Below, one piece after another: positions 1-64,000 of a DNA stretch of 64,000 nucleotides. Source of the DNA: Gammaproteobacteria bacterium. GTDB taxonomy: Bacteria > Pseudomonadota > Gammaproteobacteria > JBCCGL01. The stretch lies in assembly GCA_965277715.1 (NCBI GenBank), contig OZ255836.1:4000001-4064000 (forward strand). Reading direction: 5' to 3'. Position numbers and translations under genes: made by a program. A model generated the notes under the pieces. It was not told the origin of the DNA. It was given only the letters and a program-made list of their open reading frames with translations, and searched no databases. How positions within the stretch are numbered: position 1 is the stretch's first letter; every line of letters starts with the position of its first letter.

Positions 1-104
1 AGGAGGGCCTGGCGCCTGGTACACGGTGGGATGATATCCCCGATACCTGGATGTGCCCGGATTGTGCAGCGGGTAAAGACGACTTTGAAATGGTGGAAAT
101 TTAA

Positions 105-569
105 TTGCCCAAAACGCCGCCAGCGCCACTGCCATTTTGGCAGCGCAAGACACTGGCAGAGATGGATGTGCACGAATGGGAGTCGCTCTGCGACGGGTGC
201 GCCCGTTGTTGCATGGTAAAACTGGAAGACGAATCGACACAGGCAGTGCACTACACACGGATAGCCTGCCGTTTGCTGGACACCACAACGTGTCGTTGCA
301 GGGATTACCCAAAGCGCAGTGAAAAAGTGCCGGACTGTATGCAGGTACACGCACAAATGGGCGAGCAGTTTAACTGGTTGCCAGACAGTTGTGCCTACCG
401 ACGCCTGCACGAGGGGCGCGATTTACCTGATTGGCATCCGCTGCTGAGTAAAACCCCTAACGGTGTGCATACCCAGGGTATTTCTATGCGGGGGCGGTGT
501 GTTTCCGAAGACAATGTGCATCCATCACTGTATGCTGAACAATGTATAACATTCGATAGTGTAGACTGA
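105..569 (+). CDS. YcgN / UPF0260 family cysteine-cluster protein
   Basis: WESLCDGCARCC, C-x7-C-x-C-x-DY, WLPDSCAYR and LPDWHPL motifs are typical of YcgN; TTG start. Confidence 0.88.
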   Translation: MPKTPPAPLPFWQRKTLAEMDVHEWESLCDGCARCCMVKLEDESTQAVHYTRIACRLLDTTTCRCRDYPKRSEKVPDCMQVHAQMGEQFNWLPDSCAYRRLHEGRDLPDWHPLLSKTPNGVHTQGISMRGRCVSEDNVHPSLYAEQCITFDSVD

Positions 570-683
570 TAACATAGATGGCGCGCTATTTGCTACCGCT
601 AAAGTAAAGCGGTAGATTATCAACATATGTCAGTGTTCTGACGAGCTAAGCAAAAACAATCTGCATCTTAAGGTGGGAAAATA

Positions 684-1154
684 ATGGGTCAAGTGGTCGA
701 ACTGTCGCAAGAAAATGAGCGGCGCCAGCGAGTAGCACACACCATAGAAGAGTTGCTTGCGGAACGCCAGCAGGTGTTCGTCAATTTTTGTGGTTTGGCG
801 GGCGTGAGTTCTTTCGATAAACGACGGGATGAGGAACACCAGGTAAAACCTGGCGAGCTACAGTCTTTCTGCCAGATACTGGTGGATTATATTGCTCTGG
901 GCCACTTTGAAATCTACCAGCGTATTATCGAAGGCAAAGAAAGGCGCTCGGTTGTCAGGAAAGTCGCCGAAGACGTCTACCCCGCGATTGTGGAAACCAC
1001 CGATCACCTTGTCGATTTCAACGATAAGTACGATGGCTTTGACGACGAGGATGCCGATCAACTGGTTAACGATCTGTCGCGTATAGGGGAGGTACTCGCG
1101 GTGCGCGGTGAGCTGGAAGACCGCTTACTGACAGCCATGCGCCCGATTGTTTGA
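684..1154 (+). CDS. rsd: Rsd/AlgQ family anti-sigma-70 regulator
   Basis: FCQILVDYIALGHFEIY, FNDKYD and RGELEDRL motifs. Confidence 0.88.
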   Translation: MGQVVELSQENERRQRVAHTIEELLAERQQVFVNFCGLAGVSSFDKRRDEEHQVKPGELQSFCQILVDYIALGHFEIYQRIIEGKERRSVVRKVAEDVYPAIVETTDHLVDFNDKYDGFDDEDADQLVNDLSRIGEVLAVRGELEDRLLTAMRPIV

Positions 1155-1161
1155 TGATCAG

Positions 1162-1270
1162 GAGCCTGTCGGATTCAGGACAGCCCTACTGCGCAAAAGC
1201 CGGTTCGGCCCTTTTTTACGCCCCCTTTTTTGCATCACCCCGTCAAATAGAACCACTGTGTTCCTCTAAA
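1162..1270. repeat. Possible truncated MITE-like element
   Basis: Starts GAGCCTGTCGGA and contains CTACTGCG, as the CCTAAA MITE does; similar starts near 5692 and 24968; no second end seen. Confidence 0.3.
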
Positions 1271-1334
1271 ATAGCATTATAAAGAAGATGGCTAATCTGT
1301 TTTTTAGACTAAACTCCTTAGTACGTAAATAAAC

Positions 1335-1361
1335 TAATGTTAACGAATGGTTTGCCGATAA
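1335..1361 (+). promoter_or_regulatory. Sigma-28 (FliA)-type promoter
   Basis: TAATGTTA-N11-GCCGATAA versus consensus TAAAGTTT-N11-GCCGATAA, upstream of the GGDEF/EAL gene. Confidence 0.6.
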
Positions 1362-1473
1362 AACTGAATACACGTGTTTTTAGTGTTTACCTTTATTGCC
1401 AGTTAACCTGTCGGAAAACAGTGTTAATACGCACTACTGAAGCGGTGTACCTTATCGCATTCACTGTTGGATA

Positions 1474-3462
1474 TTGATGGCTAATCTATCTCATAATACG
1501 GTTCCGTTAGACTTGACTGATCGCGCATTGGCGATGGGTGCCCGTCCAATCGATACTCTACCCCACAATAAAGATGGTATAGACAAGCAGCTACTGGCGT
1601 TGGATGCGCTCGCAAAACTGAGTAAAGTCCATCGCCGGGATAGCCGCTATGGCCGCACCGATGAAGTATTGCGCACCATTCGACAATGCCTTTCACCTCT
1701 ACTGACGATTGAGTGTTGTGGTTTGTTCACCCTGGAAGGTGATGATGCATTTACCTTGGCGGCACAATGGCCAGTGCACTCCGATGAGCTGCAAAAAGCC
1801 AACGAATTACAAGAGGAAGTGGATGAATTGATCCTGAGAGGTGATTTCACCTGGTCGGTCAATCGCAGCCAGCCAAAAGTCATCGTATCCTCTCTCAGTG
1901 GCCGCACACTGATGTTGAGCCTGCTGACAACGCGCAAGCAAGTACAGGGTTTGTTTGTAGCCGCAGTAAAGAACGCCTTGTCGATGACTGAGCTTATTGG
2001 CAAAACGATTATTGTGGTAATGAATAATTGCGCTTACGCCATAGAAAATGCCGCACTGTATTCGATTGTCAGCGGCCAGCGGGATAACCTTAAGCTGCTG
2101 GTGAAACACCGCACCAGAGAGTTAAAGTTTACGTCCAAACACGATTTGCTGACGGGGCTGCGCAACCGCAGTGAACTCCTGTGCCGACTTGAGGAAAAAA
2201 TTCTCTCCGCCCCTACCAATACCTTTGCCTTTATGCACCTCGATATCGATGGTCTGGCACGGGTTAATGTGGCGTATAGCTATAAAGTCGGTGACCGCTT
2301 GCTGGTCGAGGTCGCTTCCCGCTTGCGCCGTTTTTTCAAACAAGTGTGTGATCGACAAACGGTTGATGTGCTGTGGTCGGATATCACGGTAGCACGGTTG
2401 GGTGCCGATGAGTTCGGTGTGCTGTTTCCCTTGCTTGAATCAATGGATGCCGATCAGCTTGAGCCGTTGACCACCGATTTACTCAATGCGTTAAACCGCC
2501 ATTATCGGGTGGATGATGAGCAGATTCGCATTAGCTTTCGTATCGGTGCCTGCTTGTTTCCACAGCATGGAGACGACCCCAAAGCCCTGATGATGCGCTC
2601 TGAAGTGGCATTGCACCAGGCCAAACGGTCGGGGATGCGCTACCAGTTGTACAATGTAGGCTTACAGGATCTGCGCGGTTCCAAAAGCCTCTCACTCGAA
2701 GGTGAGCTGGCGCAGGCGATTGATAAAGAAGAGTTATTTGTTTGCTATCAACCCAAGGTTGACCTGCTCTCTGGAGACGTTGTCGGTGCTGAGGCTTTGC
2801 TGCGTTGGCAACACCCCAAACGTGGACTGATTTCACCGGATGAATTTATTCCGGTGGCGGAAAACAGTGGCTTGATTCAACCCATTGGCGAATGGGTGTT
2901 TAACCACGTCTGCCAACAACTGCGTAGCTGGCAACAACAGGGGCATGCAATAAAAAAGTACTCGGTTAATTTGTCTCAAATGCAAATGCAGCAAAATAAC
3001 CTGGTCAATGTGTTTGCCGATACGCTGGATTGCCAATCGGTGCCTGCCAACTGGCTTGAGTTTGAGGTCACTGAAACCTCGTTAACCCACGATATAGATG
3101 CCGCAACCCGTGTGTTGGGTGAATTGCACGATTTGGGTTTTGCCGTGTCGATGGACGATTTTGGCACGGGCCATTCATCACTCACGCTGCTAAAAAAATT
3201 CCCACTGGATACGATTAAAATTGACCAGTCATTTGTACGCGATTTAACCAGTGATCCAGACGATGCCGCCATTGTGAATGCGGTCGTTACCATGGCAAAT
3301 AATTTGCGTTTACGGGTGGTGGCAGAAGGTGTCGAAACACGCGATCAACTGCATTTTCTGCGCGCAATGGGGTGCCATGAAGTGCAGGGTTACTACACCG
3401 GGCGGCCAGCGGTTGCCGATGATTTTATTAAACTGTGCAGTGATTGGCGGGGCTTTCGCTAA
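1474..3462 (+). CDS. GAF-like + GGDEF + EAL c-di-GMP signalling protein, probably a phosphodiesterase
   Basis: HDLLTGLRNR, variant GADEF, intact EAL, DDFGTG, IKIDQSF and VAEGVE; ATG at 1477 is an alternative start. Confidence 0.9.
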   Translation: MMANLSHNTVPLDLTDRALAMGARPIDTLPHNKDGIDKQLLALDALAKLSKVHRRDSRYGRTDEVLRTIRQCLSPLLTIECCGLFTLEGDDAFTLAAQWPVHSDELQKANELQEEVDELILRGDFTWSVNRSQPKVIVSSLSGRTLMLSLLTTRKQVQGLFVAAVKNALSMTELIGKTIIVVMNNCAYAIENAALYSIVSGQRDNLKLLVKHRTRELKFTSKHDLLTGLRNRSELLCRLEEKILSAPTNTFAFMHLDIDGLARVNVAYSYKVGDRLLVEVASRLRRFFKQVCDRQTVDVLWSDITVARLGADEFGVLFPLLESMDADQLEPLTTDLLNALNRHYRVDDEQIRISFRIGACLFPQHGDDPKALMMRSEVALHQAKRSGMRYQLYNVGLQDLRGSKSLSLEGELAQAIDKEELFVCYQPKVDLLSGDVVGAEALLRWQHPKRGLISPDEFIPVAENSGLIQPIGEWVFNHVCQQLRSWQQQGHAIKKYSVNLSQMQMQQNNLVNVFADTLDCQSVPANWLEFEVTETSLTHDIDAATRVLGELHDLGFAVSMDDFGTGHSSLTLLKKFPLDTIKIDQSFVRDLTSDPDDAAIVNAVVTMANNLRLRVVAEGVETRDQLHFLRAMGCHEVQGYYTGRPAVADDFIKLCSDWRGFR

Positions 3463-3550
3463 AAGGCGCAGTTGAACCTCCAGGCTTGAATGGTAAGATA
3501 CACACCGTTCAATTCCGCACCCAGCGGAATACAATACGCTGGAATTCTGC

Positions 3551-4366
3551 ATGCTTCAACACCCCCAAATTGACCCTGTTGCCATCAGTATCGGGCCGCT
3601 GAACATACACTGGTATGGCCTTATGTACCTGATGGCATTTGCCGCGTGCTGGTATGCAATGCATTACCGTGCAAAAAAACCAGGTTCTGGATGGACAGCG
3701 GAAATGGTCTCAGATTTACTGTTCTACGTAGCCTTGGGCGTGGTATTGGGTGGGCGCGTGGGTTACGTTGTATTTTACAATTTTCCGGAGTTTGCCGATA
3801 ACCCACTGGTTTTATTTAAAGTGTGGCAGGGAGGAATGTCGTTTCACGGTGGCTTATTGGGTGTGATCGTCAGCATGATTTTGTTTGGGCGCAAGACCGG
3901 CAAAGGGTTTTTTGTCATAGCCGATGCGATTGCCCCTGTGGTGCCGCTGGGCCTGGGGTGTGGTCGCTTTGGCAATTTCATCAATGGCGAGTTGTGGGGG
4001 CGGGTGACGGATGTGCCGTGGGGAATGGTATTTGCCGGTGCCGGTTCAGCACCGAGGCACCCTTCGCAACTCTATCAATTTATGCTTGAGGGTGTGGCGC
4101 TATTCTTGATTTTATGGGTCTTCTCCAGCCGTCCAAAGCCTGTTATGTCAGTCTGTGGTTTGTTTTTAGCCCTGTACGGTATTTTTCGTTTTACCGTCGA
4201 ATTTGTACGCCAACCCGATGAACACCTTGGTTTTATCGCATTTGGCTGGTTAACCATGGGGCAATTATTGACAGTGCCAATGGTACTACTCGGTGCCTTT
4301 CTGGTTTTTATCGCCTATCGTCAGGCAGGTCAGCGAGCCAATAATCAGAGCCGGGCAGGCGTATGA
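3551..4366 (+). CDS. lgt: Prolipoprotein diacylglyceryl transferase
   Basis: [35 protein letters not shown]. Confidence 0.97.
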
Positions 4367-5157
4367 AACAATACCTGGATCTGATGCGCCATGTGCGCGA
4401 CCAGGGAGTGGATAAGCCCGACCGTACCGGCACTGGCATTCGCTCGGTATTTGGCTACCAGATGCGCTTTGATCTGGCGGCGGGCTTTCCGCTGGTTACC
4501 ACTAAAAAACTGCATGTAAAATCGATCATCCACGAGTTGCTATGGTTTCTTCAGGGCAGCACGAATGTGGCTTATTTGCGCGACAACGGCGTTTCCATCT
4601 GGAACGATTGGGCGGATGAACAAGGCGAGCTGGGGCCGGTTTATGGTGCGCAGTGGCGATCCTGGTCCACGCCGGATGGCCAACACATCGACCAGATCAA
4701 ACAGATACTCAAACAATTGACCCATGATCCACATTCCAGGCGTATTATCGTTAGCGCCTGGAATGTGGCTGAAATTGACACGATGGCATTGCCGCCGTGC
4801 CACGCTTTTTTTCAGTTCTATGTGGCCGAGGGGAGGTTATCCTGCCAACTGTATCAACGCAGTGCCGATATTTTTCTGGGTGTACCTTTTAATATTGCCT
4901 CTTACGCACTATTGACGATGATGATTGCCCAGGTTTGTCGCCTGCGTCCTGGTGAGTTTATTCACACCCTGGGGGATGCGCATTTGTATAACAACCATTT
5001 ACAGCAGGTTGAGCAGCAGCTTGAGCGCGCACCTCATCAATTGCCTCAGATGCAACTCAATACACAGATCGACGATTTGTTTGCATTTCATTACGACGAT
5101 TTCACATTGGTCGATTACCAGTCACACCCGCATATTGCCGCCCCGGTGGCGGTGTAG
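4363..5157 (+). CDS. thyA: Thymidylate synthase
   Basis: [35 protein letters not shown]. Confidence 0.98.
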
Positions 5158-5181
5158 CGATCGACCTAAACGGTTTTTAAA

Positions 5182-5691
5182 ATGAAAGTTGCGATGGTAA
5201 TGGCGGTGGATCGCAATCGATTGATTGGCCGACACGGCGGTTTGCCCTGGTGTATTTCTGCTGACCTCAAGTACTTTAAAAAAGTCACCATGAATAAGCC
5301 GATTATTATGGGGCGTAAAACCTGGGATTCGATTGGCCGACCACTGCCTGGTCGAACTAATATTGTGGTGACCCGCAATACAGACTGGCAGGCACAGGGC
5401 TGCCTGGTGGCGTCTGATTTGGATGGCGCATTGGCCATCGCCTCGGCACACCTTGGCACAGCAGGCGAGTGTGCCATTATCGGCGGCGCCATGTTGTGTG
5501 AGCAGGCGATGCCGAAAACCGACCGTTTGTACCTGACCACAATTGACCATGTGTTTACAGGTGATACCTGGCTGAACAGCTACCATGCCGAAGATTGGCA
5601 GTTGATGGAACGTACTGAAATGGCCGTGGGGGAGGGCAGTGATTATGCGTTATCGTTTGATGTGCTGGAGCGTATAGGCCGCAAAACCTAA
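5182..5691 (+). CDS. folA: Dihydrofolate reductase
   Basis: LPW..SADLKYFK, IMGRKTWDSIGRPLPGRTNIV, IIGG; follows thyA. Confidence 0.95.
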   Translation: MKVAMVMAVDRNRLIGRHGGLPWCISADLKYFKKVTMNKPIIMGRKTWDSIGRPLPGRTNIVVTRNTDWQAQGCLVASDLDGALAIASAHLGTAGECAIIGGAMLCEQAMPKTDRLYLTTIDHVFTGDTWLNSYHAEDWQLMERTEMAVGEGSDYALSFDVLERIGRKT

Positions 5692-5908
5692 GATCCTGTC
5701 GGATCTCTCACAACGGAATCCTTGCCATTCACTGGTCGTTGTCGTCTAATCAGTTTGAAATTGGAGAGACGATGGCTTTCCTATAGGGGAGCCTGCACTT
5801 CGTTGGTTCATGCCCGTGCCGGGCGCACAAATCAAATTTTTGCTGCGCGCCAGTTTGCCAGGTATGGGGGTTGTTTGTAATTAAAATACTACATATGAGG
5901 AATAAATT

Positions 5909-6139
5909 ATGTCAGACCAGTGGTTGACAGGCCTAACAACAGATAACGCCCAGCAAGGCTATGAGCTGGCAATAAAACTATCCAGAATGGGGGTGAAATA
6001 CACCCAGCCGTCAGATGAAATCAGAGAAAGGTTACGGCCCGTTTATGGCGAAAATGCTGATAGCCTGATAGCGTCTTCACAGGTGATTGCCATCAATTTT
6101 CAAACGGTAGCAGCAGCAAATAATTATTGGTCGGATTAA
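5909..6139 (+). CDS. Hexameric tyrosine-coordinated heme protein (HTHP)
   Basis: 76 aa; G(Y/F)xLAxKLSR, TQP, LRxVY and FQTxAAANxYW match the remembered Ruegeria/Silicibacter HTHP sequence; GAGGA RBS. Confidence 0.85.
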   Translation: MSDQWLTGLTTDNAQQGYELAIKLSRMGVKYTQPSDEIRERLRPVYGENADSLIASSQVIAINFQTVAAANNYWSD

Positions 6140-6292
6140 ACCCACAGCAAAACCCGCCAGCAGGGGGCAGCAAAGCGCTACTCCTGTGCCAGGTCGTCAA
6201 TCATGCAGATGCCGCTATGCACAATGATTTAACTTTGACTTGATACCACCAAATTTGTCACTATCCACGCTTTTCGTGAACAGGGCAATGAC

Positions 6293-7084
6293 ATGCCGGT
6301 AGTCAATATCGACGTCGACGCGGCGGTGGCGCGTATCACGCTCAATCGCCCCGATTCGCTGAATGCATTGAATACCGAACTGGCCCATGCGCTATACCAA
6401 TGCCTGGTGGGTATTGCCGACCGCGATGATATCCGCTGTGTCGTACTGAGCGGCACAGGTGGGCATTTTATGGCCGGTGGCGATATTGCGTATTTTGACC
6501 AGTTGCTCAAAGCGGGTGGTGATGTTGCCGCCCAGGCTGGCGTATTGCTAGACGATGTACACGGCATTATTAAAACCCTGCGCGCTATGCCACAACCGGT
6601 GGTGGCAGCCGTGCAGGGCGCCTGCGCAGGCTTTGGTGTCAGCTTGATGTGTGCCTGTGATCTGGCGATAGCCGACGAGGGCAGTGTGTTTACCCTGGCC
6701 TACTGCCACTTAGGCGTGAACCCGGACGGTGGCAGCACCTGGTCGTTGCCGCGCATGGTCGGCATGAAGCGCGCCTCCGAATTGCTGTTGCTGGGTGATC
6801 GATTCGACGCCAGCGCCGCGCAGCAGATGGGCCTGATCAATCGCACTGTATCCGCTGAACTATTTGCCCGGGAAGTCGACAAACTCGCCGCCCGGCTGGC
6901 AGCGGGGCCAGCCAGGGCCAATGCCCGGGGTAAACAACTGTTACAGCAATCGCTTCAGACCTCACTCGAAGAACAGCTCAGCGCCGAGCAGGCCAACTTT
7001 CTCCTGTGCACCGCCGAACCGGCGTTTGCCGAGGGCGTTCAGGCGTTTATGGAAAAACGCAAACCCGATTTTCGCGGCAAATAG
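6293..7084 (+). CDS. Enoyl-CoA hydratase/isomerase (PaaG-like)
   Basis: TLNRPDSLNALN, FMAGGDI, GACAGFG, PDGG, EKRKPDF. Confidence 0.9.
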   Translation: MPVVNIDVDAAVARITLNRPDSLNALNTELAHALYQCLVGIADRDDIRCVVLSGTGGHFMAGGDIAYFDQLLKAGGDVAAQAGVLLDDVHGIIKTLRAMPQPVVAAVQGACAGFGVSLMCACDLAIADEGSVFTLAYCHLGVNPDGGSTWSLPRMVGMKRASELLLLGDRFDASAAQQMGLINRTVSAELFAREVDKLAARLAAGPARANARGKQLLQQSLQTSLEEQLSAEQANFLLCTAEPAFAEGVQAFMEKRKPDFRGK

Positions 7085-7093
7085 GGGTAAACC

Positions 7094-7381
7094 ATGACCA
7101 ATCGGCCCAGCGCATCACCCTCGATACAGGTAGAAAACGAACGGGTTATCGTCACCGAGTGGGATTTTGCGCCGGGTGCCGAAACCGACTGGCACCGACA
7201 CCAGCACGATTATGTGGTAGTACCTCAGCTCGATGGGCAATTGCTGATAGAAGACACGCAGGGCGAGCGGGTAGCCGATCTCACCTCGGGTGTTTCCTAT
7301 TATCGACCGGCGGGTGTGGAACACAATGTGATAAATAATAACGATTACGACTACCGCTTTGTAGAGATAGAGCTTAAGTGA
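7094..7381 (+). CDS. Small cupin protein (BauB-like)
   Basis: WHRHQHDYVVVP and GVEHNVIN..FVEIELK cupin motifs. Confidence 0.8.
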   Translation: MTNRPSASPSIQVENERVIVTEWDFAPGAETDWHRHQHDYVVVPQLDGQLLIEDTQGERVADLTSGVSYYRPAGVEHNVINNNDYDYRFVEIELK

Positions 7382-7418
7382 ATATCTTAAGTGGACACAC
7401 GCTTCTGGAGCGACTGCA

Positions 7419-8411
7419 ATGACCCAACTAAAAGGCATATTCGCCGCGATGTGTACCCCTTTCGATGACAGCGGTGAACATATCGACGAAGGTCGCTATC
7501 TCGAACATATCGACGACATGATCGAGGCGGGCCTGCACGGGCTGGTGCTGTGCTCCGGCACGGGTGAATACGCCTACCTGCGCGATGAAGAGAAACGCCG
7601 CTTGATCGAGCTGGGCGCGAAACACGTCAATGGGCGCGTCCCCACTGTCGCCCAGACTACGGCGCTGAGTACGGCCGATTGCGTGGAAAAATCGCGCCGC
7701 GCCGAAGACGCCGGGGCTTCCGCCGTGATGGTCTTGCCGCCCTTTTTAGAGGCACCCGGCGAGGCTGGCATCATTTATCACTACGAGGCGATCGCCAGGG
7801 CAGTGCGTATTCCAGTGGTGATGTATAACGTGCCAGAGCAATCCTGCGTGACCATCACCCCGGCGCTCTACCGCAAACTCATCGCCATCGAAAACCTCGA
7901 CTACATCAAAGACAGTTCGGCGGATTTTATCGCCGTGCAGAAACTGATCGCGGTCGGCGGCAGCGTGCTGTGTGGCATCGACGCGCTGGCGCCGTACTCG
8001 CTGATGGCCGGTTGCGTGGGCATGATCTGGGGCGCGGCAAACTTTATGCCACACGAATGCGCCAAACTCTACGATCTGATCGAGGCGAAACAGTATGCCG
8101 AAGCGCTGGAATTGTGGGCGACCATGAGCGCCATTTCACTGTGGTTTGGGGGCAACGATTTCGATGTCGACTATCTGACGGGCGTCAAGGCCGCGACACG
8201 TTTGTCGGGGCGTGACATGGGGCCTTGCCGCAAGCCGTTACCACCCGTGCCAGGGCCTGCCCGGCAGGCGATACGCATGGGTATGGCGGGGCTACCCTGC
8301 AACTCGCCCGGCAACGACCGGCTGGTGTGGCGCGATTGGCAGGAGGCGCGTGATTGGCTGGTGCAGTCCTATCTCAGACGACAGCACCCAAATAGCGGAG
8401 AAGGGCAATGA
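7419..8411 (+). CDS. Dihydrodipicolinate synthase / N-acetylneuraminate lyase family aldolase
   Basis: AMCTPF, SGTGE, MYNVP, Schiff-base Lys in YIKDSS; extended C-terminus. Confidence 0.85.
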   Translation: MTQLKGIFAAMCTPFDDSGEHIDEGRYLEHIDDMIEAGLHGLVLCSGTGEYAYLRDEEKRRLIELGAKHVNGRVPTVAQTTALSTADCVEKSRRAEDAGASAVMVLPPFLEAPGEAGIIYHYEAIARAVRIPVVMYNVPEQSCVTITPALYRKLIAIENLDYIKDSSADFIAVQKLIAVGGSVLCGIDALAPYSLMAGCVGMIWGAANFMPHECAKLYDLIEAKQYAEALELWATMSAISLWFGGNDFDVDYLTGVKAATRLSGRDMGPCRKPLPPVPGPARQAIRMGMAGLPCNSPGNDRLVWRDWQEARDWLVQSYLRRQHPNSGEGQ

Positions 8412-9892
8412 CTAACAACAAAGTGGCCACACCACCGGTGGCATTTTCCACTCACTGTATTATCGGTGGGCGCGGCGCGCCCGCTCAGAGTGGTGAAACC
8501 TTCACTACACTGAACCCCGCCAATGGCGAGGTGCTCGCCGAGGTTGCTAAAGGCGACGAGGCCGATGTCGACCTGGCCGTGCGTGCTGCCCGCCGTGCTT
8601 TTGATGAGGGGCCGTGGCCGAGGCTATCGCCCGCCGAACGCAAAGCGGCGATGCTGCGCTTTGCCACGGTAGTCGAAGCCAACCTCGACGAATTGGCAAT
8701 GATGGAAGCGCTGGAGGCCGGTAAGCCAATCAGCGACTGCATGGCCATCGACTTGCCCGATACTATCAACACCCTGCGTTGGCACGCCGAGGCTGCCGAC
8801 AAGCTCTATGATCAGTTATCGCCGTCTGGCCCCTCAGTGGTGTCGATGATTGTGCGCGAGCCGGTTGGTGTGGTCGGTGCCATCCTGCCCTGGAATTTCC
8901 CGCTGATGATGGCGGCCTGGAAACTGGGGCCGATACTGGCGACGGGCAATACCGTTGTGCTAAAGCCCGCCGAGCAAACCTCACTGGCGACTATTCGACT
9001 GGCAGAGCTGGCGGTGGAAGCGGGCATTCCCGACGGTGTTATCAACGTGGTGCCCGGTTTTGGTGAAAGCGCTGGCCGGGCTATCGGCCTGCACCCCGGT
9101 GTGGATTGTGTTGCCTTTACCGGCTCGACCGACACCGGCCGCCTGTTTTTACGCTACGCTGCCGACTCCAACCTGAAACGCGTGCTGCTCGAATGCGGCG
9201 GTAAAAACCCGATGATCGTGATGGCCGATGCCGAGGATCTGGACACCGTTGCGGCGCATGCGACGAATGCCATTTTCTGGAATATGGGCGAGAACTGTTC
9301 GTCTAACTCGCGCTTATTGGTGCACGAATCCCGCAAAAACGCATTGCTGGAGCGGATTCTGGCGCGCAGCCATGACTGGGTAGTGGGCGACCCGATGGAC
9401 AGCGCGACCCGGGTGGGGCCGCTGATCGAACAGGCGCATTTCGACAAGGTGATGGCGCATATCGAAACCGCCCAGGCTGAGGGCGCCAGGCTACTGCGCG
9501 GTGGCAGACAAGTGCTGGGCGATAGCGGCGGCTACTATATCGAACCGACTGTTTTTGACCAGGTAAACCCCCACATGCGGCTGGCCTGCGAAGAGGTATT
9601 TGGGCCGGTGCTGGCCGTCTCCACCTTCAGCACGCCGGAGCAGGCGATTGCGATGGCCAATGATACCGACTATGGTTTGGCCGCCTCGGTGTTTACCGCC
9701 AATAACAAGACGGCGCACAATGCTGCACGTGCCATCCGCGCCGGTACAGTGGCGGTCAACTGCTATGGCGAGGGCGATATATCGACCCCGTTTGGCGGTT
9801 ACAAACAGTCGGGTTTTGGTGGGCGCGATAAGTCCCTGGCGGCGCACGATCAGTATTGTGAGTTAAAGACGATCTGGATGGACTTGTCCTGA
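8408..9892 (+). CDS. Aldehyde dehydrogenase (PuuC-like)
   Basis: PWNFPL, KPAEQT, FTGST, LECGGKNP, catalytic Cys in GENC, EEVFGP. Confidence 0.92.
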   Translation: MTNNKVATPPVAFSTHCIIGGRGAPAQSGETFTTLNPANGEVLAEVAKGDEADVDLAVRAARRAFDEGPWPRLSPAERKAAMLRFATVVEANLDELAMMEALEAGKPISDCMAIDLPDTINTLRWHAEAADKLYDQLSPSGPSVVSMIVREPVGVVGAILPWNFPLMMAAWKLGPILATGNTVVLKPAEQTSLATIRLAELAVEAGIPDGVINVVPGFGESAGRAIGLHPGVDCVAFTGSTDTGRLFLRYAADSNLKRVLLECGGKNPMIVMADAEDLDTVAAHATNAIFWNMGENCSSNSRLLVHESRKNALLERILARSHDWVVGDPMDSATRVGPLIEQAHFDKVMAHIETAQAEGARLLRGGRQVLGDSGGYYIEPTVFDQVNPHMRLACEEVFGPVLAVSTFSTPEQAIAMANDTDYGLAASVFTANNKTAHNAARAIRAGTVAVNCYGEGDISTPFGGYKQSGFGGRDKSLAAHDQYCELKTIWMDLS

Positions 9893-9910
9893 TAGTAGGC
9901 AAATGCCGCT

Positions 9911-11236
9911 ATGAAACTCGACATACTGCCCGCTAACGACAACAACAATGGCTGGCTACACCTGCTTGGTGAGTTACCGCCCCCCACCGTATTACAGACC
10001 GGGCAGCGCGCCGACTACGCCGTAGTTGGCGGCGGCTTTACCGGCCTGGCGGCGGCGCGGCGCCTCGCCGAACTGCGGCCCGATGCCTGCATCGTATTGA
10101 TCGACGCGGGCCGCATCGGCAACAACGCGGCGGGTCGCTGTTCCGGGTTTGCTATCGATCAGGCGCACAATATCCGCGCCAGTAGCTTTGCCGACGAAAT
10201 CGCGCACGAGAAACAACAGATCCAGCTCAACCGCGCCGGGCAGGCGGCACTGCAACAGGCCGTCGACGAACAGGCCATCGATTGCGATTGGCGCGACGAG
10301 GGCAAAATCCACGGCGCCGCTACGCCACGCGGTCGGCAACTGTTGCGGGACTTTGCCGGTAACCTCGATGCGCTGGGCGCAGACTACCAATTTCTCGATG
10401 CCGACGAGATGCAGGCGATTACCGGCCTATCGTTCTACCGCGAAGGTCTGTTCACGCCGGGCACCATGCAGATGCAGCCAGCGGCGTTGGTGCGCGGCCT
10501 GGTGGAGACACTGCCAGATAACGTCAGCGTCTACGAAAACAGCCCGGTACTCGAAGTCCACTACGCTGAGCGCGGCGAACCGCACACCCTGACGACAGCG
10601 ACCGGCAGCATCCGCGCCGACACCTTGATCCTGGCCAACAACAGCTTTGGCACCGCCTTCGGGTTCTATCAGCGGCACGTTATCCCACTGCCCACCTACG
10701 CCAGCATGACACGCGAGCTCAGCGATGCGGAACTCACCGCGTTAGGTGGGCGCGAGCGCTGGGGGATTATCCCCGCCCATCCATTCGGTTCCACCGTTCG
10801 GCGGTTGCCGCAAAAGCGCCTGCTAGTGCGCAATATCTACGCCTATTCACCGGGGCACAACCCCACCGAAGCACAGCGCCTGTGGGCGCGCAACAAACAC
10901 CGCCAGTCATTTCTGAACCGTTTTCCAATGCTGGCGCAGGTTGAATTTGAATATACCTGGGGGGGTACTCTGTGCTTGTCGGACAACGGTCAGCCCATTT
11001 TTGGCGAACTGCGCCCCGCTGTATTCGCCAGCCTGTGCCACAACGGTGTCGGCATCGCACGCGGCACTATTTGCGGTAAACTGATCGCCGAACACGCGTT
11101 GGGGCAAGATTCGGCGCTGCTCGATATCATGCGCGCTGCGGGCCGCCCCAACAAAACGTTACCGGCGTGGATGCTGCGCATCGGCGCCCCCATCAATCTG
11201 GCAAATCGCCGCCGTCAGGCGGGTTTGGAGTTATAA
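9911..11236 (+). CDS. FAD-dependent amine/amino-acid oxidoreductase (DAO / PuuB-like)
   Basis: VVGGGFTG Rossmann motif, AAGRCSG, YENSPV, EYTWGG. Confidence 0.85.
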   Translation: MKLDILPANDNNNGWLHLLGELPPPTVLQTGQRADYAVVGGGFTGLAAARRLAELRPDACIVLIDAGRIGNNAAGRCSGFAIDQAHNIRASSFADEIAHEKQQIQLNRAGQAALQQAVDEQAIDCDWRDEGKIHGAATPRGRQLLRDFAGNLDALGADYQFLDADEMQAITGLSFYREGLFTPGTMQMQPAALVRGLVETLPDNVSVYENSPVLEVHYAERGEPHTLTTATGSIRADTLILANNSFGTAFGFYQRHVIPLPTYASMTRELSDAELTALGGRERWGIIPAHPFGSTVRRLPQKRLLVRNIYAYSPGHNPTEAQRLWARNKHRQSFLNRFPMLAQVEFEYTWGGTLCLSDNGQPIFGELRPAVFASLCHNGVGIARGTICGKLIAEHALGQDSALLDIMRAAGRPNKTLPAWMLRIGAPINLANRRRQAGLEL

Positions 11237-11237
11237 G

Positions 11238-11993
11238 GTGTTAAACGAAAAAGTAATTTTGGTTACCGGTGCCACCTCGGGTATCGGCGAGGCGAGCGCT
11301 TGCCTATTGGCTAAGCAGGGCGCCCGCGTGATGCTGTTTGGCCGCTCTCGCAAGCGCGCCGAAGCGGTGCTCACGCGTATCGTCGATGCGGGTGGGGAGG
11401 GCGCCATCGCCATTGGTGATGTCACTCAGTCCAGCGCCGCCGATGCGGCGGTTGCGCAAACTATCGAGACCTTTGGTCATATCAATGGCCTGGTCAACGC
11501 TGCCGGTATGATCTACCGTGGCAACGCCGACCAGACCAGCGATGAACAGTGGCGCGACAGCATAGCCACCAACGTCGACGGTTCGTTCTTTATGTCGCGT
11601 GCGGCTGTACGGGCCATGCGTGGGGGCGGTGCCATCGTCAATCTTGCCTCCACCTGCGGCCTGGTCGGCGTTGCTGGCTTAACGGCTTACTGCGTCACCA
11701 AGGGTGCTATCGTGCAGTTGACCCGTGCGATGGCACTGGATCACGCCGCTGACGGCATTCGCGTCAACGCCGTCTGCCCCGGCGCGGTAGATACTCCTAT
11801 GTTAGTGTCTGGCCACGAGCGCAGCGGCGCCGATAAGGCCCAAGTGTTTGCCGGGAATATCGCCAAAATCCCGCTGGGGCGCATTCCCGGCCCGGATGAA
11901 GTGGCGCAGTTGGTCGCCTTTTTATGCAGCGACCTCAGCGCGCATATCACCGGCACCAATATCCCCGTCGACGGTGGCTATACCGCGCAATGA
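11238..11993 (+). CDS. Short-chain dehydrogenase/reductase
   Basis: TGATSGIG, NAAG, YCVTK, VDGG. Confidence 0.92.
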   Translation: MLNEKVILVTGATSGIGEASACLLAKQGARVMLFGRSRKRAEAVLTRIVDAGGEGAIAIGDVTQSSAADAAVAQTIETFGHINGLVNAAGMIYRGNADQTSDEQWRDSIATNVDGSFFMSRAAVRAMRGGGAIVNLASTCGLVGVAGLTAYCVTKGAIVQLTRAMALDHAADGIRVNAVCPGAVDTPMLVSGHERSGADKAQVFAGNIAKIPLGRIPGPDEVAQLVAFLCSDLSAHITGTNIPVDGGYTAQ

Positions 11994-12790
11994 GCGAGCG
12001 ATTGGCAGAGCGGATTGCGGTTGTTACCGGCGGCTCGCAGGGGATTGGCCGGGGAATCACAGAACGCCTGTTACGCGCTGGCGCGGCGGTGGTGATAGCT
12101 GACCGCAGACCGCCTGATGATTTCGACGACTGGCGTTCGCAAAGTACTCAAAAACTGTCCTGGATCGAGACCGATGTCAGCTCATCGGCATCGGTTCAGG
12201 CGCTGGCGACGGCGCTGAACGATACCTACGGTCGGGTCGATGTATTGATTAACAACGCCGGTATTATGTTTGAGAAGTCGCTTGAGGAGCAAAGCGAAGC
12301 GGACTGGGATCGTATGATGGCGGTCAACCTCAAGGGGCCGATGCTGTTGTGTAAATACTTATTGCCGTTACTGCGGGATGGTGTGCAGCGGCATGGCAGT
12401 GCCGCTATTGTCAATATCGGTTCCATTGAAGGGTTTGCGGGTAACCCCCAGCACACAGCGTACTGTGCCTCCAAGGGTGGCGTGCACGGTTTGACGGTGG
12501 CTCTGGCTATCGACCTCGGGCCGGAAGGGATTCGCGTCAATGCGATTGCACCGGGTTGGATCGATACCGATTTGAACCGTGCCTATGTTGAATCGGTCGA
12601 TGATGTTGCGCTGGCCAAGCGCGAATTGGCCAAGCTGCACCCAGTGGGGCATATCGGTGAGACCGGCGATGTTGGTGATGTGGCAGTGTGGTTGGCCAGC
12701 GATGAATCGCGCTTTGTCAGTGGGCAGGTGATTACAGTGGATGGGGCGCGGACGGTCAAGCTGTCGCTGCCGGGGATATTCGCCCATTAG
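11990..12790 (+). CDS. Short-chain dehydrogenase/reductase
   Basis: TGGSQGIG, NNAG, YCASK; ATG at 11990 overlaps the upstream stop (ATGA). Confidence 0.92.
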   Translation: MSERLAERIAVVTGGSQGIGRGITERLLRAGAAVVIADRRPPDDFDDWRSQSTQKLSWIETDVSSSASVQALATALNDTYGRVDVLINNAGIMFEKSLEEQSEADWDRMMAVNLKGPMLLCKYLLPLLRDGVQRHGSAAIVNIGSIEGFAGNPQHTAYCASKGGVHGLTVALAIDLGPEGIRVNAIAPGWIDTDLNRAYVESVDDVALAKRELAKLHPVGHIGETGDVGDVAVWLASDESRFVSGQVITVDGARTVKLSLPGIFAH

Positions 12791-12815
12791 AGAGTGTTGA
12801 AAGGTAACAATAAGG

Positions 12816-12945
12816 AATAGGACAGGCATTATATAGAGAAGGAAAAAGAATGGGACAGGCACTATATAGAAATATGCAAGCAGTACCCAGAATAGGCAAA
12901 CCTAAATTTTTTACCTATTTTGAGGGTATTCGGTGTAATGATCCA
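12816..12945. repeat. Two GGACAGGCA motifs plus ~90 bp shared with 62428-62548
   Basis: AATAGGACAGGCATTATATAGA and GGGACAGGCACTATATAGAAATATGCAAG...TATTCGGTGTAATGATCCA recur near 62.43-62.55 kb. Confidence 0.8.
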
Positions 12946-13038
12946 ATGAACGCGATAAGACGCCAGCCCAGCCGTTGGGTCTTGAATAATTTTAATCGAT
13001 ACTCTCTGTAGTCGATTTATCCGGAAATAAAACGTATA

Positions 13039-13434
13039 TCAACCATCAGGCTTTACCCAGGATAAACCGTCAACATAGGAAAAGTGGTGATCATAAGAGT
13101 ACAGGTCAGCGCCACTTTCCATGGTATGGGCCGCGATCCAGATATCGTTAGTCGGTATAGGTTTGCCTTTTTTTCTTAGGGCAGATGCTATGCGACCAAA
13201 TCGATCAGCTGTAGTATAGCCAGTAGATAATAGTTCCACGAAAGGATTGTTAAGAAACTGTGCCAGCACGGTACGATTTTTATCAAACCGATTGCCATTT
13301 CGAAAACCAAACAGCAGTTCGCCTACTACAGCGGTAGACATAAAAATCTTTTCTGCTTGTTTCACTTGTGCTGCTAACGTCGGGTTGCCGCGCATAATCT
13401 CGGAGTACACATTGGTGTCTAGAAGAATTTTCAT
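13039..13434 (-). CDS. vapC: VapC family PIN-domain toxin
   Basis: LLDTNV, VVGEL, PTNDIWIAA, YDHHF; ATG overlaps the antitoxin stop. Confidence 0.9.
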   Translation of the reverse strand: MKILLDTNVYSEIMRGNPTLAAQVKQAEKIFMSTAVVGELLFGFRNGNRFDKNRTVLAQFLNNPFVELLSTGYTTADRFGRIASALRKKGKPIPTNDIWIAAHTMESGADLYSYDHHFSYVDGLSWVKPDG

Positions 13435-13694
13435 CGCCACAGTTCATCGTCAACGGTATCCAAGTATTTAATATCACTATTGAATTGATCTGCTTCTTCA
13501 TCAGTCCATAGCCCTAAGAAGGGGGTCAATGAGTCACCTATAACGGGCTTCACGAAGACTTTAGGTTTAAGGCCGGTAGCCTGATGTAATAGCTTTAAGA
13601 CAGTTTTATTTAGTGAGGTATTCTCTGTTTCGGCGATATGCTGCAAACGCTGCTCAAGCTCCAGATCAAAACCTCTTAGTGTAAGTTGTTTCAT
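13431..13694 (-). CDS. Ribbon-helix-helix antitoxin (VapB-like)
   Basis: MKQLTLRGFD..L..IAE.ENTSLNK RHH-like N-terminus, acidic tail ending DDELWR; coupled to vapC. Confidence 0.8.
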   Translation of the reverse strand: MKQLTLRGFDLELEQRLQHIAETENTSLNKTVLKLLHQATGLKPKVFVKPVIGDSLTPFLGLWTDEEADQFNSDIKYLDTVDDELWR

Positions 13695-13711
13695 ATTAAT
13701 GATGCATCTAT

Positions 13712-13728
13712 TGACTCTATTTGAGTCA
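13712..13728. promoter_or_regulatory. Putative TA autoregulatory operator
   Basis: Inverted repeat TGACTC-N5-GAGTCA 17 bp upstream of the antitoxin start. Confidence 0.45.
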
Positions 13729-13737
13729 GTATATGAT

Positions 13738-14130
13738 TCATTCAAAAAACTGCAAGTAAAAGAATAAGACAGGCATAAAAGAGGAGCTGAGGGTTTCCCC
13801 CGCTTGCATTTTTTGAACCAACAGGGAGCCTTTGTGCAGGCTTAACCAGCGGTTGATAACTTCCTGGCCAGTTAGTGTATCGATTTGTTTTGGGTTGAGT
13901 TTAACGGTGAGGTGGTAATGATTGCTCATGATGGCGTAGGCGCACAGGTCAACGGCAAAGAGCGATGAGAGCAGTCGGATGCGGTCGACAATCCACTGAC
14001 GACGGTGTTCATAGTCGCGTTGAGTCAGTAAATCCAGCCCGCAGAGAAAGGTGCGCCGTACACAGCGCGATACGATGTGGTAGTAGGGGGTGTCTGATAG
14101 TGAGATTTGGTCTTTGCGGGGGCGGGTCAT
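13738..14130 (-). pseudogene. Truncated HUH Y1 transposase (RAYT / REP-associated tyrosine transposase family)
   Basis: YYHIVSRCVRR and AIMSNHYH (HUH); similarity ends near 13786 at an AGACAGGCA motif, so the catalytic-Tyr region is missing; TTGACA-N18-TAGGAT promoter upstream. Confidence 0.85.
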
Positions 14131-14436
14131 GGTCAGTTCCTTTAACGCTGGTTGGACGCCATCCTAAAAGAGAGTAAGGTTATCTGTCAATTATTTCATG
14201 CCTGTCCCAGGAGTTTCCGTCTCTATGCACAAGTTTATTGTGCGGGATGCTGGTGGTTTAGGGGGATGAGGTGTCAGGAGTAAACGCTAATTAAGCCATC
14301 CTTCGCTCAATGCAGGTACACCAGGTGGCACATCCTTGCCGTTCACCAAGTCAAATAATTGTCACCATGCATTTTTATCAATGTGTCTCTTCTGTAAGCA
14401 GTTGATTTGTTTGTTTTATCGATAAATATCGGGAAT

Positions 14437-14452
14437 TGGCACATAACTCGCA
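14437..14452 (+). promoter_or_regulatory. Sigma-54 promoter (-24/-12)
   Basis: TGGCAC-N5-TCGCA with exact GG-N10-GC spacing, about 40 bp before ATG 14491. Confidence 0.6.
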
Positions 14453-14490
14453 TTGTCAGTATCGAAACTAACACTTCGGAAGTGACGTCA

Positions 14491-15408
14491 ATGGCTATGA
14501 ATCTGTCGAATATTGCCACGGCAAAGCAGCGCAAAAAAACGTTTGATATTGTCTCTACAGACCGGGACTCGATCCAGCAGCAAGCCAGTAAAATTCGTGC
14601 CCTGCAGTTGAGTGAGAAGCTGTTTAAAACCTTGGATGTAAAGGTTTTGATCGATCTTTTTTTCGCTGAAATACAAACAGATATACCCCATGACAGCATT
14701 GGTTACTCAAATACCAAGTTGGGTATTTCGCTGTCATTGGGTAAGGTGTCCCGGCATCGAATGGAATATAACATTGTCTTAGCCGGGCAGGCACTAGGGG
14801 ATATTGTAGTCACCCGTGCGCGTTTATTTACCTCCAGAGAGGTAACACTGATGGAGAATTTGATGTGTAGCCTGGTGTATCCGCTACGCAATGCCAGCAT
14901 GTATCAATTGGCGATGATGTCGGCGTTTCAAGATCCGTTAACGGGGATTAACAACCGGACCTCGTTAGAAAAATCCCTGCCTCGTGAAGTCAATTTAGCT
15001 CAGCGCCATGGCACCCCTCTCACCTTACTGGTGGTTGATGTAGATCACTTCAAACATATTAATGATACGCATGGTCATCAGGTCGGTGATGCGGTGTTAC
15101 GTGATCTTACCAATGTTTTCTCAGAGAGCGTACGCACCACTGACCTGGTGTTTCGCTATGGGGGGGATGAGTTTGTGGTCGCCCTGAATAATACTGATAT
15201 TGCCGGTGCACGTGATGTGGCTGAGCGAATCCGCAGTGGTGTTGAGAAATGCCAGTTTAATGTAGGTAACGTGCGCCTGGTGTTGAGTACCAGCATAGGG
15301 ATGACAGAACTTAACGGCAGAGATACGCTGGAGAGTGCATTTCGCCGGGCGGATGAGGCACTGCTGCTGGCCAAGCGGGAAGGACGTAATCAGGTGGCCA
15401 AGGCATGA
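14491..15408 (+). CDS. Diguanylate cyclase (GGDEF)
   Basis: DPLTGINNR, DVDHFKHIND, RxxD I-site (RTTD), intact GGDEF. Confidence 0.92.
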   Translation: MAMNLSNIATAKQRKKTFDIVSTDRDSIQQQASKIRALQLSEKLFKTLDVKVLIDLFFAEIQTDIPHDSIGYSNTKLGISLSLGKVSRHRMEYNIVLAGQALGDIVVTRARLFTSREVTLMENLMCSLVYPLRNASMYQLAMMSAFQDPLTGINNRTSLEKSLPREVNLAQRHGTPLTLLVVDVDHFKHINDTHGHQVGDAVLRDLTNVFSESVRTTDLVFRYGGDEFVVALNNTDIAGARDVAERIRSGVEKCQFNVGNVRLVLSTSIGMTELNGRDTLESAFRRADEALLLAKREGRNQVAKA

Positions 15409-15589
15409 ATTTAAACACTGCAACGGGTAGTGCGTGTCGGTACTAACATAGGTTATATCAATGAGGTATTTGATAATCGAATTTGTTTCTCCCTTCAGAA
15501 TATGCCCCTGGCGTTTACTGGCGGGTATTTTGAGCGGTAATAACTGCGATTTTTAGCTTTAGGTAGTTTCTTTGGTGGGTATCCCTCTT

Positions 15590-15615
15590 AGCGGCGGTAA
15601 CGCCGCTCTTTTTTT
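15590..15615 (+). terminator. Rho-independent terminator
   Basis: AGCGGCG-GTAA-CGCCGCT followed by a T run. Confidence 0.75.
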
Positions 15616-15655
15616 ACCTAAACTTATTTAGCTTACCATCAAGCTCAATCTTTGA

Positions 15656-15692
15656 TTGACAATAGCGCCGCCTTATCGTAGATTGCGCGCCT
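15656..15692 (+). promoter_or_regulatory. Sigma-70 stable-RNA promoter
   Basis: TTGACA-N17-TAGATT followed by the GC-rich discriminator GCGCGCC, just before the tRNA. Confidence 0.8.
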
Positions 15693-15710
15693 TAGATAAA
15701 ACCGGTCTCA

Positions 15711-15786
15711 GTCCCCTTCGTCTAGAGGCCTAGGACACCGCCCTTTCACGGCGGTAACAGGGGTTCGATTCCCCTAGGGGACGCCA
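15711..15786 (+). tRNA. tRNA-Glu (TTC)
   Basis: GTCCCCTTCGTCTAGAGGCCTAGGACACCGCCCTTTCACGGCGG...GGTTCGATTCCCCTAGGGGACGCCA; cloverleaf with encoded CCA. Confidence 0.98.
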
Positions 15787-16238
15787 TTTGTTTTCCCGCC
15801 CAAATCTAACGGGTCAAACCCTGGGGCGGGAACATTCTGTTTTACACCAATGGCATTGATATACCTTCCTAATAAAGCCTATCTCAGGCGTTTACCCCAT
15901 TTGTTATTAATCTACTTTTTCGCGCTCTGTTGATACGTTGTTCGATGGCAGTATTTGGGTGTCAGTCTGGTTTTTGTATTGGGTTATGCAAAGTTACCTA
16001 AGTAATGCATAATTATGCAAGCTACGCATAAAAGTGCATAAATATGGATAATTGGCATTTTCCAAGCCCTGAGCTTGCCGGGCTAATCCTTCGTGTAAAA
16101 TGAATTCGTTGGGTGTTGCACTGGCTTGTTATAGAGCCACTATAGCGCGCCAGCGCGCCTTGTTCAGTGCCAACAGTGCAACGCGGAACCCGTCAATATA
16201 AGGTAGACGGTGTACTCGGTAACTTTTAGGTAAAAACA

Positions 16239-17273
16239 ATGTTTTCTTTTGAACAACTGAGACTACCCCTTATTCAAGCACCGATGGCCGGTGGCGTTAA
16301 TACCCCGGAAATGGTGGCGGGTGTCGCTAATCTCGGTGGCGTTGGCAGTTACGGTTTTGCTTATAGCCCGCCCGATAAAATCGCCACCGACCTACAGGCG
16401 GCACGGGAAAAGATTCACGCGCATAGCCAGGGTGTGATCAATGCTAACTTTTTTGTGTTTAGTGACGTTGAAATGCCTGAGCAGTCGTTACTTGAGTCGG
16501 CGTTAGAGAATCTTGCCACGGTATCTAACAGCGATGCCACCAGCATGCGGATACCGCAAGCCCCTTATTATCCTGATCTATGTAAACAACTTGAGCCAGT
16601 GTGGGAGGCGCGCCCGGAAATTATCACCTTTCATTTCGGCATTCCCGAACGGTCAATTGTACAGAAGGCCCACACACTGGGTATTGCTGTGGGTATCACA
16701 GCGACATGTGCCACGGAGGCTGAGCAGATTGAAGCCGCCGATGCTGATTTTATCGTTGCACAGGGTATCGATGCCGGTGGGCATCGTGGCATCTTCAGTG
16801 TCGATCAAGCGGATGAGGCCTTAGCGGTTTATCCATTGCTCAATGTACTGCGCAAGGCCAGTGCACTACCGCTGGTTGCGGCTGGAGGTATTATGAACCG
16901 GGATGATGTGCGTCAGGCACTGGATTTTGGTGCGAGTGCTGTGCAAATGGGCAGTGCTTTTTTGACCACGCACGAGAGTGGTGCCTCACCCGCACACAAG
17001 CGATATCTGCTAAGCCATGCTGATCGGGACGCCCGGATTACCTATGGGTTTTCCGGTCGGCCTGCGCGGGCTATTAACAATCAGTTTATTGAGCGTATGG
17101 CCGATAAGTACGTGTTGCCGTTTCCTTTGCAAAATACCCTGAGTGCTGCGATGCGCGCTGCGGCTGTTAAAAATGATGAGGGGGAATACCAATCAATGTG
17201 GGCGGGAACACATTTTAGCGAATGCCGGGAAGAAACGATTGAGATGTTGGTGGCAAGGGTTTTTCGGACTTAA
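16239..17273 (+). CDS. Nitronate monooxygenase family flavoprotein
   Basis: IQAPMAGG, QGIDAGGHRG, AAGGI, FSGRPARA, WAG. Confidence 0.9.
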   Translation: MFSFEQLRLPLIQAPMAGGVNTPEMVAGVANLGGVGSYGFAYSPPDKIATDLQAAREKIHAHSQGVINANFFVFSDVEMPEQSLLESALENLATVSNSDATSMRIPQAPYYPDLCKQLEPVWEARPEIITFHFGIPERSIVQKAHTLGIAVGITATCATEAEQIEAADADFIVAQGIDAGGHRGIFSVDQADEALAVYPLLNVLRKASALPLVAAGGIMNRDDVRQALDFGASAVQMGSAFLTTHESGASPAHKRYLLSHADRDARITYGFSGRPARAINNQFIERMADKYVLPFPLQNTLSAAMRAAAVKNDEGEYQSMWAGTHFSECREETIEMLVARVFRT

Positions 17274-18145
17274 AGCACTGAAACCGGTACACAAAAATCC
17301 AGATCAAATTGTTCGTTGTCGTCGAGAAATTGATTCTTTTGGTAGCGTGCGTAACCAGGGGTCGAGCCCAGGTTGTAGCCACTGCCTGGCAGCCACTGGT
17401 GGTAAAAAGTGTGGATCATAGGTAGCAGATCACCGAGCTGCCCGGTAACCCGCATTACAGCATAACTGCCGGCCGGAATTTTCAATAGGCCAATAGCCCC
17501 ATGTTTTAGGTTTGTTTGGTTTGTGGTGATACCGGCCACATAACGACACTCTGCCAATGGAATAATATCTGGATTAGAGTGGTGTAAGCCGATCATCTGC
17601 TCTGCCTGCCAGTCGATGCCGACTGTATATGCCCAGGCGCGCAAGTACTGCCAGGCGTTACAAATTGACCGGTCATACCCCAAGTGCCGCACATACGCTA
17701 TACGCTGTTCAGCGCACTGTTGGATGGCGATATCCGGTAGGGTGAGTGCGTCAACTTTTCCCATCCAGCCAGATTGCTGTTGCATCTGCACGCGATGCAT
17801 ATACGTCTGGTAACCCGATTTACGCCACTGCGAGGGAGCGCAACCGAAGTGTTTGGTAAACGCCTGTGAAAACGATGCAGGTGATTGAAAACCACAGTCC
17901 TGTGCAATCCTGATGACCGTTTTTCCCGTTTCAAACATTAAACGGTTGGCGGCGTGCTCCAATCGTGCACGGCGAATATAGTTGGCGACATTTGTGCCGG
18001 TTTGCTGTTTAAAGACACGGTGAAAATGGTGGGGTGAATAGTGTGCTTCTGCGGCGAGTTGCTGTGCGCTAAGCGGCGCGCCGATATCGCGGTGGATTCG
18101 GTAGATACAGTCGTTAATTCGATTCTGTTGCCAATGGGTTGTCAC
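17270..18145 (-). CDS. AraC family regulator with GyrI-like effector domain
   Basis: SPHHFHRVFK, GFQSPASFSQAF, CRYVAG; GTG at 18145 is the likely start. Confidence 0.88.
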   Translation of the reverse strand: MTTHWQQNRINDCIYRIHRDIGAPLSAQQLAAEAHYSPHHFHRVFKQQTGTNVANYIRRARLEHAANRLMFETGKTVIRIAQDCGFQSPASFSQAFTKHFGCAPSQWRKSGYQTYMHRVQMQQQSGWMGKVDALTLPDIAIQQCAEQRIAYVRHLGYDRSICNAWQYLRAWAYTVGIDWQAEQMIGLHHSNPDIIPLAECRYVAGITTNQTNLKHGAIGLLKIPAGSYAVMRVTGQLGDLLPMIHTFYHQWLPGSGYNLGSTPGYARYQKNQFLDDNEQFDLDFCVPVSVL

Positions 18146-18241
18146 CGGCTTATTAGCGCACAAATGGACATGTTGTGCCACACAAAACCATGAGAAACCT
18201 GCTTGGGCGCCGGTATACATTACCTCCACAGAGGGGGGGAT

Positions 18242-19402
18242 ATGACAACATTGGCACAATGTACTGGTAGTCTCAAACCATCGTATATTCGGGAAATTTT
18301 ACACGCGGCATCCAGTCCTGGCGTGATTTCACTGGCGGGCGGTTTGCCTGCCAGCGATTTGTTTCCAATGGATTTATTGCATGAAGCCGCGCTTGCTGTG
18401 GTGGCTGACACCAACACTTTTCAGTATGGTTTAACTGAGGGTGAGGTGGCATTACGTGATTGGATCAGTTCCTTTCATGATTTGGCACACACAGAGTGTG
18501 TGTTGATAACTACCGGCTCTCAACAGGCGCTGGATTTGATTGCCCGTGCGTATCTGAATCCGGGTGACAAAGTGTTGGTTGAAAATCCCTGTTACCTGGG
18601 TGCCCTACAAATTTTTGCATTGGCCGGGGTCGAGTGTATTTCAGTAGACCAACAGGAAGATGGCCCTGATCTCGATCAGTTGGCTTCATCGATTCATCGG
18701 CAACAACCCAAAGTTTTTTACGCTGTACCGGATTTTCACAATCCGACAGGGGTGTCCTGGTCGTTGCAAAAACGACGGTGTGTGGCCTCTTTACTGAACG
18801 ATAGCGGTGTTACATTTATAGAGGATTCACCGTATCGGGCGCTGCGCTATTCGGGGGACGAGCTACCACAAGTCTGTGATTTGTTGGTAGGCGATCGCTT
18901 CCGTTTGGGGTCTTTTTCTAAAACCGTTGCGCCCGGTCTGCGGCTTGGGTATGTCTGTGGGGATAACGCACTTATCCGGGCGCTGACGTTGGTAAAGCAA
19001 GCCAGTGATTTGCACAGTACCCGGTTAACGCAATTGATGACAGTAAAGTTGCTGCAGAGTGACCAGTTTCCCTGTCATATGGTGAATTTACAGCACCATT
19101 ACAAACAGCGGCGTGATGTGTTGGCGGCTGCGCTGGAGGCTCAGCTTGGTCATGTTGCGCATTTTGTGTTACCGGAAGGTGGTATGTTTATTTGGTTGGA
19201 AATGCCGGGTATTGATACGGATGCGTTGGCCAATGCTGCATTGCAACATAAGGTGGCTGTGGTGCCCGCGTCTGCATTTTTACCACCGGGGGCAAAGAGT
19301 GGTGCGGCATTGCGTTTGAATTTTAGCCATTCAATGCCGGGGCTGTTAGATGAGGCGGTTAAACGTTTGTTGTGTGCTATCGTTATGACCAGGCATCAAT
19401 AA
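18242..19402 (+). CDS. PLP-dependent class I/II aminotransferase
   Basis: ISLAGGLP, PDFHNPTG, IEDSPY, GSFSKTVAPGLRLG; ATG at 18242 after a G-rich RBS. Confidence 0.9.
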   Translation: MTTLAQCTGSLKPSYIREILHAASSPGVISLAGGLPASDLFPMDLLHEAALAVVADTNTFQYGLTEGEVALRDWISSFHDLAHTECVLITTGSQQALDLIARAYLNPGDKVLVENPCYLGALQIFALAGVECISVDQQEDGPDLDQLASSIHRQQPKVFYAVPDFHNPTGVSWSLQKRRCVASLLNDSGVTFIEDSPYRALRYSGDELPQVCDLLVGDRFRLGSFSKTVAPGLRLGYVCGDNALIRALTLVKQASDLHSTRLTQLMTVKLLQSDQFPCHMVNLQHHYKQRRDVLAAALEAQLGHVAHFVLPEGGMFIWLEMPGIDTDALANAALQHKVAVVPASAFLPPGAKSGAALRLNFSHSMPGLLDEAVKRLLCAIVMTRHQ

Positions 19403-19431
19403 GCTTTCGGCTTTTGATAAATGGATTCCAA

Positions 19432-20145
19432 TTAGGTCATCGCTGACATGAAATTCTGGTATAGCTTGCCGGAGTTACTGACAAAACCCTCCAGGTTGGT
19501 ATCGGTCTGTATTTTGATTTTCGCCAGTGATCCCTCGCCCAGTGTTGCCTCAAGCGCGTTAAAGTAGGCGGGAATGGCCGCCCAGTTATCGACGGTATCC
19601 GGCTCTATTTCAACGTGGTATTGCATTGACCAGGCGTGTTGACCGATGCGCATGGCCTGTATTGCGCACACGTCTGATTTTGCCAGAATTACAGCGTCAT
19701 CCGGTGCCTGGGCCACTGAAACGGAGTGCCATTGCAGGGCTTTTTGCTGGCTGGGCATATCTTTAAATATTGGGTCGGCAATCCCCTGTTCGGTTAATTG
19801 CACGTCGAGTACGCCTATTTCAGGCGGGCGTTGTGGGCCACAGGTGCCACCCAGTGCATCGGCTAACAATTGATGGCCAAGGCACAGGCCGAGGTACGGA
19901 CGCTTGAGTGTCTGCACCCAGTGGCGAATGGCGCGCTTTTCATTGATTAACCACGGGTGCTGTTCAACATCCCAGACATCCATCGGGCCGCCCATTACCC
20001 ATAGCGCATCGTAGTTTTCCAGTGTCGGTATTGGTTCACCGGCGTCCAGCTCGATAGCGTCCCAGCCGATGCCATCGCGTTGCAGGTAGTGGCGTAGCTG
20101 TCCAGGGTGTTCGCAATCGGCGTGCTGGAAGACCAATAGTTTCAT
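19432..20145 (-). CDS. Type 1 glutamine amidotransferase-like hydrolase
   Basis: MGGPMDV, GLCLGHQL, QYHVE triad motifs. Confidence 0.88.
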   Translation of the reverse strand: MKLLVFQHADCEHPGQLRHYLQRDGIGWDAIELDAGEPIPTLENYDALWVMGGPMDVWDVEQHPWLINEKRAIRHWVQTLKRPYLGLCLGHQLLADALGGTCGPQRPPEIGVLDVQLTEQGIADPIFKDMPSQQKALQWHSVSVAQAPDDAVILAKSDVCAIQAMRIGQHAWSMQYHVEIEPDTVDNWAAIPAYFNALEATLGEGSLAKIKIQTDTNLEGFVSNSGKLYQNFMSAMT

Positions 20146-20201
20146 ACTTATCTATCCTGTATATGGAAGAGAGCGGGTGGTGAGCGCTAATGCCGTGTAA
20201 G

Positions 20202-20696
20202 TTATACCTGTTCGTCGCAGCTTTCAATAATGAACGATTCCAATGCGGTGGCAATTTGCTCCGGCGCCTCCAGTAACAGCGGGTGTTTAAGGCCGGGCAG
20301 TATTACCGAGCGCCCATTCTGAACGCGGCTGGCGATCAGTTGGCAGATGCGCGGCGTAGAGCCGATGTCACACTCGCCGGTAATTGCCAGTGTCGGTGTG
20401 GTGATTTGGTGTAATTCGTCTGCCAGGTCACTGTAGGCCAACATCTGATAGGCAGCGGTGTAGCTCTCTGGGTCATTTTGCAGGCTTTTGCGTCGTCGCC
20501 ATTCGATAATATCCGGGTTGGCCTGGTGAAATTCATCGGTAAACCAACAGTCTACGGCGTTTCCCAGGTGGTTGAGGGCGCCTGTGTTTTCGCGTTGCCT
20601 TTCGAGTTGTATGGCGTGTTCGGCAACCTGTTTTTTTCCTCTTCTGTTCTTCCGGCAACTGATTGGGTCCGCAGAGAGGCAAAAGTTAATAATCAA
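20202..20696 (-). pseudogene. 5'-truncated alpha/beta hydrolase (enol-lactonase-like)
   Basis: C-terminal half only (WFT..F, PTLAITGECD, LPGLKH); no GxSxG region. Confidence 0.65.
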
Positions 20697-20763
20697 TGTT
20701 GAAACGGGGTGCTACCCTGTATCAGTGTAGTTACACTACTATATTTTTCTGGAGGCAAATTTA

Positions 20764-21657
20764 ATGAGTACAACGGTCGCGTTTATTGGCCTCGGGGTGA
20801 TGGGTTACCCGATGGCGGGGTATCTGGCTAAAGCCGGGCATACGGTACGTGTTTATAACCGCACGTCTGCAAAAGCTGAAAAGTGGGTGGCTGAATACGG
20901 TGGCAGTTGCCATGTAACACCCGCTGAGACCACTGAGGGTGCCGCAATTGTAATGGCCTGTGTCGGTAATGATGATGATCTTCGGCAGGTGACGGTGGGT
21001 GATGGTGGGGCATTTGCCGGTATGACCTCTGGCAGCATTTTTGTCGACCACACAACCGCATCAGCTAACGTTGCCCGCGAGCTTTATGCCCTGGCGGGTG
21101 AACAGGGCGTTGCGTTTCTCGATGCGCCGGTTTCCGGTGGGCAGGCGGGTGCTGAGAATGGTGCGCTGACAGTGATGGTAGGCGGTGATCAAGCGCCTTA
21201 CGATATTGCCAGGCCATTTATTGACTGTTTTGCCAAAATGGTGCGTTTGATGGGTGACAGCGGTGCCGGTCAGTTGACTAAGATGGTCAATCAGACGTGT
21301 ATCGCGGGCCTGGTGCAAGGTTTATCTGAGGGTTTGCATCTGGCACGCGCCAGTGGGCTGGATGGCAAGGCAGTGGTCGATGTGATCTCCAAGGGAGCAG
21401 CGCAGTCCTGGCAGATGGAAAATCGTTATGAAACGATGTTGGATGGTAGGTTTGATTATGGTTTTGCCGTGGACTGGATGCGTAAGGATCTGGCAATTGT
21501 GCTTGAGCAGGCGCAGACCTGTGGCGTCAGTTTGCCGGTGACGGCATTGGTTGATCAGTTTTACGCTGAGGTGCAGTCAATGGGTGGAAAACGCTGGGAT
21601 ACCTCCAGTCTGTTTGCCCGGCTGGAGGCTATTTCTGCTGCGCGATTTGACGATTGA
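20764..21657 (+). CDS. 3-hydroxyisobutyrate / tartronate semialdehyde dehydrogenase family
   Basis: FIGLGVMGYPMA, DAPVSGG, GQLTKMVN, WMRKDL. Confidence 0.92.
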   Translation: MSTTVAFIGLGVMGYPMAGYLAKAGHTVRVYNRTSAKAEKWVAEYGGSCHVTPAETTEGAAIVMACVGNDDDLRQVTVGDGGAFAGMTSGSIFVDHTTASANVARELYALAGEQGVAFLDAPVSGGQAGAENGALTVMVGGDQAPYDIARPFIDCFAKMVRLMGDSGAGQLTKMVNQTCIAGLVQGLSEGLHLARASGLDGKAVVDVISKGAAQSWQMENRYETMLDGRFDYGFAVDWMRKDLAIVLEQAQTCGVSLPVTALVDQFYAEVQSMGGKRWDTSSLFARLEAISAARFDD

Positions 21658-21762
21658 GGGTTTGCCCCGAAATAACGTCTGTATTGATTCAATTTGAGGG
21701 TGGGCGAGATAATTCCATTTTGGTAAATGATCACCAAGTTGAATAGCTATAGTCTCTTTCAG

Positions 21763-21938
21763 CCTAAGATCCTCAGTGGAATCGTAGCGGGGGTGTCTAA
21801 GGTGCTGAAGATGAAATGTTTTTGCACAAATTTTAGTGATCGCGTGGTCACTCTATGGATGAAGCCAAGGTCTGGGTGAAAGGGCTTTAGGTTCTGTGTC
21901 TTAGGTGTCCGCAGTAGATTCAGCTGCGGATTTTTAGG
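21763..21938. mobile_element. MITE copy 1 (176 bp, diverged, no target-site duplication)
   Basis: CCTAAGATCCTCAGTGGAATC...GATTCAGCTGCGGATTTTTAGG terminal inverted repeats; aligns with 23171-23345. Confidence 0.8.
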
Positions 21939-22113
21939 CTGACCCTATCGGCGTACTTTCACCCCGTTTCGAGCCATTTTTTGTGCACTGTTGAGGAGGA
22001 AATAACGTATGGAATGTGCTTGCATACCAGCCCTGAATGGGGTGGGTAGGCACTGGATGTGCCTGTGTTGATAAAGCGGCGCTATTGATATTGGTTGATT
22101 AAATTTTTGCACC

Positions 22114-23094
22114 CTATTCAGATAGCCGGTTGAGTTGGTTTTTTAGTTCCTTGATGAGCTTGTCTTTATCTTTGAGTACCTGATCTTTTTCCTCAAGTGC
22201 TTGTTCTTGTTCCCTGACGATCTGGTCTTTCTCCTCAAGCGCCTGGTCTTTTTTCTCAAGCGCCTGGTCTTTTTCCTCAAGTACCCGGTTCTTTTCTTTC
22301 AGTGCTTTGCTTTGTTCTTCGACCAGTTGTTCTTTTGCCTCGATTTCGCGTTCCTTGTTTTGCAGTTCCAGCAGTATCTCGTCTTCAATCTGCATGGTGT
22401 CGATAACCTCTGGCTCACTAATCGCCGCCTGCAAACGCCTGATCAATACGTGGTATTTCTTTGGAAACAGCGCCTCATCAATCGACAGCCTGTGTCTGTT
22501 CTCCACCTGTAGGTCCTGGTCGAATATTTCCAGTAGTTTCTCCAGGTCGTTGCGGCGTTGGGCTTTCAGGTAGGGAATTTGTACCACATAGCTGTCGTGG
22601 GTCAGGCTTTCGATAAAGGTTTCTTTGTCGGCCAGTGTTTCGCCGGTAATCGCATCGGTATAGATTCGGCCTACTTTGATAACGGATGCTGTGCAGTGGT
22701 TGAGCGTGTGGCCCAAAAAGTAGATGGTAATAATCGGCAGCGCCTGATATGTACTGTGCCCCGTGGCCGAAACAGTCGCATGGACATTTTTTTCATCGCT
22801 GTACTGCTGCCCCAGGTAGCGCCGGAAACGCATAATATCGCTGGTGTATTTGGCTTTCTGGATTTCAATAATGACTTGTTTGAACTGCCCATCGCGGGTT
22901 TTAACCCTGGCGGAAAAATCGAGTCGGTAGACGGTGAGGTTTTTTTCAGTCAGGTTGGCCAGGCGCTCTTGTGGTTGCAGGGCGATGTCGATGACGTCCA
23001 TACTGATGATTTCACCAATGATCAGCTTGGCGGCGCGCTCGTCGGCCATCAGGTATTTGAAGACGACATCGTAGATTGGGTTGGCGATTTGCAT
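22114..23094 (-). CDS. PD-(D/E)xK nuclease-like protein (Rpn-like) with C-terminal heptad coiled coil
   Basis: NPIYDVVFKYLM, RLDF, IIEIQK; repeated EEKDQAL heptads. Confidence 0.75.
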   Translation of the reverse strand: MQIANPIYDVVFKYLMADERAAKLIIGEIISMDVIDIALQPQERLANLTEKNLTVYRLDFSARVKTRDGQFKQVIIEIQKAKYTSDIMRFRRYLGQQYSDEKNVHATVSATGHSTYQALPIITIYFLGHTLNHCTASVIKVGRIYTDAITGETLADKETFIESLTHDSYVVQIPYLKAQRRNDLEKLLEIFDQDLQVENRHRLSIDEALFPKKYHVLIRRLQAAISEPEVIDTMQIEDEILLELQNKEREIEAKEQLVEEQSKALKEKNRVLEEKDQALEKKDQALEEKDQIVREQEQALEEKDQVLKDKDKLIKELKNQLNRLSE

Positions 23095-23170
23095 GGTGCG
23101 ATAGTACGCGATGGGTCAAATATGTACCAGCTACTCAAACCATGCAGATAGTGTTATTTGCGTTAGTAAG

Positions 23171-23345
23171 CCTAAATTCCGCAGTTGAATCGTAGCGAGG
23201 GCGTCTAAGGTGCTGAAGATGAAGTGTTTTTACCAGCATTTTAGCCATCCTGTAGTGATTCTACAGGTGAAGCTGAAATGCTGGTAAAAGCGCTTTAGAT
23301 TCAGTGCATTAGGTGGGCGCAGTAGATTCAACTGAGGAATTTAGG
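23171..23345. mobile_element. MITE copy 2 (175 bp) with GTAAG target-site duplication
   Basis: TIR CCTAAATTCCGCAGTTGAATC / GATTCAACTGAGGAATTTAGG; GTAAG at 23166-70 and 23346-50; long internal hairpin. Confidence 0.9.
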
Positions 23346-23504
23346 GTAAGAGAAGGGTAATTGCGTACGGGGTTTATGGTCTGTGGTGCAACGAGGTTTT
23401 ATTGCCATTGTCGCCAGCCCTGGTCGAGGTAAATCCAGGCATTATTACGAGGCACACCCTAAGCGGGGCTGAGCGACCAGGCACAGCGATCAGGGGGATA
23501 GCGA

Positions 23505-24827
23505 TCAGGGTCTGCCAATTGCAAAATAACTCAGGCCCTGTTTGCGTACAACTTCCGGGTCGTAGACATTGCGACCATCAAATACAACCGGGCTGCGCAA
23601 TGTGGCACTAACGCGTGGCCAGTCCGGACTCCTGAATTCATGCCATTCGGTGTTGATGACCAATGCATCGGCACCTTCGAGGGCATCCATTGCGGTGCCC
23701 ATTAGCGAGAGCTGTTTTTGATCGGGGTATAGTTTTCTGGTTTCCTGCATGGCGACCGGGTCATACGCTCTTACTGTGGCACCTGCTGCCCATAAACGTT
23801 CCATTAATACCCGGCTGGGCGCTTCGCGCATATCGTCGGTATTGGGCTTGAACGATAAACCCCAGAGTGCCACTGTTTTGCCTTCCAGGTCACCGTTGAA
23901 GTAATGGTTTATCTTGGTGTACAGCACGTGTTTTTGTCGTTGATTTACAGCCTCCACGGCACGCAATAATTCGGCTGTGTAACCAATGCCATCAGCAATT
24001 GCCGACAGGGCTTTTACATCTTTGGGAAAGCAGGAGCCACCATAGCCACAGCCAGGGTAGATAAACTGGTAACCAATGCGTGGGTCAGAGCCGATGCCGG
24101 TACGCACGCTCTCAATATCCACACCAAGTTTTTCCGCCATATTGGCCAGTTCATTCATAAAGCTGATTTTGGTGGCAAGCAGCGCATTGGCAGCGTATTT
24201 GGTCATCTCTGAAGAGCGTACACTCATGAACATCAGCCGATCCCTATTGCGGCAAAATGGTGCGTAAAGTGTGCGCATGCATTCCATTGCATAGCTGTCT
24301 TCGGTGCCAACGATGATTCTGTCTGGTTTCATAAAGTCATCGATAGCGGCGCCTTCTTTAAGAAACTCAGGGTTGGAGATTACGGTGATTTGCAGGTCTG
24401 CGTTACGCTCAGTAAGGTGCTGCTTAATACAGGCTGTTACCGTGTCAGCGGTGCCTACCGGCACTGTGGATTTGTTGACCAGTAATTTGCGTTCGGTCAT
24501 TCGTTCGCCAACGGCACCAGCCACGGCCAGTACATGCTGGAGGTCGGCAGAACCGTCCTCTCCCGGTGGTGTGCCGACGGCGATAAACTGTAATTCGCTA
24601 AAGCTGACTGCGCGATCAGTATCGGTGGTAAAGTCGAGCCGGTTGGCCTCTAGATTGCGTTTGACGATATCTTCCAGGCCCGGTTCGTATATTGGTACGA
24701 TACCCTGCTTTAACGCATCTACCTTGGTTTGGTCGATATCCACACACAGTACATTATTGCCTACGTCGGCGAGTAACGCGCCGGTAACTAAACCGACGTA
24801 TCCAGACCCATAAATGGTCACATTCAT
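23505..24827 (-). CDS. ugd: UDP-glucose 6-dehydrogenase
   Basis: [32 protein letters not shown]. Confidence 0.95.
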
Positions 24828-25175
24828 TGCTTGTATTGTTCCTGTATCTAATTTAGGGGTGAGAGAAAGGTTCTCTCAGCGTTAGCTGCGTAAGGTAGCA
24901 CGAGTGCAAATATTGTAGGTGTAAATCCTTTATTTATTCACAGATTGCAATGGAACACCTTGAATTAGAGCCTGTCTCATGCGACCCTTGGTCTAATATT
25001 GTTAGAAGGTGTCTTAAAACTACTACGCTCGGTGATCCAGCGTTGGAAATCGACAAAAGGTGCGTATCTATTGCGTGTAAGCTGTGTTTTTTGCCGACTT
25101 CCTGCTTCGCCTTCGTTGTGACGACGTTTTAAGGCAGCCTCGTTAAGCGCTGTGTGTACAGCCTGGAGATAATCA

Positions 25176-25676
25176 TTGGATTTGGTGCAAGAAACTGATT
25201 TGCTGCGCAAAGTACCTATGTTTGCAAAGCTTGATGCCTCAAAGCTGAAGCTGCTGGCGTTCACGAGTGAGCTGGTTGAATTTGATAGCAATGATGTACT
25301 GTTTTACGCGGGTGACAGCGCCGATTGTGCCTATGTGATTATGGATGGCAGCGTCGATATTGTGACGGAGACGGAGCGCGGGTCAGTGGTGGCTTCCACA
25401 CTAAAACAAAATCAGTTGTTCGGCGAGATGGCATTACTGAACAATGCACCGCGAAATGCCACACTGGTTGCCAATGGGTCGCTTACAGTAATGAAGATCA
25501 GTGGGGAGATGTTTTTGAAACTGCTCAGTGAAAATGCCACGCTGGCCCTGGATGTGATGCGTCAATTGAGTGATAAGCTGGCTAAATCCCACCATCAGGT
25601 TGAGACTTTGCAGAAAAGCCTGGGGCAACAGAATCTGGAAAACCATAACACGGAACAACAAAGCGGAGCACGATGA
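25176..25676 (+). CDS. Stand-alone cyclic nucleotide-binding domain protein
   Basis: Canonical phosphate-binding cassette FGEMALLNNAPRNAT; no HTH; TTG start after GGAG. Confidence 0.88.
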   Translation: MDLVQETDLLRKVPMFAKLDASKLKLLAFTSELVEFDSNDVLFYAGDSADCAYVIMDGSVDIVTETERGSVVASTLKQNQLFGEMALLNNAPRNATLVANGSLTVMKISGEMFLKLLSENATLALDVMRQLSDKLAKSHHQVETLQKSLGQQNLENHNTEQQSGAR

Positions 25677-26344
25677 TACCAATGGACACTACACCTAATA
25701 ACAACGCTGATTACGACAGGTTTAAGGCGCTATGGCAGCGTTGTCTGCTCAATGATGCAGTCGATCAACATGCGGCTATTTACCAGCAGTTGGTCGCAGC
25801 TTATGGCGAACCTCAACGGGTTTACCACACACTGGAGCATATTGGGCATTGCTTATCAATGCTGGATAGTGCGCACTCACTGCTGGAGTGTGCGGATGCC
25901 GTTGAACTGGCGATCTGGTTTCACGATGTGGTTTATCAACCTGGTTCGCGTGATAACGAGCAATTGAGTGCCGATCAATTTATGGCACATACCGAAGGCG
26001 TATTTGATGACACACTGCGCGAGATGGTTTATCAACATATTATGGCAACGCTGCACTGTGGTTCTGCAGTGAATGTGGGTGATGCAGCGTTTATGGTTGA
26101 TATTGATTTATCCAGTTTTGGCCTGCTTTGGCCGGATTTCCTGCGTGACAGTACGAATGTACGCAAGGAGATGACGCATATGTCTGATGCTGAGTTTTAC
26201 CCCAAGCAAACGGCGTTTCAGCGGTTGTTACTTGACCAGCCCCGGTTTTTTCAAAGCGATTACTTCTACGAAAAGTATGAAGTGCAGGCGAGAAAAAATC
26301 TGGCAGAGTATTTTGAACTCACCCGGCAGCGACTAGCTGACTGA
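25673..26344 (+). CDS. HD-superfamily metal-dependent phosphohydrolase
   Basis: YHTLEH, IWFHDVVY, DNE..SA, DIDLS; ATGA-coupled to the cNMP-binding gene. Confidence 0.82.
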   Translation: MIPMDTTPNNNADYDRFKALWQRCLLNDAVDQHAAIYQQLVAAYGEPQRVYHTLEHIGHCLSMLDSAHSLLECADAVELAIWFHDVVYQPGSRDNEQLSADQFMAHTEGVFDDTLREMVYQHIMATLHCGSAVNVGDAAFMVDIDLSSFGLLWPDFLRDSTNVRKEMTHMSDAEFYPKQTAFQRLLLDQPRFFQSDYFYEKYEVQARKNLAEYFELTRQRLAD

Positions 26345-26361
26345 CGCTACCTCCTGATCGT

Positions 26362-27708
26362 TTAATAGCTAACCGTTTCGTCAATGGTGAAAATTTTCAC
26401 TGGCTTGTTGAGCCCACGCACAGCGACTTCACCCAGTGGCTTGAAGGCGTATTCACCTGAATCGATCAGGGCGTGTGTATTTTCAGAAACGATGATGCGC
26501 GTTCCATAGTCTTTATTCAATTGTTCCAGTCGTGCGGTTAAGTTGACATTATCGCCGTGTACAGTGTAGCCGACGCGATCACCAGAACCGACTAATCCAC
26601 CTACCACGCGACCTGAATTGATGCCAATGCGCGTATTAAAGGGGACACCCTCGCCAAATGACTGGCCTTCCAGCGTGCGCTGAATATCCAAAGCGGCTCT
26701 GACGGCGTTGCTGGCGTGATTGATATCGGCTTTGGGCACGTTGAATGTCGCCAGTACGGCATCCCCTTGAAACTGGCTGATAACGCCGCCGCACGCTTCG
26801 ATAGGCTTGGCTATCAAGGTAAAGTATTGGTTGAGTGCCTCGATGAGTTGTTCTGGTGAGAGGGTTTCGCTAATCGACGTAAACCCTTCGATATCGGTAA
26901 ACAGAATAGTGGTTTCGTTGACTTCGCCTTTTCCTGTGGTGGCGCCTTCCTCGGAGCGGGTTACCTGCTGCGCCACAACCTCGGGCACAAAGCGTGATAA
27001 ATCCCGTGCCGCACTGCCTTCAACGACCGACTCAATGAGTAGATGGCGGGCGCGATAAAGCGCTAGAGCCAACACGCCGGTAACAATCAAGATGGAGATG
27101 ATCTTATCGAATTCGGCGCCGATCAGAATGCTGTTAGAGGTCATGTACTCGACATAATCGCGTGTCATCATACGGTCAGCCGGGTCGCTGAAAAGCACGT
27201 ATAGCACCATTAACCCCCATCCCATGGCGGCACTGAGGCCGGTTGCTATGACAAACCGTGGGTCGAAGTGCAGTGCGCGAATACCGATAAAGATAAATAC
27301 GTACAACAGTGTGGGCGCTTTTAAATAAAAGGAGGGGGGTTGTTCATACTGTAAATGGAAGCTCCAGATTAACCCCATCAATAAAGCGATATCCGCCACT
27401 GCCGAGAGGTATAGCATCCAGTCGGGCAGTTTGCGGTTGATGGCCAGCGTGAGCCGTAGCAGGCTGAATAACAGGTATGCCCCCAGTGCCCAGGGTACTG
27501 GCGTAAAGGTAACGTCTTCTGAGAAGGTTTTGGGGGAAACGCTGTATAACAGGCCAAAAATGCTAACGATCAATAACTGAATCATACTGATCAGAATTTC
27601 GCTGCGCTCTTGTTGTTCACGAATGGTTTTTTGTAAACGCTTGGGCAGCGTGGCTTTGTCTTGACTGTGGCTTGCCAATGACCAGTTGGATGGGGTTTTA
27701 GATGTCAT
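26362..27708 (-). CDS. Membrane-bound class III nucleotidyl cyclase
   Basis: About six TM segments; ILFTDIEGFT, FQGDA, RIGINSG, GDNVNLTARLE. Confidence 0.9.
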   Translation of the reverse strand: MTSKTPSNWSLASHSQDKATLPKRLQKTIREQQERSEILISMIQLLIVSIFGLLYSVSPKTFSEDVTFTPVPWALGAYLLFSLLRLTLAINRKLPDWMLYLSAVADIALLMGLIWSFHLQYEQPPSFYLKAPTLLYVFIFIGIRALHFDPRFVIATGLSAAMGWGLMVLYVLFSDPADRMMTRDYVEYMTSNSILIGAEFDKIISILIVTGVLALALYRARHLLIESVVEGSAARDLSRFVPEVVAQQVTRSEEGATTGKGEVNETTILFTDIEGFTSISETLSPEQLIEALNQYFTLIAKPIEACGGVISQFQGDAVLATFNVPKADINHASNAVRAALDIQRTLEGQSFGEGVPFNTRIGINSGRVVGGLVGSGDRVGYTVHGDNVNLTARLEQLNKDYGTRIIVSENTHALIDSGEYAFKPLGEVAVRGLNKPVKIFTIDETVSY

Positions 27709-27808
27709 AATGGTGTTTTTTGTAATCTTTTAACCTTGAATTCACAGTGTGTTTCTAAGCATTTCGGTGTAACCTGCCCCTGCTTAAGGTGGTGAGAATA
27801 ATAAAACA

Positions 27809-29008
27809 TTGGCAGAACGTCTCGATCATGCACGAATACTGATCTACAGCCACGATTCTTTCGGGCTGGGTCATTTGCGTCGGTGCCGCACCATCGCCCA
27901 TTCACTGGTAGCTCGCTATAAGGGCGTGTCGGTGCTTATTCTTTCCGGTTCACCAATTATAGGCAGTTTTGATTTCAAAGCACGTGTGGATTTTGTGCGT
28001 ATCCCCGGTGTAATTAAACTTAAGGATGGTGAATATACCTCACTTGGCTTACACATTGACCTCGAACAGACAATGTCGATGCGCGAAGCGATCATCTATC
28101 ACACAGCGGTCAGTTTTAAGCCAGATATTTTCCTGGTTGACAAAGAGCCCACGGGTCTTAAAGGGGAGGTCGTCAGTACGTTGGAAATGCTGCGAGAACA
28201 GGGCGCTATTAACATATTGGGGTTGCGCGATGTGATGGATGAGCCCTCATCGTTAAAACGCGAGTGGGCGCGTAAACAGGTACAGCCTGTACTGGAGCAC
28301 TTGTATCACGATATATGGGTGTACGGTCTCGACCAGATGGGTAACCCCGTTGAGGGGCTCGACCTGCCTGAATCGGTGTTGCAAAAGATAAATTATACGG
28401 GCTATCTGCAACGGGAATTGCCCAGTGACAACAATTGGGTGTCGCCGGTTAATCTTGATGATCCTTTTATACTGGTGACGGCAGGTGGTGGGGGCGATGG
28501 TGTAGAGATGGTTGATTGGGTGATCAGTGCCTATGAAACGGATGCCACGATTCCCTACCGCGCTGTTATTGTCACGGGGCCTTTTATGCCGTCGATGCAA
28601 CAGCAAATATTTAGTGAACGTTGCGAAATGCTCGACAATGTTGACATTATTACATTCGACAGCCACATAGAATTACTGATGGAGCGGGCGCTTGGGGTTG
28701 TCGCAATGGGGGGGTACAACACATTTTGCGAAATCCTATCGCTGGATAAGCCCGCACTCATTGTGCCGCGCTCAGTGCCGAGGCGTGAACAACTTATCCG
28801 CGCCAGCCGGGGGGTTGCACTCGGTTTGGTCAGCATGCTTAACCCGGATACTGAGGCTGGCCGGGATCCACAGGCAATGGCTGCCGCGTTACACCAGCTT
28901 CCCAAACAATGCCCCCCCTCAGTACACGCTATAGAGGGATTATTGGATGGCCATGATCGTGTGGCTGGCCTTATTCGCCTGCGACTTGAAGAAACCCAGA
29001 GTGGTTGA
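27809..29008 (+). CDS. GT-B glycosyltransferase (GT28-like C-terminus)
   Basis: YSHDSFGLGHLRR, TAGGGGDG, MGGYNT, EQLIRA. Confidence 0.85.
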   Translation: MAERLDHARILIYSHDSFGLGHLRRCRTIAHSLVARYKGVSVLILSGSPIIGSFDFKARVDFVRIPGVIKLKDGEYTSLGLHIDLEQTMSMREAIIYHTAVSFKPDIFLVDKEPTGLKGEVVSTLEMLREQGAINILGLRDVMDEPSSLKREWARKQVQPVLEHLYHDIWVYGLDQMGNPVEGLDLPESVLQKINYTGYLQRELPSDNNWVSPVNLDDPFILVTAGGGGDGVEMVDWVISAYETDATIPYRAVIVTGPFMPSMQQQIFSERCEMLDNVDIITFDSHIELLMERALGVVAMGGYNTFCEILSLDKPALIVPRSVPRREQLIRASRGVALGLVSMLNPDTEAGRDPQAMAAALHQLPKQCPPSVHAIEGLLDGHDRVAGLIRLRLEETQSG

Positions 29009-29038
29009 GTTGGCGAATGTCTGACAAGCGCTGACGTT

Positions 29039-30253
29039 GTGTCTGTGGATACTTCCAGGCGACGGGTAATGATTTATGTTCAGCATCTGCTGGGCATTGG
29101 GCATTTGCGCCGCGCTGGTTTTCTGGCATGTGCACTGGCGGATAAAAACATTCAGGTTGATTTTGTCAGTGGCGGTATGCCGGTTGCCGGTTTATCGTTG
29201 CCGGGTGTCACTGTGCACCAGTTACCCCCAGTGCGTAGCCTTGATGGTAAGTTCGATAAACTGGTCGATGCAGAGAACCACCGTATTGATGATGCCTGGA
29301 AAGCACGCCGACGGGATCAACTGCTGGCACTTTTTGACGATTTATCACCTCACGCATTAATCACTGAAACCTTCCCGTTTGGTCGGCGTATGATGCGTTT
29401 TGAACTGCTGCCACTGTTGGTCGCTGCGCGTGAATGCCAGGGATCCCCTCTGGTTGTGGCGTCAATTCGTGATATTTTGCAGCCGAAAAGCAAACCGGGT
29501 AGAGACCGGGAGATACACCAACTACTCGATACCTACTATGACCGTGTACTGATTCACGGTGACCAACGCGTTGCCACGCTGGGGGAAACCTTTCCCCTGG
29601 CAAACGAAGTAGCCGATAAGTTGTTTTATACCGGTTACATTGTAGACCCTGGTGTTGATTCTGAGGCAGTGCCCACGCATTTAAAGCGGGTGCCAGAAAA
29701 TGCAGAAGTGCTGGCGGGAGATAGTGAAATTATCATTTCGGGTGGTGGTGGTGCCGCCAGCCTGCCGCTGTTACGTGCGGCAGTGGCCGCGAAGCCATTA
29801 TCCTCCCTGCAACGAAAAACCTGGCGTTTACTGGTGGGGCACAATATCGATAAGGATGCTTTTGAGCAACTGCAACGGTCTGCTGTTAAAGGGTTGATAA
29901 TCGAGCGTAACCGGACAGATTTTCCCACGTTATTACAACGCTGTGCCGTATCGGTTTCTCAAGCGGGCTATAACACGGTAATGGATATTCTAAAAAGCGG
30001 TACACGCGCTGTGCTGGTGCCGTTTGCGCAGGCGGGCGAGCTTGAGCAAACACTGCGTGCCACCTTGTTACAACAACGTAACAGGGTTGTTGCACTGGAG
30101 GAAAAAGACTTGACGCCACAAGCGTTGGCGCAGGCGGTAAAGGCGGCGATAACGATACCACTGCAGTCGGTGGATTTTGCCCTGGACGGTGCAAATGTCA
30201 GTGCCCGGCTATTGTGTGAATGGTTAAACCTAAATTCCGCAGTTGAATCGTAG
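29039..30253 (+). CDS. GT-B glycosyltransferase (paralogue of the upstream gene)
   Basis: YVQHLLGIGHLRR, SGGGG, SQAGYNT, EQTLRA; last codons and stop lie inside a MITE. Confidence 0.85.
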   Translation: MSVDTSRRRVMIYVQHLLGIGHLRRAGFLACALADKNIQVDFVSGGMPVAGLSLPGVTVHQLPPVRSLDGKFDKLVDAENHRIDDAWKARRRDQLLALFDDLSPHALITETFPFGRRMMRFELLPLLVAARECQGSPLVVASIRDILQPKSKPGRDREIHQLLDTYYDRVLIHGDQRVATLGETFPLANEVADKLFYTGYIVDPGVDSEAVPTHLKRVPENAEVLAGDSEIIISGGGGAASLPLLRAAVAAKPLSSLQRKTWRLLVGHNIDKDAFEQLQRSAVKGLIIERNRTDFPTLLQRCAVSVSQAGYNTVMDILKSGTRAVLVPFAQAGELEQTLRATLLQQRNRVVALEEKDLTPQALAQAVKAAITIPLQSVDFALDGANVSARLLCEWLNLNSAVES

Positions 30254-30300
30254 CGAGGGCGTCTAAGGTGGTCGCAGTAGATTCAACTGAGGAGTTTAGG
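30229..30300. mobile_element. MITE copy 3 (72 bp, internally deleted) with TTAAA target-site duplication
   Basis: Same TIRs; TTAAA at 30224-28 and 30301-05. Confidence 0.9.
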
Positions 30301-30304
30301 TTAA

Positions 30305-31093
30305 ATGTTTAAGCAGGTGGACACCAGTATAACGGCCTGGTCGACTTTGTGGCGCGAATTGGATTTGTGGCATAGAGCAGGCAATACGGCGACATTCTGG
30401 TGGCGGGATGATGATGCCGTGGCAGAGACAGTGCAACTGCACAGGCTTGACGCCTTGAGTCGGGCGCTTGCGGTGCCTGTCTCTCTGGCGGTCATTCCCG
30501 CGTGTCTGGACGATTCGCTACCGCGTTATATGCAGGGCCGTGACAACCTCACTGTTTTGCAACACGGCTACGCGCACAGTAGCTATGCTGCCAGGGGTGT
30601 GAAGAAAATTGAAATTGGTGGTGAGCGCAGTACACAGGCTATCGCGGATGAGCTTGCCGACGGCTGCCGACAATTGCGCCAGGCGTTTGGGGGGCAGTTT
30701 TTTCCGGTATTGGTGCCACCGTGGAACCGTATTGAAAAGCGCACGCACGGTGCATTGGCTGACGCCGGTTTTGTCGGTGTATCGTCAATGTGGGCGCGGC
30801 GCACGGCTTACCCGGTGGCGGGTTTGTTACGGGTTAATGCCCATATCGATCCGGTGCATTGGCGTCGTGATCAGGGGTTTGTGGGGGAGTACCGTGCCAT
30901 TGCCCAGATTCACAGGCATCTCTATGCGCGCCGTAGCGGGCGTAGGGATAGTGATGAGCCGACGGGGTTGCTAACGCATCATCTTGTGCAGAAGGAGGCA
31001 GTTTGGGGGTTTTGTGATAGGTTGATTCGGGCGTTGAGTCAGCACCCGGCGGTGCGGTGGTTGGGGAGTAGGGATATTTGGGCGGAAGGCTGA
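30305..31093 (+). CDS. Polysaccharide deacetylase-like protein
   Basis: WWRDDDA, LQHGYAH, VPPWNR, LLTHH. Confidence 0.8.
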   Translation: MFKQVDTSITAWSTLWRELDLWHRAGNTATFWWRDDDAVAETVQLHRLDALSRALAVPVSLAVIPACLDDSLPRYMQGRDNLTVLQHGYAHSSYAARGVKKIEIGGERSTQAIADELADGCRQLRQAFGGQFFPVLVPPWNRIEKRTHGALADAGFVGVSSMWARRTAYPVAGLLRVNAHIDPVHWRRDQGFVGEYRAIAQIHRHLYARRSGRRDSDEPTGLLTHHLVQKEAVWGFCDRLIRALSQHPAVRWLGSRDIWAEG

Positions 31094-31151
31094 ACCTGCC
31101 AATAGTAGAGTATTTATCTATGAAAAGTTGTAATTCAGGTGTTTTTACCAA

Positions 31152-31733
31152 TCAAGTCAGTGCGGTGCTGGCATAGCTGTTTTCAAGCCCGCCATCACTG
31201 GTAACCTCGAATGTGTGCGCGGCGTCCCAATCGAATTGGATGGGTGACTCACCGCGCATGTCCCAATCCATCGCCAGCGCATAGACACAGCGAATAACGC
31301 CTTTGTGTACTACGGCGCCACAATCCTGATTTTTTTTAGCGACACGCGCTATCCAGGCTTTTACACGTTGTTGTACCTGGCGTGGGCTTTCACCATTGGG
31401 CGGGCAAAAATCCAGGCCGCGCGCTTCGTTTTCACGCATGGGGTCACCGAGCTGTTTGCGCAACGGTTTGAGAATTTTCCCCTCCCAATCACCCCAGTGC
31501 ATCTCGGTGAGTACCGGCTCGATGGTGGGTTTGGTAATGCCCATTAACTCAGCCGTGTGGCGGGCGCGTTGCAAGGGGCTGCTATACCAGGGTAACTGGT
31601 GAAGCGCAGCGGGTAGTGTGCGCGTGCGCACTTGTGCAATACCGGCCTGACTCAATGGTTGGTCTATTCGCCCCTGAATGCGCTTTTCGGCATTCCAGTC
31701 GGTTGGGCCGTGTCGTACAAGTACGAGCTTCAT
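31152..31733 (-). CDS. Histidine phosphatase family protein
   Basis: LVRHG, SSPLQRA, GES, VVHKG. Confidence 0.9.
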   Translation of the reverse strand: MKLVLVRHGPTDWNAEKRIQGRIDQPLSQAGIAQVRTRTLPAALHQLPWYSSPLQRARHTAELMGITKPTIEPVLTEMHWGDWEGKILKPLRKQLGDPMRENEARGLDFCPPNGESPRQVQQRVKAWIARVAKKNQDCGAVVHKGVIRCVYALAMDWDMRGESPIQFDWDAAHTFEVTSDGGLENSYASTALT

Positions 31734-32983
31734 GGGTTTGCAGCCGCTTGGGGGCGGGCTGTGATATTCAGTTTTTCAACCAGTTGGTCGATGCCCCCGT
31801 CCAGTGAAAAATGCTGGTGTACACGGGTTAAACCCGCATCGGCAAGTGTTTTTCGCAGCGCGGGTTCACTGATTAGTTTTTGTAAGGCGGTGCACAATGC
31901 ATCAGCATTTTGTTGATCTACCAGCCAGCCGGTTTCGCCGTGCCGGATAAGTTCAGGAATGCCGGATATAGCAGTCGAAAGGCAGGCGAGTCGTTGGCTT
32001 TGTGCCTCCATCAATACATTGGGCAGGCCATCCCGGTCACCGTTTGAGGATATTCTGCTCGGCAATACAAATAAATCGGCTTTGCGGTATTGGGCCAATA
32101 CATCGGTTTGTGGTAGTGCGCCCAGCCATTCGATGCGCTGTTCCAGTCCAAGTGTCTTCGCCTGGGCTTTGAGTGTGTGTAGCAGTTCGCCGCCGCCAAT
32201 ATGGGTGAATCGCCAGTGCAGGTCGGCTGGCAGTGCCGCCAGTGCAGTTAATAGGTAATCGTACCCTTTTTTATTGACTGCACGGCCCACTGATATTAGC
32301 CGTACCGGGCTGCCTGGGTCACTGCCATCGTTGTGGGGTACGGCGGCTTGTTTATCCGGGAAGCGGGTGAAATCCAGGCCGTGGTATAGCAGCGTGACCT
32401 TATCGCTTTGGTCCACCAGGGCGGCGAGGTGGTCCGCATTGGCGGATGTACAGGTAACAACCCAGGCGGCGCTGGCAATTTTTTGCCTTTTTTCCCAGTC
32501 ATCAATTGTCCAGATATCTTTGGCGTGTGCTGAAATACTCCAGGGTTTTTGGTTAATCAGGCTGGCGTAAGCGGTTACGGAGGCAGGGGTATGCATAAAA
32601 TGTGCGTAGTAGTGGTTAACCGAATCAGGCATGTCGTGCGCCAATACTAATGCCTGGGCAAACCGGCGCATGCGGCTTGTACTAAAGTCGCGGCGCAAAT
32701 CGTGAATAAAGGCCCGTTTTGCCTGTTGGTAACCTGGACGATTGCGCACTTGCCACCAGGCGCGTAGTACACGTGACATGTCATCGGCAAAGTATTCGGG
32801 TAAATAGCGGACAGGTGCTTGAATCTCTTCATGGATTGGGTGCTGAGAGGTGTCGGTGGGGCGCCGCAGTGAAAATAGGCAGAGTGAAAAACCACGCAAT
32901 TCGAGTGCGCGGATCTCCTGGGCGATAAAGGTCTCTGACAGTCTTGGATAACCTTTCAGTACAATGGCAACAGTGGGTGGCAT
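31730..32983 (-). CDS. GT4 glycosyltransferase (WcaL-like)
   Basis: YPRLSETFI, AHAKDI, SVGRAVNKKG, DGLPNVLMEA. Confidence 0.9.
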   Translation of the reverse strand: MPPTVAIVLKGYPRLSETFIAQEIRALELRGFSLCLFSLRRPTDTSQHPIHEEIQAPVRYLPEYFADDMSRVLRAWWQVRNRPGYQQAKRAFIHDLRRDFSTSRMRRFAQALVLAHDMPDSVNHYYAHFMHTPASVTAYASLINQKPWSISAHAKDIWTIDDWEKRQKIASAAWVVTCTSANADHLAALVDQSDKVTLLYHGLDFTRFPDKQAAVPHNDGSDPGSPVRLISVGRAVNKKGYDYLLTALAALPADLHWRFTHIGGGELLHTLKAQAKTLGLEQRIEWLGALPQTDVLAQYRKADLFVLPSRISSNGDRDGLPNVLMEAQSQRLACLSTAISGIPELIRHGETGWLVDQQNADALCTALQKLISEPALRKTLADAGLTRVHQHFSLDGGIDQLVEKLNITARPQAAANP

Positions 32984-33211
32984 TGATCTATCAGTACCTG
33001 TTTTATTTAGCGAAGAAGGGTGTGCGATGTTACACTGCCGCCCGGGTTGGCGCTATTGATCCAGTACTCTGTTTGCCTGGTATTGCAAGGTTTAGCGTAA
33101 CACCCAACGCATTCATTTTACAGGTGGGTTAACTGAACCCATTGAATAAGGTAGACCGGGTAGTCGCTATCCCGGCGTATCCTGTTGGTAAAACACACAA
33201 AGAATCAGCTT

Positions 33212-35917
33212 ATGGAACCCTCGCTCTACCGCTATATATTGCAGCACAGTCGCAACAGTCAGTTTTTGCTGATTGCATTGTCGCTGGTGTCGTTGCCGAT
33301 TGTTTATATCACTTTGGAGCTGCCCAAAAAAATTATCAATATGCTGGAGGGTGAAGATTTACCGAGCGAAATCGTTATTTTGCAAATCGATAATTTTCTG
33401 GGTGTCATTACCGATTATGTGTTGAGCTTTCGCCTCGATCAGCTATTTGGCTGGCAGATTAACCAAACCAGTTACCTGATGTTACTCAGCTTTGCTTTTT
33501 TGTTTGCTGTACTCGTTAACGGTGGCATTAAATTTTACATCAACGTCTATCGTGGTGCCTTGGGTGAGCAGTTGCTGCGGCGCTTTCGCTACACGTTATA
33601 TGAACGTATTTTACGCTTCCCGATCCCCTATTTTAAGCGGGTATCACAGGGTGAGCTAATCCCAATGATTACCGCCGAAACAGAGCCCCTGGGTGAGTTT
33701 ATTGGTGAGTCTTATTCATTGCCGGTATACCAGGGCGGCATACTGTTTACCTATTTGTATTTTATTTTTAAGCAGGATATTTTTTTAGGTATAGCGGCTG
33801 TTTCGCTGTACCCGTTTCAGTTATATGTTATTCCCAAGTTGCAACAGCGGGTTAACCAACTGGCCAAGGAGCGTGTGCGTATGGTACGCAGTTTGTCTGG
33901 GCGTATCGGTGAGACGGTCGCGGGCATCACCGAGGTGCATGCCAATGACACCAGCTATTACGAGCGCGCACAAATAAGCCATCGTCTTGGCATTATTTAC
34001 CAGATTCGTTACGCGATTTACCGGCGCAAATTCTTTATCAAATTCCTCAATAACTTTATTGCCCAGTTAACCCCTTTCTTCTTCTATTCGGTTGGTGGTT
34101 ATTTTGTATTGCGTGGCGATTTATCGATTGGTGCAATGGTGGCCGTGTTAGTGGCGTATAAGGATTTGGCAGGCCCCTGGAAAGAATTGCTGCGCTACTA
34201 CCAACGCAAGGAGGATATCAAGGTCAAGTACACACAGGTAATCGAGCAATTTAACCCGCAGAATATGATTGATGCCAACATTATCGATAACGAGCCGGAT
34301 ACCCTACAGTTACCACAGGGGGTGTTACAGGGAAACAATGTAGGTTATAGCGAGGATGATGTGTATTTTAGTGTCGATAGCGCCAGCTTTAACCTGGGTC
34401 TGGATCAACACATTGCCGCAGTCGGCTTAAGCAATAGTGGCAAGGATGAATTAGCTTGCTTGCTTGCACGGTTGATTAACCCATCCGTGGGAAGTGTCAG
34501 TATTGGTGAGCAGAAACTGGTGGATATACCGGAGGCATTGATTGGTAGACGGCTCGCTTATGTGGGGCAAAATACACACCTGTTCACCGGCTCGGTGCGC
34601 GATAATCTGCTTTACCCTTTAAAGCACCGCCCCATTGCTGAGGCAGATGTAGACGATGACAAAGTGCGTGCTATGCATCGACAGCTGGCAGAACAGTCAG
34701 GTAATTCTATCCACAGCATCGACGATCACTGGGTGGATTATGCTGCCACTGGCGTTGAAGGGGATGCCCAATTCAGGCAGCGGGTTCACCAGCTATTGGT
34801 TACCGTCGAGCTGGATGATGAGATTTACCAATTTGGTTTATTGTCGCAGGTCGATCAATCGCAGAACCTTGATTTGGCGCGGCGCATTATGCAGGCGCGC
34901 CGACAGTTGCGGGATCTGTTGGGTCAGCCGGAGTTTGCCAAGCTTGTCGAACCGTTTGATCAGGATAAATATAATACCAATTTAACTGTGGGTGAGAACC
35001 TGTTATTCGGTACCATCTACGATGGCGCGATCGATACAGACCGGCTGGCCGACAATCCAGCGATTCGTCGTATACTCGATGAGACCAATCTGATCGATGA
35101 CTTTTTCTCTGCCGGTAAACAGATTGCAGAAGTCATGCTCGATTTGTTCTCTGACGTAGAGCCAGACAGTGAGCTCTTTGAGCGCTTCAGTTTTATCAGC
35201 GCCGACGATTTGCCTGAATTTCAGCAATTGCTGATGCACACACGGGATACATCGACGACTTCGATCAGCGAGGAGGATAGAGGGCGCTTATTATCCCTGC
35301 CATTTAAATTGATTATCGCCCGCCACCGTCTGGGTTTAATTAATGAACCGATTCAGCAACGCATACTGCAAGCGCGCAAACGCATTCGTGAAGAGGCTGC
35401 ACAGCACGCCCTGGGCATTGAATTTTTTGATGAAACCCAATACAACCCACGCATTTCAGTACAGGACAATATCCTGTTTGGCAAGCTTGCTTACGGCCAG
35501 GCGAATGCGCAGGCAAAAATTAATAAGCTGATTGCCGATGTTGTCGAGGCTTTATCGTTGCGCAGTGACATTATCGAGGCCGGGTTGGCGTTTGAGGTGG
35601 GTGTCGCCGGTGCGCGTTTATCGTCTACGCAACGGCAAAAGCTGGGCCTGGCACGTTGCCTGATAAAGGCACCGGATGTATTGATCGTCAATGAAGCGAT
35701 GGCGGGTCTGGATACTGCCACTGAGCGCCGGTTAATAAAGCGGGTGCGTGAGCAAATGTCATCACGTGGTATTTTCTGGGTGTTGGCACGGGCGCAGTTG
35801 GCGGAAAATTTTGATCGGGTGATGGTGATGGAGCGGGGTAAGTTGGTTGCCAATGGCTTGTTTGATGAAGTGGCGGCGGACAGTGAACATTTCCAGCGGT
35901 TGGTGGGGGATGAATAA
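33212..35917 (+). CDS. Fused ABC exporter (TMD plus degenerate, insert-containing NBD)
   Basis: N-terminal ABC membrane domain; Walker A GLSNSGKD, signature LSSTQRQ, Walker B LIVNE; TTG at 33185 is an alternative start. Confidence 0.85.
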   Translation: MEPSLYRYILQHSRNSQFLLIALSLVSLPIVYITLELPKKIINMLEGEDLPSEIVILQIDNFLGVITDYVLSFRLDQLFGWQINQTSYLMLLSFAFLFAVLVNGGIKFYINVYRGALGEQLLRRFRYTLYERILRFPIPYFKRVSQGELIPMITAETEPLGEFIGESYSLPVYQGGILFTYLYFIFKQDIFLGIAAVSLYPFQLYVIPKLQQRVNQLAKERVRMVRSLSGRIGETVAGITEVHANDTSYYERAQISHRLGIIYQIRYAIYRRKFFIKFLNNFIAQLTPFFFYSVGGYFVLRGDLSIGAMVAVLVAYKDLAGPWKELLRYYQRKEDIKVKYTQVIEQFNPQNMIDANIIDNEPDTLQLPQGVLQGNNVGYSEDDVYFSVDSASFNLGLDQHIAAVGLSNSGKDELACLLARLINPSVGSVSIGEQKLVDIPEALIGRRLAYVGQNTHLFTGSVRDNLLYPLKHRPIAEADVDDDKVRAMHRQLAEQSGNSIHSIDDHWVDYAATGVEGDAQFRQRVHQLLVTVELDDEIYQFGLLSQVDQSQNLDLARRIMQARRQLRDLLGQPEFAKLVEPFDQDKYNTNLTVGENLLFGTIYDGAIDTDRLADNPAIRRILDETNLIDDFFSAGKQIAEVMLDLFSDVEPDSELFERFSFISADDLPEFQQLLMHTRDTSTTSISEEDRGRLLSLPFKLIIARHRLGLINEPIQQRILQARKRIREEAAQHALGIEFFDETQYNPRISVQDNILFGKLAYGQANAQAKINKLIADVVEALSLRSDIIEAGLAFEVGVAGARLSSTQRQKLGLARCLIKAPDVLIVNEAMAGLDTATERRLIKRVREQMSSRGIFWVLARAQLAENFDRVMVMERGKLVANGLFDEVAADSEHFQRLVGDE

Positions 35918-35936
35918 TCTTAATCGCTGTGTTTAA

Positions 35937-36001
35937 CCTAAATTCCGCAGTTGAATCTACTGCGACCACCTACTCGCTACGATTCAACTGCGGAATTTAA
36001 G
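35937..36001. mobile_element. MITE copy 4 (65 bp) with TTTAA target-site duplication
   Basis: Same TIRs, reverse orientation, between convergent genes; TTTAA at 35932-36 and 36002-06. Confidence 0.88.
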
Positions 36002-36002
36002 T

Positions 36003-37601
36003 TTAACAACCCCACACATCAACTGTTAGTGGCTCATTCCTGGGTCGGTTGTGGTGCCATATCCTGTCGTCCCAGGATACCTGTGCGTTGCGATTAAATA
36101 TCAGCAGGTGTACTTCTGTTGCACCACATTGGTGGGCATAAGCGGTGGCCTGTGCAACACCATCGTCAATCGTTTGTTCCAGGTTTGAGTAGAGAATTTT
36201 TAGTTCCAGTACAATGCGTTGTACCTCGCCGTAAAACCCCTGCACCTCATCGACAGGCCACTCAATATAGAGATCTGTGTACTTACGCCCCAGCGCATAT
36301 TCGCGGTGGATGCGCCCACCACCATTTAATATACGTTGTAAAAATGCCTGTAATATCAGTTGTGGCCCCGCTTCTTTATACGGCAACCCCTGTAACCATA
36401 TATCGGCATTTTCGCGAAAGAATTGTTGGAATTGTGACAGGAGTTTACTCATGTCCAGGTGTTTGTTAGGGGTTACATACCATGACGGATCAGGTGCGAT
36501 GGCATCCTGTATCGGTGCAGTGATTTCACGTGGGATAATTTCCTGATAGATGGCATTGGCAATGCGCAAGTGCGGTTTACGGGTGATCAAACCCAAGTCT
36601 TCCACATATTGCAAATCATCTTCCTGCATAGCGGGGATGCTTGGTTCGCCAGCCAATATAGCGGCAATGACCGTATGTACACGGGCCTCTTTAAGCTTGT
36701 GTGTCAATTGATCAAGGTGTGTCGCACGCGAGCGAATTAAACGCTCGCGTGCTGCCCGATAGCATTCGATGGTAATAGGGGTATTGCGGTTGCGGGCCGC
36801 TTGATCTTTCCAGGTCATCTCATGGCCCAACGCATTGGCCAGCCAGGGTTGCCCCTGGGTGTCCTGCCATAGTGCGGAAAATAAATCAGCGGTAAAAATC
36901 TGGCCGGTTTCCTCTGTGTGTTGCTTATACAATAAACCAACTTCATTTTGGTTTAAGTTATTCATGCGTAGGGATTCAGCCTTGATATTAAATGCGCTCC
37001 CTCCGGTGATGGTTTCCTTGTGGTGGCTATGAATACGGTAATCTCTGATATCACGCACACCACAGAGAATGATGCTTTGTGGAAATGCTGCCGGGCGCTG
37101 GGCATAACCAGCACGAATTTGGCGCAATAGTGAAATCAGCGTATCACCTATCAATGCATCCACTTCATCCAGCATTAGCACAATAGGTTTATCACTCATT
37201 TGTGCCCAGCGGCTGAGCAGTGTGGTCAGCGCGCCGCGTGCCTGGCTATTTGCCAACAGTTCACGTGTCAGTTTTTCCAGGCGTGGTTCAACGTTATATG
37301 TAGTCGCTGTTGCGGCGATTGTTTCACAGACAATGGCAAGGCCGCTTTCTGCGTCATCGCGTGCGGCTTGGGCTGCTTCAATATTGACATAGAGTGTGCT
37401 GTATTTCTCCTCCTGATCGAGCCCCTTCATTATTGCCAGCAATGTGCTGGTTTTACCGGTTTGGCGTGGCGCGTGGAGGATAAAATATTTTTCAGAATCA
37501 ATCAGGTGTTGAACCTCTGCCCAGTCAATGCGTTGCAGCGGGTCTACACAATAGTGCTTGCCCGGGAAAACCGGGCCAGTGGTGTTGAAATGCCTGGGCA
37601 T
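36003..37601 (-). CDS. AAA-like ATPase with C-terminal PD-(D/E)xK nuclease domain
   Basis: Walker A APRQTGKT, Walker B LMLDEVD, TQGQPWL, C-terminal REY..G..TDL..LELK. Confidence 0.82.
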   Translation of the reverse strand: MPRHFNTTGPVFPGKHYCVDPLQRIDWAEVQHLIDSEKYFILHAPRQTGKTSTLLAIMKGLDQEEKYSTLYVNIEAAQAARDDAESGLAIVCETIAATATTYNVEPRLEKLTRELLANSQARGALTTLLSRWAQMSDKPIVLMLDEVDALIGDTLISLLRQIRAGYAQRPAAFPQSIILCGVRDIRDYRIHSHHKETITGGSAFNIKAESLRMNNLNQNEVGLLYKQHTEETGQIFTADLFSALWQDTQGQPWLANALGHEMTWKDQAARNRNTPITIECYRAARERLIRSRATHLDQLTHKLKEARVHTVIAAILAGEPSIPAMQEDDLQYVEDLGLITRKPHLRIANAIYQEIIPREITAPIQDAIAPDPSWYVTPNKHLDMSKLLSQFQQFFRENADIWLQGLPYKEAGPQLILQAFLQRILNGGGRIHREYALGRKYTDLYIEWPVDEVQGFYGEVQRIVLELKILYSNLEQTIDDGVAQATAYAHQCGATEVHLLIFNRNAQVSWDDRIWHHNRPRNEPLTVDVWGC

Positions 37602-37771
37602 GGGATTTTGACTGGTTTGACAGAGTGTTGTTAGTGTAGCACTAAGGAACGGGGAAAAATAAATTTGCGTGAGTTACACAGGTGTTTTTAGTCTTTTGCC
37701 CAATACCCATTGCTAATGCCTCATTCCGGTGATGATCGATCCTGATGCCGTATTCTGTTGGCCTCGGCTCC

Positions 37772-38110
37772 CTACCAGGTCTTTGGTATAAACCCATCCG
37801 TATTAACAATCGCCGCTGAATCCTCTGTGGCGCGAATGGTTAATAAGCCATGCCGTGCAGCCATGCCTCCTGCATCCGAGTCCATGGTTAAATACGCCAT
37901 GCTACCGTACACTTTGTTTGCTGCATAACGCGGCATCCAGGTCTTTAGTTGTGCCAGTTTGTCGATGAAGTGTGTTACATCGCCGGGTCGCCGGGTGGTT
38001 TTTACTTCTACCACCACAATCTCATTGCGGTCAGTCGCTTTGAATTGGCGAGCCGTTTCCTGGAATTGTTGGTTGGTTTCTTGTTGGGAAATCGCCAGGC
38101 TGGCAACTAA
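37772..38110 (-). pseudogene. Fragment of a coiled-coil + PD-(D/E)xK-type protein
   Basis: QETNQQFQETARQFKATD joined directly to VVVEVKT..F..W; no start and an apparent internal deletion. Confidence 0.55.
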
Positions 38111-38282
38111 TTATTTAAGTGCATTGTCGGTCATTGGCTTACGTCCTTTGTAGATGGTATAAAGTTGTAGCCTAGCGGTTTGCCAGTTTAGCTTACAAGC
38201 CGACTGATTAAACATAGCTGCATAGTATAGTTGCTCAATTGCGCAACCGATATTAATGCACTGAATCTTAAAAAGGTCTTTT

Positions 38283-38900
38283 ATGGGGACGCCACTTTCA
38301 ATTGGGGTTGTACTTTTTGATGGGTTTGAATTGCTCGATGTATTTGGCCCGTTGGAAATGTTTGGCATGTACCCGGAGAGGTTTTCATTGCGAATGGTCG
38401 CCGAAAACAGCGGTGTGGTTGCCAGTGCGCAGGGGCCTCGATCTGTTGTAGATGCGGTTTTCTCCGACGCTGTGCAGTACGATATATTATTGGTGCCAGG
38501 TGGTCGTGGCACGCGTACCGAGGTGAATAATCCGGTTTTATTGGCATGGTTGCAGGCGCAGGCGAACGGTGCGCAATTTGTTACATCGGTGTGCACCGGC
38601 AGTGCGGTGTTGGCTAAAGCGGGGCTGCTCAACGGGCGCAGAGCGACGGGTAATAAGCTCAACTTTTCGTTTGTCACATCGCAAGGCCCCGATGTCGATT
38701 GGGTAAAAGAGGCTCGCTGGGTTGAAGACGGGAAATTCTTTACATCATCCGGGGTATCTGCCGGGATCGATATGTCACTGGCACTGATTGCTAAAGTGCT
38801 GGGTAAAGACGCTGCCAGGCAGACGGCTGTCTGGGCCGAGTATGAATGGCACGAAGACGCGGGGTGGGATCCTTTTGCCAGGGTTTATGGACTTGTTTAA
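38283..38900 (+). CDS. DJ-1/PfpI family protein
   Basis: FELLDVFGP, VPGG, SVCTG, SSGVSAGID. Confidence 0.9.
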   Translation: MGTPLSIGVVLFDGFELLDVFGPLEMFGMYPERFSLRMVAENSGVVASAQGPRSVVDAVFSDAVQYDILLVPGGRGTRTEVNNPVLLAWLQAQANGAQFVTSVCTGSAVLAKAGLLNGRRATGNKLNFSFVTSQGPDVDWVKEARWVEDGKFFTSSGVSAGIDMSLALIAKVLGKDAARQTAVWAEYEWHEDAGWDPFARVYGLV

Positions 38901-38950
38901 AACGGCTTCACCCAGCAGCAGCACACAACTTAATCATGTGAGTATTCCCG

Positions 38951-40456
38951 ATGCATTTTGTAATTGCGCTGTTTCAGCACGAAACCAATACCTTTTCACC
39001 GATAGAAACGCCCTATGCGGCCTTTGCGGGTACAACCGGGTTGAGCGAGCCGCCCTGCGGTCAGCAGGCGATTGATGCCTATGGCAGTGCAGACTTTGCC
39101 TTCAAAGCGTTTCTTGACCTGGCGGCAGAACAAGGTGCGAGCGTTGTTGTGCCGATAGCCGCGTATGCGGAACCAAGCGGTTATGTGTTCGATGACGCAT
39201 TCGATGCGATTGCCCAGTCGATTTGCGATGCGGTAGCGGCTGGCTGTGATGCGGTATTTCTCGACCTGCACGGCGCGATGGTGACACAGCGCTACAGCGA
39301 TGGCGAAGGCGAACTATTGCGCCAAATCCGCGCCGTAAATCCCACGGTGCCCATCGCTGTGGCGCTCGACTTTCACGCCAATATGAGTGATGCCATTGTC
39401 GAGAACGCCAATGTGGTGACGGGCTATTGCACCTACCCCCATATCGATATGTACGAAACGGGCCTGCGTGCAGGCAAGACATTATTGCGTGCGCTAGCGG
39501 GTGAGTGTGACCCGGTAACGCGATGGCTGCGTGCGCCCATGTTAACCCACATGCTGTTGCAAACACCCGCACGTGAGCCGATGAAATCGATCACAGACCG
39601 GGCGATGCACGCCGAATCCAGTGGTGAAGTGCTTAACGCCTCGGTGTTTGGCGGGTTTCCACTCGCAGATATACCCGAGGCTTGTTTGAGTGCGGTGGTG
39701 GTGGAAGAGCGCAACAGTGGTGCGGCACAGCCACTAATGGATGCTTTGATTAACCAGGCGTGGGCGCGCCGTCGCGATTTTGTGTGGCAGTGTGAGCCTG
39801 TCGAAGTGGGCGTGCGCAAAGCGGCCATATTGGATGATGGCCCGGTTGTCGTCGCTGATCATGGCGACAATACCGGGGCAGGTGGCCCTGCGGATAATGT
39901 TGACGTACTGCGGGAAATGTTGCGGCAGGGTTTGAGTGATATTGCTGTTGCGCCGATATGGGATCCGCAGGCATTGGCCCAGTGCCTACACGCCGGTGAA
40001 GGGGCGAGGCTCACACTGGATATTGGGGGCAAAACCGATAGCCCTGCGCTAAACCTCAAGGCACAGCCGTTACATTTAAGCGGCACGGTTAAACGGATTA
40101 CCGATGGCACTTTCACTATTAGCTGCCCTATGCAAACCGGTCTACGTGTCTGTTTGGGGGCGACCGTGGTGTTTGCCACTGAGCAGGCGGATATCCTTAT
40201 CAGTGCCCACCGCTGGGAGCCTTACGATGTGGGGTGCCTGACACATGCCGGTATCGACGTGACGGAGAAACACTATATATTGGTTAAGTCGCGGCAGCAT
40301 TTTCGCGCAGGTTTTGAAGCCATCGCAAAACATATTGTGCTGGTCGATGGGCCGGGTGTGTGCAGTTCTGACTACAATCGCTTTCCCTTTAAGCGCCTTT
40401 CACGGCCTATCTATCCGTTGGATGAGGCGATGCAGTTTGGTCTATCTATAGAATGA
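38951..40456 (+). CDS. M81 family metallopeptidase (MlrC-like)
   Basis: HETNTF, LDLHGAM, LDFHAN, YPHID, DNTGAG, VKSRQHFRA. Confidence 0.9.
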   Translation: MHFVIALFQHETNTFSPIETPYAAFAGTTGLSEPPCGQQAIDAYGSADFAFKAFLDLAAEQGASVVVPIAAYAEPSGYVFDDAFDAIAQSICDAVAAGCDAVFLDLHGAMVTQRYSDGEGELLRQIRAVNPTVPIAVALDFHANMSDAIVENANVVTGYCTYPHIDMYETGLRAGKTLLRALAGECDPVTRWLRAPMLTHMLLQTPAREPMKSITDRAMHAESSGEVLNASVFGGFPLADIPEACLSAVVVEERNSGAAQPLMDALINQAWARRRDFVWQCEPVEVGVRKAAILDDGPVVVADHGDNTGAGGPADNVDVLREMLRQGLSDIAVAPIWDPQALAQCLHAGEGARLTLDIGGKTDSPALNLKAQPLHLSGTVKRITDGTFTISCPMQTGLRVCLGATVVFATEQADILISAHRWEPYDVGCLTHAGIDVTEKHYILVKSRQHFRAGFEAIAKHIVLVDGPGVCSSDYNRFPFKRLSRPIYPLDEAMQFGLSIE

Positions 40457-42474
40457 ATAAGCCCGTCAATTACCTTTCACATATCTGGATTCCGATGCCA
40501 GATGGGGCGCGTTTGGGCGCCCGCGTTTGGCGCCCGGAAAATGCAGATATGCACCCGGTTCCCGCCATTCTTGAATACATTCCCTATCGAAAAGATGACT
40601 ACACCGTTGTGCGTGATGCAACCACACACCCCTATCTGGCTACCCACGGTTACGCGTGTGTGCGTGTGGACATGCGCGGTGCAGGCAGTTCAGACGGTGT
40701 ATTAATGGACGAGTATTCCGAGCAGGAAATGCAGGATGGTGAAGACGTGATTAAATGGATCGCACAACAAAACTGGTGCGATGGCAATATCGGGATGATC
40801 GGTATTTCCTGGGGAGGGATTACTGGGTTACAAATGTCCAGCCGCAATGCTGACCACTTGAAAGCGGTTGTTGCATTGGGCGCCACTGAATTTCGCTACT
40901 ACGATGATGCCGGGTATTACCTCGGTTGTATGGTTGGGCAGACTATCGGCTGGGCCGCCATAATGTTTGGCTACAACACCCGCCCACCAGACCCACTACT
41001 GTACGGCGACAAATGGCGCGACTTGTGGATGGCGCGGCTTGATACCGCGCCGATGTACCTCGGGCTGTGGCTTGAACATCAGCGCGAAGATGACTACTGG
41101 CTGCGCGGCACCGTCGGCAGTGATTATTCGGCTATCAGGATTCCGGTTTACGCGGTGAGTGGCCATGTCGATTGCTGGCCGAATACCGTGTCCCGCCTGC
41201 TGGAGAATCTGTCCTGCCCGCGTAAAGGTTTACAGGGTGCGTGGTCGCACCGCTACCCACAAATGGCTATTCCCGGCCCTGGTATTGGGTTTATGCAGGA
41301 AGTTGTGCGCTGGTTTGATCATTGGCTGAAAGGCAGGGAAAACGGCGTTGACGCTGAACCGATGTACCGCGTGTATATGCAAGGCAGCGTGCGCCCGCAA
41401 CGCTACTACGAAAATCGCCCTGGCCGCTGGATTAGCGAAGCCACCTGGCCGTCTGATCAAGTCGCCAACCGGATCTTTTATTTTGGTGACAACACATTAC
41501 TCAACCAACACACAGCGGGGCGGCACACAGCGGCAGGCGTGCAACCGATTTGCTCGCCGCAAACGGTTGGCTTGGCGGGGGGTGAGTATATGCCCTGGTT
41601 TGCGTTTGGTCCGGGCGATGAGTTGGCGGGTGATCAGCAAATCGAAGATGCCGGGTCACAGGTATTTGATACCGGGCCACTTAATGAAATGCTCTCGATA
41701 CTCGGTAACCCCAAAGTCGTCGTCGATATTTCCAGCGATCAACCACAGGCGTTACTGGCCGCCCGTATTTGTGATGTCTGGCCGGATGGTGCAAGTACAT
41801 TGATCACCCGTGGTGTGCTTAATTTAAGCCAGCGCGACAGTAAACAAACACCGGATGTACTGGTGCCGGGGCAGCGGTATCGTGTTGAAATATCGTTGAA
41901 TCACATCGCCTATGAAGTGCCACCAGGGCATCGGTTGCGGGTCGCTTTGTCTACCAGTTACTGGCCCATCGCGTGGCCAGCGCCGCGTGCGGCAACGGTA
42001 TCGATTTATGCCGCATCCAGTCAATTGCAGCTGCCGCTGCGTAGCCCAAACGCTATCGATGCACCCGCTCCCGATTTTGCGGGGCCCGAAGTAATGCACA
42101 GCGATGCGGTCGAGTACCTGCGCGCCCACAGGGAGAACCGCCATTGGCGAACTGACCGGGAAAGTGGTGAATCGGTGCTCGAAATTAAAACAGACAATGG
42201 CCGTCAACGGTATCGGGAGACAGGGCTAGAATTGGACTCAAACAGCTTACAGCGCTACAGCATTTGCCCTGATGATCCATTGTCTGCGACAGCGCACTAC
42301 CAATGGCGCTGGTCGTATCAACGGGCTGATTGGCATGTCACAACACAATCGACAATCACGATGAGCTGCTCAGAGACAACATTTAATGTGATTGCGGAGA
42401 TCATCGCATGGGAGGATGGCGAAGCGGTTTTTCGTAAAAGCTGGGATAAAAAATACCCCAGAGATCATTTTTAG
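40453..42474 (+). CDS. CocE/NonD family (S15) hydrolase
   Basis: LEYIPYRK, DMRGAGSSDG, GISWGG, GAWSH. Confidence 0.9.
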   Translation: MNKPVNYLSHIWIPMPDGARLGARVWRPENADMHPVPAILEYIPYRKDDYTVVRDATTHPYLATHGYACVRVDMRGAGSSDGVLMDEYSEQEMQDGEDVIKWIAQQNWCDGNIGMIGISWGGITGLQMSSRNADHLKAVVALGATEFRYYDDAGYYLGCMVGQTIGWAAIMFGYNTRPPDPLLYGDKWRDLWMARLDTAPMYLGLWLEHQREDDYWLRGTVGSDYSAIRIPVYAVSGHVDCWPNTVSRLLENLSCPRKGLQGAWSHRYPQMAIPGPGIGFMQEVVRWFDHWLKGRENGVDAEPMYRVYMQGSVRPQRYYENRPGRWISEATWPSDQVANRIFYFGDNTLLNQHTAGRHTAAGVQPICSPQTVGLAGGEYMPWFAFGPGDELAGDQQIEDAGSQVFDTGPLNEMLSILGNPKVVVDISSDQPQALLAARICDVWPDGASTLITRGVLNLSQRDSKQTPDVLVPGQRYRVEISLNHIAYEVPPGHRLRVALSTSYWPIAWPAPRAATVSIYAASSQLQLPLRSPNAIDAPAPDFAGPEVMHSDAVEYLRAHRENRHWRTDRESGESVLEIKTDNGRQRYRETGLELDSNSLQRYSICPDDPLSATAHYQWRWSYQRADWHVTTQSTITMSCSETTFNVIAEIIAWEDGEAVFRKSWDKKYPRDHF

Positions 42475-42592
42475 ATGTGCATTGGTCTGTGGGCTTTAAC
42501 GTTGTTGTCGCCCGATAATTGGGTTAGTCTGAACCAAGTCGATTTTTCGATCAGCCATGAAATAAACAATAGTGAAATGAGGGGGATTACAA

Positions 42593-44182
42593 ATGAAAAA
42601 GAAACAAGCCAATAGCCTACTGCCAGAAATGAACCGGCGCCGTTTTTTGCAAACGTCCGGTGCATTGGGTGTCGCCGCTGCAACCGGCGGCATGAGCCAG
42701 ATTGTATTTGCCGATGGCAAGAAAATTCTGAAGGTGCGCGCCTACAGCGATTTGCGCAGTCTCGACCCCGCCTTTTCCCAGGGAGTGGTCGATGAAGAGA
42801 TTCAAAGCTGCATCTACAGCAAACTCATTCAATACAAACCAGGTCGCGAATGGGGTTATCAGCTCGATGCCGCAGAGTCCATCGAACAGGCCAGCCCAAC
42901 CAGTATCAAATTTAAATTAAAGAAGGGCATCATGTTTACGGGTGGATACGGTGAGATGACGGCGGAGGATGTGAAGTACTCCTACGAACGCATTGTCGCC
43001 GATGCAACCGAATCGACAAATAAGCCCGACTGGGGAACACTCAAAGAAGTCACCGTCGACAGTAAATACGAGGGCACCATTGTTTTTGCCGACCCCTACC
43101 CACCCGCGTGGAATATCGCACTGCCCTACATCGTCGGCAATATCATTAGCAAAAAAGCCTGGGAAAAGTCCGGCGGTAAAGTCGCTACAACCACGCCATC
43201 GACATCGGGGCCGTATCTGCACAAAGCGTGGGAGCCGAAGCAACGCACAGTGCTGGCGCGCAATCCTGACTGGCATGGCGGCAGTGCGGCGTTTGATGAA
43301 ATTCATATCCTGCCGATCGATGATGAAAATACGGCGCAAATCGCCTACGAAGCGGGTGATATTGATTACACGCGTGTATCGCTGGGTTCCGTTGGCAACC
43401 TGAAAAAATCACCGCCCGCCAACTCCACCTTAGAGGAATTCCCCTCGTTGTTTTATGTGTGGGTTGGCATGAATGTGGAAAATGAATTGTTGTCGAATAA
43501 AAATTTGCGCAAAGCGATTCAGTACGCTATCGATGTGCCATCGATTATGCAGGCCTCGTATTTCGGTGCGGCTAAACCGTCAACCGGCATTATCGCACCA
43601 GGGCTGATCGGGCATCGCGAAAAAAGCCTGGTCGACCCGGCAATGAATATTGCCAAAGCAAAAGAATACCTTGCCGCCGCCGGTATGGAGGACGGTGTAA
43701 CCGTGACGCTGGATGTATTGAATAAAGCGGCCAACGTGACCACAGCGCAAGTCATTCAGGCAACCTGTGCGCAAATTGGTATCAATGTTGAGGTGAATCT
43801 GCATGAGTCGGGTGCGTTCTGGTCATTGGGTGACGCCAGCGCGGGTGAACGTTACAAAGATATCCAACTGATTCTCAATCGCTATTCGATGGCCCCCGAT
43901 CCGTCCTACGCAACCGCGTGGTTTATCACAGGGCAAAAAGGTATTTGGAACTGGGAGCGCTATAGCGATGCGGAGTTTGATAGGCTGGAGGCGGCTGCCA
44001 AAGCGGAAACCGACAACGGCAAACGCGCAAAAATGTATCAGCAGATGCAGGATTTGATGGAGGAGAGTGGTGCCTATCGCTTCCTCACCCACGAGGCGAC
44101 GCCAGTGATTTATAACAACAGTATCAAGCCGGCATTCCGCCCCGATGGATTGCCGCTGTTCCGTTATTTCGCCAGCGCTTAA
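42593..44182 (+). CDS. Peptide/nickel ABC transporter substrate-binding protein (Tat signal)
   Basis: NRRRFLQ twin-arginine signal; SLDPA, TAEDVKYS, LRKAIQYAID. Confidence 0.9.
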   Translation: MKKKQANSLLPEMNRRRFLQTSGALGVAAATGGMSQIVFADGKKILKVRAYSDLRSLDPAFSQGVVDEEIQSCIYSKLIQYKPGREWGYQLDAAESIEQASPTSIKFKLKKGIMFTGGYGEMTAEDVKYSYERIVADATESTNKPDWGTLKEVTVDSKYEGTIVFADPYPPAWNIALPYIVGNIISKKAWEKSGGKVATTTPSTSGPYLHKAWEPKQRTVLARNPDWHGGSAAFDEIHILPIDDENTAQIAYEAGDIDYTRVSLGSVGNLKKSPPANSTLEEFPSLFYVWVGMNVENELLSNKNLRKAIQYAIDVPSIMQASYFGAAKPSTGIIAPGLIGHREKSLVDPAMNIAKAKEYLAAAGMEDGVTVTLDVLNKAANVTTAQVIQATCAQIGINVEVNLHESGAFWSLGDASAGERYKDIQLILNRYSMAPDPSYATAWFITGQKGIWNWERYSDAEFDRLEAAAKAETDNGKRAKMYQQMQDLMEESGAYRFLTHEATPVIYNNSIKPAFRPDGLPLFRYFASA

Positions 44183-44270
44183 GTAGTCGGTGAGTCGGTG
44201 CAATATTCTGAGTTGAGGGGTGCGGCAATCAGCCGCCCCCTACGTTAACAATAGTTAACGATTTTCTGTT

Positions 44271-45215
44271 GTGTTGATCTATTTAATTAAACGCATTGGC
44301 CTCGGCCTGCTGATTGTCATGCTGGCGGTCACGCTGCTGTTTTGCATGATTCATTTAGTGCCGGGAGACCCTGCGCGGATTATTCTCGGCCCGCGTGCCA
44401 CGCCGGAGTTAATCGCCAGCATGTCGGCACAGATGGGTCTGGACAAACCGTTGCCCGTGCAAATTTTGCTGTTCTTCGGTAATTTATTTACCGGTGATAT
44501 GGGCATGGATGTGATTACTAATCGCCCCGTCGCCGAGATTGTTTTTGGGCAGTTGCCTTATACGCTATGGTTAATTTTTACGGCGATAATAGGGGCCGCT
44601 GCCATTGGTATTCCACTGGGTTGTTATTCAGCCGTTAATCGCAATTCGCTCGGTGATCGCATCACAGGCGTTTTATCCGTTGCCTGTATTACCGCACCCG
44701 CATTTGTTGTCGCGTTGTATTCGCTATTAATATTTTCGGTAACGCTACGTTGGTTTCCCGCCGTTGGCGCCGGTGATAAAGGTGATATTTTCGATCAGGC
44801 AATGCACCTTGTTTTGCCCGCCTTCGCGATTGGCTTGTCGTGGGTGGGTTACCTGTCCCGATTGGTGCGCGCATCAATGCTAGAAGTGATGGGTGAAAAT
44901 CATATACGCACGGCGCGTGCTTACGGATTACCCGAGCGCGTCGTTGTTTTTCGCTACGCGCTAAAGCTCGCCGTGTTACCCACCGTGACAGTGATAGGGG
45001 TTGGCATGGGGTTTTTATTATCGGCGGCACTCTTTACTGAAATTGTCTTCGCACGGCCAGGCATTGGCAAACTGATTTACGATTCGATTGCCACGCGCAA
45101 CTACCCGGTGGTAATGGGGTCAGTGCTAATCAGTACGATTTTATTTGTTATCAGTACAACGCTTTCTGATTTAATCAATGCGTGGCTGGATCCACGTATT
45201 CGGGCCTCCCTGTAA
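44271..45215 (+). CDS. Peptide ABC transporter permease (DppB-like)
   Basis: PGDPA, RTARAYGL, EIVFARPGIG, DPRIR. Confidence 0.92.
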   Translation: MLIYLIKRIGLGLLIVMLAVTLLFCMIHLVPGDPARIILGPRATPELIASMSAQMGLDKPLPVQILLFFGNLFTGDMGMDVITNRPVAEIVFGQLPYTLWLIFTAIIGAAAIGIPLGCYSAVNRNSLGDRITGVLSVACITAPAFVVALYSLLIFSVTLRWFPAVGAGDKGDIFDQAMHLVLPAFAIGLSWVGYLSRLVRASMLEVMGENHIRTARAYGLPERVVVFRYALKLAVLPTVTVIGVGMGFLLSAALFTEIVFARPGIGKLIYDSIATRNYPVVMGSVLISTILFVISTTLSDLINAWLDPRIRASL

Positions 45216-46048
45216 TGCCGATAATTAAACGCATTTGCAGTGAACCACTTGGCCTTATTGGTTTAATCCTGGTTGTACTGATAGTGGTTAGCGCAGTATT
45301 TGCCGGGTTGTTGGCGCCGTACGACCCGATTGCCCTGAACATTACTGACCGCTTGCAGGCCCCTTCACTCAACCATCTGCTGGGCACCGATCAACTGGGC
45401 CGCGACCTGTTTTCACGCGTGCTCTTTGGTGGGCAAATCGCTTTAAAAGTGGCGCTGATCTCCATCAGTATCGCGCTGAGTATTGGTGTGTTGTTGGGCA
45501 TGATCGCCGGGTTTGGCCCGCGTTGGCTGGATAACATTATCGTTTTATTCTTCGATACGATTCGCTCGTTTCCCACGGTTATGTTCGCATTGGCGACGGT
45601 GGCATTAGTCGGCCCCTCTTTAAGCACAGTTGTCGTGGTTATTATCGTTACCTCGATACCGACTTACGGGCGCGTGGTGCGCACGCAAACATTGGCGATT
45701 AAAGCCAATGAGTTTATTCAGGCTGAGCACGCAATGGGGGCATCGGTTGGTCGTATACTGGGTGTGCACCTGTTACCCAATGTTGTCGGGCCACTGTTCA
45801 TTCTTGCGTCGATGGATATTCCCACCGTTATTGCATTAGAGGCGGGCCTGAGTTTTCTCGGCATGGGGGTTAAACCGCCATCGCCGTCATGGGGCAGTAT
45901 TCTCAACGATGGTTACACACTGATTCGCAATACCCCATGGCCTATTATCGCTGGCAGTATTCCTTTGGTTTTGGTGACACTTGGGTTTACCTTTCTCGGT
46001 GAATCGCTACGCGATTTAATCGACCCGAAATTGCGCAAAAACCTATGA
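45215..46048 (+). CDS. Peptide ABC transporter permease (DppC-like)
   Basis: LGTDQLGRD, EAGLSFLG, PSWG; ATG at 45215. Confidence 0.92.
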   Translation: MPIIKRICSEPLGLIGLILVVLIVVSAVFAGLLAPYDPIALNITDRLQAPSLNHLLGTDQLGRDLFSRVLFGGQIALKVALISISIALSIGVLLGMIAGFGPRWLDNIIVLFFDTIRSFPTVMFALATVALVGPSLSTVVVVIIVTSIPTYGRVVRTQTLAIKANEFIQAEHAMGASVGRILGVHLLPNVVGPLFILASMDIPTVIALEAGLSFLGMGVKPPSPSWGSILNDGYTLIRNTPWPIIAGSIPLVLVTLGFTFLGESLRDLIDPKLRKNL

Positions 46049-47016
46049 GCGACAACGTACTTAGCATCCGCGATTTGTCGGTCAACTATCATACTGACCG
46101 TGGTGTTTTACGTGCGATGCGCAATATCAACATCGATATCCCCAGAGGGGCTATCGTTGGCATCGTGGGTGAAAGCGGTTGTGGCAAATCGACGTTGATT
46201 TCCACCATTATCCGATTACTGGCCAACAATGCCGAGATACCCAGTGGTGAGGTCGTGTTTGAAAACCGGGACTTGCTAACACTATCGGAAGATGAAATGC
46301 GGGCCTTACGCGGCGATCGGATGTCGATCGTCTTCCAGGACCCGATGTCGACGCTGAACCCAGTGTTGTCTATCGGTCGGCAAATGACAGATATACAGTA
46401 CCGCGATAAGAAAACCATGGCAGAAAAGACGCAGCGCGCTATTGCGATGTTAGCGCGTGTTGGCATTCCCGACCCAGCCAGTCGCCTAAAACAGTTTCCA
46501 CACGAATTTTCTGGTGGCATGAAGCAACGTATTGCCATTGCCATGGCGTTGCAAGCAGAACCGTCGTTGCTTATCGCCGATGAACCAACCACTGCACTGG
46601 ATGCAACGCTGGAAGTACAGATTATTCACCTACTCAAACAACTGCAAACGAACATGGGGTGTTCGATTTTGTTTATCTCACATCATCTCGGTGTCATTGC
46701 AGAATTGTGTAACTACGTAGTAGTGATGTATGCCGGTGAAGTGGTTGAGCAGGGCACGGTCAGTGATGTGTTCAAACGACCACAGCATCCGTACACAGAG
46801 AAACTGCTTGAATGCGACCCCGCCAATATCGCACAAAAGACACGCGCATTGCCGACAATTTCCGGTAGTGTGCCCGATTTGGTGGATTTGCCAGGTGGCT
46901 GTATTTTCAAGGATCGCTGCCACGCAAAAATTAACACCTGCGATACCGTTCGACCTGATTGGCTCGAAGCCGATGATAGGCATTTTGTCCGCTGCCATCT
47001 GCGGGTGCCACAGTGA
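46045..47016 (+). CDS. Peptide ABC transporter ATP-binding protein (DppD-like)
   Basis: GESGCGKS, FSGGMKQR, ADEPTTALD, HPYT. Confidence 0.93.
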   Translation: MSDNVLSIRDLSVNYHTDRGVLRAMRNINIDIPRGAIVGIVGESGCGKSTLISTIIRLLANNAEIPSGEVVFENRDLLTLSEDEMRALRGDRMSIVFQDPMSTLNPVLSIGRQMTDIQYRDKKTMAEKTQRAIAMLARVGIPDPASRLKQFPHEFSGGMKQRIAIAMALQAEPSLLIADEPTTALDATLEVQIIHLLKQLQTNMGCSILFISHHLGVIAELCNYVVVMYAGEVVEQGTVSDVFKRPQHPYTEKLLECDPANIAQKTRALPTISGSVPDLVDLPGGCIFKDRCHAKINTCDTVRPDWLEADDRHFVRCHLRVPQ

Positions 47017-47993
47017 GTGTGCTCGACGTAAACGATCTGCGTGTGCGCTTTCGCGTGCAGTCGCCGCTACAGGCAATATTGAACAAAAACCCTGATCCAT
47101 TTATCGATGCCGTGCGTAATGTTTCTTTTTCTATTGAGGAGGGAAAAACATTTACATTGGTGGGGGAGAGCGGCTCGGGTAAATCGACGCTGGCATTGGC
47201 CGTGGCCCGGCTGTTACCGAGCACTGAAGGTTCTATTCGATTCAATGGCGAGGAAGTCACCCGCATGTCAACGGCTGAGGTAATGGAGTACCGCAAACAA
47301 ATTTCAATGATGTGGCAAAACCCCGTCGGCTCGCTCAGCCCACGATTGACCGTTGGTGCATTGATTACTGAGCCGTATAAAATCCACGGGCTAAAAGACA
47401 AAGACCGCGATGCCGAATGCAATCGACTACTCGAAATGGTTGGTTTGCCAACACATTTTAGGGCGCGTTATCCGCACCAATTAAGCGGTGGCCAGGCGCG
47501 CCGGGTTGGCGTAGCCCGTGCTTTGGCCTTAAGCCCCAAATTAATTATCGCCGATGAACCCACAGCGGGCCTGGATGTTTCCGTCCAGGGCGAAATTCTA
47601 AATTTACTCAATCGCCTACAGGACACACTCGGTGTCAGCATGTTTGTGATCACACATAACCTGAATATCGTCCGCCATATTTCTGATGATACGGCAATCA
47701 TGTATCTTGGCCGGTTTTTGGAAGTAGGGCCAACCGATACTATTTTTTCCGCGCCGAAACACCCTTATACCGCTGCGTTGTTAGCGGCGAACCCGAAACC
47801 TGATCCAGACGCAGAAATGGAGCATGTCGAATTACAAGGAGAAGTACCTGGTTTGATCAATAGGCCAAAGGGTTGCGAATTTCATACCCGTTGTCCGTTT
47901 GTGAAGGATGATTGTTATCGGCAATTGCCCGAGCTGAGTGGCGGTGAGCATCTTTTTCGTTGTCACTATCCACTGGATAACGGATTCAACTGA
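47013..47993 (+). CDS. Peptide ABC transporter ATP-binding protein (DppF-like)
   Basis: GESGSGKS, LSGGQARR, ADEPTAGLD, GCEFHTRCP. Confidence 0.93.
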   Translation: MSVLDVNDLRVRFRVQSPLQAILNKNPDPFIDAVRNVSFSIEEGKTFTLVGESGSGKSTLALAVARLLPSTEGSIRFNGEEVTRMSTAEVMEYRKQISMMWQNPVGSLSPRLTVGALITEPYKIHGLKDKDRDAECNRLLEMVGLPTHFRARYPHQLSGGQARRVGVARALALSPKLIIADEPTAGLDVSVQGEILNLLNRLQDTLGVSMFVITHNLNIVRHISDDTAIMYLGRFLEVGPTDTIFSAPKHPYTAALLAANPKPDPDAEMEHVELQGEVPGLINRPKGCEFHTRCPFVKDDCYRQLPELSGGEHLFRCHYPLDNGFN

Positions 47994-48009
47994 TTGTTAC
48001 TATGAAAGT

Positions 48010-48132
48010 CATTCCACCAAGCGCGACCTAAAAGAGCTTGAGCTACGCTTGACGCATGATCTCACTTTACGTTCAGGTGGAGTGATGGTGATAGCTATTG
48101 GCGTTGTCGCAACGCTGGTTAAGCTGTTGTAA
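48010..48132 (+). pseudogene. C-terminal remnant of a DUF1640/CCDC90-like protein
   Basis: TKRDLKELELRL..LTLR.GG...VATLVKLL tail with no N-terminus. Confidence 0.5.
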
Positions 48133-48145
48133 TCAAACTCTTAAA

Positions 48146-48209
48146 CCTAAAACCCTCAGTTGAATCTACTGCGGACACCTAAGATACAGAATTTAAAGCG
48201 CTTTAACCC
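48146..48209. mobile_element. MITE copy 5 (single end)
   Basis: CCTAAAACCCTCAGTTGAATCTACTGCGGACACCTAAGA matches the reverse complement of the right end of copy 1; preceded by TTAAA. Confidence 0.75.
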
Positions 48210-48400
48210 CCTAGGCCCCATGTATTAACTTGCACACAAATCAATACGTGAGGTGAGGTTGACACACAGGGGTTCCCGCAGCTTACTCACCTAATTTTAT
48301 AAAAACCTGATAACAGCCACCGGCTTAAAATTTTACTGCCTGATATATTTGTTTTGTAACCGTTAAGCCAATTGATCTGGGTCTTTATATGAGTCTCAGT

Positions 48401-49111
48401 TTATCGCTTAGCAACTAACATTTCCCGCTTACCCGGTGGCCCAGGTAATCGTGTAACACAAAATCCACACTGTAGCATCGCACGCCGTACAGCCCCTTTG
48501 GCGCAATAGGTGACCACTGCACCGCCATCGTTAAGGTGTGAATACAATAAATTAATTAATTCAACCGACCACAGTTCAGCATTTTTCCCAGGGCTGAAAG
48601 CGTCGAGGAACACCAGATCAAAATGTGGTGTGTTATCTGTCAATAATAAATCGATTTTTCTGTGTAGTTGCAGGTAGGTGTTGTTGTACGCAAAAACAGG
48701 CAGTAATTCGTCTGTTATGCGATAGCAGTTATCGAGGTGGGCCAGTAGTTTTTGGGTGTGTGTAGCCCGGTTTAGTAAGGCGCCATAGTCGAGTTGTGCC
48801 AATAATGACCGGGGTAAAATGCTTTGCTCAAGTGCCGTGTAGTGTAAGTAAGCGCCCGTTTCTTCGGCCAATTGCGTGGCCAACAAATAATTTAATCCCG
48901 TGCCAAAGCCAATCTCAAGCAGTCGCAGTTTTTGTGTAGTGCGTAGTCGTAAAGCGAGTTCGCTGGCTTGAATAAATACATGCCGGGATTCATTCAATGC
49001 GCCGTGTATAGAGTGGTAGGTTTGTTGGTAGTGCGGGCAGAATAAGGTTTTTGAACCATCGGCTGTTTCAACGATATGGGGATGCCGTGTGGTGGCTGGC
49101 TCTGCACTCAT
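48401..49111 (-). CDS. mnmD: tRNA mnm5s2U34 methyltransferase (stand-alone MnmC methyltransferase domain)
   Basis: YHS.HGA..ES.HVFI, LEIGFGTGLN, LDAFSP..N.ELW, PGKREM. Confidence 0.88.
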   Translation of the reverse strand: MSAEPATTRHPHIVETADGSKTLFCPHYQQTYHSIHGALNESRHVFIQASELALRLRTTQKLRLLEIGFGTGLNYLLATQLAEETGAYLHYTALEQSILPRSLLAQLDYGALLNRATHTQKLLAHLDNCYRITDELLPVFAYNNTYLQLHRKIDLLLTDNTPHFDLVFLDAFSPGKNAELWSVELINLLYSHLNDGGAVVTYCAKGAVRRAMLQCGFCVTRLPGPPGKREMLVAKR

Positions 49112-49132
49112 CCGCCTGAGCCGGACAAACCG

Positions 49133-50179
49133 CTAACTAACATCAGGGTGGTGTTCATCCTCCGGCCCCAGCAGAATGGCTATCCACTGGGTATCCGGGT
49201 GGCTCTCAAAGGCAATTTTTATGGTGATGGTCAGAGGCACTGATAACAACATACCGACTGGCCCCAAAATCCAACCCCAAAAAACCAACGATAAAAATAC
49301 CACCAGGGTCGACAAACCCAATCCACGGCCCATAAAGCGTGGTTCAATAATATTTCCCACGAGTACATTAACGAAAACAAATGTCGCTGTAGTGAGCAGT
49401 GCCGCTGACCCGCCAAGCTGTACCAGGGCCAATAAAACAGCCGGAACAGCCGCAATGATCGAACCGATGTTGGGGACGAAATTCAACAGGAAGGCGAGTG
49501 TCGCCCACAGCAGGGGGAAATCCACACCAATTAGCCACAGCAGGGTGCCTATCAAAAAGCCGGTCAGTAAGCTGGCACTTGCCTTGATGGCGATATAGCG
49601 TTTTACATTATCGGTAAACAGCCTAAAGCGTGAAAACGTGGCATCTGGGTTGGCGCTTATTTGGCGTAACTTCGAGGGAAAACTGGATGCCTCGAAAAGA
49701 ATAAAAACGACGGTTAGCAGTATCAGAAAGCTGTTAGCCAGGACATTGCCAAAACCGGACAGTGTATTGGCGACCAATTGCATTGCCATAGCCGGGTTAA
49801 AGTAGTCGAGTAGTTGCGTTGAGGCAATATCCAGCCCCTGGCTATGCAACCAGGTGAGCATATTGGCCGTTTCAGTTTGTAGCCGTACTTGATAACCGGG
49901 TAGAGCGCGTGAAAAACTATCCACCGATGAACCCAACAATGCAGCGATGATGATAGCTGCGACGACGACGCCGACAATAACCAGTAGCATGGCTATCGGC
50001 TTGGGCAGACCTTTGCCCGTAAGCCAGAACAGGGGTGGGGCGGCAATCACCGCAACAAATACCGACAATAGAAAAGGCACCAACATGGCCTTGGCTGCCT
50101 GCATACCCGCGATAACGATAATAAAAGCGGCGCTGATGAGCAGCACACGCAGAGCAAATGATGAGCGCAGGTTATCCAT
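49133..50179 (-). CDS. AI-2E family transporter
   Basis: Multi-TM; LNFVPNIG, GNIIEPR, WGWILGPVGMLLSVPLT. Confidence 0.9.
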   Translation of the reverse strand: MDNLRSSFALRVLLISAAFIIVIAGMQAAKAMLVPFLLSVFVAVIAAPPLFWLTGKGLPKPIAMLLVIVGVVVAAIIIAALLGSSVDSFSRALPGYQVRLQTETANMLTWLHSQGLDIASTQLLDYFNPAMAMQLVANTLSGFGNVLANSFLILLTVVFILFEASSFPSKLRQISANPDATFSRFRLFTDNVKRYIAIKASASLLTGFLIGTLLWLIGVDFPLLWATLAFLLNFVPNIGSIIAAVPAVLLALVQLGGSAALLTTATFVFVNVLVGNIIEPRFMGRGLGLSTLVVFLSLVFWGWILGPVGMLLSVPLTITIKIAFESHPDTQWIAILLGPEDEHHPDVS

Positions 50180-50201
50180 AATGATTCAACTGATTATTAG
50201 G

Positions 50202-51098
50202 TTAAAACGGTGGGCGGTAACTATTACATAGTTTCAGGTAGCGGTGGGTATTATCTGGCATGGGCACGCGTGCTTCGGCAATATGGCGCAGTAATTGTTT
50301 GCCTTTACACAGAACTTGCATACCCTCCTGGCAGCGGTATTTATCGAGCTGGCTGCAATTGGCTGGTATATGTGGTTCAAAGGACTGGAGTTGTTCGGCG
50401 GCGGCGACGAATGAGGGCCAGATTTTGAAAATACACGGGTCTGACTTCATTGTCTCGCATTCACGTTTTGCGGCGTTGGCAAAGGTTTCTATTTTTCCAT
50501 CGATATTGGCAAAAGCGGTACTGTTGGCAAACGTATTTTTCATGGCGGTTTTGATCAAATCAATGTCGCGCATGCTTTGTGCAATCTTGATATAGCGCGA
50601 TTGGTAAAAAGCCACAGGGGGGGTGCTGAATGCTTTAAATGGCTCTCCCCACAATTCGTCTATACCCTCTTCACCGCTGTAGTGTTTTACTTGTTTGCCG
50701 AGATCCAGCGCTTCACGAAAGCATTTGCTGCACTCTTTCATCAGCTCATTGGAACGGCTGACGACGACACTGCGCTCGCCCAGGTCTGCAATCGTGGTGA
50801 ATAAATCGGTGGCCCGGTTGAATAGTGCGCCCGCCAGCATCGCGGCGTTGACACGTTTGCGCTGTAAATTGGTTTCAGTCTGGTAACTGCGGCGGGCTTC
50901 TTCGAGCCGTTTGCCGGGGGTGTTGATGCCGGGTTCGGTGTGGTGGAATGCGCGGCGGGTGAGGTTGTCGATAAGGGCTTTACGGTTGGGCAGTGTATCG
51001 TCTGGCGGGGCGTAGTAGCGAATCCAGTAGCCATCGTAGAATATACACGGCGTGTTATCGATGTCACTGCGCGTGCCGTTTACGGGGGTATTTTTCAT
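50202..51098 (-). CDS. Hypothetical protein
   Basis: Long ORF with protein-like composition; ATG at 51098 avoids overlap with cmoB; no family recognised. Confidence 0.7.
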   Translation of the reverse strand: MKNTPVNGTRSDIDNTPCIFYDGYWIRYYAPPDDTLPNRKALIDNLTRRAFHHTEPGINTPGKRLEEARRSYQTETNLQRKRVNAAMLAGALFNRATDLFTTIADLGERSVVVSRSNELMKECSKCFREALDLGKQVKHYSGEEGIDELWGEPFKAFSTPPVAFYQSRYIKIAQSMRDIDLIKTAMKNTFANSTAFANIDGKIETFANAAKRECETMKSDPCIFKIWPSFVAAAEQLQSFEPHIPANCSQLDKYRCQEGMQVLCKGKQLLRHIAEARVPMPDNTHRYLKLCNSYRPPF

Positions 51099-51207
51099 TG
51101 CTTTATCAAGTGTAGCCAATGGTATCGTTATTTGCGGCGCATAATATAGGCGCAGTGGGAAATTAATACAATTAGTGCGCCAGCTTAACGACGCATTTAA
51201 GCAATAT

Positions 51208-52194
51208 TTACTTTTTTTTGTTTGCCACGAATACAGCACGCACAGGTGCCGGGTGACCTTCAATGGTTTTGTTATGGTCGTCTGGGTCGAGAAAATCGGC
51301 CAGCGACTGAAACTGCATCCAATCGGTACTGCGTTGCTCGTCGGTGGTGGTTTTACGGATGTCGATAAGCCTCACATCGACAAAGCCGCAACGCTCCATC
51401 CAGCCAATCAGGGTTGCACAGCCAGGCAAAAACCAGACATTGCGCATTTGTGCATAGCGTCCTGGAGGGAGCAGTGAATAGCCTACCTCGCCATCAACCA
51501 CCAGGGTTTCCAGTACTAATTCACCGGCTGGCCGCAACAGTCGCTGTAAATCGAACAGGTGATCCAGCGGTGAGCGTCGGTGGTATAGCACGCCCATTGA
51601 AAACACGCTATCGAATACCGGCAGGTCGCCGGGAAGATCTTCAATACCCAGTGGTAAAACCCACACAGGTAGATCACCGGCAAAGTGTTTACACGCCAGA
51701 AACTGCATAACAAATAGTAGGGTGGGGTCGATACCAATAACCCACTCAGCGCCGCCTTGCAGCATGCGCCAGCAGTGGTAGCCATTGCCGCAGCCAATAT
51801 CCAGCACTTTTCGACCCGTCAGTGGGGTGATACCAGGCTGTACGCGATCCCATTTCCAGTCGGAGTGCCATTCGGTATCGATCACTGTGTTTGCTATGTT
51901 TAAGGGGCCTTTTCGCCACGGGTGGAAAGTGCGTAAACAGGTTTCCAGTTGTGTGTTTATTTCGGTGGAATAACTTTCCCCGCCAGCCATACAGAGGTGC
52001 TTGTTTTCGTACACGAGTGAGGGTTGGTCAACGCGTGGCAGTTTCGCTATGGCCTCCAGCCAAACGGGCAATTTGCCGTTGCGTTTGGCTGAGAAGGCGC
52101 TGTCGAGCAGGGGTTGTAAGGTGTGTAACAACGGTGCTGCAGGCGTATCCTGGAGTGCTGTATAAAGCGATTGGTACGCGTCTATCGGGTTCAT
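51208..52194 (-). CDS. cmoB: tRNA U34 carboxymethyltransferase
   Basis: [36 protein letters not shown]. Confidence 0.95.
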
Positions 52195-52925
52195 TTTATC
52201 GCTACCAGGGAGGCAAAGTTAAAGCATTGAAACCATAGTTCACAGTGGGTGAATCCGGCTTTGTACAGGCGTTCTTTGTGGGTGTTAAGGGTTTCGGGGA
52301 TTAATACGTTTTCCAGTGCGTTGCGTTTTTGACTGACTTCCAGTTCACTGTAACCGTTGGCGCGTTTAAAGCTGTGGTGCATGTCTATTTGTAGCTGTTG
52401 GATGCGCGGGTCATCAAATGCCAGTTTTTCTGATAAGACTAAAATACCAGTGGGCCGGAGGCCCGCATAAATGCGCTCGATCAGTGCAGCGCGCAGTGTC
52501 GGGTCGATAAATTGCAGGGTGAAGTTGAGTACCACCATTGAGGCATTTTCAATGGGTGTATCGTCGATATCTGCACAGTGGATGTCGACGGGCGTAGGGC
52601 TTGTGTCGGTATTTATATTGTTACGGCACCCGTTCACCATTGCAGGTGCATTGTCGATGGCAATAATGCGGCAACCCCGGTGTTGGATATTTTGCCGCAT
52701 TGCCAGTGTGGCGGCGCCGAGTGAGCAGCCGAGGTCGTAGCAGTGGCTGTAGGCCTGTACATGTTTGCGGGCCAATAAGCCAATCGAGGTAATGATTGAG
52801 GCGTAGCCGGGCACCGAACGGCTGATCATGTCGGGAAAAACATGGGCAACGTTGTCGTCAAAGGCAAAGTCGGCAATGCTGGCGAGCTTGCTGGCGTAGA
52901 GGGTATCTTCTTGGTTGTTGGTCAT
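52191..52925 (-). CDS. cmoA: Carboxy-S-adenosyl-L-methionine synthase
   Basis: [35 protein letters not shown]. Confidence 0.95.
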
Positions 52926-53062
52926 GCAGGTGTTGATTAGGAGTAACCGGTGAATAATAACGTGTTGAAAGGGGCTGTTACCACTTGTCGATAGGTTTCT
53001 TTATTTTATTTTCTTTAGGCCTACACCTATCAATATAAGCTTAATGGTGAACACAAAACATC

Positions 53063-53336
53063 ATGTAGGCAGCAGCTAAAGGTTTAAGGTTTCCTACACG
53101 TGAATTGCTGGAAAGTGTCGCTCGGGGAGAAGGCGTTGTCATTACTTACCGGGGTAAACCTCACGCTAAACTAGTGCCGATTGAGGCAGTGGAGGAGAGT
53201 GATGAGACGGTTAACCCACTGAGACCCACTGAGGAGTATTTGGAAAAATGACAAGGAGAGTGAGGATATTAGTGGCTATTTGCGTAAGCTGAGGTGTGGT
53301 AGGCACAGGGCAATCGAACTCAAATATCAGCAATAG
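53063..53336 (+). pseudogene. Phd/YefM family antitoxin pseudogene
   Basis: ATG TAG then LRF..RELLESVARGEGVVITYRGKPHAKLVP; frameshifted by a 10-bp duplication; resumes WKNDKESEDISGYLRKLR. Confidence 0.7.
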
Positions 53337-53601
53337 TTTGTAGTGAGTATTCTTTAACTTCATACGACTTTGGGATATTTTTTTATCCCGGTTTTGGCGG
53401 TCTTTTTCCTTTTTAATTATATTCGGTGCAAGCTGTTTCACAAGCGATAAAAACTCTGTGTCTGTAAGTTACTAACTGAAGAGCGGGGTTCGTTTCAAAA
53501 AAGCTGTTGCATAATTGGTGTCATCAGTGGTTAAATCACTCACAGTTTCACGAGGCTTTTAAGTAAGCGCGTGACACCTGAGCTTAATCAAGGATACAAA
53601 A

Positions 53602-54051
53602 ATGGTTGTTAAAAAGGTGGTAACACTTGTTTTTGGTCTAGCAGTCGCTGGGCTTATATGGGTTGTGGGTATGACCGTTATCCCGCCCGATAGTGCGGAA
53701 ATTGCATCGGTTACAGACGCCTATGTAAATGACGTAGAAAAAACCCTCCCTACCACTGCAATAATGTCTAGTGGAGCTGACGAACCAATCGATCACGAAC
53801 AATCCCCGTCAGCAAAAAAACTACAAGCACTCCTCAATACACAAACATCACTCCCCACCGAAATTGAGCAAACAGAGGCAACAATTGCTCAGCTTGATCA
53901 AACACTGCGTAAATTTGATCAACAGTTACAAAGCCAGGGTATTAATCCACCGGATCAAAATATAACTGAACCAACAGAGGAAACTCCATCGTCAACGGTG
54001 CAGCGCCTGCAAGCTATCCGCGACCATATCAATAAAACCCCTGTGGAATAA
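53602..54051 (+). CDS. Membrane-anchored hypothetical protein co-transcribed with the Rhs gene
   Basis: N-terminal hydrophobic segment, coiled coil, AAGGA RBS; stops 12 bp before the rhs ATG. Confidence 0.7.
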   Translation: MVVKKVVTLVFGLAVAGLIWVVGMTVIPPDSAEIASVTDAYVNDVEKTLPTTAIMSSGADEPIDHEQSPSAKKLQALLNTQTSLPTEIEQTEATIAQLDQTLRKFDQQLQSQGINPPDQNITEPTEETPSSTVQRLQAIRDHINKTPVE

Positions 54052-54063
54052 GGAGAGAACCTA

Positions 54064-57000
54064 ATGACCTCATTACTTACCCGTATCACCTGCGTATCTA
54101 CCGTAGTATGCGCCCTAATAGTACAGACGCTGCCTGCAACGGCGGTTGAAGTTGGCGCTACCGCAGGTGAATTCAATGTATCAAATGGTAATGCCAGCTA
54201 TACCCTTCCAATTAAAGTTGCCCCTGGCCGTGGGGGTATGCAGCCAGACGTTGCGCTTTCTTATAACAGTGCGGCAGGCAACGGTATTATGGGGGTGGGA
54301 TGGAACCTTAGCGCAGTATCGGCGATCAGCCGCTGCCCGGCCAATCTGGCGCAGGACGGTTTTATCAGCGGCATAACCTTTGGCGATAAAAGCCGTTATT
54401 GTCTGGATGGTGAACGTTTGATTCCCGTCAGTGGGGCAAACGGTGCTGTTGGCACTGAGTATCGTACGGAAATTGATGGTTATTCGCGCATTCGTTCGGT
54501 GGGGGGTAGTGCTAACAACCCGGCTTATTTTGTGGTGGATACCAAGGCCGGTCATACCATGACATTTGGTTTGGGCAATAATGCTACTGTGGCATTTGCC
54601 TATGGACGGTTGAATTGGTTATTAAGTGAGGTTAATGATAGTACGGGCAATAACCCAATCACGTACAAATACCGCATCCAGGACAATAAACAGTACCTGG
54701 ACAGTATGGAATACAGTGGCGGGAAAGTTAATTTTGTCTACGAGCAAAGAGCAGATGAAAATAAATACTATATAGCAGGTTCTGAAGTCCATACCCGGTA
54801 CCGTTTACGGTCAATTTCTAGCTATCACAATGATGTTATCTTAAGAAACTATCACCTAACGTACCAAAGTAATCTGGAAAACACTTTACTGAGTAGCGTA
54901 CAAGAGTGTACTTCACAAGACAGCCATTGTTTCAATCATATAAGGTTTGGTTGGCAGGGTGAACCTGCTGCTTACAATGCTGTTATTTCCAATACACCGA
55001 CGGCATCAGGTGGGTATGGGTCAAGTGGGTGGCAGTTTTCTGGGTTTCACGATACCAATGGTGATGGATTGCCAGATGCTATCTGGACATACGCTAGTTC
55101 ACTAAATGTTGGTACTCGGGTAGCAGTCAGTCTCGCCGAAGGGTCAGGTCGATACGGTGCTATTATTGTCAATACACCGACGGCATCAGGTGGGTATGGG
55201 TCAAGTGGGTGGCAGTTTTCTGGGTTTCATGACACCAATGGTGATGGATTGCCAGATGCTATCTGGACATACGCTAGTTCACTAAATGTTGGTACTCGGG
55301 TAGCAGTCAGTCTCGCCGAAGGGTCAGGTCGATACGGTGCTATTATTGTCAATACACCGACGGCATCAGGTGGGTATGGGTCAAGTGGGTGGCAGTTTTC
55401 TGGGTTTCATGACACCAATGGTGATGGATTGCCAGATGCTATCTGGACATACGCTAGTTCACTAAATGTTGGTACTCGGGTAGCAGTCAGTCTCGCCGAA
55501 GGGTCAGGTCGATACGGTGCTATTATTGTCAATACACCGACAGCATCAGGTGGGTATGGGTCAAGTGGGTGGCAGTTTTCCGGGTTTCACGATACCAATG
55601 GTGATGGATTGCCAGATGCTATCTGGACATACGCTAGTTCACTAAATGTTGGTACTCGGGTAGCAGTCAGTCTCGCCGAAGGGTCAGGTCGATACGGTGC
55701 TATTATTGTCAATACACCGACGGCATCAGGTGGGTATGGGTCAAGTGGGTGGCAGTTTTCCGGGTTTCACGATACCAATAGTGATGGATTGCCAGATGCT
55801 ATCTGGACATACGCTAGTTCACTAAATGTTGGTACTCGGGTAGCAGTCAGTCTCGCCGAAGGGTCAGGTCGATACGGTGCTATTATTGTCAATACACCGA
55901 CGGCATCAGGTGGGTATGGGTCAAGTGGGTGGCAGTTTTCCGGGTTTCACGATACCAATGGTGATGGATTGCCAGATGCTATTTGGACATACGCTAGTTC
56001 ACTAAATGTTGGTACTCGGGTAGCAGTCAGTCTCGCCGAAGGGTCAGGTCGATACGGTGCTATTATTGTCAATACACCGACGGCATCAGGTGGGTATGGG
56101 TCAAGTGGGTGGCAGTTTTCCGGGTTTCACGATACCAATGGTGATGGATTGCCAGATGCTATCTGGACATACGCTAGTTCACTAAATGTTGGTACTCGGG
56201 TAGCAGTCAGTCTCGCCGAAGGGTTAGGTCGATACGGTGCTATTATTGTCAATACACCGACGGCATCAGGTGGGTATGGGTCAAGTGGGTGGCAGTTTTC
56301 CGGGTTTCACGATACCAATGGTGATGGATTGCCAGATGCTATCTGGACATACGCTAGTTCACTAAATGTTGGTACTCGGTTAGCAATTAGCCTTTCTAAT
56401 GACACAAAACCAAGACTGTCATCAATAACAGACTCTTTGGGCACGCATACGGATATTAGTTACGCCTCTTTAACCGACAAAACGGTCTACACCAAAGGCA
56501 CTGGCGCCGCTTATCCGGTAATTGACCTACAGTACCCCCAATACGTGGTTAGCAGTGTTACCGCCGATGATGGCATCGGTGGCAGTATTTCTACAAATTA
56601 CCACTACGAAGGATTAAAAGCCCATGTAAAAGGCCGGGGTTCCTACGGTTTTGCCAAAATTACCGAAACGTACCCTGACACAGGTAAAACACAGGAAACC
56701 TGGTTCGACCAGAGTGGCTTCCCCTTTACCGGCCATGTGCTCCGCCACACTGAATCGTACAACGGGCAACTCCTGAATGAATCTACCACTGAATATAGCC
56801 AAGATAGTTACTATGCTGGGGTAGAGTCCGTCCACGCGCACCGCACCGTGCAGCGCAGTTATGAACTCGACGGTTCATTAATTAGCACCGTTACTTCACT
56901 GAGTGAAAACATAGATGCCTATGGCAATGTGGGAACTGTCACTGTTATCACTGAGGGTGGTGGTGAAACATTCACCCAAACCACCGTTAGCCAATACGAC

Positions 57001-60000
57001 AACAATACAGATAACTGGCACCTTGGCCGCCTAATGGAAGCGCGTACTACCCACACCACCCCCCAGGGCGATGCCACGCCCAAGCTCAGCCGCTTTACCT
57101 ACGACGCCCATACCGGTTTGCTCGATTCGGAAAGTATTATCAGCACCCAAACCGGTGAAACCTTCCAAACAACGGTTTACCAATACGATAGTTTTGGTCA
57201 GAAAATTGCTGTTACGCTCAGAGTGCCTAACCATGCTGATCGCACCAGCACCACCGAACGGGATGTGCTGGGTCGCCCTACCAGAAGCTGCAACCCTCTT
57301 GGCTTGTGTGAAACCTTTGAATACAACGAACAGGGACTATTAGCCACGCAAACAGGCCCCAATGGCATCACCACCCGTTGGTCATACGATGGCTTTCAGC
57401 GCAAACGCCTGGAAACGCGGGCCGACGGCAACCAGACCCGTATCGATTATTACTTCGCCAATAGCAACCAATGCGGTGAACGAGCAACGTTTGCACACTA
57501 CTGTAGTGTCACCGAGAGTAGCGGCAGCCCGGCGGTGACCGTACAGTTCGACAACCTGGGCCGCGAAGTGCGCAAAATTACCACTGCACTCAACGGTTTA
57601 AAGGTTTACCACGAAACCGAGTACAACCATTTGGGCGAGGTATACCGTGTTAGCCGCCCTTACTTTTTGGGTGACAATATCTATTGGGCCAGTACCCAAT
57701 ACGACGCTATTGGGCGTGTGGTTGAAATCACCGAACCCGGCCCGCATGGCAGCACGAATACAATCAACAACCGCTACAACGGGTTGACCACGACGACCTA
57801 CAACGGCCCCAAGCAATTGGCGAAAACAACCCGCACCAATGCATTGGGACAAACAGTGCGTGTTGAGGAGGAGGAAGGCAGTAGCGTTGAGTATCGCTAC
57901 ACAGTTGACGGTCAATTGCTGACCACCACGGTAGCAGGCGATGCCGCCACGACCATTACCCTCGCATACGACGAGCGTGGCCGCAAAATCAGCATGGACG
58001 ACCCCGATATGGGGTATTGGACTTATGCATACGATGCCTATGGTCAATTGATTCAGCAAACCGACGCCAAAGGCCAGGTTGTCACGATGGATTACGACCA
58101 ACTGGGGCGCCTGGTGCGCCGCCAGGAAACCGAGGGCATCACCACATGGCAATACGGCGATACCAGTGCACCGTTGGGTAGCATTGGCAAACTCCTCGTC
58201 GAAAGTAACGGTGCTGTCAGTAAAACCTACGAATACGACCACTTTGGGCGTACCGTCGCCACCACCCATACTATTGAAGGCACGGCCTACACCACGCGTG
58301 TTCACTACGATGCGCTGGGGCGCGTAATTAAAACTGACTACCCCGGTGGGCAGGATTTCTACACCGAAAATCTCTACAGCGAACTGGGTTTTCTTCACAG
58401 TGTGCGTGGTAGTCGTCTCCGGGCAGAAACCGGTGATCTCAGCCAATTAGCCCCGTTAATTCTGGCCGCGACAGACCTGGCTGAAAGCTACGAAACCCGT
58501 GCGCACACCTTGCGGCGCATTGGGCAGCGGTATCGCGCCAAACTCGACGACTACCGCGCATTACTTGCCATACAAACCCGTGCAGAGGCGAAATATCAGG
58601 CTGACCTTAAAGAAGCTGAGAAAGAAGCTGCCAGTCAACCCTTGGTGAGCGTACAAGTACCGATTAGTGTTGGAGATATCACCATTTTCGTACCTGGCTG
58701 GCGCAGTCAATTGGTTCTGCCAACCAGAGACCCTGTGCCTGTACCGCATTTAAGCGATGACTTGCAAGCCGATCTGAATAGTCAGAAAAGTTTGCTAACA
58801 GAAAGTATAAATAATGCCAAGATAGAAAACCCCCATGTAATTACCCTGGCACCAGTTAATGTCAATGGTATAAGTATTTTCATACCGGTTGAGAATGGCC
58901 AAGGAGTAACACCTACCCAGAACCTTAGTTCTGACGAACAAACAAACCTAACGGCGAGTATTGGGCAAAACCAAACCCTCTCACCGGCGTTTTTAGGCCA
59001 CCTCAACAATACCGTTATTGAGCTTGAGAATGTCATTGCGTTACTCGATCAGCATATCGGCAGTTACACCCAATTGATCGAACAAATCACCGTATTAGCC
59101 GAGCAAACGCTGGCAGCGGCAGATCAAAGCTTCCATTACACACGCAGCCTTGAAAACGGTGCTGAAAGCTATCAAGCACAAACGGCTGATACCCAACATA
59201 TCACCTACTGGCAGGCGCTTGATGCCGATGCGTCCGGTCGCATTACTGCAGAATCGTATGGTAACGGCATCGTTAACGACTACAGCTACAATACCGCCAC
59301 TGGTCAGTTGCAAGTTACCCATAGCGGCCTGCTTGGCAGCACCGCGATACGGCATATCGAATACCAATACGACGCCTACAATAATGTCACATTGCGCGAT
59401 GACCTGGTTAACGACATCCGCGAAACCTTCGAGTACGACCGCTTAGACCGGCTGACCGCCACGCACTTGGTCAGTGAGCGCTTTATCGGTGGTGGTCTCG
59501 ATATTGCGCAAACCCAGAATTATGACGTTTACGGCAATATCACCTACAAATCTGACGTGGGTCACTACCAATACACCAGTGGTCGGCCACATGCTGTTAG
59601 CAGCGCGGGTAATCATCAATACCACTACGATGCCAACGGCAATATGCTCGAAGGCGATGGGCGCCGCTTCACCTGGAACAGTTTTAACAAACCGATCCAT
59701 ATCAGTAAAAACGGCAAATCGGCCCGTTTTAGTTATGGCCTTGACCGGGCGCGCTATAAAAAGATCAATCACACAGGTGATACCACCTGGTACGTAGGGG
59801 GATTGTACGAGAAACAGGTCACTGACAACGGTCAACACACCCGGCATCAATACTACATCTACGCTGCAGGCAATCGGGTCGCCAGCCACAGTGTTTCCAG
59901 CAAGGAAGGTGTAAAAACCCACTATCTGCACAAAGACGCGCTTGGCAGTATCGACACGATGACGGATGCTGACGGTCAAGTGGTTGATCGGCGCAGTTAC

Positions 60001-61320
60001 GATGCCTGGGGTAAACAACGCCATTTTGACTGGCAAGGTGCGGGGTCGCTGTACAGCATGCGTTTACTGTTTACCACCCGAGCGTATACCGACCACGAAT
60101 CGATTGAGGAAGTGGGCCTGATTCATATGAATGGGCGGGTATACGATGCAAGCCTGGCGCGGTTTGTTAGCGCTGATCCGCATATACAGGCGGCGGGCAT
60201 GAGCCAGAGCTATAACCGTTATAGCTATGTGCTGAATAACCCCATGAAGTATACGGACCCTAGCGGGTACTTTTTTAAGAAGCTTTTTAAGTCGATTAAA
60301 AAAGCGGTTAAAAAAGTGGTAAAAGCTATTAAACCATTTATAGGGGTGATCATTGCGGCTGTGGTGACTTTTTATTGTCCACCCTGCTTAGCGTTAGTGG
60401 GGGGAAACGCAGTTGCACTGGGCGCACTGGCCGGGGCGGCAGCAGGGGCAGCCAGTGCGGCTGTTAATGGTGGTAATATACTTAAAGGCGCCATTACTGG
60501 TGGTATATCGGGTGCTATATTTGCGGGTATAGGTGTGTCAGGTTGGGAAGATACAGCGAAGGTATTGGCTCATGGTGTAGCGGGAGGGTTTATGTCTGTG
60601 GTGCAAGGAGGGAAATTTGGGCAGGGATTTTTGAGTGCTGGGTTTGCTAAATTTGCAACGACCAACCTGACTAATGGCGGTGTTTTTAATATGGCTGATC
60701 GAAGTACTGGGAATATTGTGGGCAGAACGGCGGTTGCGGCAGTGGTGGGGGGTACGGCATCTAAGCTTGGTGGGGGTAAGTTTGCAAATGGAGCAGTCAC
60801 GGCTGCTTTCGCTTATACCTTTGCTAATGCTGCAAGAAGATTTGGAGAAGGTGGTTCCCCGTCCTCTGGTACAGCTTCTGGTTCACAACAGGCTAACCCA
60901 AACCGTGTATGGGAAAATCCAACAGGTGGACAAGTACGCGGTTGTGACTCTCAAGGCTGTGGTGGATACGGAGAAGGTCGTAGCTATGGCCCACATCAAG
61001 GCGCAGATTATGTAGCAACGCCTGGACAAGATGTGGTTGCAGTCACTGATGGCGTTATAGATAAGATTGGTTATCCCTATACCAATGATCTGTCTTATCG
61101 ATATGCAAGAATAACAACTCTCGATGGTTATGTAGTACGTCAGCTTTATGTTGCGCCAGCATCCGGCATCAGCGTTGGTGCAAGTGTTTCTGCTGGTCAG
61201 ACTATTGGAACGTATCAAGGCTTAGGAACTCGGTATCCGGGTATTACTGAGCACGTTCACGTGGATATTCGACACAATGGCCAACAGGTAAATCCAACGA
61301 CTTTGATTCCTTCGCCGTGA
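54064..61320 (+). CDS. Secreted Rhs/YD toxin: SpvB/TcB-like N-terminus, FG-GAP-like repeats, YD shell, Rhs core, M23 (LECT2-like) C-terminus
   Basis: Signal peptide; GNASYTLPI..PG..GMQP..LSYNS..GNG..GVGW; many YD repeats; HMNGRVYD..LARFVSADP..NRYSYVLNNPMKYTDPSG; HQGAD and HVH zinc motifs. Confidence 0.92.
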   Translation: MTSLLTRITCVSTVVCALIVQTLPATAVEVGATAGEFNVSNGNASYTLPIKVAPGRGGMQPDVALSYNSAAGNGIMGVGWNLSAVSAISRCPANLAQDGFISGITFGDKSRYCLDGERLIPVSGANGAVGTEYRTEIDGYSRIRSVGGSANNPAYFVVDTKAGHTMTFGLGNNATVAFAYGRLNWLLSEVNDSTGNNPITYKYRIQDNKQYLDSMEYSGGKVNFVYEQRADENKYYIAGSEVHTRYRLRSISSYHNDVILRNYHLTYQSNLENTLLSSVQECTSQDSHCFNHIRFGWQGEPAAYNAVISNTPTASGGYGSSGWQFSGFHDTNGDGLPDAIWTYASSLNVGTRVAVSLAEGSGRYGAIIVNTPTASGGYGSSGWQFSGFHDTNGDGLPDAIWTYASSLNVGTRVAVSLAEGSGRYGAIIVNTPTASGGYGSSGWQFSGFHDTNGDGLPDAIWTYASSLNVGTRVAVSLAEGSGRYGAIIVNTPTASGGYGSSGWQFSGFHDTNGDGLPDAIWTYASSLNVGTRVAVSLAEGSGRYGAIIVNTPTASGGYGSSGWQFSGFHDTNSDGLPDAIWTYASSLNVGTRVAVSLAEGSGRYGAIIVNTPTASGGYGSSGWQFSGFHDTNGDGLPDAIWTYASSLNVGTRVAVSLAEGSGRYGAIIVNTPTASGGYGSSGWQFSGFHDTNGDGLPDAIWTYASSLNVGTRVAVSLAEGLGRYGAIIVNTPTASGGYGSSGWQFSGFHDTNGDGLPDAIWTYASSLNVGTRLAISLSNDTKPRLSSITDSLGTHTDISYASLTDKTVYTKGTGAAYPVIDLQYPQYVVSSVTADDGIGGSISTNYHYEGLKAHVKGRGSYGFAKITETYPDTGKTQETWFDQSGFPFTGHVLRHTESYNGQLLNESTTEYSQDSYYAGVESVHAHRTVQRSYELDGSLISTVTSLSENIDAYGNVGTVTVITEGGGETFTQTTVSQYDNNTDNWHLGRLMEARTTHTTPQGDATPKLSRFTYDAHTGLLDSESIISTQTGETFQTTVYQYDSFGQKIAVTLRVPNHADRTSTTERDVLGRPTRSCNPLGLCETFEYNEQGLLATQTGPNGITTRWSYDGFQRKRLETRADGNQTRIDYYFANSNQCGERATFAHYCSVTESSGSPAVTVQFDNLGREVRKITTALNGLKVYHETEYNHLGEVYRVSRPYFLGDNIYWASTQYDAIGRVVEITEPGPHGSTNTINNRYNGLTTTTYNGPKQLAKTTRTNALGQTVRVEEEEGSSVEYRYTVDGQLLTTTVAGDAATTITLAYDERGRKISMDDPDMGYWTYAYDAYGQLIQQTDAKGQVVTMDYDQLGRLVRRQETEGITTWQYGDTSAPLGSIGKLLVESNGAVSKTYEYDHFGRTVATTHTIEGTAYTTRVHYDALGRVIKTDYPGGQDFYTENLYSELGFLHSVRGSRLRAETGDLSQLAPLILAATDLAESYETRAHTLRRIGQRYRAKLDDYRALLAIQTRAEAKYQADLKEAEKEAASQPLVSVQVPISVGDITIFVPGWRSQLVLPTRDPVPVPHLSDDLQADLNSQKSLLTESINNAKIENPHVITLAPVNVNGISIFIPVENGQGVTPTQNLSSDEQTNLTASIGQNQTLSPAFLGHLNNTVIELENVIALLDQHIGSYTQLIEQITVLAEQTLAAADQSFHYTRSLENGAESYQAQTADTQHITYWQALDADASGRITAESYGNGIVNDYSYNTATGQLQVTHSGLLGSTAIRHIEYQYDAYNNVTLRDDLVNDIRETFEYDRLDRLTATHLVSERFIGGGLDIAQTQNYDVYGNITYKSDVGHYQYTSGRPHAVSSAGNHQYHYDANGNMLEGDGRRFTWNSFNKPIHISKNGKSARFSYGLDRARYKKINHTGDTTWYVGGLYEKQVTDNGQHTRHQYYIYAAGNRVASHSVSSKEGVKTHYLHKDALGSIDTMTDADGQVVDRRSYDAWGKQRHFDWQGAGSLYSMRLLFTTRAYTDHESIEEVGLIHMNGRVYDASLARFVSADPHIQAAGMSQSYNRYSYVLNNPMKYTDPSGYFFKKLFKSIKKAVKKVVKAIKPFIGVIIAAVVTFYCPPCLALVGGNAVALGALAGAAAGAASAAVNGGNILKGAITGGISGAIFAGIGVSGWEDTAKVLAHGVAGGFMSVVQGGKFGQGFLSAGFAKFATTNLTNGGVFNMADRSTGNIVGRTAVAAVVGGTASKLGGGKFANGAVTAAFAYTFANAARRFGEGGSPSSGTASGSQQANPNRVWENPTGGQVRGCDSQGCGGYGEGRSYGPHQGADYVATPGQDVVAVTDGVIDKIGYPYTNDLSYRYARITTLDGYVVRQLYVAPASGISVGASVSAGQTIGTYQGLGTRYPGITEHVHVDIRHNGQQVNPTTLIPSP
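54973..56390 (+). repeat. In-frame tandem array, 180-bp unit, about 7.9 copies
   Basis: AATACACCGAC starts at 54991, 55171, 55351, 55531, 55711, 55891, 56071 and 56251; only a few substitutions between units. Confidence 0.97.
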
Positions 61321-61330
61321 GTATCTAAAA

Positions 61331-61891
61331 ATGAATTTTTTGATAAAGATGATTATTGGTATTGGCTTCATTATTTTAGTTTCGGGTTGCTCCAAAACTG
61401 AAGCTGCAATTGACTGTGATGTTCCAGAAGTTATCGAAGGGCATCACGACTATAATAAGTTTGTATGCATTGGAGTCGAACAGGTACAGGAGCAAAAATA
61501 CGAAAAAGCTATTAAGTCATTTGAGGCTGCCCTTGCTTTACACTTGTTCGAGACTCCTAACTTTGAATTATTCCCTCAATTAGCTTGGGCCTACTTTAAA
61601 GCAGGTGATCTTAAAAAGGCTGAGGATAACTTAGAGAAGGCTGAGTTATCACTTTCTGTATTTACTGGAATACTAGAGTGTGGAGAAAGTGAAGGTGGGT
61701 TTTATCTACACGATCAAAATGGTGTTCGCCGCACTGGAAAAATTAACGATGAAGTCACTGCCATAATGTGCGGGGCTGCTTACGATTATATTTATGAACG
61801 TCAATCTCTTGAACGTGTGCTACTAGAAGCAGGAATTGTAAAACGTTATTTTGATGTGAAACAGCGAATCGAAGAAATAGCCAGTAAGTGA
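61331..61891 (+). CDS. Lipoprotein with TPR-like helices; candidate Rhs immunity protein
   Basis: Lipobox LVSGC; YEKAIKSFEAAL and LAWAYFKAGDLKKA; AT-rich; starts 10 bp after the rhs stop. Confidence 0.75.
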   Translation: MNFLIKMIIGIGFIILVSGCSKTEAAIDCDVPEVIEGHHDYNKFVCIGVEQVQEQKYEKAIKSFEAALALHLFETPNFELFPQLAWAYFKAGDLKKAEDNLEKAELSLSVFTGILECGESEGGFYLHDQNGVRRTGKINDEVTAIMCGAAYDYIYERQSLERVLLEAGIVKRYFDVKQRIEEIASK

Positions 61892-61898
61892 TCTATGC

Positions 61899-62012
61899 TT
61901 ATTCAATCTGCTCGGTCGTCAACACCAAACAGCCATCCATCACCCTGATCTTAACGGGCGTATTCATATCAAATCCCGCGTCTCTCAGCCAGTGACCTTT
62001 AATATTGATCCA
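61899..62012 (-). pseudogene. symE: SymE family toxin fragment
   Basis: WINIKGHWLRDAGFDMNTPVKIRVMDGCLVLT; no start codon; 5' end abuts a GGACAGGCA motif. Confidence 0.75.
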
Positions 62013-62128
62013 GAACGAAAAATAGGACAGGCACTATATAGAAATATAGTAAGCGCCCAATGGCACTAAGAAGAAAAGCAGAAAAGGGGTCAGGCTAGTT
62101 ATTTAGTATAAACAAAGTATTTTTTGTT

Positions 62129-62155
62129 AAAGCCTCGTATACCGGAGGCTTTTTT
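62129..62155 (+). terminator. Rho-independent terminator
   Basis: AAAGCCTC-N8-GAGGCTTT followed by T run. Confidence 0.6.
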
Positions 62156-62287
62156 ATTGGCTTATGTAGCGTGCCACTTTCTGATCGTATAAATCCCCAA
62201 ATTATCTATCATAGTATTTTTCGAAAAAGGGGTCAGGCTAGTTATTTACTATTTAAAAGATGAAAGTAGAAATAGGACAGGCACTAT

Positions 62288-62384
62288 AGGTCACTGACAA
62301 CGGCCAACATACCCGGCATCAACACTACATCTATGCTGCAGGCAATCGGGTCGCCAGCCACAGCGTTTCCAGCAAGGAGGGTGT
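62288..62384 (+). pseudogene. 97-bp fragment of a paralogous rhs core
   Basis: Aligns without gaps to 59816-59912 with 6 mismatches, 5 of them synonymous. Confidence 0.9.
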
Positions 62385-62922
62385 TAACGAAAAAGGGGTC
62401 AGGCTAGTTATTTACTATTTAAAAGGAAAAATAGGACAGGCACTATATAGAAATATGCAAGGACATCCCGAGAAATTGGAAATAGCGCCCAGGATAGTCA
62501 AACCTGATTTTTTTACTTACTTAGGGGGTTATTCGGTGTAATGATCCAGTTATTGAGCCTTGTTTTAATGAAAAATATTTTTTCAGGCAAATGTAGCGTG
62601 CCACTTTCTGATCGTATAAATCCCCAAATTATCTATCATAGTATTTTTCAGTTTTTCGGCGTTTTTGCCACATTCCGATCATAATAAAAAATACTTTTAC
62701 CGCATTAAAATCTGACGTTTTACCCATCCATATTATACCCGTACGATAACCTCGGCTGACCACGATACTCTCGTAGGTTGCCCTTTATGATGTCATGGGT
62801 TAACTTGTAACAGGGAGCACATAGCCCCCTGTTACGATAGATGTCGCAAACAACGTTTCTCTAAGAGTTGATGCTATTTTCACTGTCCGAAAAGGATAAG
62901 GTGGGTATCCTGGTTCTCTCCC

Positions 62923-63729
62923 TTACGCCACTTGCTGTTTGATTAATTCTTCATGAGAGCGCCAATGGGGTTGTACCAACACATTGTTGACATAACTGAT
63001 TGTCACGATTTTTTTGGTTTCTCTACAAGCTTCGATAAGACTGCCATAACACAGATTGCGGCAGAGCCGTAAGTTTCCCTGTGCTGAACGTACGATCAGC
63101 TCGATAGCGGCGCTATCAAAGGTATTAATGCCCATCCTAACCGCTTCCAACTCTTTGATGATATAACGTTCCAGGTCATCGTCATTGAGCGGGGATATAT
63201 TTTCAGAATAAGTAATACGACTCTTGATATCCTGGTTTACATTCATAGACAGGTAATACAATAAATCCCGCTGTCCAAACAGTATCAGGTTATGTTTTTT
63301 CGGAAAACGTTCAAACAATAACCTTAGCTTTCGCAACACTAGCATGTCCAATAAATGCGCTTCATCAATCAGGATATAAAGCGTTTTTCGATCCCGGATA
63401 TGATTAAATGCGCTGATGATTAATTCCTTTTCCAAGTCTTTAACAGCGACCTCAATTTTAAACGACTCCGCCAGTTGTTTGAGAATATTGAGGTAAGTAT
63501 GCAAAGTGCGTGAGCAGGATACAACCGTGATGTTGCGTTCTTTTTGCAGATTTTCAATATGCTCAAACAGTACGCTTTTACCGACACCAGGTTTGCCGAT
63601 AACGACAGAGAAACCCCCTTGCTGGGAGTGAATCTTGATGATATCAAGGATCTTCTTCTGTTGGGGCAATAGTGTCAAGTCACGCCGATTAAAGGGTTCT
63701 TTGGTGAGTCCGAAGATGGATTTAATCAT
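62923..63729 (-). CDS. ExeA-like AAA ATPase (transposition helper)
   Basis: FGLTKEPF, Walker A GKPGVGKS, Walker B ILIDEAH, GNLR. Confidence 0.85.
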   Translation of the reverse strand: MIKSIFGLTKEPFNRRDLTLLPQQKKILDIIKIHSQQGGFSVVIGKPGVGKSVLFEHIENLQKERNITVVSCSRTLHTYLNILKQLAESFKIEVAVKDLEKELIISAFNHIRDRKTLYILIDEAHLLDMLVLRKLRLLFERFPKKHNLILFGQRDLLYYLSMNVNQDIKSRITYSENISPLNDDDLERYIIKELEAVRMGINTFDSAAIELIVRSAQGNLRLCRNLCYGSLIEACRETKKIVTISYVNNVLVQPHWRSHEELIKQQVA

Positions 63730-64000
63730 GGGTTAGCGCCTTTTTTCTGAGGTTAGCATTATAGTGGAGATTCAGTACTGTGGCGTCCCCCATACGTGTG
63801 TCAGCAAAATAGACCACAAAACGATCTCGCTTAGTCCGGTCATAACGCACCTGGATGGTTTTTTCCCGCAAATCCACCGGGCATTCGTATTTTTGTGAGT
63901 TGATAGAAAAGACATTGGTTTTACTGACTTTGCGATTTTCTTGGATAAAGAAAACCTCTTCGGTGTACTCATCGTCAGTGAGGAAATGGATACGGCTATG
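63722..64000 (-). CDS. C-terminus of a DDE transposase/integrase (Mu transposase C-terminal-like), partial
   Basis: Open frame from the window edge: ..RKVSKTNVFSINSQKYECPVDLREKTIQVRYDR..; stop overlaps the ATPase start. Confidence 0.7.
   Translation of the reverse strand, partial: HSRIHFLTDDEYTEEVFFIQENRKVSKTNVFSINSQKYECPVDLREKTIQVRYDRTKRDRFVVYFADTRMGDATVLNLHYNANLRKKALTHD

Follow-up and report, generated by a model that had tools for sequence, protein, structure and literature searches.

Y1 genes with terminal inverted repeats in place of hairpins have been described as TIRYTs or TIRtrons (Di Nocera et al. 2013, PMC3733652). According to that source, many TIRYT repeats share the core GGGGWSAS, and the repeat families occur "in dimers or clusters", also away from the gene. 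Subclass 2.3 of the Y1 proteins is characterized in Table 1 of Quentin et al. 2018 (PMC6006769) by the motifs NHYH and YVDLNP, a median length of 325 aa, and no REP hairpins. The same source places subclass 2.3 inside subclass 2.1 and equates subclass 2.1 with the TIRYTs, and it assigns no REP-like repeats to subclass 2.3. A literature search on TIRYT, TIRtron, and TnpAY1 found no report of a functional test of such an enzyme.

The window, that is, the whole stretch of DNA analysed here, was 64,000 nucleotides long. Within this 64-kb window, related repeats were present at two loci about 49 kb apart, a cluster near 62 kb and a locus near 12.8 kb, the latter flanked by an SDR gene and a GGDEF gene. 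The repeat units are probably TIRYT-type repeats of subclass 2.3, and the 62-kb cluster a pile-up of such repeats in an Rhs tail undergoing decay. The cluster most likely represents a known kind of element, made of TIRtron-type repeats, and not a new cassette system.

Two short motifs marked the repeats. Motif A, GGACAGGCA, was present in six copies in the window (12820+, 12853+, 14199-, 62025+, 62275+, and 62434+), against 0.54 expected, and none of 100 shuffles reached six copies. Motif B, GGGGTCAGG, was present in three copies (62086, 62229, and 62395), against 0.52 expected, and 2 of 100 shuffles reached three. The three copies of each motif at 62 kb, noted in the sequence-only reading, were confirmed. 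The cores of the two motifs differ by A/T, and these 9-mers sat 7–12 nt inside longer repeats of 31 bp (A) and 38 bp (B). When A was aligned with B, 16 nt were shared as GAAAAAnrGGwCAGGC (p=0.014 against shuffles).

All units of the 62-kb cluster (62014-62548) had the same orientation; one was complete and three were partial (A1, B1, and B2-A2). Unit A1 (62014..62047, plus strand) was partial, without a preceding B and without a tail, and was 100% identical to A3 over 31 bp (62017-62047). Unit B1 (62079..62116, plus strand) was diverged, with 24 bp identical to B2 and B3 and 82% identity over 38 nt. B2 (62222-62259) and A2 (62264-62288) formed the first 67 bp of a unit truncated at its right end (62222..62288, plus strand), and B2 was 100% identical to B3 over 38 bp. 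The only complete unit at this locus (62388..62548, plus strand) contained B3 (62388-62425), A3 (62426-62456), and a 92-bp tail ending in ...TAATGATCCA. The order of B directly followed by A recurred twice (B2-A2 and B3-A3, with a 7-nt indel between both cases), and B-A was therefore treated as one unit. A second complete unit was found at the 12.8-kb locus (12811..12945, plus strand), where two tandem A-type stretches (12812-12837 and 12845-12875) were followed by the same 92-bp tail. The 62-kb unit was aligned with positions 12838-12945 of this locus, and the local alignment score was 95 against a shuffle mean of 16.8. A complete unit of about 160 bp therefore consisted of two related tandem stretches of about 35 bp each (B-A or A-A) and the 92-bp tail. 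The unit end, ...GATCCA, was identical at both loci, and the DNA beyond it differed. The stretch after A1 showed no significant homology to the unit tail (similarity tests p=0.14-0.41).

The unit regions folded no better than shuffles (z 0.65, 1.19, 0.00, -0.94, and 0.01), in agreement with the proposal that the motifs are non-palindromic. The single significant fold (z -2.56) came from a terminator-like hairpin beside A1, which was followed by a T run (62129..62158, plus strand) and belonged to no present gene.

The cluster lay downstream of an intact Rhs/Tc-BC-like toxin gene (54064..61320, plus strand) of 2418 aa, identified from its Pfam matches and its translation. The Pfam domains of this gene were SpvB, FG-GAP, TcdB middle, RHS repeats, and a C-terminal M23 peptidase. 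Inside the gene, a 180-bp tandem unit was repeated 7.8 times at 54978-56385, with copies 98% identical, and encoded near-perfect 60-aa FG-GAP-like repeats. Directly after the toxin gene, a TPR protein of 186 aa (61331..61891, plus strand) was recognized by Pfam TPR and NCBIfam; from its position it is a candidate immunity protein. The following 700 bp or so were AT-rich, with a GC content of 0.37-0.42 vs 0.51 in the whole window.

Three broken pieces were found in this tail. The first was a symE remnant (61899..62012, minus strand), which retained the C-terminal 37 codons and the stop codon and was broken at about 62012/62013. Its positions 61902-62012 (minus strand) matched Pfam SymE_toxin (PF08845) at E=4.1e-14, and it matched NCBIfam NF010128 at E=4.9e-11; since the PF08845 match covers only model positions 22-54 of 54, the N-terminal part of symE is missing. 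Unit A1 started 2-5 nt past the edge of this remnant. An antisense symE between a toxin-immunity pair and orphan modules has been described in a Proteus CDI cluster (PMC11278526), and a similar placement near orphan hcp genes in Pantoea (PMC3942780).

The second piece was a solo 59-bp copy of a transposon end (62164..62222, plus strand), 100% identical to 62591-62649. It contained one 17-mer transposase-site repeat and was cut exactly where unit B2 begins. The neighbouring Tn7/Tn5053-like transposon (62591..64000, minus strand), which runs off the window, was identified from Pfam matches and 17-mer repeats. Its end carried a TGT terminus at 62592 and two 17-mer repeats, and its genes encoded an AAA_22 ATPase (62923-63729) and the C-terminus of a Mu-type transposase (63722-64000). 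Comparison of this transposon with plasmids gave one distant match, in Undibacterium, which was uninformative. The 13 nt before each transposon end (62151-62163 and 62578-62590) both consisted of a T run and then GGC, and the similarity of the DNA upstream of the two ends was not significant when aligned (p=0.14).

The third piece was a 97-bp rhs core fragment (62288..62384, plus strand), which derives from the 2418-aa toxin gene (94% identity to 59816-59912). It corresponded to about residues 1918-1949 of the toxin and stopped just short of the YLHKDALGS motif. This fragment started at the last base of A2 and ended 3 nt short of B3.

Broken sequence adjoined 5 of the 10 motif copies in the window, namely at the symE remnant, the transposon end, both ends of the rhs piece, and a Y1 gene at the 12.8-kb locus. 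The left edges of B2 and B3 fell on the same nucleotide of the unit, with the transposon end preceding B2 and rhs DNA preceding B3. The right edges of the A units varied from 8 to about 14 nt past the core. The sequence-only reading had the three fragments starting or stopping at the motifs. All three do adjoin repeats, but the edges are those of the longer units and not of the 9-mer cores. When the junctions were inspected, no target duplication was seen, and the interrupted fragment never resumed beyond a unit; for this reason the junctions demonstrate neither simple insertion nor capture.

The 12.8-kb locus contained a remnant of a TnpA-Y1 gene of subclass 2.3 (13780..14130, minus strand), corresponding to residues 1-117 of about 325. 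The open reading frame of 130 codons extended over 13738-14130 (minus strand), and relatives matched residues 1-117 only. These residues matched the N-termini of proteins of 314-364 aa (4613 library proteins at E<=0.001). The NHYH motif was kept in the remnant itself, and the YVDLNP motif and the length of 314-364 aa were found in the homologues only. Everything from residue 118 on, including the region of the tyrosine motif, was missing. No full-length Y1 gene was found within the 64-kb window, where the sole Y1 copy was this one without the catalytic tyrosine region.

Repeats surrounded the remnant on both sides. An inward-facing A-like unit (14192..14209, minus strand) was located 76 nt upstream of the Y1 start codon, and another A-like unit, AAGACAGGCA (13759..13784, plus strand), lay exactly at the break of the gene. 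Inverted arms of 16-18 nt, 83-88% complementary, were formed by 14192-14209 and 12820-12868, and 14192-14209 could also be paired with 13768-13780. That the motif brackets the Y1 remnant (13780-14130), as first noticed from the sequence, was upheld, the copies being inverted. The complete unit at 12811-12945 lay 200-300 nt past the predicted Y1 stop codon, which is the expected place of the downstream repeats. A vapBC-like toxin-antitoxin pair (13039..13745, minus strand), recognized by Pfam PIN and NCBIfam VapC, with the PIN toxin at 13039-13440, stood where the lost 3' two-thirds of the Y1 gene would have been and was flanked by directly oriented A copies. The outer inverted repeats, 12811-14209, spanned about 1.4 kb, the size of the intact gene plus its repeats in other genera.

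Homologous loci were collected by tblastn with the 117 residues, which gave 13 plasmid or chromid records at 43-55% identity from Pseudoalteromonas (7 records), Photobacterium, Aeromonas, Vibrio, Catenovulum, Saccharobesus, and Shewanella. The locus counts cover 10 of these 13 records (H9, H13, and H15 being left out). The homologues indicate a marine gammaproteobacterium as the source of the window, in which thyA had only 68.6% identity to its E. coli counterpart. Within 800 bp of the 10 genes, the pattern GACA[GC]NC pointed inward 41 times and outward 5 times, with 7.8 expected each (binomial p=2e-8), a count that is partly circular because the pattern was defined after the loci had been seen. 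Positions outside the pattern were also kept in the inward copies, 32 of 41 having A at +7 and 32 of 41 having A at +13. Furthermore, in 6 of the 10 loci the start codon was preceded by a copy at a distance of 69-80 nt, as in the window (76 nt). From the conservation of these unfixed positions and of the distance to the start codon, we argue that the inward bias is real. The weak loci were those of Aeromonas, Saccharobesus, and Shewanella, with 2/0, 2/1, and 1/1 inward/outward copies, respectively. The earlier proposal that the motifs belong with an HUH Y1 (RAYT-like) transposase was supported by the 41 inward and 5 outward copies at the 10 loci.

The exact 6-mer of the window, GGACAG, was found 14 times inward and once outward, and all of the inward copies were in Vibrio tritonius and Photobacterium. 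At the V. tritonius locus, GGACAGGCA itself was present four times upstream on the strand of the gene and three times downstream on the opposite strand; in the first 100 kb of this 220-kb plasmid, 7 of the 9 copies surrounded the Y1 gene. In the arms of this locus, several direct copies were interspersed with unrelated DNA across as much as 700 bp. At the Photobacterium locus, GGACAG[AT]C was present once upstream and five times downstream, all inward. Local variants of the core were GACACCCA or GACAGCCA in Pseudoalteromonas and GACAGGCA in Catenovulum. None of the 10 homologous loci contained the GTCAGGC variant (motif B) or the 92-bp tail.

Additional genes and cores were observed at some of these loci. 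In Pseudoalteromonas piscicida, a 392-aa open reading frame without a Pfam match was located between direct copies of the local unit (locus 4175-6148). In V. tritonius, a 165-aa GGDEF-only gene was located between the Y1 gene and its downstream repeats (locus 3448-3945). In two Pseudoalteromonas loci (positions 2998 and 2498), a reverse core adjoined the start codon on its upstream side, with a forward copy about 75 nt ahead of it. The reverse and forward cores could pair in single-stranded DNA or in an mRNA leader.

When the window was compared with the published descriptions, the features of a TIRtron were recognized in the Y1 HUH gene, represented by the NHYH remnant that aligns to residues 1-117 and in this copy lacks the tyrosine region, in the inverted flanking repeats that stand in place of REP hairpins, and in the repeat core. 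The core GGGGWSAS was matched by motif B (GGGGTCAG) at 8 of 8 positions, and by motif A at 7 of 8 (TGGGACAG) or 6 of 8 (TAGGACAG). The assignment to subclass 2.3 was based on NHYH in the remnant, and on YVDLNP and protein length as seen in the homologues only. The idea of an undescribed system was not sustained, as TIRYTs and TIRtrons were named in 2013 (PMC3733652) and the protein fits subclass 2.3 as outlined in PMC6006769.

The identity of the repeats, their tie to the subclass 2.3 gene family, and the positions of the junctions were established here directly. Motifs A and B are probably variant cores, belonging to the units that accompany a Y1 HUH transposase of the TIRYT type (subclass 2.3). 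The symE, transposon-end, and rhs pieces may be what is left of earlier residents of the locus: a symE in antisense orientation, a previous copy of the transposon next to it, and an rhs module of the orphan type. These would have been broken when units inserted, duplicated, or recombined. By analogy with RAYT/REPIN and TIR systems, a full-length Y1 enzyme whose gene lies elsewhere in the genome may have moved the units in trans. The pairs A1/A3 and B2/B3 and the transposon-end pair, each 100% identical, suggest recent duplication or recombination in the cluster.

An alternative, which we consider unlikely, is that the units never moved. The cluster would descend from one arm of a TIRtron, since decayed, in which the neighbouring transposon had displaced the gene, and reshuffling would have occurred only by slippage, unequal crossing-over, and illegitimate recombination. 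This explanation is favored by the intact homologous arms, which already hold direct copies over up to 700 bp (V. tritonius), and by the direction of the units, which point to 62549 onward, the place where a minus-strand Y1 gene would be expected and where the transposon is now found. The identical pairs A1/A3 and B2/B3 also fit local duplication. However, the common end base of ...GATCCA at both loci, despite different following DNA, suggests a discrete unit, and B2 and B3 share their left edge beside unrelated DNA. In addition, transposon-end and rhs fragments are found inside the arm, and foreign DNA therefore entered between the units.

Active capture, the mechanism of the sequence-only reading, was regarded as improbable. 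A Y1 enzyme would cut and rejoin single-stranded DNA at direct A and B sites, the DNA between them being a movable block, and a mosaic of foreign pieces would gradually be built at toxin and toxin-antitoxin loci. IS200/IS605 Y1 enzymes act on both ends on one strand, which was counted in favor of capture. The broken sequence at 5 of the 10 motif copies, the common start nucleotide of B2 and B3 beside unrelated DNA, and the vapBC pair between the direct A copies at 12853 and 13766 are also consistent with it, as are the 392-aa frame of P. piscicida between direct unit copies and the GGDEF gene of V. tritonius before the downstream repeats. On the other side, the pieces are 31-97 bp long and non-functional, the A units end at variable distances on the right (8 to about 14 nt beyond the core) and so offer no fixed cut site, there is no hairpin by which a Y1 enzyme could be guided, and the local enzyme is dead. 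Furthermore, no A unit comes after B1, contrary to the proposed cassette pattern, and a second copy of any "cassette" was not found.

It is quite improbable that subclass 2.3 enzymes recognize hairpin-free sites of the GACASNCA type and excise and reinsert the DNA between same-strand sites. If they did, the sites would act as a cassette-moving system working on single strands, by which debris and small genes are seeded at toxin loci, and its candidate passengers would be vapBC, the GGDEF gene of V. tritonius, the 392-aa frame of P. piscicida, and the rhs piece. The integron-like or toxin-shuffling role put forward in the sequence-only reading was not borne out: the pieces are non-functional debris of 31-97 bp with neither an integrase nor an attC-like fold, the Y1 copy of the window is without its catalytic part, and there is no sequence continuity across any unit.

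An assembly artefact, in which short repeats led to mis-joined reads, is hardly credible: several perfectly identical repeats of 31-59 bp could invite such errors, but they are far shorter than the reads, the window belongs to a 4.29-Mb contig, and both the diverged unit copies and the homologous locus about 49 kb away speak against it.

Searches for the units outside these loci were also performed. The 18-mer GGACAGGCACTATATAGA gave eight single hits in 185,579 species genomes, which were in unrelated taxa, at about chance level, and with unrelated flanks. The A copy at 12.8 kb was identical over 24 nt to a contig of a Saccharibacteria MAG (9997-10020). This identity is probably due to chance, and the flanks and the other core copies of that contig were unrelated. 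Blastn of 61890-62700 against plasmids found nothing. When Rfam was run over the whole window at the gathering score, only a tRNA was detected, and both loci at E<=5 gave nothing credible.

Other identities of the unit were considered. At 62290-62532, an open frame of 81 codons ran from the rhs piece across B3 and A3 into the tail; the 12.8-kb copy was covered by a 53-aa open reading frame. A coding function was rejected: the 53-aa frame had no Pfam match and no relative but itself among proteins of 29-93 aa, and the 50-aa unit peptide had no relatives among proteins of 89-2000 aa. Folding of the attC or REP type was rejected, the unit regions folding no better than shuffles. A Tn3-type 38-bp inverted repeat starting from GGGG was rejected on the grounds that the 7 nt before GGGG are also common to B2 and B3. 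No supporting feature was found for lambda-type arm sites, dif-like sites, iterons, or promoters.

With the pile-up of TIRtron-type repeats as the preferred explanation, a puzzling punctuated mosaic receives an identity: end repeats belonging to an HUH transposase family not yet characterised have accumulated there. In at least seven genera, inward arrays of a shared hairpin-free core accompany subclass 2.3 genes, and PMC6006769 assigns no repeats to this subclass. This is a side result of possible use for the study of single-strand transposases, and the precise unit edges beside broken genes are candidate substrates for the biochemistry of TIRYT-type enzymes. The view of Rhs toxin diversification is unchanged.

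Five described systems were compared with the locus. Integron cassette arrays resemble it in that unrelated DNA is divided by direct repeats, two of which enclose a toxin-antitoxin pair. An integron was rejected, as no integrase domain was found in the 56 open reading frames scanned with Pfam, the units are unfolded, and the pieces of 31-97 bp are not genes. Orphan toxin arrays of Rhs and CDI systems likewise have an rhs core piece downstream of a toxin-immunity pair, with an antisense symE between (PMC11278526), whereas only 97 bp of core are present here, with no alternative toxin tip and no immunity gene following. The piece was accordingly not taken as an Rhs orphan module, the core fragment being followed by unit B3 and by no coding sequence with relatives.

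RAYT/REPIN systems share with this locus a domesticated-looking Y1 enzyme that is flanked by its own short repeats, which have spread to intergenic sites. REPs, however, are GC-rich palindromes with a GTAG tag, and the units here do not fold. A classical RAYT/REPIN system was rejected on the absence of hairpins and on the NF047646 scores of four full-length homologues, which were 36.8-45.4 bits against a cut-off of 80. An element of the IS200/IS605 type, with a TnpA of about 150 aa and subterminal hairpins at both ends, was rejected as well, the homologues being about 325 aa long, the Pfam Y1_Tnp scores lying below the cut-off (17.4-18.9 vs 23), and hairpins being absent.

Subclass 2.3 is matched by the NHYH remnant, by the YVDLNP-containing homologues of about 325 aa, which are multi-copy in marine Gammaproteobacteria, and by the lack of REP-type hairpins. 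The inward GACA[GC]NC arrays at 10 loci differ from the published description, since the available part of PMC6006769 mentions none. Compared with TIRtrons, the arms here hold several direct copies where a TIRtron arm is a single TIR, the local gene is a 117-residue stump, and the 26 published TIRYT examples do not include subclass 2.3 (PMC6006769). What the locus has in common with TIRtrons is a Y1 HUH gene with inverted, non-hairpin repeats and a matching repeat core; within the window, such repeats were also seen in the cluster about 49 kb from the gene.
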